Made by a program: the position numbers and the translations under genes. This document shows, piece by piece, positions 1-46,990 of a stretch of 46,990 nucleotides of DNA. The notes under the pieces were generated by a model. That model was not told where the DNA came from, did not search any database, and saw only the letters and a list, made by a program, of their open reading frames with translations. Position 1 is the first letter of the stretch. Every line of letters starts with the position of its first letter. This DNA is from Guillardia theta CCMP2712 (lineage: Eukaryota > Protista > Cryptophyta). The stretch lies in the NCBI RefSeq assembly GCF_000315625.1, contig NW_005434585.1:87649-134638 (forward strand), read 5' to 3'.

Positions 1-552
1 CGGCCTCCTCCAGCTCTGCGATCCTCGCCTTTACTTTCTGGCTTGTGAGTTTTTCTTGTTTTGGTTTTCTTGGCCTTTCGTTCGTATCACTGCTGTCTTT
101 GATGTTGTCGGTTGTGTCCGAGGAAGAGGAGTCTTCCTTTCCCTTTCTTTGTATTTTCTGCTTGTGCTCGCGTTCGTTATATTCCTCCATGCTTGCTAAT
201 GATATTGTTTGTTAGTTACAGTAAATTCAATACATCCTCACCTTTTCGCTTTCTTGTTTCAGATGTCATTCGTTCCTGCCCTTGTTCCTTCTTTACAGTA
301 CATCAGCATCTTTCATACCATCTCGTTTCTTACCTGATCGTCTTCTTGGGATTTGATCGTGACGTGCCCCTTTGGCTTCTTGGCCGCAGCTGCAGCTGCA
401 GCTGCACTCGAATCATCGGGCTCATTTCCCGTTGCTTCCCTGTCCCTCTTGCTCATCTTTGCTTTCAACAGCTTCATCATGATCGCATCGATTGAATCAT
501 CAGGGAGGTTCAATAGAATCCTCTCTATCTCGTCCACGTTGCCTTGATCCAT
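1..552 (-). CDS. Hypothetical charged/low-complexity protein, spliced, runs off the left edge of the window
   Basis: ATG at 552 (MDQGNVDEIERILLNLPDDSIDAIMMKLLKAK...poly-Ala...QEDDQ). Short GT-AG introns at about 333-291 (43 nt, GTAAG donor) and 241-196 (46 nt, GTGAG donor). Lys/Glu-rich coding-like sequence continues to base 1. Confidence 0.55.
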
Positions 553-804
553 GATGGTTAAATGCTTAGGCTCAGGATTGCCCCTCCACACGATCCTCTT
601 CCGATCAAGAATACAGAGGTTGTCTGAAATTTCCTGCAGCAATCTACAGGAAACATCAGTCGTGTGGTGCTGAAAATCCTTCCACGAACCGTCATCTTTT
701 TTCTCTTCACCTCTTACTCTTCCTCGTCTCTCTCCTTCATTTCGCAGCCTCCCTGCTCCACTTCCTCGACATCTATCGCACGTGAAGTGAGACATTATTG
801 AGAT

Positions 805-1262
805 GCGAGCCGGGCGCCGCCTCAGCAGCAGATCCGAGCCCGGCCAGTGACGGACTCGGCCCGGTCGGACTCGTCGGATCGGACTCGGCGGAGGCTCCGA
901 GTCGAGTCCGGGCCGGCCGGGCGGCCTGGCCCGGTGACTCGGTGAAAATGAACTGCCGGCGCAGCCAAGATTATTCGACTGATGGGTAGGGCTTGAGAAG
1001 TGCAACGCACTGCAGTCCTCCGATCACACAGGCTCAGTCCGTGCCCTCAGCATCAAATATTCAGTATGTGGCCGTACTTCCATATCATATAAGGGCGTCG
1101 GATTAGGCAACTGTCACTCTCTCGGCACCTAGTCCGGGCCGCTGCTACCCAACAGGCCCGGTCCGACCCTCCCTGACGGTCCCGGCGGGAGGATCAGGGT
1201 GGAGGTGAGGCGGGCCCCTCTGCGGGCCCTTGGATCATCCGGGGGCAGGCGTGGGGATGAGG
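805..1262. repeat. GC/CpG-rich intergenic island with repeated GGACTCG/CGAGTCC foldback motifs
   Basis: GGACTCG at 852, 867 and 881, GACTCGG at 936, and the reverse complements CGAGTC(C) at 898 and 903. A second GC-rich block lies at about 1130-1262. Confidence 0.5.
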
Positions 1263-1284
1263 TCTCCTAGTCAGTGAACTTTCC

Positions 1285-1480
1285 TCTTTACTACCCTACC
1301 CTCTGTCATGTTCTACTTTTGTTGTTCTTGGTACCCCCTACCCTATCTGTAAAATCGACACCCCAACAACACAATATTGACCCATCGAAATTCCTGTTCT
1401 ACAAGGGAATTGTACTCTACAACACACCACCCCAACCCCATAATTCTCTCAAGCACCCCCCATGAAAAGATACCCTACCC
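1285..1480. promoter_or_regulatory. TACCC/ACCCC-rich tract between divergently transcribed genes
   Basis: Motifs ctaccctaccct, ggtaccccctaccct, accccaacccc and taccctaccc. The same composition recurs upstream of several other genes in the window. Function is inferred from position only. Confidence 0.35.
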
Positions 1481-1559
1481 ACTGGTGCCAACTTCCACAA
1501 ACGGATAAACGTTGACTGAGGAGTTACGGTACCGACAAAAATGGAGACAGGAAGAGGAA

Positions 1560-8086
<6,527 letters not shown>

Positions 8087-8268
8087 GTGAATGAATTCTT
8101 ATCAGGTCCCTCCCCCGCCTCCTCACTCGCCGTCGCCCTCCCCGATGCTCAGGGGCGTCGAGAGTCAAGCAGGAGAGAGGCTAAGCGGTGATGTAGCTTG
8201 ACGAATCATGAGCAGGAAGAGTAGTAAGGATGAGACGCGAGCAAGAATTGATGGTGGTGTTGGTAAAC

Positions 8269-8320
<52 letters not shown>

Positions 8321-8481
8321 AACGGAAAGAATATTCTTCATTACCCGAGACCTTCTTGATCCAAACACAGTGAAAAATGTATCCAAGAAGTCATAATTCC
8401 TCACTGACCTATTCATACATGTAATCAGATACATAATCTACTACTTACCGTCATCATCTACATCATCTACATCTCAATCAG

Positions 8482-8669
8482 CATCTACTTGTAATCATCT
8501 CCATCATCTACTTGTAATCATCTCCATCATCTACTTGTAATCATCTCCATCATCTACTTGTAATCATCTCCATCATCTACTTGTAATCATCTCCATCATC
8601 TACTTGTAATCATCTCCATCATCTACTTGTAATCATCTCCATCATCTACTTGTAATCATCTCCATCATC
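8482..8669. repeat. Intergenic minisatellite, 23-bp unit CATCTACTTGTAATCATCTCCAT, about 8 copies
   Basis: Directly visible perfect tandem array. Confidence 0.9.
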
Positions 8670-8717
8670 TGATTGTTGTCATCGAATTGCGTCATCGCAA
8701 CTTCGCAAGTCACGATT

Positions 8718-8860
8718 TGGGGGCCGTTGCTTGACGACACATGGGGGTAGGGTACTAAAAGTACCGGTTATTCTTAGTAGAGTTTGTTGGAATTCGAAGT
8801 CGTTAGGTGGGGTAATCCAAGGATCAGGTGTTGGTGGGGTACTTGTAATACGCCCCAGTT
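8718..8860. promoter_or_regulatory. GGGGTA/GTACC-rich tract upstream of the DUF1338 gene
   Basis: gggggtaggggtactaaaagtaccggtt (contains a GGTACT...AGTACC hairpin), ggtggggtaat and ggtggggtact, followed by a polypurine tract at 8870-9000. Confidence 0.35.
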
Positions 8861-9092
8861 GGTTGCAGTAGGGAGAGTGGCGGAAAGGAGGGGAGAAGGG
8901 AGGAGGAGGACAGGAGGAAGGGAGAGAGAGAGGAGGGAGAGGGAGGGAGGGAGGAGGGAGGGAGGATCGAGGAGAGGAGGGAACAAGAGGAGCTGAGAGG
9001 AGCCGAGCAGTGCTGCTGAGGAAAGTAAGCGATACGAAAGGATAGGGAAGGGGATTGGAAGATTTCGAGGAAGGATAATTATCTCATACACA

Positions 9093-10925
9093 ATGCTCGT
9101 ACAGAGTGAGATGGAAGGGAAATAAGTGATGGAAGAGTGTCGGTCTTGATGCAGCCTGGATCCATGAGCTCTTTGGACACATGGGCGCGTTCGTTCCGCC
9201 TGATTCTGTCGCAGTTGCACTTGCGGGATGATTTGCAAACGTATGATACCTCCTCGGTCAACCATGAAGCTAGGTAGGAAGGAGCCCTCACGCGATCCAC
9301 CTCGTCCTTAGCCACCATGTTGCAGCTCTCCAACGAAATCTCTCCGGTGGGATTCATTTCCCTCACTCCAGGATCCCAGGAATGCTCTTGCAAGCTGAGA
9401 TGATCTGTTCCGCTCACCCTCCTTGTTGCAGCAAAGAGTCAGGCTCAGCGCTTCACCCTCTCGCTCTTCGACAAGCTCTGGGAGCAGTGAGCTGGTTGCA
9501 GTGAGCAGAGCTGTTGCGTGACCTCCCCGTCCAGATACCGTCAGAGAGTCTCCTACGTCAGGGTGTACGAGGACATTGTAGCGAAGCACCAGGCAAGCTT
9601 TGTCAACGACCATGTGGCGTTCCGCACGATCCAAACGCAGGCAACCGAACGAATGCAGCTACTCTCACACTCGCTCAATTGACTCGTCAGAGTCCGAGCA
9701 TGGGAATCGCTTCCATTGGACGGATCTTCGAAGCTCTGGGCTACCGGGCCAAGGAGTGCTACCAGGTGTCGTCCTTCCTTGTTCGTTCAGCTCTTGACTG
9801 GAGGTTGTTAGTTCGAAGATAAACACCTCAACGCAATCTACTTCCAGCACCCCGAGCCTCTCTTCCCCAAAATCTTCGTGTCAGAGATCAGGTTTGTCTT
9901 GACTGTTGCGAGCATGAACTCAGCATGTTCCTGTTTCAGAGTTTACGAGCTCTCGGAAAAGAATCGAAATAGAATCCTCAAGTCAGTATCGTCTCACAAG
10001 TCTCTGCTCACAGATGGGCTTCTGCAAAGCATCCACAACTTGCACACAACAAGATCAAGTGAATGTCTTGTCTCCCATCTAGGTCATCGCTGACAGCATG
10101 ACGTCAGCAAGTCTAGACAGCCTCCTTGAAAGGACCCTCAACTGCCTTCAGGTTGTTCCATGGGCGCTTCCAACGTTGGAGGTGACAGAGAATACAAACG
10201 GATGTGGCAGCGTCTGCCTGAGAAAGCCGGCAGGATGTTCAAGCAGTGAACGAGGAGAGTCAGTATGCCGCATGGGTGCTTGTGAGTGCATCTCTTGTCG
10301 TCTTGTTGGTTTGCGCTCATTTGTCCTCGCAGGTGCATGGGAACAACGTCAATCACTTCACAGCTCTCATCAACTCGTGACTTTCTCTTGTGAGAAGCAG
10401 CAAACGTTTGATGTCAGCCGCAGACATAAAGTCGACAGCTTGAACGATATCGAGAAGACAGCAAAGGCTCTGGCCAGCGCAGGCACCTCTTCCACCTCTC
10501 TTCCTCTCTCCTTGAGCCTTGACACGAGGAGCAGGAGTCCCCATGAAAGACGACATCGAAGGAGAGCGAGGATCGAAGCTGCGACAGACAGCAACTGAGG
10601 TGTTTTGTGAACTTGCACGACTGCCGATCAACCTCGTTCGCCGCAGGCTGTGACCATCGACGTGCCGGTCATATGGCAGGTGAGATGATGCAGCTGATTG
10701 TGAATGGAACTGACGAGAAACTCCAGGGCAAGGTCATCAACTGCAACTGGAAGTATGCTTACTTCGAGCTCGCGCAACGAGACAGCTTCACGTGAGAGGG
10801 GAGAGAGTCGTTAGAGGAACTTGACAAGCAATTCCTGCAGAGACGAAGCTGGGAAAAGTTACCGGTATGAGGGGTTCATGAGTCATCAAGCGACCAACCT
10901 CTTTGAAATGACCAAGGGCAAGTAA
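9093..10925 (+). CDS. DUF1338 family protein (2-oxoadipate dioxygenase/decarboxylase, HglS/YdcJ-like), many short introns, 5' end uncertain
   Basis: Spliced translation gives FDKLWEQYRQRVSYVRVYEDIV..FVNDHVAFRT..GIASIGRIFEALGY..FEDKHLNAIYFQHPEPLFPKIFVSEI..YAAWVLVHGNNVNHFT..GVPMKDDIEGERGSKLRQTAT..YAYFELAQR..YEGFMSHQATNLFEMTKGK, stop TAA 10923-10925. The NDH, NHFT and E(L/F)AQR motifs carry the His-His-Glu iron ligands of this family. Confidence 0.85.
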
Positions 10926-10954
10926 AAACAGTCACAGCAAATTTCATTCAGTCT

Positions 10955-12379
10955 TCACAAAATCTTATGATTTAACAGTAGAAGGTCTTGAAAATTTCCG
11001 CTTGCCCACTCCTTCACTGCTGCAAATCTGCAATTCCTCTCCCTGTTGCGTTTGACCTCGGAGCAGTCACGGCGTATGCAAGTCTCAGCGCCAAGTTGTC
11101 GATGCTGCTTTGACCTGACGGAGTTCTCTGTGGCTGGAAGTTCTCCGTCAGCACTCGCTGCACCTGTGAGCTCGAGTTGGCCGCAGGCTGGTGGGTGAAG
11201 CATCAGTATGACGTGAAGCAATCCCTCGACCACTCACCATGCGCGCACTCTTGGGTTGAGGTGTCCCCATGCCATCTTGCCCTTCATTGACATTCCTGAC
11301 AAGTCCAGCAAGTCACGTCAGCGCTTGCAGCAGAGCACGTCGAGACAAACATGCCTTCGGCCGCCCTCGTCCCACTTGAGCAGGGATAGCGTGCTTTTGT
11401 GCGCAGCCGCACTCGATGCGCCTGTCTGCCTCTTCCCCGAAGAGTGGATCACAGTCTGATCCCTTCCGCTGATGATGTCCCCGTGGTCCACCAACTGTGT
11501 CCTCCCTCGATCGGCTTGTTTCCGGCTCTTTCTCTGATACCATGACTCCCCCGTAAGCGACATGGCCGACATCGGCAAGGCATCCTTACCTCTGCTTCCT
11601 GAGGAGGATCTCGGATGATATCACCGCTCGTCTCATACTGATGATACCAGGTCAGCCGGCTTTCCCTCCCCTCTCTTCACCTCTCCTCTCCTGCCCTCTC
11701 CTCCCTTCACTTCCTCTCTGCTTCTTCCTCCAGCTATCTCCTTCTTCGCACCTTCTTCCCAAACGTCTTCCTCTGGCTACTTGCAGTCCTTGAGTCTGGA
11801 TCGAGGATGGTGTTGGGAGAACCTTGATACCTGACAAGCCCCTCAGCTCAAGAGCCCCGGCAGGTGTAGCCTATTCAACCATCTCGGCGCATCCCCCCGG
11901 TTCTTCTTGTACGTGTACTCCTGCTCGGGCCCACTCGAAACGTTCTTCCTGCAGGGAGAGAGCTCAGCAGGGGAGGGATCGCGCGACCTCTCTGACCTGT
12001 TCTGGAAGGTGTTTTTCAGGTCAATGTCATGGAGGTTGCAACCAGTGATGTTGCGCAACTTGGCGTGCGACTCGGCGCTCTGCTTCTCGCTCTCACCGTT
12101 GAAGACGTCCCTCATCCCGCTAGAGCCGAAGCATTTCTGCAGAGAGCGTCATTCGGCATCTAACCGGCTCCTCTCTCTCCTTTCTGGGAGTCGAAGACTC
12201 CGAGTCTGCGACAGAGCTCTGATCCGGATCCTGTGGGCAGCTCCATCACAACTCGAGCACTGGCCGTGCCTTGTTCTGCTCACCCGGAGCAAATTCTTCA
12301 CATTGACTCCAGATGAGTTGAAAGAGACGGCAGATGATGTGCTTCTCGCGCTCTGCGGCCTTCGTGTAGATCCTGCCAT
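10955..12379 (-). CDS. Hypothetical Ser/Arg-rich multi-exon protein
   Basis: ATG at 12379 (MAGSTRRPQSARSTSSAVSFNSSGVNVKNLLR) followed by a GTGAG donor. Further coding-like segments (ORF 11843-12115 and others) are separated by short introns. No recognisable domain. The 3' end is approximate. Confidence 0.5.
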
Positions 12380-12744
12380 GGATAGAGTCCACACAAACAC
12401 AGCACCTGCAAACAAGCCCTGGGCTCAATGCAGGTCGACTGATACATGCCGAAGGCATCCTCTCTTTCATTCGCTAAATAGAATAGAGGACAGACATTGT
12501 TCTCTGTTATCTGACGTCTCCTGACGTGTCGCTCCAACCTGTCCCTGGTCTCTGGCTCATACATCGCTCTTTCTTTGGGCCCTGCGTTTCCTCTCGGTTG
12601 ACTCTATCTGCTCTTCCTGTCCCCCTGTCTCTACATGTTGCTATCTCCTCATCTCATCTCAGTCTCTCTCGCACTGCTCCTCTACCATCCTCCTCCTCCT
12701 TCCGCCCATGCCTCTATCCCATTTCTTGCCGTTGTCGCAGCTTG

Positions 12745-13060
12745 GGTAGGACCCAAGTGGTGTAGTGCGAGACCGAATCCAGGGGATAGGTAGGGTGGGG
12801 TACATAGGAATTGAGGGGTGGAGAGTACTTCAGAAATCCAAGGGTAGTTTTACTTTACCAGGGTGGTATGTTTGGTTGTAAGCCCGCCTCAATATGGTTC
12901 ACCCCGATGACTACCCCCAGATTTATCAAGCCTGCATGGGGTCGGTAGTCGATCCTGTTTGAGGTGGGTAGTCACCGATACTTTGCTTATCGATTGAGAT
13001 ATCCCAATATGATGTGTAATATTTCGAATCTGAAAATAAAATTTCAAAAATATCGCAAAC
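12745..13060. promoter_or_regulatory. GGGGTA-rich tract plus AT-rich AAAATTTCAAAA segment between divergent genes
   Basis: ggtagggtggggtac, gagggg, gactacccc and gggtagt, then tgaaaataaaatttcaaaaa at about 13032-13051. Lies between a minus-strand start (12379) and a plus-strand start (13735). Confidence 0.35.
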
Positions 13061-13734
13061 ATGTTGAAGAATGTGCCGGAATGACTACCGCCAGTGGAAA
13101 TAGGCTTTAGAGGGGCCTACCGTTGCCAACAACCGACCATGCACAAGCTAACCGTGGGGTGGCAGTGAAGGATGTGCGGCGAAGATGCAGGGGAAGCAGG
13201 GAAGAGCATGTGCGAGATGCAGAGAGGAGGAGAGAGACTGGCATGGGAGGAACTCAGTGATGGTGTTGGTGAGTGAAGGGAAGCAAGACGTTTGCGATCG
13301 AAATAAGACTAGCCAGCGAGACGGATAGAGCAGAGGAAGGTAAAAAGGAGCAGACGCAAACGATGACATGCGTCTCAACTCTTAGAACATTGTAGGACAG
13401 AAAGAGATGAAGATACTGAGAGAGAACTGTGACTCTTGAGATCGATGATTTCATGCCGACAACCCGTAACCGAGTTTTGTAACCAAGGAAATGCGATGAT
13501 TGAACCTCTCTGATTCCGATGAATTTTGTCTTGGCTAGAGGTTGTAGCATCTCTCGATTGCCACCTCTTGAAAGCCCAACCGGATGATTCTTGAGCATTA
13601 ATTCACTGCGCAGGATGTTCTGCCTTTAACGGCGCTCTGATCAATCTGTCGTTGTCTGCACCTCAAACTTGTGAAGCATTCACACTCTTCTTGGTGGGAT
13701 CGCTTGCTTGTTTGATTGATCAACACAGTTTCCC

Positions 13735-16358
13735 ATGACGACAAAGTCGCTGCCTGCTGTCGCGACATTCAATCCGCAGAATGATGCGCCGAATGACATG
13801 AATCATCTGCTGACAAGACAAGAGCTCAAGGGACTGCCTCATTTCCTCACTCAGGATGCCATCACAGCTGCAATACGTCTGAACAAGCTCGTGCAGGAAG
13901 ATCCGGAGCACCTCCTAGAACGTACTCGCTGCTGTCCTCGATGTGTCTCCAACTGACCCGCCCTGCAGGTTCTGGGCTGCTGATCGACACGGATCCGAGG
14001 CATGTAGGGAAGACACCCATACAGAGCCTGGAGCTCCCGGGCGTCTCCTTTCAACCGAATGTTGCCAGACCGGCAAGCGTTGCAGCTGGCAGCAGACTGT
14101 CCTCTCGCCATGCTGCGAAAGAAGTAGAGAACACGCCAATCTCGTTCAGCTCCCACGAGCAAAACATGATGGAAGAAGCATCTGCGCGGGAAAAGCTCTT
14201 GTATGCACATTACCATTGTTCTTGTTCTTTTCACTGTACAATTTCACCTATTGTAGTGGTCACTGATACTGATTTTTGAAGGTATGAAATGAAACAGAAT
14301 TTGCAAAAACTGAGGGAGTATGGCAAGATGATTGGAATATCCTTTGACGTAAAGGAGTCTGTGAAGTATTCCACTCTCTCATTCATGTTCCAGGTGTCCA
14401 AGAAGAAGAGTCAGCATGGAAGGTTTCAAGGGGAGAAATGGATGGACGACGAACTGCAGACGTGGAAACATCAGGCTTCCAGGTTCCTCACGGACTCAGA
14501 TCACACTCAGAAGAAGATGATGGAAGAAGAGCCCTACCGGAAGAAAGTCATGGACTACTTGTTCAAACTCGAGAGGATCTTGAATGAAATCAAGCATGCA
14601 AAGATCTCTCGACAAAAGCAGAAAGCAAAATTAGAGAACGAACTCCAGGTAGGATCGACCTCTATGTTGGACTGCCACGGTCAGCCTTGATACTCTGTCA
14701 GGTGTCGATTCAAATGGAAGAGCGAGAACAGTCAGGTTCCGGAAAACTGGCAGAAGCTTTCAGCAGGATCAGCAACCTCAAGGAGAGAATTCAAGATACT
14801 GATCAGAAAATTCTCGACGAGAACGCCCAAAGGATGGAGTTGGAAAAGGAACACGAAGTCGCGCTGAAGGAGATGATCACCATGCGGAATCTCGTGGAGA
14901 AGGTGAAACTCTTCTGATTAGCTTTCTGCCTTGTGACTGAATCTTGAACAGACTGAAGACAGTCTTAAAGAATACAGTCATGATTTTGAAGTTTTGAGAC
15001 TACAACTGCGTGATAACTTACATGAAGTCGAGAAAAGTTTGGGACAAGGAAAGCTGTTGACGATGCTTGAAGTAAAAGACGAGCTGCAAGGCAAGTTCAA
15101 AGGTGAGCTGGAACAAAGGCAAAGAATGATCCAGAGACAAATACGATTGAAAGAGATAATCCAGGAGCATGAAGAAAGGGTAAGAGTCAGTGTCCAATCA
15201 GTTGCCTCTTTGTAATTCAAATTCTCCCAGGTAAAAGAATTGACGTCAAAGCTACAACATCAATATGATCCAAACAAGGACTCTCCAAGAAGAAATGAGT
15301 TGAAGAAAAAAGCTAAAGCATTTGAAGAAGTGTTCAATACGATGATGCAGAAGATAGGAGAAAGTGACATCACTCGGATAGTGGAATTGTACTGTCAACA
15401 GTAACTTGCCCTGCTCTCTTGATTCTTGTTCCAGGTTCCAAAAGCAGACATTAACCTTCCAAGCATGGACGGAAGCAGTACGAGACCAGGAGATACGAGT
15501 GAAAGCGCTCAAAGAAGAAAAGAAGTTTCTTGATAGGCAGCTGCTCAAGCTGTCTAGCAAGACCTCGCACTCTGTTGAGAACGAGACAAGACAATTCACA
15601 CTGTGTGAGAGAAATTATGACATGGCGCTGGAAAGGTATGATGACCTTATGCGTTGTTTTCAATGACTTGTGGCACAACAGGCTTGATGCTTTGAGTGTC
15701 AAGCTGTACCAGCTCGAGTCTTTAATGTCGCACATCAAGGAATCTATCCGCCTTGGCTTCCTCCGCATGAAGTCTTGCAAGGATCGCACTGAAGTATTCG
15801 CTTTTGATCCCTGTGCTCCTCCCTCCTTATCCTGCTTTGCAGATTCCCCCCGAAAGTTTCCCGGATGAAGGGGAGGGAGGCTTGACTGAGTGGGTCACCC
15901 TGTACGCTGACTCCCTTCTTGCCTTTGTACCCAACGAAGAGCAACTTTCTGCACTCGGAGCTGAGGGGACGGACAAGGAGTTGAGAAGTCCCGTGATGCC
16001 CAAGAAGCTGAAAGAAGCTGTGAGCAAGGCAAACAAGAGCAGCGGAGTCAGAGAATCCAACGCCTACAACACGCGAGTCTCCTTCACTTCCCGCATGAAC
16101 TTCCCCAAGGTCTCCTCGGAACGAGAACGAGAGGAGGAGGAGGGCGACACGCGAGCAGAATACACCGAAGAGGCGATTGTATCACGAGACGAGATGAAGC
16201 GACGGACAATGAGATACATCAAACTGAAAGAGCGAGAGAAGATGGAGGCAGACGCCAAGGAGCGAGGAGAAACGAATCCCAACAAGAAGAAGAAGAGCAA
16301 GAATGCTTCTCGTATAGATGCCGCTCCCTCCAGCCCACCTGGACAACCTCCTATTTGA
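13735..16358 (+). CDS. Multi-exon coiled-coil protein resembling outer dynein arm docking complex subunits (ODAD1/CCDC114, CCDC63, ODAD3/CCDC151-like)
   Basis: Chain of E/K/Q-rich exons (ORFs 13735, 13941, 14289, 14687, 14994, 15406, 15804) joined by short introns. The spliced segment AKAFEEVFNTMMQKIGESDITRIVELFQKQ resembles the EEAFxKIxxATGxxDxxxLVxxF motif of that family. The basic C-terminal tail ends at TGA 16358. Confidence 0.55.
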
Positions 16359-16528
16359 TTTGAGGCGCTAGAGATTCCTTCTCGTCATATGAATGGCTTG
16401 ATTGACTTAGCGCACCTTTACAGACATCAAATATTATTTTCTTTTTGTAAATTATCGCCCGTTGAATTTGTACTCGTGGAAATCTTTCGTCGTTGTTCAC
16501 AGTCTGTCTGATTGCTGACTGATCAGGA

Positions 16529-16796
16529 CTAGGCCATCGGTATCGGATGCGAACCGACAGGATGCAGGAGGAGGGGAGGAGGAGGAGAGTCAGGATACTG
16601 CAGCGGCGGCGATCCCCCTGCTGCTCGAGTTTCTCGTTTGGGCGTCAGCGGAGGGCTCACACGAGGAGGTTCGGAGGTAACCATCATGAACGGCTGCCGA
16701 GGCACCATCCCGTTGCTGTGTGCCTGAGGGAGAATAGGGAGAGCAGGAGCACCGGGGAGGACAGGAAGGAAAGGAGGAGGAGGAGGAGGGGGAGGG

Positions 16797-16828
<32 letters not shown>

Positions 16829-17673
16829 TGGAGGTAGCGGTACAGAAGAAAAACTTCCACGGGCTGCGGCCTGCCTGGGTACCGGGATGGGAGTGGGGAT
16901 GGAGGAAGCTTCGGCAGTTTGGCTCTTCTTGGACTGATCGACCTTGGGGGGAGGAGCCACTAGTTCAACTTGCTCCTCTTCTGCCTGAAAGGTCTTGGTC
17001 CAGTTAGAGAGGTTGTCCCAGATGCTGTCCCTCTTGGGTTGCTGCGAGCCCTCGGCAGGCTTGCTGTCCTTGTTTGGGATTGCAAAATCTTTCTCGTTGA
17101 AGCCTGGCATCCTGCTTGCAACGTATCCCCTGCTCCAGTACGTCTCCTTCTTGTACTTCCACTGGACCTTGGTCGTGCTAATCTCCTTCTTCTCCAGCAT
17201 CGACAGCTCGTCCTTCGGCAGCTCGAGCGGGGACTCCGCGTTCACCCGCTGCAGATGATCTTGCAAGGAGAGAGGAACTTCATGTACAACCCCGTTGATG
17301 GTAAGGGAGCTGGTGAAGTTTGCGCTGTCCTTGATTAGAGAAGCCTTCAGCTCCTGCATGTTCTCGAATCAATCTGATGAAGGGGAGGAGGACGGGCAGT
17401 GAAAGTGAGGGAGGAACAAGGAGGATTCACGAGAGCACTTACCTCCTTCTTTTTCTTTCCTTCCTTTCTCTCTTCTATCCTTCTTTTCACGTCTGCTATC
17501 TCCTTTTCTCTCTGCTGTATGTTACGCTCCAGCTCCGCGTTCTCCGCCTGTTTCTTCTGGACATCTTCATCCGAGGGAATGAAGGTGTCGTAGGGGGTGG
17601 AGAAGAAGGACGGGAAGGACGGGAAGGACGGGAAGGACGAGGAGTTTTCGTTGCTCCATGGCAAGTGAATCAT
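16529..17673 (-). CDS. Hypothetical protein with N-terminal coiled coil and proline-rich C-terminus
   Basis: Exon 1 (..DEDVQKKQAENAELERNIQQREKEIADVKRRIEERKEGKKKKE) ends at a GTAAG donor at 17442 and joins ORF 16529-17359 (276 aa, poly-Pro/Ala tail). Confidence 0.6.
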
Positions 17674-17942
17674 TTTCGTCCTCTGCGGTCCCGTTGTTGT
17701 TGACGATGGGTATATTAGGGGGTGGTAGGATGAGAGGGTGGAGCAGAGATGGCTGAGTGATAGGGATGATTATTATTAATTAGATCAAGATAAGGAAAAT
17801 GGTGGAGCATTAAAGGGATACATCAGTGACACTTGGAGAAGGCATTAGGTGGGTGGGTGGTGGTAAAGGTTGCTATTGGTAGGACGAAAGTAAAGAGGGG
17901 AAGAGAAACAGGAAGAGAAGCAGGGGAGAACCTCGGATACAA

Positions 17943-18051
17943 TGCTGGTGCTGCTGCTGCTGCTGGTGGTGGTGGTGGTTGTGCTGGTGGTGCTGGTGGT
18001 GATGGTGGTGCTGGTGGTCCTGGTGCTGATGATGTTGATGATGAAGCTGCC

Positions 18052-18097
<46 letters not shown>

Positions 18098-18250
18098 ACG
18101 ACGACGACGACGGTAAGGATATAAGTACAGAAATGAAGCTGGAGGCTGAGTCGGTAATTATTGTAACGATGATGATGACGACAACGATGACAACGACGAC
18201 GATGATGATGACAGTTTTGGTGGTTGTGATGACAATGTTGATGGTTGTCT
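17943..18250. repeat. Compound trinucleotide microsatellite (GCT/GGT/GAT/GAC)n, intergenic
   Basis: Visible runs of gct, ggt, gat and gac. The overlapping ORFs are homopolymeric artefacts. Confidence 0.8.
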
Positions 18251-18752
18251 TTGTTGATTTTTTGTGGTCTGGGGAGATTAAAGCAGGTGAGGATGATGAC
18301 TTTTCGAGAACGATGCGAAAGAAAGTTCTTGCAGTTCTAAGATCAGGGAGTTCTATTTGAGAAGAGGATCAAGGAAAGTTGAAACGAAGATAGCTCCATG
18401 GAGGGGAGATCAAACATGAGGGAGACGATCGAGCAAAGTGGCGACGTTCGAGAGAGATTGAGTTCAGAGGTCAACGAAGGAATGGTAAGTGGGTGGAAGC
18501 AGCGAAGAAATAAATTTTACTTCAAAGATCAAGAGAAATGAACCGGTAAAATGAAGCAGATTGTCATGGGAGGGTCAGAGTGAACGAGAGATAGCAAGTT
18601 TCAGTCAACAGAGAATTCATTTGCGACGAGCGAGTCTTAACGTCATTAAAGATTGAGCTCGTTTCTTCCAAGCGCCTTGAATGTCGTACACGGCGCGGGT
18701 CCAGCAACATGCGCCCCCCCCCCCCCCCCCCCCCTTACTCTCACCTCGTCGG

Positions 18753-20726
18753 TTACGTCGGCTGAGCTGGTCGAGGGAAGGACCCGTAGGAGCTCTGCTG
18801 GGGGGCTGCAGGGATGACGCTCGTGCCTTCGTCCGCATCATCCTCCTCGCCCAAGTGAGCAGTAGTCATCGTCCTCCTGTAGTGCATGAACACAGTGGCG
18901 GTCAGAGCAGAGAAGATGAGCAGCCCGAGGTAGCAGAGCGACGCGCTCCTGTCGAACTGCAGCAGGTAAGAGAGCACGATGGGCACGATGACGTGGGAGG
19001 GGATGGTCGTGACGGCCCAGTAGGCCTGCATCCACGAGACATCCCTTCCCTCTGCTCCAGCCGCGTACACGGATCGAGCGAACACCTCCGAAGCCATGGA
19101 GGAGGCGGGAAAGAGCGCGAAGGCGCAGGTGTAGCAGCCGAGGGCGTACTGCCATGGCGAGAGCTGGCCGAACCAAGGGACGCAGAGGAGCATGCCGAGG
19201 ATGGCGAAGAGGATGCACAGGATCATCAGAGAGCGAGTCGAGAAGTGGCTCTTCATCGGCTGCAGCACCGCCATGCCCACGACCCCAGCTGAGAAGATGC
19301 CCATCATGAAGACAGCCGTCGCGTCGATGGTAAAACCCAGGTAGATCCCAGTGATGGGCGCGACGATGGTCTCGACCGAAGCCAACCAGGTCTGGAAGAG
19401 AAGCTCCATGGCGACGCAGGCGATGATGGGCGTGAGGTGGAGGAGGAAGCGAGGGTTGCTCCTGGGGTTGAAGGAGGAGAGCGGGAGGTTTGGCAGGGGC
19501 AGCTGAAGTTTCTCTCGAGGAAACTCGCTGGGGATGTAACTCCACTCGTGGTAGACGAACGCGAAGGCGAGGGAGCAGATGAGAACCCCGAGGAAGCCGG
19601 GTGCCTGCAGGCCATGGCCGACGATGGCGGTGACGTACTGGGGCATGTACATGCGATGATCGCCGATCTCGTTGGCGATGTCCTGGTCAGTCTTGAGACC
19701 TTTCTGCCCTCCAGCCTCTTCGATCTCTTCCTCTTTGGTGAAGCCTCCCATCCCCAGATCTTTCTGTGTGAGCTTGCCCACCTTGTTCAGCTCCGAAGTC
19801 ATCTTGTGCACATCCTTGCTGAAGTATCTGAACGCTCCTGCCCCAGTCTTGCTCGCGTTCACCACGTTGCTGGTTCCTCTCCGATCCCTCGACCGTCCTT
19901 TCCCGCTGTTCACCGACGGCAAGGCCCGTCGCGCCGGCTCCTCGGAGTCTAGAAGTTTCCTCGCATGACGCGCGGCACCCGCGCCCCCTTCCTCTCTCCG
20001 AACCACCTTCATCAGCGCTGCCTTGGCTGCAGTCTTGGATGCCCCCGGCTGGTCAGGAGGGATCACCAGTCCCCCGAGGGATCCAAAGGAAAGGCGCGAG
20101 TTCACAACGTCCGACACGTTGGGCATGTGCAGCATGTGAACGTACCTGGGCAGAGCATGCTCGATGTGGTTGAAGGGGCCGGGCGCGGGGGTGTGGACGA
20201 AGGTGGCGACTGCCGCCAACCCCGAGCCGAGGATGAAGGCGGCCGAGTACAGCGACTTCATGGCAACCACCGTGTTGTACCGGTCCTCCCTCCTGCAGAT
20301 TCCGCTGGACATGGCGACCAGGGAGCCCTGCACGCCGGCAGCACAGCCCACGAGGAAGCGAGCTGAGAGGATTGCAATGACACTGTGAGCAAGAGCATAG
20401 AAGAGGCTCCCTGTTGCCGCCAGGACGATGGCGAGTAGGCAGAGGTCACGTGCTGAGGTCACGGTGTACAACCAGGAGAAGAGCGGAGCAGTGCAGATGC
20501 TCCCCACGTACGTAGCCGCGATGCAGAACCCGAGCATGGTCGATTCGGCATGGAAGGCTGCAAGGTAGGAGGAGAGGGATGGGAGCACCACCGTCTCAGC
20601 GAAGAACAGCGCAAGAAGGGTCATCATATTCGCTGCTCGTGCCCTTTGGTAGACACTCTCCTCGAAGACGCCATGGCTCTTGGGCTGCAGCGTGTCAGAT
20701 TCAGAGCTGCTGGTATGCGGCTGCAT
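18753..20726 (-). CDS. Major facilitator superfamily transporter, MFSD8/CLN7-like, single exon, 657 aa
   Basis: About 12 hydrophobic segments. N-half LPSLSSYL..LGFCIAA..APLFSW..GSLFYALA..ILSARFLVG, an APGFL helix, and C-half ETIVAPI resemble MFSD8-type proteins. The tail carries an acidic DEGTSVI and YGSF, which look like sorting signals. Confidence 0.85.
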   Translation of the reverse strand: MQPHTSSSESDTLQPKSHGVFEESVYQRARAANMMTLLALFFAETVVLPSLSSYLAAFHAESTMLGFCIAATYVGSICTAPLFSWLYTVTSARDLCLLAIVLAATGSLFYALAHSVIAILSARFLVGCAAGVQGSLVAMSSGICRREDRYNTVVAMKSLYSAAFILGSGLAAVATFVHTPAPGPFNHIEHALPRYVHMLHMPNVSDVVNSRLSFGSLGGLVIPPDQPGASKTAAKAALMKVVRREEGGAGAARHARKLLDSEEPARRALPSVNSGKGRSRDRRGTSNVVNASKTGAGAFRYFSKDVHKMTSELNKVGKLTQKDLGMGGFTKEEEIEEAGGQKGLKTDQDIANEIGDHRMYMPQYVTAIVGHGLQAPGFLGVLICSLAFAFVYHEWSYIPSEFPREKLQLPLPNLPLSSFNPRSNPRFLLHLTPIIACVAMELLFQTWLASVETIVAPITGIYLGFTIDATAVFMMGIFSAGVVGMAVLQPMKSHFSTRSLMILCILFAILGMLLCVPWFGQLSPWQYALGCYTCAFALFPASSMASEVFARSVYAAGAEGRDVSWMQAYWAVTTIPSHVIVPIVLSYLLQFDRSASLCYLGLLIFSALTATVFMHYRRTMTTAHLGEEDDADEGTSVIPAAPQQSSYGSFPRPAQPT

Positions 20727-21334
20727 CGTTGAGGATCGGAAACGAAGAGGAGAACTTTCAGTGTAGGAATCAGGTCCTGCAGTCCTGCATTTTCACCAGC
20801 ACGGATTGTTCAAACAAAGTCCTTCACATCAACAGCAAGATGCTTGCAGGATTCTCCATCGTTGTTCGCATCAAACTACAAAGAGATCATCAGTGGAGTT
20901 CAGACCCCTTCGCCATCCTCTCTATCCCATAAATGATCAAATCGTGTTGCATCTAAATCATTGTTGCTAATGAGACTCTCCCCACCCCTCTCCTCCTTCT
21001 TGTCCTCGTCATTGAGTCAGACATAGCAATCAATAGCTGCTGATACTTTCTCTGCTCCTTCGAATATTCTGTCCTTGGATCCTACAATCTCCACTGAAAA
21101 TCTGGATCTTCTACATCCCGGTACTGAACTGTGCTGTTTGCTATCGACCTTCCCTCTTGTGTTTCTGTCTTTCTCATGCTCTTGGCGTCATTCTTGTCTC
21201 CAGTCGTTGTCGTCTGATGATTCAACACGTCTCCTCATGTTCTCTTCTTCTCTCTCGCCATCTTCCCGCCATCGCCTCCGCATCCTCTTCGTTGATTCGT
21301 ATCCATTTTCGCTCTGCGTCACTCGGTGGACTAT

Positions 21335-21540
21335 TACTACCCCCACCCCACCGAAAACAGTATCAGACACCCCTCCAGTGGATGCTATTTTCCCCACCCC
21401 ACCAACCCCACTTTCACTACCCACCCTAGAAACCCCACCCCCTCTGGGAAAGTGCTAACTGGTGTCATCCAAATGTACAGGACTACACCCCTACCTGTTA
21501 AACAAGGGGGTGGGTTCCCCTAGGACAAGGGGGTGGTTCC
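21335..21540. promoter_or_regulatory. ACCCC/GGGG-rich tract between the divergent MFS and acyl-CoA-synthetase-like genes
   Basis: tactacccccacccc, ccccacccccaccaacccc and ctacacccctacc, then ggggggtggg. Flanked by a pyrimidine tract on the left and a purine tract on the right. Confidence 0.35.
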
Positions 21541-21810
21541 ACGTGCGAATATGCACAGAGAGGAAGGATGAAGAGGGGGGCGGGCAGAGGCGAGCAGAGG
21601 AGGAAGAGACGACAGGAGGATGGAGCAAACGAGCATGAGCAGAGGATGGAAGGGGAGAATGAGACTTGACTGAAGTACAGAGAGAAGAGATGAGGATGTG
21701 GGGGCTGAAATCCTGGCATGAGCAATGCAGAATGAATATAAATTGAATTTGGGGACACAAGTCATGAAATACCCTCTGAGACCTGTTGTGATGGCAGGAA
21801 ACTGTGTGCT

Positions 21811-23517
21811 ATGAATGCTTGTTTGAAATTCCGTCAAGAAGCATTCCTCTGGCTGACAGCTGCAGCGTCGAGAAGCTCAGCAAGCCTTGGGTTGAGCCGC
21901 CCAGGTCCGACTGTTGCGAGGTGAGCGATGATGATGGGAGCGAAGATCGGGCCATGGATGACGTCTGTTGCTCGTCAGATACGTCCAGCAGAAGCAGTTC
22001 CATGCTCCTCCATGGCCTACGATCGCGCATCAACGACGTCTCTGCAGTTCAGGAGCGAAACCAGCGCATGAAGAGGGGGCCGGGGAGAGGAGGTTGAACC
22101 TTGCGAAGAGAGTGCAGGAGTCTGTGTGCAGATCTCTCAGCGTCGAGGGAGGAAACGTCTCTAGAAGGGAGCTGCAGCAGCGAGGATGGAGCCCTCAGCT
22201 GCTGAAACGTCTGTTCAAGAAGAAAGAAGAGATTCCCCTGGGGGAGGTCGAGCAAGGGCTGTCCTTGCTCTGGGCCAGTCATGCGCCCGTGGACTCGTTG
22301 CTGGGCCTGTTCGACAGGACGTGTGAGATACACAAGCATCGCAACGCGTACGGCTACTGGATCGTCGACTCGCTGTATCCCCTGGGAGCCTGGAAGTACG
22401 TCACCTTCAACCAGGTCAGGTACCTGGCGACAGATGTCAGGGACCTGATGTATGAGATGGGAGTGAGGAGGGGAGACCGCGTATCGATCATCTCCAGGAA
22501 CTGCGCGGAGTGGGTTGCGATCTGTGTTGCCGCCTTCTCCCTGAGAGCGACGGTGGTACCGCTGCACGAGTCCCAGCATGAGGAGGACTGGCTGGCAGCG
22601 ATTTCCGACTCTCGGTCCAAGGTTGTGTTTGTCGGGAACGAGGACTTGTATGAGAAGGTGAAGGGGATGAAGGAGAGGAGCAAGACGGACGTGGAGGAGA
22701 TCATCTGCATCGACGGGGTGACAGGCTTCCTGCGGCACAAGGAGTATGCCTTCACTCACCGTCTGAAGAAGATCCGGGATGTAAGGAACAGGGTCTTCTC
22801 GCCCGTGGAGAGATGCGAACCTGATGACGTGGCGTTCCTCCTCTACCAGCATGCGTCTGACGGAGCTCTTCGCCCCCTGCCCCTCTCCCATGCTCAAGTC
22901 GTCTGCTCAGTGCTGGAGCGCAGCCTGTCCTGCTCGTTCTCGCGCTCCGAGGTCTCGATGAGCTTCCTGTCATGGTCAGAGCCTGCTGGACTCGTCCTCG
23001 AGCTGTTCTGCATGATGGAGAGTGGGGGAGCGATTGCTATGAGCGAGGGCAGAACGAAGTTTCGGTACAACTGCCAGGAGGTGAAGCCGTCTGTGATGTT
23101 CACCAGGTATGAGCTGATGAATGTTGAGCTGTGGTGATGGGGGTTGGAGATGTTGATGATTGAGATGATGGAGCTGATAAACACAATAACAAAGATGACA
23201 ATAATGGTTGGTAGATGATGATGGTGATGGTGATGGTGATGGTGATGGTGATGGTGATGGTGATTATGATAACCATTATGATGGTGGTGGTGGTGGTGAT
23301 GATGATGATGATGATGATGATGGTGACGGTGATAGTGCTGCTGCTGCTGCTGCTTCTGGTTTCAACATTAGCAATGACGTCCACGACAGGGGAGATTGTC
23401 TTGAAATCATACATGAATCGGTTATGAGAGATTCGGAAGAGTTGGTCTATAAGTTTACAGTTCCCTGGGCACTGGAAGCCTACGAACGAGAAATGAGGGT
23501 CAGTTACTGCTGCTGCT

Positions 23518-23550
<33 letters not shown>

Positions 23551-23583
23551 GATGATGATGGCGATGATGATGATGATGATGGC

Positions 23584-23614
<31 letters not shown>

Positions 23615-25008
23615 GTGATGATGATAACTCTGTTTATAGTTCTACTATCTCTCCTTCCTCTTCCTCTCTTGACTCTTGCTTTTGCAGGGGACTCCAAACT
23701 TTGTTCATCGCATCTACCAGCGCCTCCTACAGAGATTTGTCTGCAGACCTCTCAGGAAACTTCTAGGGAAGAAGCTCACGAGAATTTACTGTGTGGGAGA
23801 TATCAGTTCAAGGTGATCGTGATTGTTTTTACGATTGATTGTGGTGATGAGATGTTGATGGTGGTGATGGGGGAGAAGGAGGAGGTGGAGGAAGAAATGA
23901 TGACGACGATAATGATGTGAACAATGATATGAGATCATTCAAACCATGATGGTGCAGATGGTGTTAACGTCTTAAAGACGTCTGGGGTCTGACTAGTTCC
24001 TCGTGCTGTAGGTCAAAGATCATGATGGAGGCGCTGGGAGTTCAGATCGTGATCGTTAAGTCCTCTACCGTGCTCCCCATCCCCTTCCTGGCCAAGTCTC
24101 TTCCTCAAGTTGACGTCTTCCACCCGCTCGCTGGCGTCGAGGTCAGCTCCCCTCCTCTGCTTCCTCTGTCTCTCTCTTCTGTCACTTATACGGATCCTTG
24201 TCTCAGCTGGTTCGGCCTCCTCCCCGCCCCCCTCCCCCCCTCTCCCTCCTCTCCTCTTCATCTCCTCCCTCCGTCCTTTCCCTCCTCTCTTCTTCCTCCA
24301 TCCCCCTCCTAACGTGAGAACCATCAGTTATCTGCGGAGGAGGACGCGGATCAAGTAGCTCCTCGCATCTCCATCTCCACCGCCTTGGGTACCTTCCTCT
24401 CCTCCTCCCTGTGCCTGCATGACGAGGGAGCAGCANNNNNNNNNNNNNNNNNNNNNNNNNNNNNNNNNNNNNNNNNNNNNNNNNNNNNNNNNNNNNNNNN
24501 NNNNNNNNNNNNNNNNNNNNNNNNNNNNNNNNNNNAGTGCTCCTGCTCTCCTCTCCTCTCCTCTCCTCTCCTCTCCTCTCCTCTCCTCTCCTCTCCTCTC
24601 CTCTCCTCTCCTCTCCTCTCCTCTCCTCTCCTCTCCTCTCCTCTCCTCTCCTCTCCTCTCCTCTCCTCTCCTCTCCTCTCCTCTCCTCTCCTCTCCTCTC
24701 CTCTCCTCTCCTCTCCTCTCCTCTCCTCCTGATATCTTGTCACAGCTCCTGTCCGATCATGCGGTCAGATTGCTCGGGAACGTAGACAGTGAGTTCTCCC
24801 TCAAGGGAGGTCCGGCGGTCAACCCTGAGCATGTGAGATTACAAGCTCTCGTCTCGCTAGCGCTGATGACGTCATGCCGTCAGATCGAATCTCATCTCAA
24901 GTCCAAGGATCTCATCAGACATGCTTTCGTTTACGGAGAAGACCAGGTCTGTTCGCATTGCTCCATCTCCTGCTCCATCTCCTGCTCCTGCTCCTGCTCC
25001 TGCTCCAT

Positions 25009-25043
<35 letters not shown>

Positions 25044-25996
25044 TCTCGTGCTCGTGCTCGTGCTCCTCCTTCTCCTCCTTCTCCTGCCCGTCTCACTGCA
25101 TGTGTCAGGAATTTTGTGTCGCCCTTATTGTCCCAGAGTTCGTCCTGCTCCAAGAGACGCTTGCTCATCGGCTGGGGGATGAAAGGTTTCGACCTTCTCC
25201 CCCTCCTCTCCTCGCTGACATGCAAGCAGGGAATATTCCTCCTTCCAGCTCATTGCTGGTAACGTCAACATCTCCACATCTCACCCCATACTTGTCTGAG
25301 CTACCTGATGCCCATCTCCGCACCTCTTCTTCAGTTGTAACGTTGTTGACGTCCCGCCGCTGCTTCTCTCTTTTCTCACATCACATCTTTGCTCCTCCCC
25401 TTTGCTCTACCCCGCTGCTCTTGAGCTGACGACATGGCGGCAGATGACTCTCTGAGAGCTCTTGTCACCAAGGAGATCGAGGATTGTCTCGGCAGCTTGC
25501 AGTCGATCGTGAAAGATCAGCGGGCCATCCCCAAGAAGTTTGTCGTCCTTGACAGACCGTTCTCAATCGAGGTACGAAAGTCCTCCCTCCCTCCCTCCCT
25601 NNNNNNNNNNNNNNNNNNNNNNNNNNNNNNNNNNNNNNNNNNNNNNNNNNNNNNNNNNNNNNNNNNNNNNNNNNNNNNNNNNNNNNNNNNNNNNNNNNNN
25701 TTCCCTCCCTCCCTCCCTCCCCTCCTCCCTTCGTCCTACCCCTCCCTCCCTTCCTCTCTCTCTCTCCTCCTCCCTTCCTCTCTCGCTTCATCCTCATCTC
25801 TTTTCCTCTCTCCTTCTCCTTCTCCTGCCCCTCCCTCCCTCCCTTCTCCCCTTGTCAGTCTGCTCGTCTGCTCTAGTCTCTTGGTCCTCCCTCACGTCAA
25901 CACCAGGAGGGCTCACTCACTCCCATGCTGGAGCTGCGAAGGAACAAGATCGTCGAGCTGTACGCTCAGACCATTCAATCTTTGTATCAACAATAA
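21811..25996 (+). CDS. Long-chain acyl-CoA synthetase (AMP-binding, FadD15/ACSL-like) homolog with degenerate catalytic motifs and a putative mitochondrial presequence
   Basis: ORF 21968-23137 contains WKYVTFNQV..MGVRRGDRVSIISRNCAEW..TVVPLH..DSRSKVVFV..SFLSWS..QEVKPSVM. Later exons give GGPAVNPEHIESHL..AFVYGEDQEFCVALIVP..PKKFVVLDRPFSIEEGSLTPMLELRRNKIVELYAQTIQSLY, stop TAA 25994-25996. Start could be 21791 or 21811. Two N gaps fall inside the locus. Confidence 0.8.
23140..23635. repeat. (GAT)n/(GGTGAT)n microsatellites in two introns of the acyl-CoA-synthetase-like gene
   Basis: Runs at about 23215-23330 and 23520-23625 flank a short exon at about 23389-23498. Confidence 0.85.
24436..24535. 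other. Assembly gap (100 N)
   Basis: Run of N, adjacent to a (CTCTC)n array. Confidence 1.
24546..24730. repeat. (CTCTC)n pentamer microsatellite, intronic
   Basis: Perfect pentamer run ending just before an acceptor near 24745. Confidence 0.9.
25601..25700. other. Assembly gap (100 N)
   Basis: Run of N within a (CCCT)n intron. Confidence 1.
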
Positions 25997-26015
25997 ACAG
26001 TCCCTCTCTATGCAG

Positions 26016-26750
26016 TCATGGCTTGTCAAGTCCAACAAGATACAAACTCGTCGTGAGGAGGAGGGGTCCTGCTTCCATTCCGCTGACCATCCTCGTCGTT
26101 CTGTAGAAGCACGTGAGGGGCAGAAGGTCAAATTCGCAGAGGTACCTTTCCATTCCGATCCTCCTCTGACCTCCCTTCCTCTTCCTCTTGCTCCATGTAC
26201 CCTCGGCCTCCTCCGTCTTCCTCCCTTCTGACTTCCTCCTGCGTTCGCCGCTGTACAAATTCCTCCTCCTCCAGCAACCTGAACACCAGCTCAGAGCAAG
26301 AGAGTGAAACTAAAAAGGAAACCTCGCATGCCGTGTCTCCTCCTCCTCCTCCACCACCTCCTCCTCCTCGCCCTGGTTCCTGTCCTTGCCGTCGTCCTCC
26401 TCCACCTCCTCCTCCGAGCTCATGACCCTCCGCACGGCACTGATAGCTTGAGCTTGCACGCGGGAAAGCTCTTGAAGCGCCATCATGGCATCTTGTTCGG
26501 CGGCTCTCACCAGCATGCGCAGCTCTCTGTTCTCCTCCACTATCGCCCTGGCATCGATCTGTGTAGTTACCATGGCGTCTTCTACCTGCGTCCTCAGGCT
26601 TTCTGCCTCCTCCTCCAACCTGCTGACGCGAAAATGTCGACCCCGCAGCTCCTTGGCAGCACGAGAGAGCCTTGCCTCCTCCCTCATCAGAGTCTTGAGC
26701 TCCTCCAGTAGCTCCGACGCCGGCATGCGCTCGTCCTCTCCGCAGATCAT
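26016..26750 (-). CDS. Hypothetical acidic coiled-coil protein, spliced at the 3' end
   Basis: ORF 26310-26750 (ELLEELKTLMREEARLSRAAKEL..RLEEEAESLRTQVE..IVEENRELRMLV) continues after a short intron into LLEEEEFVQRRTQEEVRREE. End approximate. Confidence 0.55.
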
Positions 26751-27062
26751 GAGTGGAGGGAGGGAGGGAGGGGAGGGAGGGGAAGGAGGGAGGGGAAGGA
26801 GGGAGGGGAGGGAGGGGAAGGAGGGAGGGAGGGAGGGAGGGAGAGGAAGGTTAGTTGGTTGTTTTTTTGATTTTGCAGGAGGTTTGAGAGATCCGGGGGA
26901 TGGAACTGGTCAGCGTGGACAAGATGGCAGGAGGGGGGGGAGGAGGGGGAGGGGGGGCCCCCGCCCCACGGGGTTAGATGTAGAAGAAGTCATGGAGCAG
27001 GAGGGAGCTTGACGGGATGGAGGGGCAAGAGGAGAAGACTAGAGGATCATGTAAAGCTTTAT

Positions 27063-27251
27063 GTCAATGAAGTCACGAGAGCCGAAGATGCCCCACTTAA
27101 ACGGTAGGAAACTTACTGTCCTCGTTCCAGTGTCTGTCATACATCATCACCAAAGTCGTCATCGTCGTCATTCCCATAGTCAACATGATCGTCACTCACC
27201 ACCACCATCATCATCATCATCATCATCATCATCATTATCATCATCGCCATC

Positions 27252-27296
<45 letters not shown>

Positions 27297-27427
27297 GCCA
27301 CACCACCACCACCCCCTCCTCCTTCCTAATCCTCCTCGTTCTCATCCTAATATCCAGCATGATGATGATATTGGTAACGACTATCATCATCGTCATCATC
27401 ACAACCACCCGCAGCTCCTTCTTCGAC

Positions 27428-27472
<45 letters not shown>

Positions 27473-30400
27473 GCCATCACTCACTCTTCGAATCCGTCAA
27501 TTTTGTCAAAGATGTTGTACTCTGCCGACCCGTCAGCCAGTCTTCTCCCATGCTGCTCCTCTCTTACCCCCAGGTCCCATCCCAATCTTCATCTCCTTCA
27601 GGATGTCCCAATTCAAGAATCCAGGCTCCTGATCAGCAAGGTAAGAAGACAGCAGGGAGGTGCGGGAAAGGCAGGAAAGCACTGAAGAGAGAAGTGAAGG
27701 AAGAAAGAAGGAGAGGTTGGGGAAGGCAGGACTGGGAGGGGAAAGGAGGAGGGTGGTGTGGGGAGGGCAACATTACATGCTTGTGCTTGTCGACGAATCT
27801 TTTCCTCCCCTTTGGCGAAAAATTGAGCAACCTGGAGGAAGATTTATCCGTCAGCGCTCAGCTAGCGTACCAGTCCGCGCTCTTACTCCTTCCTTCCCGC
27901 GAGCTCTTTGGGGAGTCCCATCTCCTCGTACCAATCCTCCTCGAACTCTGCAATATCCTGCGGTGCTGGTCAGAGACGAAGGGACTGGAGGTTTGGGGGA
28001 GCGGAGGGGAAAGAGCAGAGAGGTAAGAGGAGCTGGAGGAGAGAGGAGGAGCGGGAGGAGACGAGGGGTGAGGTCGAGAGGAAGAAGCAAGGGGAGGGGT
28101 AGGGTTACCCTCTCTAGTTTTTTAAGAGTCCATTTTCTGTGTTTGGTCTCGTTGTAAGGATCCAGCCTTGTTTGTCAAGTCAGCGATGCGTACAGCCCCT
28201 CCCCTCCCCTCCCCTCCCTCCCCCAGCCTCCCTTCACACTGTCCTCCTCCTCCTCCTCCTCTTACAAGCTCGGCGCTGGCGCATTTTCCCTGCTGCTTTT
28301 GTAATCTCCTCCTCTTCTCTTATCAGCTGCCACCATGTCATTTCAATTCCTCACCACCCTTCCACCGTCCTCCTCCCTTCATTCTCTATCAGCCTTTCTC
28401 CTCTTTCATTCTCTATCAGCCTTTCTCCTCTTTCATTCTCTATCAGCCTTTCTCCTCTTTCATTCTCTATCAGCCTTTCTCCTCTTTCATTCTCTATCAG
28501 CCTTTCTCCTCCCTTCATTCTTTATCAGCCTTTCTCCTCTTCAATCCTCCACTCACTGCTCTCACCCTTGTCTTCACCTCTATCTGGCACACATTGCGCC
28601 TTTCTTTCCCTTTCCTCTTCTTTCCCTCCCCCCCTCCCCCTCCTTCGCTTGCTCTCGCCTCTTACTTCCCAGATCGGAGATTTTGGATGCAAGGTAGGAT
28701 CAAACCAGACTCCTCCAAAGATCTGCTCCACTGTCATCGCGCAAGCGACAGGCTCTCAACGAGGTCACATGTTTTGTCTCCGTCTGAATGAACCTGTCTT
28801 GGTGAGTATCCTTGTACTCCCTGATGTACTGCTAGCATCTCAGTGGAGCACTGGGCAAAAACTGTCCTGCATACCTTGAACATGGTCTTGTGCTGCCGCT
28901 CTTTGGCTATCGTGAACACGTCATATCCCCTGCCTACATGTCACCTAAGGCGCTTCCTCGCGTTCCCCTACAGTGCATCCTCGAGAGCGAGATCCGCTCC
29001 GTTCTCGACCAGCAGCTTCACAATCTCCACCTGCCAGCGCACGAGTCAGAGGCTGCGAGGGAGGGACGAGAGGCGAAGGGGAAGGGCGCGAGGCGTAAAG
29101 GAGAACTTTCTTACCATCCCGAGATCTGCAGCCCAGTGAAGGCTCGTCCTCAGTCCCCATCCTCTGCCGTATCAAGACTTGCGATCAGCAAGGTGCTGAG
29201 GAGAGCAGGACAGCCTCGCAGCGAACGAGGTTGTTGAGATGAGGAGATGAGTAGCGGTTTCACCTTCTCTCTAGATCTGCTCCCAGCTCGACCAGTGTCT
29301 TGCACGTGTGATACGCTCCAGAGATGGCTGCGGGGAAGCTGTCAAGGTGGAGGAAGATCGCGGTCGTGACAACCGGCTGCCATCAAGGGTGTCTGCCCAT
29401 CGTCGTCTTGCTCGTCGATGTCTGCCGGACAAGATTCATGCGGGGAAGTAGAGATCACGGAGTTGAGAGACGGAAGAGGAGGGGTCAGGGGTGAGAGTTG
29501 AAGGAGGAGGGGTCAGGGGAGAGAGAGGAAGGAGGAGTGGTCAGGGGGGGAGAGATGAAGGAGGAGGGGTCAGGGGAGAGAGAGGAAGGAGGAGGGGTCA
29601 GGAGGGGAGAGATGAAGGAGGAGGGGTCAGGGGGGAGAGAGGAAGGAGGAGGGGCGAGGGGTGAGAGAGAGGAAGCAGGAGGGGTGAGAGTGAGAGATGA
29701 AAGGGTAGGGGTGAGCGGTGAGTTATGATGACAGCAGGAGAAGATTCAAATCATCGGACGCAGAAAGGTCACGTGGCATCGAAAGACATGACTTGACATG
29801 TTGAAAGACAAGCATACCGGCTCCTAGTTGTACCAGCAGAGCAGGGATGCGACTTTGGAAGGAGGGCCCAAGGGCGCAGTAATGCAACGCTGTTCTTCCA
29901 TACCCTTTGTAAAGGTCATGTCAGATGTCTGGACTTTACATGACGCTGGTATGAGATGTGTTGGAGAGAACAGAACCGACTCGTACCATCCATGGCTTTC
30001 ACATTTGCGCCTCGTTTCACCAACTCAACAACCTGACAACTGAGGTGAGCGTTGCTTGTTGGAAAGATGTACTCTTAACCGTATTCAGATCCCCCATCGC
30101 GCAAGCTATCATCAAGGACTTTGAGGCCACAATCACTTGAGGAACAGCAACGGGGTTGACTCTACCGCATCTGTCTCGTTCATCTCTTGCAAGGACCATA
30201 GACTTCTGTTGAGCATCAACTGCGCAAACCATGAACGACATGTCACTGACACCTGACATTTTACCTCTGTATACGTCATGTCCTATTTGACAGCATCAAC
30301 TCTTCAGTTCAAGTCCAAATAAGAACGAAACATTCACCTTGTCCAGCTTCTTTGCAAGCTTCAATCTCGGCAGCTCGACGGTCATCAGCTCCTGCATCTT

Positions 30401-31107
30401 ACATCAATCTGGAGTTAAGTTGCAACAAGAGGGCGTTACATGTATCTTTGACAGTTTTCTCTTGTCTTGTCCTTTTACATACTCGTTTACAAGATCATTC
30501 ATCTGCGGCGAGCTCGTCAAGGGCGTTGGCAATCGTGCATCAACATCTTTATCACCTCCTTCACCTTCCCTTCTGCTTCCTTGCTCAGAATCGCCTTTGG
30601 GACAGGATTCTGAAACATCCCATGTCAGGATGATTGAGCGCTGGACGACTTTCTCCACCTCTTTCGGGATCCCAATGGTCTCAGCGATGTGTCTGTTCGG
30701 GAGCCTCGAGAAATGGATGTAACCTACAGTGAGTCACAACCAGATACAGCAATGCGCAGCCAGACGATATCGAACCTAGATATCTACCATCTTGGCTCTC
30801 CGTCAAGTCTTCTTGGGTGGCGAACAACAAGTTTGGTTGAAGTTTGGCCTGCCTTGCTCGTTCACACACGAGATCTCCCTACCATCTCTTCTGTTTCCAT
30901 ACCTCCATTTCATCATGCTCCTCATATATCGACGTTCTCTCTAGGTACCTTTCGAGAAGTGAGAAACAGCTCCTTTCGACCCAAGTTGACCAAGTATTTA
31001 CCTCCTGAACCACGAGAAGTTGTGATATATTGCCAGCAGTTCCTCCGACCATTCCAGGTCGCTTTGAACATGGAGGGGCCTGAATCGTCGAGAGTTAAAG
31101 CTACCAT
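27063..31107 (-). CDS. Ankyrin-repeat protein, highly fragmented into small exons, both ends approximate
   Basis: Spliced ANK repeats: SLMIACAMGDLNT|VVELVKRGANVKAMD|GYGRTALHYCA, DIDEQDDDGQTPLMAA|AISGAYHTCKTLVELGADLER, and LRTSLHWAADLGM|VEIVKLLVENGADLALEDAL|GYDVFTIAK. Acidic, Trp-rich C-terminal exons follow (PQDIAEFEEDWYEEMGLP, GHPEGDEDWDGTWEYNIFD). Confidence 0.75.
27200..27480. repeat. (CAT)n microsatellite, intronic
   Basis: CAT runs at about 27205-27300 and 27430-27480. The His/Ser/Ile ORFs over it are artefacts. Confidence 0.85.
28378..28543. repeat. Intronic minisatellite, 27-bp unit CATTCTCTATCAGCCTTTCTCCTCTTT, about 6 copies
   Basis: Directly visible. The 9-aa periodicity in overlapping ORFs (SFSISLSPL) confirms the 27-nt period. 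Confidence 0.9.
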
Positions 31108-31519
31108 CTCCTCTCCTCACCGTCTCACCTCTCATCCGGGGTCTCGTGCTCGTCATTGATGCTCAGCCACTTCTTCGTGTCTGCAGCTTCCGAAACGTAG
31201 GAGTTGAACAGATCCACGCAAGACTTCCTGGGGTGTCGTCAAGACGGTGAGAGCATGACGAGACGTGTAGACGTAAAGAGGGAGAGCAGGATTCAACCTG
31301 AAGGACTCTGGACTCTGTTTGTTTGCCAAAAAAAAAGGCCACTTCCCTTGCACAGCCGACTCACACATTGAGCCTACTGACCATGTTAGAGGTGAGGTGC
31401 TTACAAGAGCACAGCCAGTGTAACTCGCCTCCCTTCAGTCGCATGATTCTTGCTTGAAGCTGTTCCGTATCATTCTGTGGCGCAGCAGTGTCATCGTAGT
31501 CATGATCGATAACTTTCTC

Positions 31520-32615
31520 CTACCGTCTGCATGAATGGTCCTGTTGGGATCGGAAATAGTTTGTCTGTGTATGCATGCAATCAATCAATGACAGGAAGGA
31601 GTTCGGATTGTGGTCCGATGTTTTCGACATGCAATTTAAGCCACACAACTCACCTACGTCTTGTCCCATAATATGTGCTCCGAACATCAAAAGTTTTCCC
31701 TTGATCACCGTCGCCTAGACAAGATCTCAGACCTTGGTACCTTGGTTGTCACCAACCAATTGTTTCCTCACCTGCCATTTCACAACATCCAAGATACTCT
31801 CGACGAGCGGGATAACCTGGCATTTCACATCGTTACCTCGATGCCATAGCTCAACTCTGCTCTCACCGGATTTTCTTGTTGATACCATGGAACTATACGG
31901 TTCTCTTCCTTAGGCACCATGTAAAATCCATTGCTACGGTTGCATGTCAGGCTTCGTATGATTTTCTTTTTCAGTTAACATTACGTGTTGTTGTGACGCA
32001 ATCTGAATATGTACTTGTCCTGACCCAGCCTAGTCTGAGCATAGATAGGGGTCACATTTGCTATGCACTAAGAAGCGAACGAGAGAACCATCATGGTGTA
32101 CTTGGTTCCATCAGGGAACGTGCGCACTATTTTCTCCTCATCTTCCTCCTTTGGTGAGGGCGGAATGTATCTGAACGACAACAACCTTGTTATTCCACGA
32201 GGACCACAACGATTTCTAGACCTAAACTTGAAGTTGGGGAATATGCTGGCGACAAGTTTCCTACTTGATGTCAGAATTCACACAAAGATGGAAACTTTCC
32301 ATATGACCGAGAGCTCAAATCGCATCTCGATAAAGTGCACTGTTGGCTGCAAGCGAGCAAGAAAACAAGAGCGCGCACATTCCTGGAAAACAATCAAATC
32401 AGGAAATAAATGTTGAGATTCTCAGCAAGACCCTGGGAGAGGCCTCACCTCAACTTCTTCTTGTTGAACAACCCCATCTTCTTTCCCTTGTTTCTGGTTC
32501 TTGGAGTACTCCTTGCAGTAGCCCTTACAGCTTTCAGGGTTACTTCTTCCATACTTCCAGTAATCTTTGTTGTAGTAGTTCCAGTAGTCCTTGCAGGAAG
32601 TATTGAGTAGTCCAT
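31520..32615 (-). CDS. Hypothetical multi-exon protein (may be the 5' part of the ankyrin gene)
   Basis: Series of small exons bounded by GT/AG sites: KLVASIFPNFKF|RYIPPSPKEEDEEKIVRTFPDGTKYTMM|TRLGQDKYIFRLRHNN..NGFYMVPKEENRIVPWYQQENPVRAELSYGIE. No recognised domain. Confidence 0.45.
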
Positions 32616-33283
32616 GTAGTAACCCAGTAGTCCTTGTAGTAGTACTCGTGGGAGTACAGGTACTGATACTTGTGGTAGTACTAGTTGTACTAGCAGCGCT
32701 ACTTCCTGGCTACTTCCCTCGCACCCTCTGACCCCAGCAGGCCTCGTGGCCGCACCCAGTGACTGCGTTCATGACCGCCGGCCGCATCGTGTGAGGGCAA
32801 GCGCGGGGAAGTGGCAAGTAACACTGAGCCTGAGGCCGGCCCGCCTGGGCTATCCGGCCGCGATGCCAGTCACTGTCCCATCATTTACTGTCACCATACT
32901 CGGAGTCCGAGTCATTGAGATGGTGCTAGTGCTTGAATGTAGGGATGATCTAAGTGTATAGACTACTTGCTGTTGGTCACTCAACATGTGGAGAAAAGAC
33001 GATTTGAATGAATTCATCATCGGACAGTGGCCCATGATCACATCTGAAACAACCGTTATCTCCATGTTGCATATATGGCTTGACTTCATATCCTTACATC
33101 TTGAGAGTTGACAACCTGTATGGAGTGTGCTTTTCTGCCGCAGTGCGTCACATCATCATGCTCAGTTTACTTCGTGTCACAATAGATCTGCATGCAGTCA
33201 CCGGCAGTGCGTGGCGTGCCAGGCTCGGGCCATTGACATGGTGCTAGTGCTTGAGCCTGAGTTCCGAAGTTGCTTGCGTTCTA

Positions 33284-34180
33284 TCATTCTAGAGCATCGT
33301 AACATTTTACTGAAAACCTGAGCCTGAAATGATACAAGGCTATAATGTCAATGGTATTCAGTGACCCACCTAGCCTTCTACACTGAAGGCTTTGTTCATC
33401 ATCTTTGTTAGGTTCCTCAACATCTATTCGAACATCACATCTCTTTGATTCGATACCTTTGATGCAGAATGAATGGATAGATCCCACAGCGGTTCGTTGC
33501 TCTGCTCTGTTTATTTTTTTCGCTACGAAACGCATCTGACCTGTAATGATGATTTTCGTCACCTCTATTTGCCAGCCTTGAATGAAATAGCTTGATTCCT
33601 CCACTGACCACTAGTCGATTCCACACTGTCGAGGTTTCCAGCATGAAATTTCTCCCTTGATTTTGCAGATGATCGAGCTTTGTAAGAGATGTACAAAGAC
33701 ATGTCTCCTTAGGAAAGCAATTCCTTGCCACCATTACATACACGAAGACCAAGTTATCTGTGATGACAACTTGTGATGGGGCTAACAAGCTTGCAATTGT
33801 GCAGTTGGTGGGCATGTCATGGAGAGAGCCCTGGCAGCTTCACGTCTCTGTCGTCACCGCGCCAACACCAATTTCGTTCGACCATTATCTCTCATCAGTC
33901 CTTCAAGGGTACTCCAGAGGTTTGAGACCGGGTAGTTCTCCTGCTTGCTAGCACCACCCCTCACCACCACAAGCTCCATGAGACCCCTGCTTTCAACCAG
34001 ATGGCATTCGCAGGGCCCTCAGAAACAAGGTGAGTTCCGTGTAAGGAACAACGGTCGGTTCTGTATCGGGGCCTGACACGCTCCTTCTGCTGCCTTGGTG
34101 AAGGGCACACCCTTGCAAGTCTTCGCTCATCAACCCTAACACGCTCCCTCAGAAACAAGAGCGATAAAGCAAGACATGGA
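33284..34180 (-). CDS. Possible hypothetical multi-exon gene
   Basis: Short coding-like segments on the minus strand (ORFs 33284-33604 and 33435-33815) with plausible splice sites. I could not build a continuous frame. Confidence 0.25.
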
Positions 34181-35824
34181 GGGCGGGGCCAAAACTTTGG
34201 AAGCCATGGAAAGTTTCAAGAATCATCGGACAGCAGGTCAGCAAAGTTGCGGAGCCGAACTAGAGGAGGGGAGGGTGCTGGGTCAGAAGGAAGGGTTCGA
34301 AGAGGAGGGCCCCGACTGCGGGGGAGATAGCAAGGGTCGACCTGACGAGAGAGAGGCTGAGATGAGCAGATAGATAGCGCAAGAGAGAGCGACGAGGAGG
34401 AGATAGATAGCGCAGGGGAGAGGAGGGTAGAGGCAGCAGAGGAAGCAGAGGCTGCGGTCGAGTCTCAGGAGGAACAGTCGCTCCTTGTGTGATCCTTTTT
34501 TCCTTCTTTTTTCCTTTTTTCCCTTCTTTTTTCTTGCTTTTGCCTGCTGCTGACTTCGTAGGCTCAATTTTGCAGGGATACGTAATTCTTTTTGTCATCT
34601 ATGATATCCGGTAGTAAACTCGGCCTCAGTGGTAAAGATCCTATTTCTCATTCGTAAGATGCGGTGGTCGAGGCGAGTTCACGTCAGAGGACAGAGAGGA
34701 GCAGCAAGTGATCCTAGGAAGGATGAAGTGAGCCATGGCAGAGCCAAGCTATCAGGAGGGCGGAAACATGCGGCGATACGATGAGGCGAGTAGGGAGTCT
34801 TAGGCAGAGGTGGAATGGCGATGACGATGACTTGAAAGAAGGAAGCAGCAGAATTCATTGATCACAGGATTGACGGGCAGAAAGATGATATAAGATGCGG
34901 CTCAGAGAGAGGGAGAGAGAGGGAGGGAGGGAGGGAGGGAGGGAGGGAGGGAGGGCTTAGCTAAAGAGGGAAAAAAATAGTGACGGAGTCTCGCAGCTGA
35001 GGGGAGGGGAGCCGAAATGAAAAGGATCAGGAGAGAGGGAGTTAGGTGGGGGAAGGAAGAGGAACAAATAGACAGATAAAGGAAAATGAAGAGAGAGTGA
35101 AATATCGAGTTTGAGAAGAAGAGACGACGAAACATTCCTCTTGATACCGGCTATCAGCGTGTATCGCAGCAGTCATGCAATCAAACTCCTGTCCTTCTCA
35201 TTCTCTGCTGCTGAAGCTCGATTCCTCCTGCCCGCACTACATTCATTAGTTTGAACTTCAAGATATGACGTGAGCTCAACGAGAGGCTGGGATAGAAGCA
35301 AGGAACGAGGAGGGAGCGAGAAGATGACAGCGAGGAGAAGGGGATGAGGATGCGCAAAGCACAGCAAGCCCTGAGGCAACAAAAGGGGATGAACTCCATG
35401 GCGAAGGAAAATCTTAATAGAACACAGATATGACCTGGAGCAGTGAAACTGACAGGCTGAAACAGATTTCATAGATCCACACATAGATCGGAGAGTAGTT
35501 TAGACAAAAGATTGTGGGAAAAAAACCAGGATTTTAGCACGCGCAAGGAGCGAGATGTATTGGATGCAACATTCTGGAAGTCAGAATAGGATTGATTGTA
35601 TGATGAGGGATTATGAATGAGGGATGCGCGATGGCTCCAAGTTCTTTCTGTTTGTCGTCTGTTTTTGTTGGTGAATAATCCTTTGTTTATTTCCCAACTA
35701 ACTCTATCTCCTGCTATGTATTCTACACTGATTGTTTGTTCTTCGCGACAGGGTCAAATGAGCAGAAATCGACCTTAAATCATGTGACTCATGGTTTGAA
35801 CAGTGATGCTGATTTACAAGTTCT

Positions 35825-37167
35825 TTAGCAAGCTGGCAAGAAGACAACCGTATACTCCATTCCGGGACTGCAGTTATATGTCATCAACAACCACACAAGG
35901 GCTGCCGTTGCTGAGAAATCCTCACCTATGTACAGTTTGAAACGTGCGCCCACGTATGGACAGTTGGCTAGATGAAATGGAATACATCCTCGTGCAGTAG
36001 CACTTGAGTTGCTGATTGAGCTGCAGAGCATGTTACACGATTTCTGGCAGGTTGAAGATGGACAGATTCTATCACCTTACGCATGAAGAACTCTTGGAAG
36101 TCGACACTCTCCTTGCTGTCGTCAGGATCGTTGCGTTGATCGATCAGCCAGAAGCTAGAAATGGAATCATCTCGTCCAGCAGCAGGTAACTCGTTGATGA
36201 CGATCGACTGCTCGTTGGTCCAGTCTGTTGCGAGCTGCCCGAGATGAAAGGGCAAACTGTATCGACTCCGCACAGTGCATTGCGAGACAACATCAGAGAC
36301 TTGCGCGTCAATGTAGATCTGCGTGCTCCAACCCTTGATCTTCTCCAACGACAGATGATTCTTTTCGGCGACTTGCTGTAGCACGTCATCGTACGATGAA
36401 TTTTGCCATAGATCGCACAAAGATCTCAGAATAAAAGTCTCCATGTGACCTGCAACCTGCCCTTGCAAACATCTCTCTAGCCGTATTGGATCGAACGTGG
36501 ACAAAATCTGCTCGAACCTGTAAACCCCCTGCACATGCGTGTCCGGAATGCTGGATGTGAGCTGGCATGTCATGGTAGCCTCATGGATTGGTTTCAAGAA
36601 GATGAAAAGATGTGTTCCTTCTTGGCACCAGCAATCCTCCACAATAAAAGGCGCCAGCCTGAGGTGCGTGTCGTGGCAACGAGTCAACATCAAGAAAACG
36701 CAAGAGGAGAAGTGCTCTCCGGGATATGCGGCAACTCGCCCGAAAAATGTTTGGAACGAAGATTGATACGAAGGCTCTACTAGATGGATGATCGATTGAC
36801 CAGCCAAGGCCTTGTCGGGGAAAGCATCCAAGTACGTTCGAAACCCTTTGCTGGTGGAGAGAAGCAGCAGTGATGGAACCGAAACCACGGCCACCGGACA
36901 TGAGGCACAGTCGAAGCTCTGAGCAAGGAGACTGGGGGACAAGAACGTGTCTGACTGAGCTGCTCCCTGCATGCGTCGTTGAACCTCCGCCTGCACATCT
37001 TGCAGGAGCTGAGTGATGCTCCTCCCGGATCTCAGCAGCGATCTGTGCCTCCTGACTTGTGGTGATGCAGGGACCATGTTGTCAAGAGCATCGACAAGAT
37101 CCTTTGTTTCGTCTCTGACTGCCAGTTTCTGTATCTTCTTGACTCGTAGCATGTCCTCCCTTGACAT
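35825..37167 (-). CDS. Putative divergent bHLH-PAS transcription factor-like protein with an uncharacterised C-terminal domain
   Basis: 399-aa ORF. HLH-like segment KKIQKLAVRDETKDLVDALDNMVP-loop-GRSITQLLQDVQAEVQRR. PAS-like segment SFDCASCPVAVVSVPSLLLLSTSKGFRTYL..LAGQSIIHLVEPSYQSSF. Two probable 3' introns lead to TAA near 35825. Confidence 0.6.
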
Positions 37168-37711
37168 GGTAGTCTACGTAGCCCACTTGAAGGGTTCGAA
37201 ACAGCCGAAATATCACTATTCCGCAGGGAACTCGTCGGATCCGATCCGATCACTCATCTTCAAGGGCAACTCCTGTCATGTCTCTTTGATTGCAAACGTG
37301 ATTCCCGCAAGAAGACCCTTCGCACTAACTGACATCGGCGGTCGATCCGAATGTCATCGCAAGATTCCAAAGTTTGAAAGTCATCTGGTGAGAAGGGCAA
37401 CCTGGAAGACCGCTCGTGTATGGTTGAATGTCGAGGCAGATCACATGATTGAGCTCAACTCTCGTGAACTTGTTCGAGCTGCTGCTTTCCCCTGCTCCTT
37501 GCACGATCCTCCCAACCTCTCACAGAGGAAATGGAACGAGGGTCATTTGTCATGCAACCACAACAACACGCTAGATTCTTGATTTTTCCATGCCGTCAGC
37601 TTCGCATTGAAATCGTTAATCACGTTCCTCTCGTCCCTCCTCCTCGTCCTCCCCCACGGCAACATGCACTCTCCGTCCCCCGCCGTCTACCTTCCTTTGT
37701 TCGCCCATGAC

Positions 37712-38130
37712 GGTACGGTTACCGGTCTTCAAGACCCAACTTCAACACGGTTTTAACAAGGTGGGGTGGTCTCTTGACGCGGAGGTGAAACACCCCCATT
37801 TTACCAGCGTGAAGGTATAGGTAGAGGGGGTGGTAGGTTCCAAGGGGGTCATGACGACTTTTAAAAATAATGAGAGGAAAGGTTTTCGTACACCACCGGT
37901 TGCTTTGGGAACCTTTGGGCTGTAACACCGGTACTCTAATCATGCAATTCATTCTCAAAAGTACCGGTACTCTATGTACCCCCTCGTTGAGGAATGAACA
38001 GTTTTTTTCAAACGTGAGCACATGCGTGCTCTTGGAAGGAGTCATTGATTTGAACATAGACTCTAAAATTTGAAATTTGAGAAGGAACTTGATCATTTAT
38101 ACCCGGACGCATCAAAATCTAATTTTATAC
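37712..38130. promoter_or_regulatory. GGGGT/ACCGGTAC-rich tract plus AT-rich segment upstream of the bHLH-PAS-like gene
   Basis: ACCGGTACTCTA twice (about 37927 and 37963), further accggt copies, gggtagaggggtggtagg, then aaaatttgaaattt near 38065. Confidence 0.35.
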
Positions 38131-39502
38131 CTGCAGACGCCTGTCAGCGATTCAGGAGTTAAGACTTTTTGGGAGAGAATCTTTTTTTAGTTTTTTTAGT
38201 TTTTTTACAGTTTTCTTTCACCCCCTTCGCACTTCACCTCCTCCACCTCCTCCACCTCCTCCTCGGCCTCCTCCTCGGACGCACGACTGCCTCCTTCACT
38301 GCATCTTGCCTCCGCCTCGTTCGCTTCTTCTCAGTCTCCCCTCCTCTCTCCCTCCCCATGACTGTCTGCTCTCTTGCCATCCCACCTTCAACCCCCCCAC
38401 TTACTTTGCACACCACCCCTACGTTCTAGGTTTCCTCCTCCTGCCTACCAGCTCATTCATCCTTCTAGTCTCTCTCAATCTTGCTCGTCCTTATCTGAAT
38501 CGCTGTCCGAAATGGTTCCCTCCAGTTCCAATCCTTCTACTGTAGACTTCAATACTTGGTGCTTCTGAAAGCAACTGTGTGCTCTTGGATCGTGTGAACA
38601 ATTGTGTGCGACAAGAAGAATCGACGCGATTTGCTACCCTGCATGACCGGATCCTTCACTCTCAGATGCAAGGAATCGTCGGAGCTGCTGCCATGAACGC
38701 CATTGGGGATTGATGCATGGAATAGCTTTTGGTAAATCTCCTTGGAGGGCGATTTACACAGGCAAGTTCAAAACCTCTCCGTCCTGTCTGTCGTGTACAA
38801 ACGTGCGAGAAGATCAGTCTGAAAGACTGTCATAGCGCAGCTGCAGGATTTTGAATGTAATGGTTTCCTCATTCACTTGTACATCTCAAGGACGTAGCTG
38901 GTGCGGAGAAGGGCTGGAAACGGATCTGAAAGCATCCCTTCAACCTGTAGTCAAGGAGCAGACGTCAGAGTTGGGCATGCAGGGAGAACGGAAATATATT
39001 TTGACTTGTCGTTTTGTGATGCAAGCAAACCCTTGCTATCGTCGCCTCGCTTACCATGATTGAGATTTTGTTGTACACTCAACTTCTTGTTTGCTGTGTG
39101 CTGTTGGTGTAAGCAACACACCAGGACTAGCAAAGATCCTGCTTCAAAACTTCGTTGATGATGCAAACATCTGAGTTTCTCCTGGTTCACTCCTGGTTCG
39201 TGGGAAGATGGATGGACTGGAAGCAAAACAGCGGGGAAGGGGAAGATTGGGAGGAGGGAGTTGTGTAAGAACTGGGTGCAAGAATATGCCAGATGAGTGA
39301 AATTCAGATTGCGACCAGGGGGACGCCAAAAAAAGTGCTGCATTCAACAGGCCGAGAAGGGGGGAGAGGAGATTGAGAGATGGAGTGCTTACGTATGTAC
39401 GTGAGTTGAGAGAAGGAGAGCGGGAGAGGGAGATGGAGAGTAGAAGGTAAAGATGGGAGGAAACCTGAGGCAAACAATAAAAGTTGTATTCTCAATGGAG
39501 CT

Positions 39503-42500
39503 CTAAACTTGCTCCTTCAGTTGCTGCATAAACCTCCTCTGCATCGATGGTCAGCTCGGTGGCGGTGGCAAAGCACGAGTACCTGAAGAAGGATGCGCTG
39601 TTCCTCGTACTGGTAGATCAAGTCTCCGACGAAGTCGTCGCGGTCAAGGAGAGGCACCTGAGAAGATTGAGCCAAGGAGGGAGGCAGGGTGGCGGAAGGG
39701 ATTGAAGGAGGAATTGTATGGAAAGGAAAGCAGGGAGGAAGGGAGAGGGAAAGGAGAAAGGGAGGGAGGGAGGAGCTTACTTCAAGGTATTCCTCATACT
39801 TGTTGTCTGCTGCAGACTGGATCGCCTGCTCCTCGTTGTCGCCCCCGGTGTACGCGGGCTGCACGAGAGACTTGATCTGCTTCATGAGGTACTCGACCTT
39901 CCTCTCCAGCTCCTGGATCACTGCTGCCTTCTTGTGCGAGTCCTCAGCCAACCTGTTCTTGTGCGTCTCCTCCTTCGCCAGCTTCTCCCTGAGCTCCCTG
40001 AGCTCATAGCTCGCACTGGGATGAAAGGAATCCTCATCTTCTCTGTGCCTGTTCCCGTTGGTCACCTCCGTGTGCTCTAGAGCTCTGGACCCCTTGCTGA
40101 GCTGCAGTCGGGACTGGAGCTCTAGCGCCTCCTCCCTGTGCTTGGCCGCCAAGTCGAGTCGCTCCTGCACCTGCTGCCAGCTCTTCTCTCGCGTCTTCCT
40201 GCCGCCCTCAGCAAGGGACCTCAGCTGCGAGCACATGTCCGCGAGCACGTCCTTGGACGCGGATTCTGTGTTCTGCAGCGATAAGAGTCAGACATGACGA
40301 CAAGGGCGGGGAGGGGAAGAGGGAGGGAGAGAAGAGAGGGGGAAGAAGGTGGGTGGGTTGGAGGAAGGAAGGGGAGATAAGTATAAGAGAGACAAGGGAG
40401 GAGAGAAGATAGAAGCAGAGGAAAGGGAAGAGGGAAGCGGTTTCAGAGGATGAGAGGAGGGGAGAGGCGGTGTTGGAGCAACAAGGAAGGAGCGGTTACG
40501 ACCTGGATGATATCGAGCAGCATGTCATTCTGAGCCTCTTTCTCGGCAATCTGACTCTGCAGATCCTTCAAGGCCTCCCTCTGTGCCATGGCCGTCTCTT
40601 GGAGCTCTCCCATGCACTTGTCAGACAGGGCGCACTGCTGCTCTAGCTCGAGGATCGTCTTCCGCTGGTTCTCCACCTCCCGCTCCTTCATCACCATCAT
40701 GCTCGATTGCTTCGACATGGACTGGCGCAGGGAGTTCAGCTCTGCCGACGAGCCTCCGCTGGACCCCTGCGACTTCCTGAGCTCGCTCTGCATTCGCTGC
40801 ATCTGCAGCCGCTGAGTGTTGTTCTCCTGCTTCATCCTCTGCAGGTCCTCCCGCAGGTTTGCGTTGATCTCTCGTAGCTCCTCCGCGCTCTCCGAGCTCT
40901 GCTGCCCCTGCTTGCCGTGCAGGCCCCGAGAGCTGGTCGGGGAGGGAGTCCCGTCGATCAGGTCCTCCAGCGTCAGCTTGTCTTCCTCCAGCCGAAGGAT
41001 CCTGTTCTCTAGCTCGTGCCTCTCCTCCAGCAGCCTCGCGGAGGCCTTCCTCTCCGCTGCGAGCTGCTCGTCCTTCTTGTTCAGCTCCTCCACCAGGTCC
41101 ATCAGCTGGTCCTCCAGCAGCTTGACATCGTCCTGGTCCACTTTATGGTTGAGCGACTCGTGCAGCTGCTGGTTCTCCGAGCTCAGCACGTTGATGACCT
41201 TCTTGTGGTCGCTGACCTGGTTGTGCAGGTCCTTGAGGATGTTGTTCAGACCCTTCTCCTTGAGGTCCCGGCTGCGCAGGGACGTCTCAAGGCTGTTGAA
41301 GTCCTTCTGAAGCTCGTCGAGCATCTGCAGGTCGTTCTTCATGTCCGCCACCAGCTGCCCTATGATGTTGTCCTCGATCTTCAGCTCCTCCTTCACCGCC
41401 TTCAGCACTTGATTCAGCAGCATCAGGTGCTTCCCCTCGTCGGCCACAGTCCTCCCCTCCTCGATCGCCTTGCAGAACTCCTGCACCTCCCTCTCCTTCT
41501 CCGCGCTCTCCTTGTTCGCCTCCGTTACCTGCTTGTTGATCGACTCGAGCTTGCAGTTCAGCCGATCTTGCAGGTCCGTCACGTGAGTCTTCACCTTCCC
41601 AAAGACTTTCCTGGCGTCCTCGATCCCGTGCGCGGACAGCTTCGTGTCTGCCGCAGCATCTCTCCTCTTCGTCTTGTACCGGATCGGGGTCTTGTTATTC
41701 ACGGCCGACCTGCTCACGCTGTCCAAGTCGACGATCATGCTCTCGTACCTCTCGATCTTCTGCAGGAGGACAGTCCTCATCTCCTCCACCTGCCCCTTCT
41801 CGTGCTCCAGCTCCTCCTGCTGTTGCATGTTCAGCTGTTCCAGCCTCTCCTTCTCCCCCCGCAGGTTCTCTATCTCGTCTCTGTACTTCTTCAGCAGCGG
41901 GAGGTCCTCCGCACTCAACGACCCGCTCACATTCACATCATTCAGGATCGGCTTGTTCTTCATCCTCTTCGCCCGGGCCGCAAACTTCAGCGTGTTCATC
42001 GACTCGGGGAAGTGCTGGGCTGCCGGGGTGATGGTGCAGATGATGGCTGTCCTTGAGTTGCCCCCCAGCGCTGGCTCCAGGATCCTAGTCAGCTTGCTGT
42101 CTCGGTACGGAATGTGCCCACTGGCCGTGATGAGCCGTTGGATCACCGTTGCCAGCGTCAAGAGACTCTTGTTGATGTAGGACCCCTCCGTCCTCCTCTG
42201 CCCCACCCCTCCCGACTTAGACGCGCTCTCGGACCCCGCCAGGTCCACCAGGTTCAGCGAGCTGACTCGGTACTCGGGGCCGCTGGCGGAGTGGACCTCC
42301 TTCAGCTTGCTCTCGATGACGAGGCGGAAGATGGTGTGGGAGCGCGAGCTCTTCTCGTTCATGTCGGTGCTTCCCACGGACCTGTGCGTCTCCCCCATGG
42401 AGATCGTCGTCATGACTTCGGCCGCTGACGTCACCACCTTCTCTGTAACCCCGAGGATCTTGACAACGCTCGACCCATCGCTGCTTCTGATCTGGAGGCC

Positions 42501-43379
42501 AGTCTTGGTGGGGTCGAGGAGGTCAATCACGACCTCGTTGTAGATCTCGATGTAGCTCAGGCGGAAGAAGAACTCGCGATCGGGATACGATTTCACGTGC
42601 GAGAAGACCTCTTGAGTAGCAAGAGGAATCACACCAGGCGATGATCGTGCGCCAGACATGGTGAACGTCTTGCCACTTGACGTCTGCCCGTAAGCAAAGA
42701 TGCAACCGTTGTATCCTTCCACCGTCGACTGCACAATCTCTGACAGGACCTGCTTGTAGATCTGATCCGTTGTGACCATAGGGGGGAAGATATTATCGAA
42801 GGTGAAGGTGGAGCCTTCATAGATGTCCCCTGCTGGCGTCCCCAACTGTGGAGCGATGCTCCGAGAGTCATATCGCCAGCACATCTGATTTTGATTCGAC
42901 TCGTCTCTGGTCTTGTCTCCTCCCACAACGTCCAGCGGCCTGACTCGGACACAGACAGCCACAGCCGCCTTGTCCCTGCCCTTCCCTCGCACTCCGTTGC
43001 CGATGCTGTTCCGCACGCTGGAGACGGAGCTGAGCGACAAGTTTTGGATGTCAAGTTGACTGGTATCGTCAGAGTTCTCCCTCTCGAGCGTGACAGAGTT
43101 GCGGAGAGACGGAGAGGGAGGACGGAGGACGCTGTTGCCAGCCCCCTTCCTAGGGGGCGAATCGCCTCGCGGGCTTCCATTGCGGTTGCTCACGTTGGAG
43201 AGAGTGAGAGAAGTCCGTACGTTGCTGTTCCTGCTCCTCAACGGAGAGTTCAGACTTCGACTCTGATCGCTGAGGTCGTACGTCCGACGGAGAGCTCGTT
43301 GCTTCCCGTCCTCAGGAAGGGGAAAGGCGTTCATCGGGGAGGACGGCCGCTTCGGTTCCTTCATTGTGTTAATACTCAT
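39503..43379 (-). CDS. Kinesin-7 family (CENP-E-like) motor protein, 4 exons: 43379-40503, 40272-39781, 39657-39583, 39538-39503
   Basis: Motor motifs VCVRVRP, FAYGQTSSGKTFTM, SYIEIYNE, STDMNEKSSRSHTIFRLVIES, LNLVDLAGSE and [32 protein letters not shown] are typical of kinesin-7. Ser/Arg-rich N-terminal extension and long coiled-coil stalk. All three introns are GT-AG, phase 0, with TAG at 39503-39505. Confidence 0.92.
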
Positions 43380-43949
43380 CCCCTGCCTTGCTCATACTCC
43401 AACCCCAGAGGCACAAGAGAGAGACAGAGAAACAGAGAAACAAGGAGAGAGAGAGAGAGTGAGTGTTCGGACTGCAATGGTTCCAGCGTTGATCAAACTG
43501 ACATGTCGAGATTGTCCTGCGATGAAAGTTGAGGACCTGAGTGAACAATGTCAGACAGTGGCCGATGGTGAGGGAAGAAAGAGAGGAGCTTTTTGGGGTT
43601 TTGCATCCAAACTCGCGAGGGGAAAGGCAGGCCAAGTTAGTTTGAGAGATGGCAGGGGTAAAGACTAGATTGTTCGTAATGATGATCACTGGGAAAAGGT
43701 GCTAGAATTTGAACAGTCAAGGTTCTATCTAGATGCTGTCACACCGACTGCTTTTGCTTCAATTGCTGTGAAGTTGTGGAAAGTGGCAGGATGGAGGAGA
43801 GGGAGGGGCAGCAGGAGAGGCAGGAGGATAAGCAGGAGGAAGTCAAGATCAGGATATCAGGCAGAGAAGAGGCAGGGAGGAATGGATGAATAGACAGAAG
43901 CTGCGCGACGATGAGCAGGTTTGCATGACTGAATGACTGCATGGCCGGT

Positions 43950-44515
43950 GGGGGATGGAAGGCCAGCGGGGTAGTGATTCATTCCGAATGTGTGGGGTAG
44001 GGGTACTCTGATACATGACAGGTCGGGAAATACTGACTTAAATTTTCAAAATTTTCAATGAAAATTATCTATAAAAAATAAAATCATATAATAATAATTG
44101 AATATTTAACATTATTTTCGGTTGGGGTTAGGAAACGAAGATGCCAAGGTAGGTAGGGTGCACCTCTGAGAGGGAGTGGGTAGGGGTTAAAGTTGTACCG
44201 GTAGATGAAACTTTAGAGGGTGAGGGGTAGAATGTAATGTGCTATTAAGGGTGGGGTAACATTGAATATTGAGGGTGGGGTATACCAAGTACCCTTACTG
44301 ATAACGGAAATAAATACCGTATATGACGGGTATAGTTCCGTGGATTGAGGGTCATGTGTATAAGAGGTAGGGTATGGCAAGCGGGGGAGCACGGGGGTCA
44401 TCATTCAAAATTGAAAAAAAAAAAAGACTAAAAAGAGATCTCGAAAAGGACAAGGTCATGGAGTGAGGAGTGGGGGGTACTTTAGCTATGATTTCAGGGG
44501 TGGGGTTGTACCATT
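43950..44515. promoter_or_regulatory. Long GGGGTA-rich tract with AT-rich segments upstream of the kinesin gene
   Basis: More than ten GGGGTA/GGGTAG/GGGGTT motifs, gtaccggtag, and aattttcaaaattttcaat at about 44041. Confidence 0.35.
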
Positions 44516-44526
44516 TCTGTGTAAAA

Positions 44527-44830
44527 GACTCGGCCAGGCCGGTCGGGCAGCGTCGGAAGTTCCGGCCCGAGTCGGCGGCCTCGGATCCGATCACCAGTGA
44601 GGCGCAAGGTGCGCCGGACCGTCTATCGTTGTGTAGAAATTTCCGTTGCCACACTGACATGATTCAATTGACAAGCCTCGGATCGTGTAGGCATTTCCGG
44701 GGGACGTTTTTCCAGTCCCCGTCCGATCGTCTAACATAAGTATTTACATGCCACTGCTATCATAGTATCATGAAGCCGCGGCGACCGGCAGCCCGCAAGT
44801 TGCCGGGGTCGGGTCTCAGATCAGTGTCTT
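44527..44830. repeat. GC/CpG-rich island with GACTCGG...CCGAGTC foldback
   Basis: GACTCGG at 44527 and its reverse complement CCGAGTC at 44567. Also tcggatccga and cagtga, as in the 805-965 island. Confidence 0.45.
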
Positions 44831-44859
44831 CTATTGTCGTTGGCAGGAAGGGCCTGCTT

Positions 44860-45990
44860 CGAGCAACTGGCAACATGTCAACAGAGGTAGGGGAACTTAG
44901 ATGAACACACTGTTTCGAGAAGAAAGTTTGCTCCGGCTGGCAGATCCTCTGCCACTTTTCCAAGTGCATCTCCTGGTACTTCCCCTCAACCCTCTGTCGC
45001 AGAAATCAGTCGACAACCCAGCTCGGGAGCCCCCCTCCCTCCCAGCATATCCACTCACATCTTCGACGCTAGGAAGCACAGTCTGGTAGTCAGGTCTCGA
45101 CTGTCCCAACCTCCCCACTAGCGTCCTGCACAAGTCCTCTGGTGACATTCTACTCCATTGCATGTTTTCCCTGCCCTTCCCCTCCTTCTTGCTCCTCAAT
45201 CGCCCCTTCCCTTCCTCGTCCCCCCCCCCCTCCTCATACCCGCAGCAGTACTCGTATAGACATTGCCTGGGCTTCCCCGCCCAGTCGCATACGCAGCCGG
45301 GATCAGAACCACAATCAGCCGCTGCTTCCTCCACGAAGTGATCGATCTTCACTCTCGTCAGACTGACTTCCGGTCCTTCCCCCCTTCCTGCTTCTCCTGC
45401 TGCTGCTGCTCCTCCTCCTCCGCAATGCACGAGCTGTCACCTGCGGAGCTCCAACTTGGCCAAGAGCCGAGCCACGAATTCCTGCCGCACCAAATGAGGC
45501 CGATGCTGCCAACGAGAAGAGGAGGGAGCGGAGAGAGAGAGCGGGGGCGGGGCGGGGAGGGGGGGTGGATAGAGGCGCTCACCTGCCGCCTTCCAGTACT
45601 TCTTGCTCAAGTCGTTCTCTCCCAATCTCATGTTCAGCTGCTTCACTCGCGGAGAGAACGTCTTTTCCCCATGGTTTTCAATCTTGTTGCTGTGACATCA
45701 GTGCCCTCCTCGTCCACGCATGCATCACGGCACCTTTAGGTTCGAGAAGTAGTATGATCCAGTCCCTTGCTGATACAGCGCTCTTCCCTGGCGAGTTTTG
45801 GCCTTGAGCTGCGAGAGGGAAACGTCAGGCAATGGTGGGACCTCGGTGTGAGCGACCGTTACTGATGATACAAGCAGAAGGACGGCACATGCTGCTGCTA
45901 CTGTTGCAAACGCTGAAGATGAGTCAAAGATCGTAGCTTGAGACCCAGCACATGGAGAGTATGAGGCAGAAGAGTCGAAATCATGAGACC
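44860..45990 (-). CDS. Hypothetical multi-exon protein with a hydrophobic N-terminal segment and a Cys-rich region
   Basis: AFATVAAACAVLLLVSSVTVAH looks like a signal peptide or anchor. Exons KQLNMRLGENDLSKKYWKAA (GTGAG donor at about 45582) and DHFVEEAAADCGSDPGCVCDWAGKPRQCLYEYCCG. Boundaries approximate. Confidence 0.45.
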
Positions 45991-46109
45991 ATGCAATAAA
46001 ACTGTGATAGTTGTGATGTTGTGGTTTTAGGGAATCTGGGAGGAGGAGGCAGAAGGAGGGGGAAGGTTGAGAAGGTAGCAGGAGGTAGCAAGGAGGAGTA
46101 GGGATGAGC

Positions 46110-46200
46110 AAGGAGGCAGGAGGCAGGAGGCAGGAGGCAGGAGGCAGGAGGCAGGAGGCAGGAGGCAGGAGGCAGGAGGCGGCAAGAAGGAGGAGGCAGG
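46110..46200. repeat. (GGAGGCA)n heptamer repeat, intergenic
   Basis: About 10 visible copies. Confidence 0.85.
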
Positions 46201-46435
46201 GACTAGGTGTAGTGGTAGTGGTAGGAGCAAGACTAAAGTCACCAAGCGAAGCTTGCGACGAAGGCAGCATGGCGAAGAGACGGTGGCAAGGCCTGTCGTA
46301 TAACTGATTAATGCTAAATATGAAACAATTAACACTAATAGTGAGTTGTAAGACAAAAATAGTTCTAATATACTTTATTAGTGTTAACAAACACATGAAT
46401 TAATGTTAAAAAGTGAAGGCTGGCGGAGTTTCAGA

Positions 46436-46477
46436 ATGAGCAGACAGCCGACGTCGTCTAAGTACGACTTCGTCAAG
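46436..46477 (+). CDS. First exon of a probable 2-phosphoglycerate-kinase-like P-loop NTPase (gene continues beyond the window)
   Basis: ATG 46436 gives MSRQPTSSKYDFVK followed by a phase-0 GTGAAC donor. SSKYDFVK matches the N-terminal SSKYDFVKVKV motif I recall from plant/algal 2-PG-kinase-like P-loop proteins. Only 14 codons are visible. Confidence 0.55.
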
Positions 46478-46499
46478 GTGAACAAGATCCTTCTCCTCT

Positions 46500-46860
46500 A
46501 CTCCTGCTGCCCTGCTGTCCTGATGTCCTGCTGTCCTGCTGTCCTGCTGTCCTGCTGTCCTGCTGTCCTGCTGTCCTGCTGTCCTGCTGTCCTGCTGTCC
46601 TGTTGTCCTGTTGTCCTGCTGTCCTGCTATCCTGCTGCCCTAATCTCCTGCTCTCCTCCTACTACTCTCCCGCTCCCCTGCTCTCTTAATCTCCTGCTCT
46701 CCTGCTGTCCTGCTCTCTTAATCTCCTGCTCTCCTGCTCCCTTAATCTCCTGCTCTCCTGCTGCCCTAATCTCCTGCTCTCCTGCTCTCCTGCTCTCCTG
46801 CTCTCCTCCCCCTGCTCTCCTGCTCCCCTGCTCCCCTGCTCCCCTGCTCCCCTGCTCCCT
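46500..46860. repeat. (CCTGCTGT)n and related (CTCCTGCT/CCCCTGCT)n octamer arrays in an intron
   Basis: Visible 8-bp periodic arrays directly after the donor at 46478. Confidence 0.85.
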
Positions 46861-46990
46861 CCTCTCTCCCAGCATATTCCCTTCCTCCATGCCCGATTGT
46901 TTGTGTTTTCTCCCTCCATCTTTCATTCATCCTCCGTTCCATCCCATGTCCCCCTTCCCCCTTCCCTCAATCCTGTCTCTATCCTCCGTC

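What the first reader, a model, noticed from the sequence alone, without database searches (positions are those of the whole stretch)
21811..25996. Probable mitochondrial pseudo-enzyme: full-length acyl-CoA synthetase fold with three catalytic motifs replaced
Seen: the phosphate-binding loop region (about 22823-22895) reads DDVAFLLYQHASDGALRPLPLSH where active ANL enzymes have D(D/T)xAxIxYTSGTTGxPKGVxLTH. The hinge motif I(T/I)GRxK reads LLGNVD. The C-terminal LTPTLKLKR with its catalytic Lys reads LTPMLELRR. Yet a 390-codon exon stays open, splice sites look intact and the domain runs to its normal C-terminus. The N-terminus is Arg/Ser/Ala-rich, poor in acidic residues, and ends in RRLCSS. 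Established: these motifs are required for adenylation in the ANL superfamily. Inference: a retained, catalytically dead structural or lipid-binding mitochondrial protein. Acyl-CoA-synthetase-like accessory subunits have been described in some protist respiratory complex I structures, so a scaffold role is one hypothesis. The TGD motif region could not be assessed because it lies near an N gap.
Basis: partly seen in the sequence, partly recalled or inferred. Interest (0 to 1): 0.72.

Follow-up and report, generated by a model that had tools for sequence, protein, structure and literature searches.

The report
Dead acyl-CoA synthetase-like gene, Guillardia
This is an expressed, spliced nuclear gene of the cryptophyte alga Guillardia theta, kept by selection, that encodes a long-chain acyl-CoA-synthetase-like protein without the residues needed to activate fatty acids; it belongs to a small undescribed clade of such "dead" enzymes whose role is unknown.

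Summary
Window 21811-25996 (+) is a 13-or-more-exon gene of Guillardia theta CCMP2712, mis-modelled in GenBank as hypothetical protein XP_005824893.1. Exon 2 is a clear AMP-binding domain (PF00501, E 3e-25). Against 54 canonical long-chain acyl-CoA synthetases, the P-loop (A3), the A4 histidine, the GYGxTE motif (A5), the hinge arginine (A8) and the catalytic lysine (A10) are all replaced.

It is not a decaying pseudogene:
- cDNA contigs from two runs remove five GT..AG introns exactly.
- dN/dS against a 97%-identical Guillardia strain is 0.11 (p = 2.5e-8).
- Relatives with equally degenerate motifs exist in Hanusia, Rhodomonas and environmental protists. They form one clade with a shared 6-residue insertion and an N-terminal helical extension.

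Gaps:
- Gap 1 (24436-24535) hides at least one exon, the TGD region. The transcript continues with letters absent from the whole assembly.
- Gap 2 is most likely intronic.

Mitochondrial targeting fits the Arg/Ser/Ala-rich N-termini but was not tested. I found no support for a complex I scaffold role. Best reading: a conserved non-adenylating pseudo-enzyme, a new variant of a known kind, of moderate interest.

The parts
21811..21920 (+). Exon 1: start codon and first 36 codons of the basic, acid-poor N-terminal extension (putative presequence)
   Evidence: cDNA contig X2 record 9 covers 21797-21918 and joins to 21977 across a GT..AG intron. Homologous to the Hanusia N-terminus MNNCLKFRHEAFLWLTAAAS. 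Frame checked.
21979..23106 (+). Exon 2 (1128 nt): end of presequence, family-specific helical extension, and the N-terminal two thirds of the AMP-binding domain. It holds the insertion YGYWIVDSLYPLGAWK, the degenerate P-loop (22823-22891) and the degenerate A4 motif.
   Evidence: PF00501 E 3.3e-25. cDNA contigs X1 and X2 cover it fully with no differences. dN/dS 0.11 against strain contig L001. Motif columns.
23390..23498 (+).
   Evidence: cDNA contigs join 23103->23387 across a GT..AG intron. 85% identical to Hanusia P0002 residues 444-482.
23688..23812 (+). Exon 4 (125 nt): region equivalent to the canonical ...R..GGRLR...SGGA segment; reads LRKLLGKKLTRIYCVGDISS
   Evidence: Contiguous in cDNA records X1-2 and X2-9 (table 8). 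In frame.
24012..24141 (+). Exon 5 (130 nt): degenerate A5 region (canonical EGYGLTE reads IVIVKSSTV) and the start of the A6 region
   Evidence: cDNA joint 23810->24010 across a GT..AG intron. Alignment columns.
24328..24388 (+). Exon 6 (61 nt), skipped by the GenBank model: LSAEEDADQVAPRISISTAL; ends in phase 1
   Evidence: cDNA joint 24139->24326 across a GT..AG intron in two runs. Both contigs then leave the window sequence at 24388.
24436..24535 (+). Assembly gap 1, hiding at least one exon. The expected content is the A7 'TGD' region, and the length must be 2 mod 3. Its first ten codons read ATSEATASGL.
   Evidence: Loose ends of 255 nt or more in X1 and X2 after 24388 share one 30-nt consensus. 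That 30-mer is absent from the whole assembly at up to 2 mismatches. Translation and phase arithmetic.
24746..24832 (+). Exon 8 (87 nt): degenerate hinge/A8, LLSDHAVRLLGNVDSEFSLKGGPAVNPEH (canonical ITGRIKEQYKLENGKYV)
   Evidence: AG/GT borders; only this frame is open. Aligns with Rhodomonas VRVTGRADHCFKLACGTEV. Present in GenBank model P0154. No reads laid.
24884..24946 (+). Exon 9 (63 nt): IESHLKSKDLIRHAFVYGEDQ (C-terminal domain)
   Evidence: AG/GT borders, open frame. Weak PF23562 hit on P0154 residues 541-582 (20.2 bits, just under the cutoff of 20.8). In model P0154.
25109..25185 (+). Exon 10 (77 nt): EFCVALIVPEFVLLQETLAHRLGDE
   Evidence: AG/GT borders, open frame. Aligns with Rhodomonas CSVALVVPDYEKLQEAQKKRLGHE.
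25230..25258 (+). Exon 11 (29 nt): (R)EYSSFQLIA
   Evidence: AG/GT borders, phase-consistent. In model P0154. Corresponds to Rhodomonas EQTEKQLLD.
25444..25571 (+). Exon 12 (128 nt): DDSLRALVTKEIEDCL...KKFVVLDRPFSIE
   Evidence: AG/GT borders, open frame. In model P0154.
25601..25700 (+). Assembly gap 2, inside the last intron (CT-rich low complexity on both sides)
   Evidence: Exons 12 and 13 join in phase 0 and reproduce the canonical spacing of the PFS.E..LTP motif. Tandem repeats flank the gap.
25907..25996 (+). Exon 13 (last; 29 codons plus TAA): EGSLTPMLELRRNKIVELYAQTIQSLYQQ; the A10 catalytic Lys position is Glu
   Evidence: AG acceptor, open to TAA at 25994-25996. Aligns with canonical LTPxLKLKR. 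The GenBank model misses this exon and ends ...SIESARLL.

Best explanation
The locus is a single-copy nuclear gene of Guillardia theta CCMP2712. It encodes a protein of about 735 residues with the full two-domain fold of a long-chain acyl-CoA synthetase (ANL superfamily).

The residues that bind ATP and catalyse acyl-adenylate formation are replaced: the P-loop/A3, the A5 Thr-Glu, the A8 Arg and the A10 Lys. The protein therefore most likely cannot adenylate fatty acids. It is kept for a non-catalytic role carried mainly by its N-terminal half. That half holds a family-specific helical extension, a 6-residue insertion (YWI.D.LYP) and other family-invariant residues.

Its basic, acid-poor N-terminus makes a mitochondrial matrix or inner-membrane location the most likely one.

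Shown: gene structure, expression, splicing, motif loss, purifying selection, clade membership. Inferred: loss of activity, location, and a binding or scaffold role.
For: Identity and fold:
- PF00501 on exon 2, E 3.3e-25. The window is G. theta; the GenBank model P0154 matches the window's letters.
- AlphaFold model of the Rhodomonas orthologue: pLDDT 86.5, pTM 0.86, with both domains, a well-modelled helical extension at residues 57-144 and a disordered 1-52. Foldseek best hits are all ANL enzymes at E about 1e-28.

Motif loss against 54 canonical sequences:
- A3 YTSGTTGxPKG reads YQHASDGALRP.
- A4 LPWAH reads LSWSE.
- A5 EGYGLTE reads IVIVKSS.
- A8 TGRIK reads LGNVD.
- A10 TPxLK reads TPMLE.
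- PF00501 scores are eroded: 54-135 bits in the clade against 271 bits for a canonical relative.

Not a pseudogene:
- Two cDNA contigs from different runs and studies splice out five GT..AG introns with zero mismatches. About half the words of the stretch are held in runs of five or more studies, as expected for exons only.
- There are 554 and 157 stop-free codons on the two sides of gap 1.
- dN/dS is 0.11 (8 non-synonymous, 21 synonymous changes; binomial p = 2.5e-8) against a 97%-identical strain contig that includes the introns.

Conservation:
- Hanusia phi is 68% identical with the same dead P-loop.
- The same applies to Rhodomonas lens, R. abbreviata, Tara Oceans scaffolds and other environmental contigs.
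- The clade is monophyletic, SH-aLRT 99. The gene is single-copy in the genome.
- Paralogues on contigs C70, C120 and C45 keep an intact P-loop, and the two whose matches reach the C-terminus (C70, C120) also keep GYGMTE, HTGD, IDRKK and TPTLKLRR.

Location:
- The N-terminus has net charge +7 and one acidic residue in 62. The maximum 11-residue hydropathy is 1.06, too low for a signal peptide.
- The N-termini of relatives are likewise Arg-rich.
Against: - No activity, binding or localisation data exist.
- The A7 TGD region of this protein is unread (gap 1). The Rhodomonas orthologue keeps STGD and GRAD, so some nucleotide or CoA contact cannot be excluded for the family.
- One clade member (P0009) keeps a near-canonical P-loop with PKG.
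- The only Hanusia transcript on record is aberrant. It uses an internal acceptor, retains an intron and ends in a shifted frame.
- dN/dS rests on one exon and 29 substitutions.
- The mitochondrial reading rests on composition only.
Confidence: 0.68

Rival explanations
1. It is a divergent but still catalytic ANL-fold enzyme. It might bind nucleotide or CoA through non-canonical residues, or carry out only a partial or different reaction such as thioester chemistry or acyl transfer.
For: - The whole two-domain fold is kept at high model confidence.
- Selection is strong.
- Relatives retain TGD and GRxD, and in P0009 a PKG-containing P-loop.
- The TGD region of this protein is unread.
Against: - Four or five independent catalytic motifs are replaced at once. 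These include both the P-loop Lys and the A10 Lys, and the Thr-Glu of A5.
- From established knowledge of ANL enzymes, each of these alone strongly reduces adenylation.
- The replacing residues differ between clade members, and one Rhodomonas isoform deletes 13 residues over the P-loop. That is the pattern of relaxed constraint on those sites, not of a new active site.
Confidence: 0.12
2. It is a structural accessory subunit of a mitochondrial membrane complex. The reader suggested respiratory complex I; a mitoribosome or another complex is also conceivable. On this reading an enzyme fold was recruited as a scaffold. This is a special case of the best explanation.
For: - Dead enzyme folds are recruited into protist respiratory complexes. 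Euglena complex I carries PEPCK-like and MDR/TER-like subunits (PMC10884005).
- The family has a conserved extra N-terminal helical domain and surface-type invariant residues in the N-terminal half.
- The N-terminus is presequence-like.
Against: - No paper or solved structure with an ACS-like subunit in such a complex was found.
- The clade is very patchy and rare: a handful of clusters among 1.84 billion representatives. That is unusual for a core complex subunit.
- No transmembrane segment was noticed.
Confidence: 0.08
3. It is a young pseudogene that is still transcribed. The open frames and splice sites simply have not decayed yet.
For: - The catalytic motifs are gone.
- The Hanusia transcript is mis-spliced and truncated.
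- The GenBank model is fragmentary.
Against: - dN/dS is 0.11 with p = 2.5e-8, while introns in the same contig diverge at least as fast as synonymous sites.
- There are about 711 readable codons over 12 exons without a stop.
- Motif loss predates the Guillardia/Hanusia/Rhodomonas split, yet the protein stays 35-68% identical with family-specific invariant residues.
Confidence: 0.03
4. The protein is not mitochondrial. It acts in the cytosol, the plastid or the periplastidial compartment of the cryptophyte.
For: - No targeting predictor was run.
- Cryptophyte plastid and periplastidial proteins also carry Ser/Ala/Arg-rich transit-peptide-like regions.
- Residues 10-20 (EAFLWLTAAAS) are mildly hydrophobic.
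Against: - The hydrophobic stretch is short and weak (mean hydropathy 1.06) and preceded by Glu, so it is unlike a signal peptide.
- The Rhodomonas, Tara and MMETSP relatives have Arg-rich N-termini without any hydrophobic core.
Confidence: 0.25

Closest known systems
Canonical long-chain acyl-CoA synthetases (EC 6.2.1.3) of the roughly 600-aa 'FadD15-like' type, including protist forms with presequence-like N-termini (for example P0011, P0014 and the Triparma fragment P0153)
   Same: PF00501 plus an AMP-binding_C_3 type C-terminal domain, the same domain order, about 27% identity, and alignable motif positions A1-A10 including the C-terminal LTPxLKxxR box.
   Different: - All adenylation motifs are replaced.
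- A 6-residue insertion follows the first conserved Gly.
- A helical extension of about 70-90 residues sits upstream.
- The stem branch is long, in a separate clade.
Guillardia theta's own LACS paralogues (contigs C70, C120, C45, C121, C156 and others)
   Same: Same genome and same superfamily.
   Different: The paralogues checked keep YTSGTTGxPKG, and C70 and C120 also keep GYGMTE, HTGD, IDRKK and TPTLKLRR. The window gene keeps none of those it can be read for.
GenBank record XP_005824893.1 / GUITHDRAFT_144609, 'hypothetical protein' (UniRef: AMP-dependent synthetase/ligase domain-containing protein)
   Same: It is the same locus, and most internal exons are identical.
   Different: The model starts upstream in a wrong frame. 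It skips exon 24328-24388 and the hidden exon. It ends at ...SIESARLL instead of the true last exon carrying LTPMLELRR. No functional note exists.
Thermus thermophilus LC-FACS (1ULT/1V26) and M. tuberculosis FadD13 (3R44): solved structures of the fold
   Same: The predicted fold superposes on them: Foldseek E about 1e-26 to 1e-28, TM by target 0.68-0.74. Sequence profile hits have E 3.5e-16 to 4e-06.
   Different: These are active enzymes with an intact P-loop, TGD and A10 Lys, and they lack the N-terminal extension.
Enzyme-derived accessory subunits of protist respiratory complexes (Euglena complex I PEPCK-like and TER/MDR-like subunits, PMC10884005)
   Same: Only the concept: an enzyme fold kept for a structural role in mitochondria.
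   Different: The folds differ. No ACS-like subunit is reported there, and no evidence links this protein to any complex.

Membership tests
ANL superfamily (Pfam PF00501 AMP-binding fold) | Significant match to the PF00501 profile above the gathering score | tested here: met
   Exon 2 scores 89.1 bits (cutoff 29.9), E 3.3e-25. The Rhodomonas orthologue scores 135 bits.
ANL superfamily (Pfam PF00501 AMP-binding fold) | Two-domain architecture: a large N-terminal domain plus a small C-terminal lid domain | tested here: met
   The AF2 model of orthologue P0155 has pLDDT 86.5 with both domains. Foldseek hits are ANL enzymes over 600+ columns. PF23562 passes on P0155 (26.6 bits); on the G. theta model it reaches 20.2 bits, just under the cutoff of 20.8.
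Active long-chain acyl-CoA synthetase (EC 6.2.1.3) | A3 / P-loop (T/S)SG(T/S)TGxPKG | tested here: not met
   Reads QHASDGALRP; neither the Thr/Ser-Gly pattern nor the Lys is kept.
Active long-chain acyl-CoA synthetase (EC 6.2.1.3) | A5 GYGxTE (adenine stacking Tyr; Thr-Glu for Mg/ATP) | tested here: not met
   Reads IVIVKSSTV in exon 24012-24141.
Active long-chain acyl-CoA synthetase (EC 6.2.1.3) | A7 (Y/H/R)TGD, the ribose-binding Asp | not testable with these tools
   It lies in the exon hidden in assembly gap 1. Only the first ten codons (ATSEATASGL) are known from loose ends. The Rhodomonas orthologue keeps STGD.
Active long-chain acyl-CoA synthetase (EC 6.2.1.3) | A8 hinge (I/L)xGRxK/D | tested here: not met
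   Reads LLGNVD. The Arg is Asn and the acidic/basic position is Asp. This is a partial resemblance only.
Active long-chain acyl-CoA synthetase (EC 6.2.1.3) | A10 catalytic Lys in the C-terminal TPxxK box | tested here: not met
   Reads TPMLE, so Lys is replaced by Glu.
Active long-chain acyl-CoA synthetase (EC 6.2.1.3) | Acyl-CoA forming activity | not testable with these tools
   Needs a biochemical assay.
The 'dead LACS-like' clade defined here (Guillardia, Hanusia, Rhodomonas, environmental protists) | Insertion (F/Y)GYWI(M/V)D(T/S)LYP(L/M)GxWK and an N-terminal helical extension with the GW.P motif | tested here: met
   Present in the window protein and all clade members, absent from 54 canonical sequences.
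The 'dead LACS-like' clade defined here (Guillardia, Hanusia, Rhodomonas, environmental protists) | Monophyly against canonical LACS | tested here: met
   SH-aLRT 99 for the six-member clade, LG+G4, 599 columns. This was a quick search only, without bootstrap.
Mitochondrial presequence-bearing proteins | N-terminal Arg-rich, acid-poor, amphipathic cleavable presequence recognised by a trained predictor or shown experimentally | tested here: inconclusive
   Composition fits: +7 net charge, one acidic residue in 62, no signal-peptide-grade hydrophobic core. The orthologue's residues 1-52 are disordered. No predictor or localisation data were available.

The most novel reading that the evidence does not exclude
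The clade is a previously undescribed, lineage-restricted structural or regulatory subunit of a mitochondrial membrane complex (respiratory chain, mitoribosome or import/lipid machinery) in cryptophytes and some uncultured protists. It was built by recruiting a dead acyl-CoA synthetase fold and adding a docking helix bundle at its N-terminus.
Probability: 0.1. Interest if true: 0.75.

Novelty: new variant of a known kind. Interest (0 to 1): 0.45.

Why it matters
Pseudo-enzymes are common, but I found no described catalytically dead branch of the long-chain acyl-CoA synthetases. This one is expressed, under clear purifying selection, and conserved across at least three cryptophyte genera and several uncultured marine and freshwater protists. 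It has its own added domain, so it must do something other than activate fatty acids.

It gives a concrete target for complexome or proteome work on cryptophyte mitochondria, and for asking how ANL folds are repurposed.

Practically, the public gene model of this locus is wrong at both ends. It also misses exons, one of which is lost in an assembly gap.

Tried and rejected
- The raw-read RNA run X22 gave only 4 reads, all in an intron, from 6% of the run. This is uninformative.
- The word-indexed protein search with the family alignment and with a Tara member returned almost only generic bacterial ligases or the query's own clusters. No full-length cDNA-derived Guillardia protein is in that collection, so the hidden exon could not be read.
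- The 30-nt start of the hidden exon is absent from the assembly.
- The metagenome scan found seven more family loci but no Hanusia or Guillardia cDNA.
- The ESM Atlas look-up gave only generic AMP-binding clusters.
- Paper searches for ACS-like subunits of complex I or supercomplexes, for ANL pseudo-enzymes and for Guillardia ACS found nothing relevant.
- PDB sequence and fold searches gave only ordinary ANL enzymes.
- The first tree run with the mixture model did not finish. The LG+G4 quick tree was used instead.
- The taxon of the Tara, ENA and JGI members could not be established.
Searches used exon 2 by reference and database proteins. Exon joining was done only in local scripts to check frames and stops.
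- Earlier scan notes near this place were unrelated.

Full report
**What is there**

The window is part of Guillardia theta CCMP2712 (G000 contig C89). The GenBank protein XP_005824893.1 (GUITHDRAFT_144609, 'hypothetical protein', 655 aa, here P0154) carries the window's own letters.

The stretch 21811-25996 (+) is one multi-exon gene. Exon 2 (21979-23106) alone matches Pfam PF00501 (AMP-binding) at E 3.3e-25. It also matches many NCBIfam long-chain-fatty-acid-CoA ligase models, all far below their cutoffs.

**Gene model and expression**

Laying public runs on 21750-24435 gave two contigs from different runs, samples and studies (X1 record 2, 2362 nt; X2 record 9, 2140 nt). They match the window without a single difference.
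- They skip 21921-21978, 23107-23389, 23813-24011 and 24142-24327, each listed as a GT..AG joint.
- By their contiguous record coordinates they also skip 23499-23687, whose joint row was dropped at a repeat.

These contigs are therefore cDNA: the gene is transcribed and correctly spliced. Several further runs from other studies hold about half of the stretch's words, which is the exonic share. A third run (X15) covers introns and looks like genomic DNA.

With the borders set on GT/AG, the exons are:
- 21811-21920
- 21979-23106
- 23390-23498
- 23688-23812
- 24012-24141
- 24328-24388
- one or more exons hidden in gap 1
- 24746-24832
- 24884-24946
- 25109-25185
- 25230-25258
- 25444-25571
- 25907-25996 (stop TAA)

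The upstream block gives 554 codons without a stop and ends in phase 1. The downstream block is 474 nt, that is 157 codons plus the stop.

The 3' exons rest on four things: GT/AG borders, open frames (only one frame of exon 24746-24832 is open), the GenBank model, and homology to the complete Rhodomonas lens orthologue and to canonical enzymes. The tool refuses the perfect 183-nt (CTCTC)n array at 24546-24728, and only one call was allowed.

**The two gaps**

Gap 1 (24436-24535):
- After exon 24328-24388 both cDNA contigs continue for at least 255 nt with letters that do not lie on 24389-24435.
- Their common first 30 letters are found nowhere in the 87.1 Mb assembly at up to two mismatches.
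- Gap 1 therefore hides at least one exon.
- Its first ten codons read ATSEATASGL. Its total length must be 2 mod 3 for the frame to continue into 24746.
- By alignment with Rhodomonas it should hold about 20-25 codons including the A7 'TGD' position.
It is not near the gap but inside it.

Gap 2 (25601-25700):
- It sits between exons that join in phase 0.
- Together they give PFSIE|EGSLTPMLELRR, the exact spacing of canonical PFSQENQMLTPKMSLRR.
- It is most likely purely intronic.

**The motifs**

In an alignment with 54 canonical long-chain acyl-CoA synthetases, the positions that are 90% or more conserved there read as follows in this protein.

| Motif | Canonical | This protein |
|---|---|---|
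| A3 | YTSGTTGxPKG | YQHASDGALRP |
| A4 | LPWAH | LSWSE |
| A5 | EGYGLTE | IVIVKSS |
| A8 | ITGRIK | LLGNVD |
| A10 | LTPxLKLKR | LTPMLELRR |

From established knowledge of ANL enzymes:
- The P-loop binds the ATP phosphates.
- The A5 Thr-Glu and the A7 Asp hold Mg-ATP and the ribose.
- The A10 Lys is the catalytic residue of adenylation.

Losing several of these at once makes adenylation very unlikely. This is an inference, not a measurement.

The same genome holds several further LACS-like loci. In the three checked (C70, C120, C45) the P-loop YTSGTTGxPKG is intact, and C70 and C120 also keep GYGMTE, HTGD, IDRKK and TPTLKLRR.

**Not a decaying pseudogene**

A Logan contig of a 97%-identical Guillardia strain (L001, 1466 nt, genomic, spanning introns) allowed a Nei-Gojobori count over exon 2.
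- There are 8 non-synonymous and 21 synonymous differences.
- dN = 0.0093, dS = 0.086, dN/dS = 0.11. It is 0.075 without the presequence part.
- Binomial p = 2.5e-8 against neutrality.
- Intron positions in the same contig differ at least as often and carry indels.

The gene is single-copy in the genome.

**A conserved dead clade**

An exhaustive HMMER search of 1.84 billion representatives found thousands of AMP-binding proteins but only a handful of close relatives.
- Hanusia phi is 68% identical.
- Rhodomonas lens is 37% identical, with two isoforms of 720 and 733 aa.
- A Rhodomonas abbreviata fragment.
- An MMETSP transcript of unknown species (P0009, 875 aa).
- Several clusters from Tara Oceans and other metagenomes.

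A pattern scan of JGI/ENA metagenome contigs added seven loci.

All share features that canonical enzymes lack:
- An extension of about 70-90 residues before the domain, with a conserved GW.P motif.
- A six-residue insertion giving GYWI(M/V)D(T/S)LYP(L/M)GxWK.
- Motifs such as CIDGxDG, ALTHxL and DVSMSFLPWSE.

All have degenerate P-loops, with different residues in each lineage. One Rhodomonas isoform simply lacks 13 residues there. P0009 keeps the most, YSAGAGGGSPKG. Rhodomonas and P0009 keep (T/L)GD and GRxD. That is why I cannot say that every nucleotide contact is lost in the family.

In an LG+G4 quick tree of 60 sequences the six clade members form one group (SH-aLRT 99) on a long stem. 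Pfam scores of the domain are eroded, at 54-135 bits against 271 for a canonical relative. Family-invariant residues concentrate in the N-terminal half.

**Structure**

AlphaFold2 was run on the complete Rhodomonas orthologue with the 60-sequence alignment.
- pLDDT is 86.5 and pTM 0.86.
- Both ANL domains are modelled.
- The extra helical bundle at residues 57-144 is modelled with confidence.
- The first 52 residues are disordered.

Foldseek against the PDB returns only ordinary ANL enzymes: carboxylic acid reductase A domains, FadD13, aryl-CoA ligases, luciferase and acetyl-CoA synthetase. A family profile against all PDB sequences does the same. No chain of a respiratory complex or ribosome appears.

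**Location**

The first 62 residues hold 9 Ala, 7 Ser, 6 Arg and one acidic residue, for a net charge of +7. The most hydrophobic 11-residue stretch has mean hydropathy 1.06, too weak for the signal peptide that cryptophyte plastid and periplastid proteins need. Relatives have Arg-rich N-termini too. Mitochondrial import is the best guess, about 0.55-0.6, but it is untested.

**The complex I idea**

Searches for ACS-like accessory subunits found nothing. The Euglena respirasome paper describes the extra domain of complex I as PEPCK-like plus MDR/TER-like subunits (PMC10884005). Recruitment of dead enzymes into protist complexes is real as a concept. For this protein it is speculation.

**Verdict**

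The interpretation 'retained, catalytically dead' is well supported by motifs, expression, selection and clade conservation. 'Mitochondrial' is plausible. 'Scaffold of complex I' is unsupported.

The protein is an ANL-fold member that fails the membership test for an active long-chain acyl-CoA synthetase on four of the five motifs that can be read. I file it as a new variant of a known kind: a small, undescribed clade of LACS-like pseudo-enzymes with an added N-terminal domain.

Exon 2 was searched by reference, and database proteins (P0154, P0155 and others) were used for the rest. Exon joining was done only in local scripts, for frame checks.

Noticed in passing
window 21700-25996 compared with GenBank model P0154: The public model XP_005824893.1 is wrong in four ways. 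It starts upstream in another frame (MQNEYKLNLG...ECLFEIPS...). It skips exon 24328-24388 and the exon hidden in gap 1. It misses the true last exon, ending ...SIESARLL instead of ...EGSLTPMLELRR...YQQ.
   Followed up: yes
Hanusia phi transcript P0002, residues 478-519; window 23744-23824: The only Hanusia transcript on record seems to use an internal acceptor (equivalent to window ...tgtctgcag|acc). It then retains the next intron, so its tail is the +1 frame of exon 4 followed by intron read-through. Whether this is an assembly or processing artefact or a real truncated isoform is open.
   Followed up: partly
Rhodomonas lens P0005 versus P0155: Two MMETSP isoforms differ only by 13 residues (39 nt) removed exactly over the former P-loop: FYT[AGGGSTPPRPVEL]SH against FYTSH. 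This suggests the loop is dispensable.
   Followed up: no
window 23209-23337, 23520-23625, 24546-24728, 24959-25087, 25702-25826: Nearly every intron of this gene is filled with microsatellites: (GAT)n, (TGGTGA)n, a perfect (CTCTC)x36.6 of 183 nt, (TGCTCC)n and CT-rich arrays. Both assembly gaps abut such arrays, which probably caused them.
   Followed up: partly
P0088 (Logan contig, 595 aa): The sister of the dead clade in the tree (SH-aLRT 96) is an otherwise canonical ligase of unknown origin. Its P-loop is also degenerate (YAPGSGGTLEG) and its A4 His is Leu, while GLTE, HTGD and GRID are kept. This may be a second, independent partial loss, or long-branch attraction.
   Followed up: no
window 18756-20726 (-), 3040-5631 (+), 40446-43379 (-): Neighbouring long ORFs are: an MFS transporter-like exon directly upstream on the other strand (PF07690, E 9e-10), a protein with four IQ calmodulin-binding motifs, and a kinesin motor (PF00225, E 4e-103). 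No link to the finding is apparent.
   Followed up: partly
L010 (ENA marine metagenome contig, 9973 nt), ORFs 3899-4558 and 4123-5322: An environmental family member whose P-loop region carries an insertion as well as substitutions (YSLGSTRFARRGTGGVPRRVPVTH). Its gene is split over two frames, presumably by an intron.
   Followed up: no
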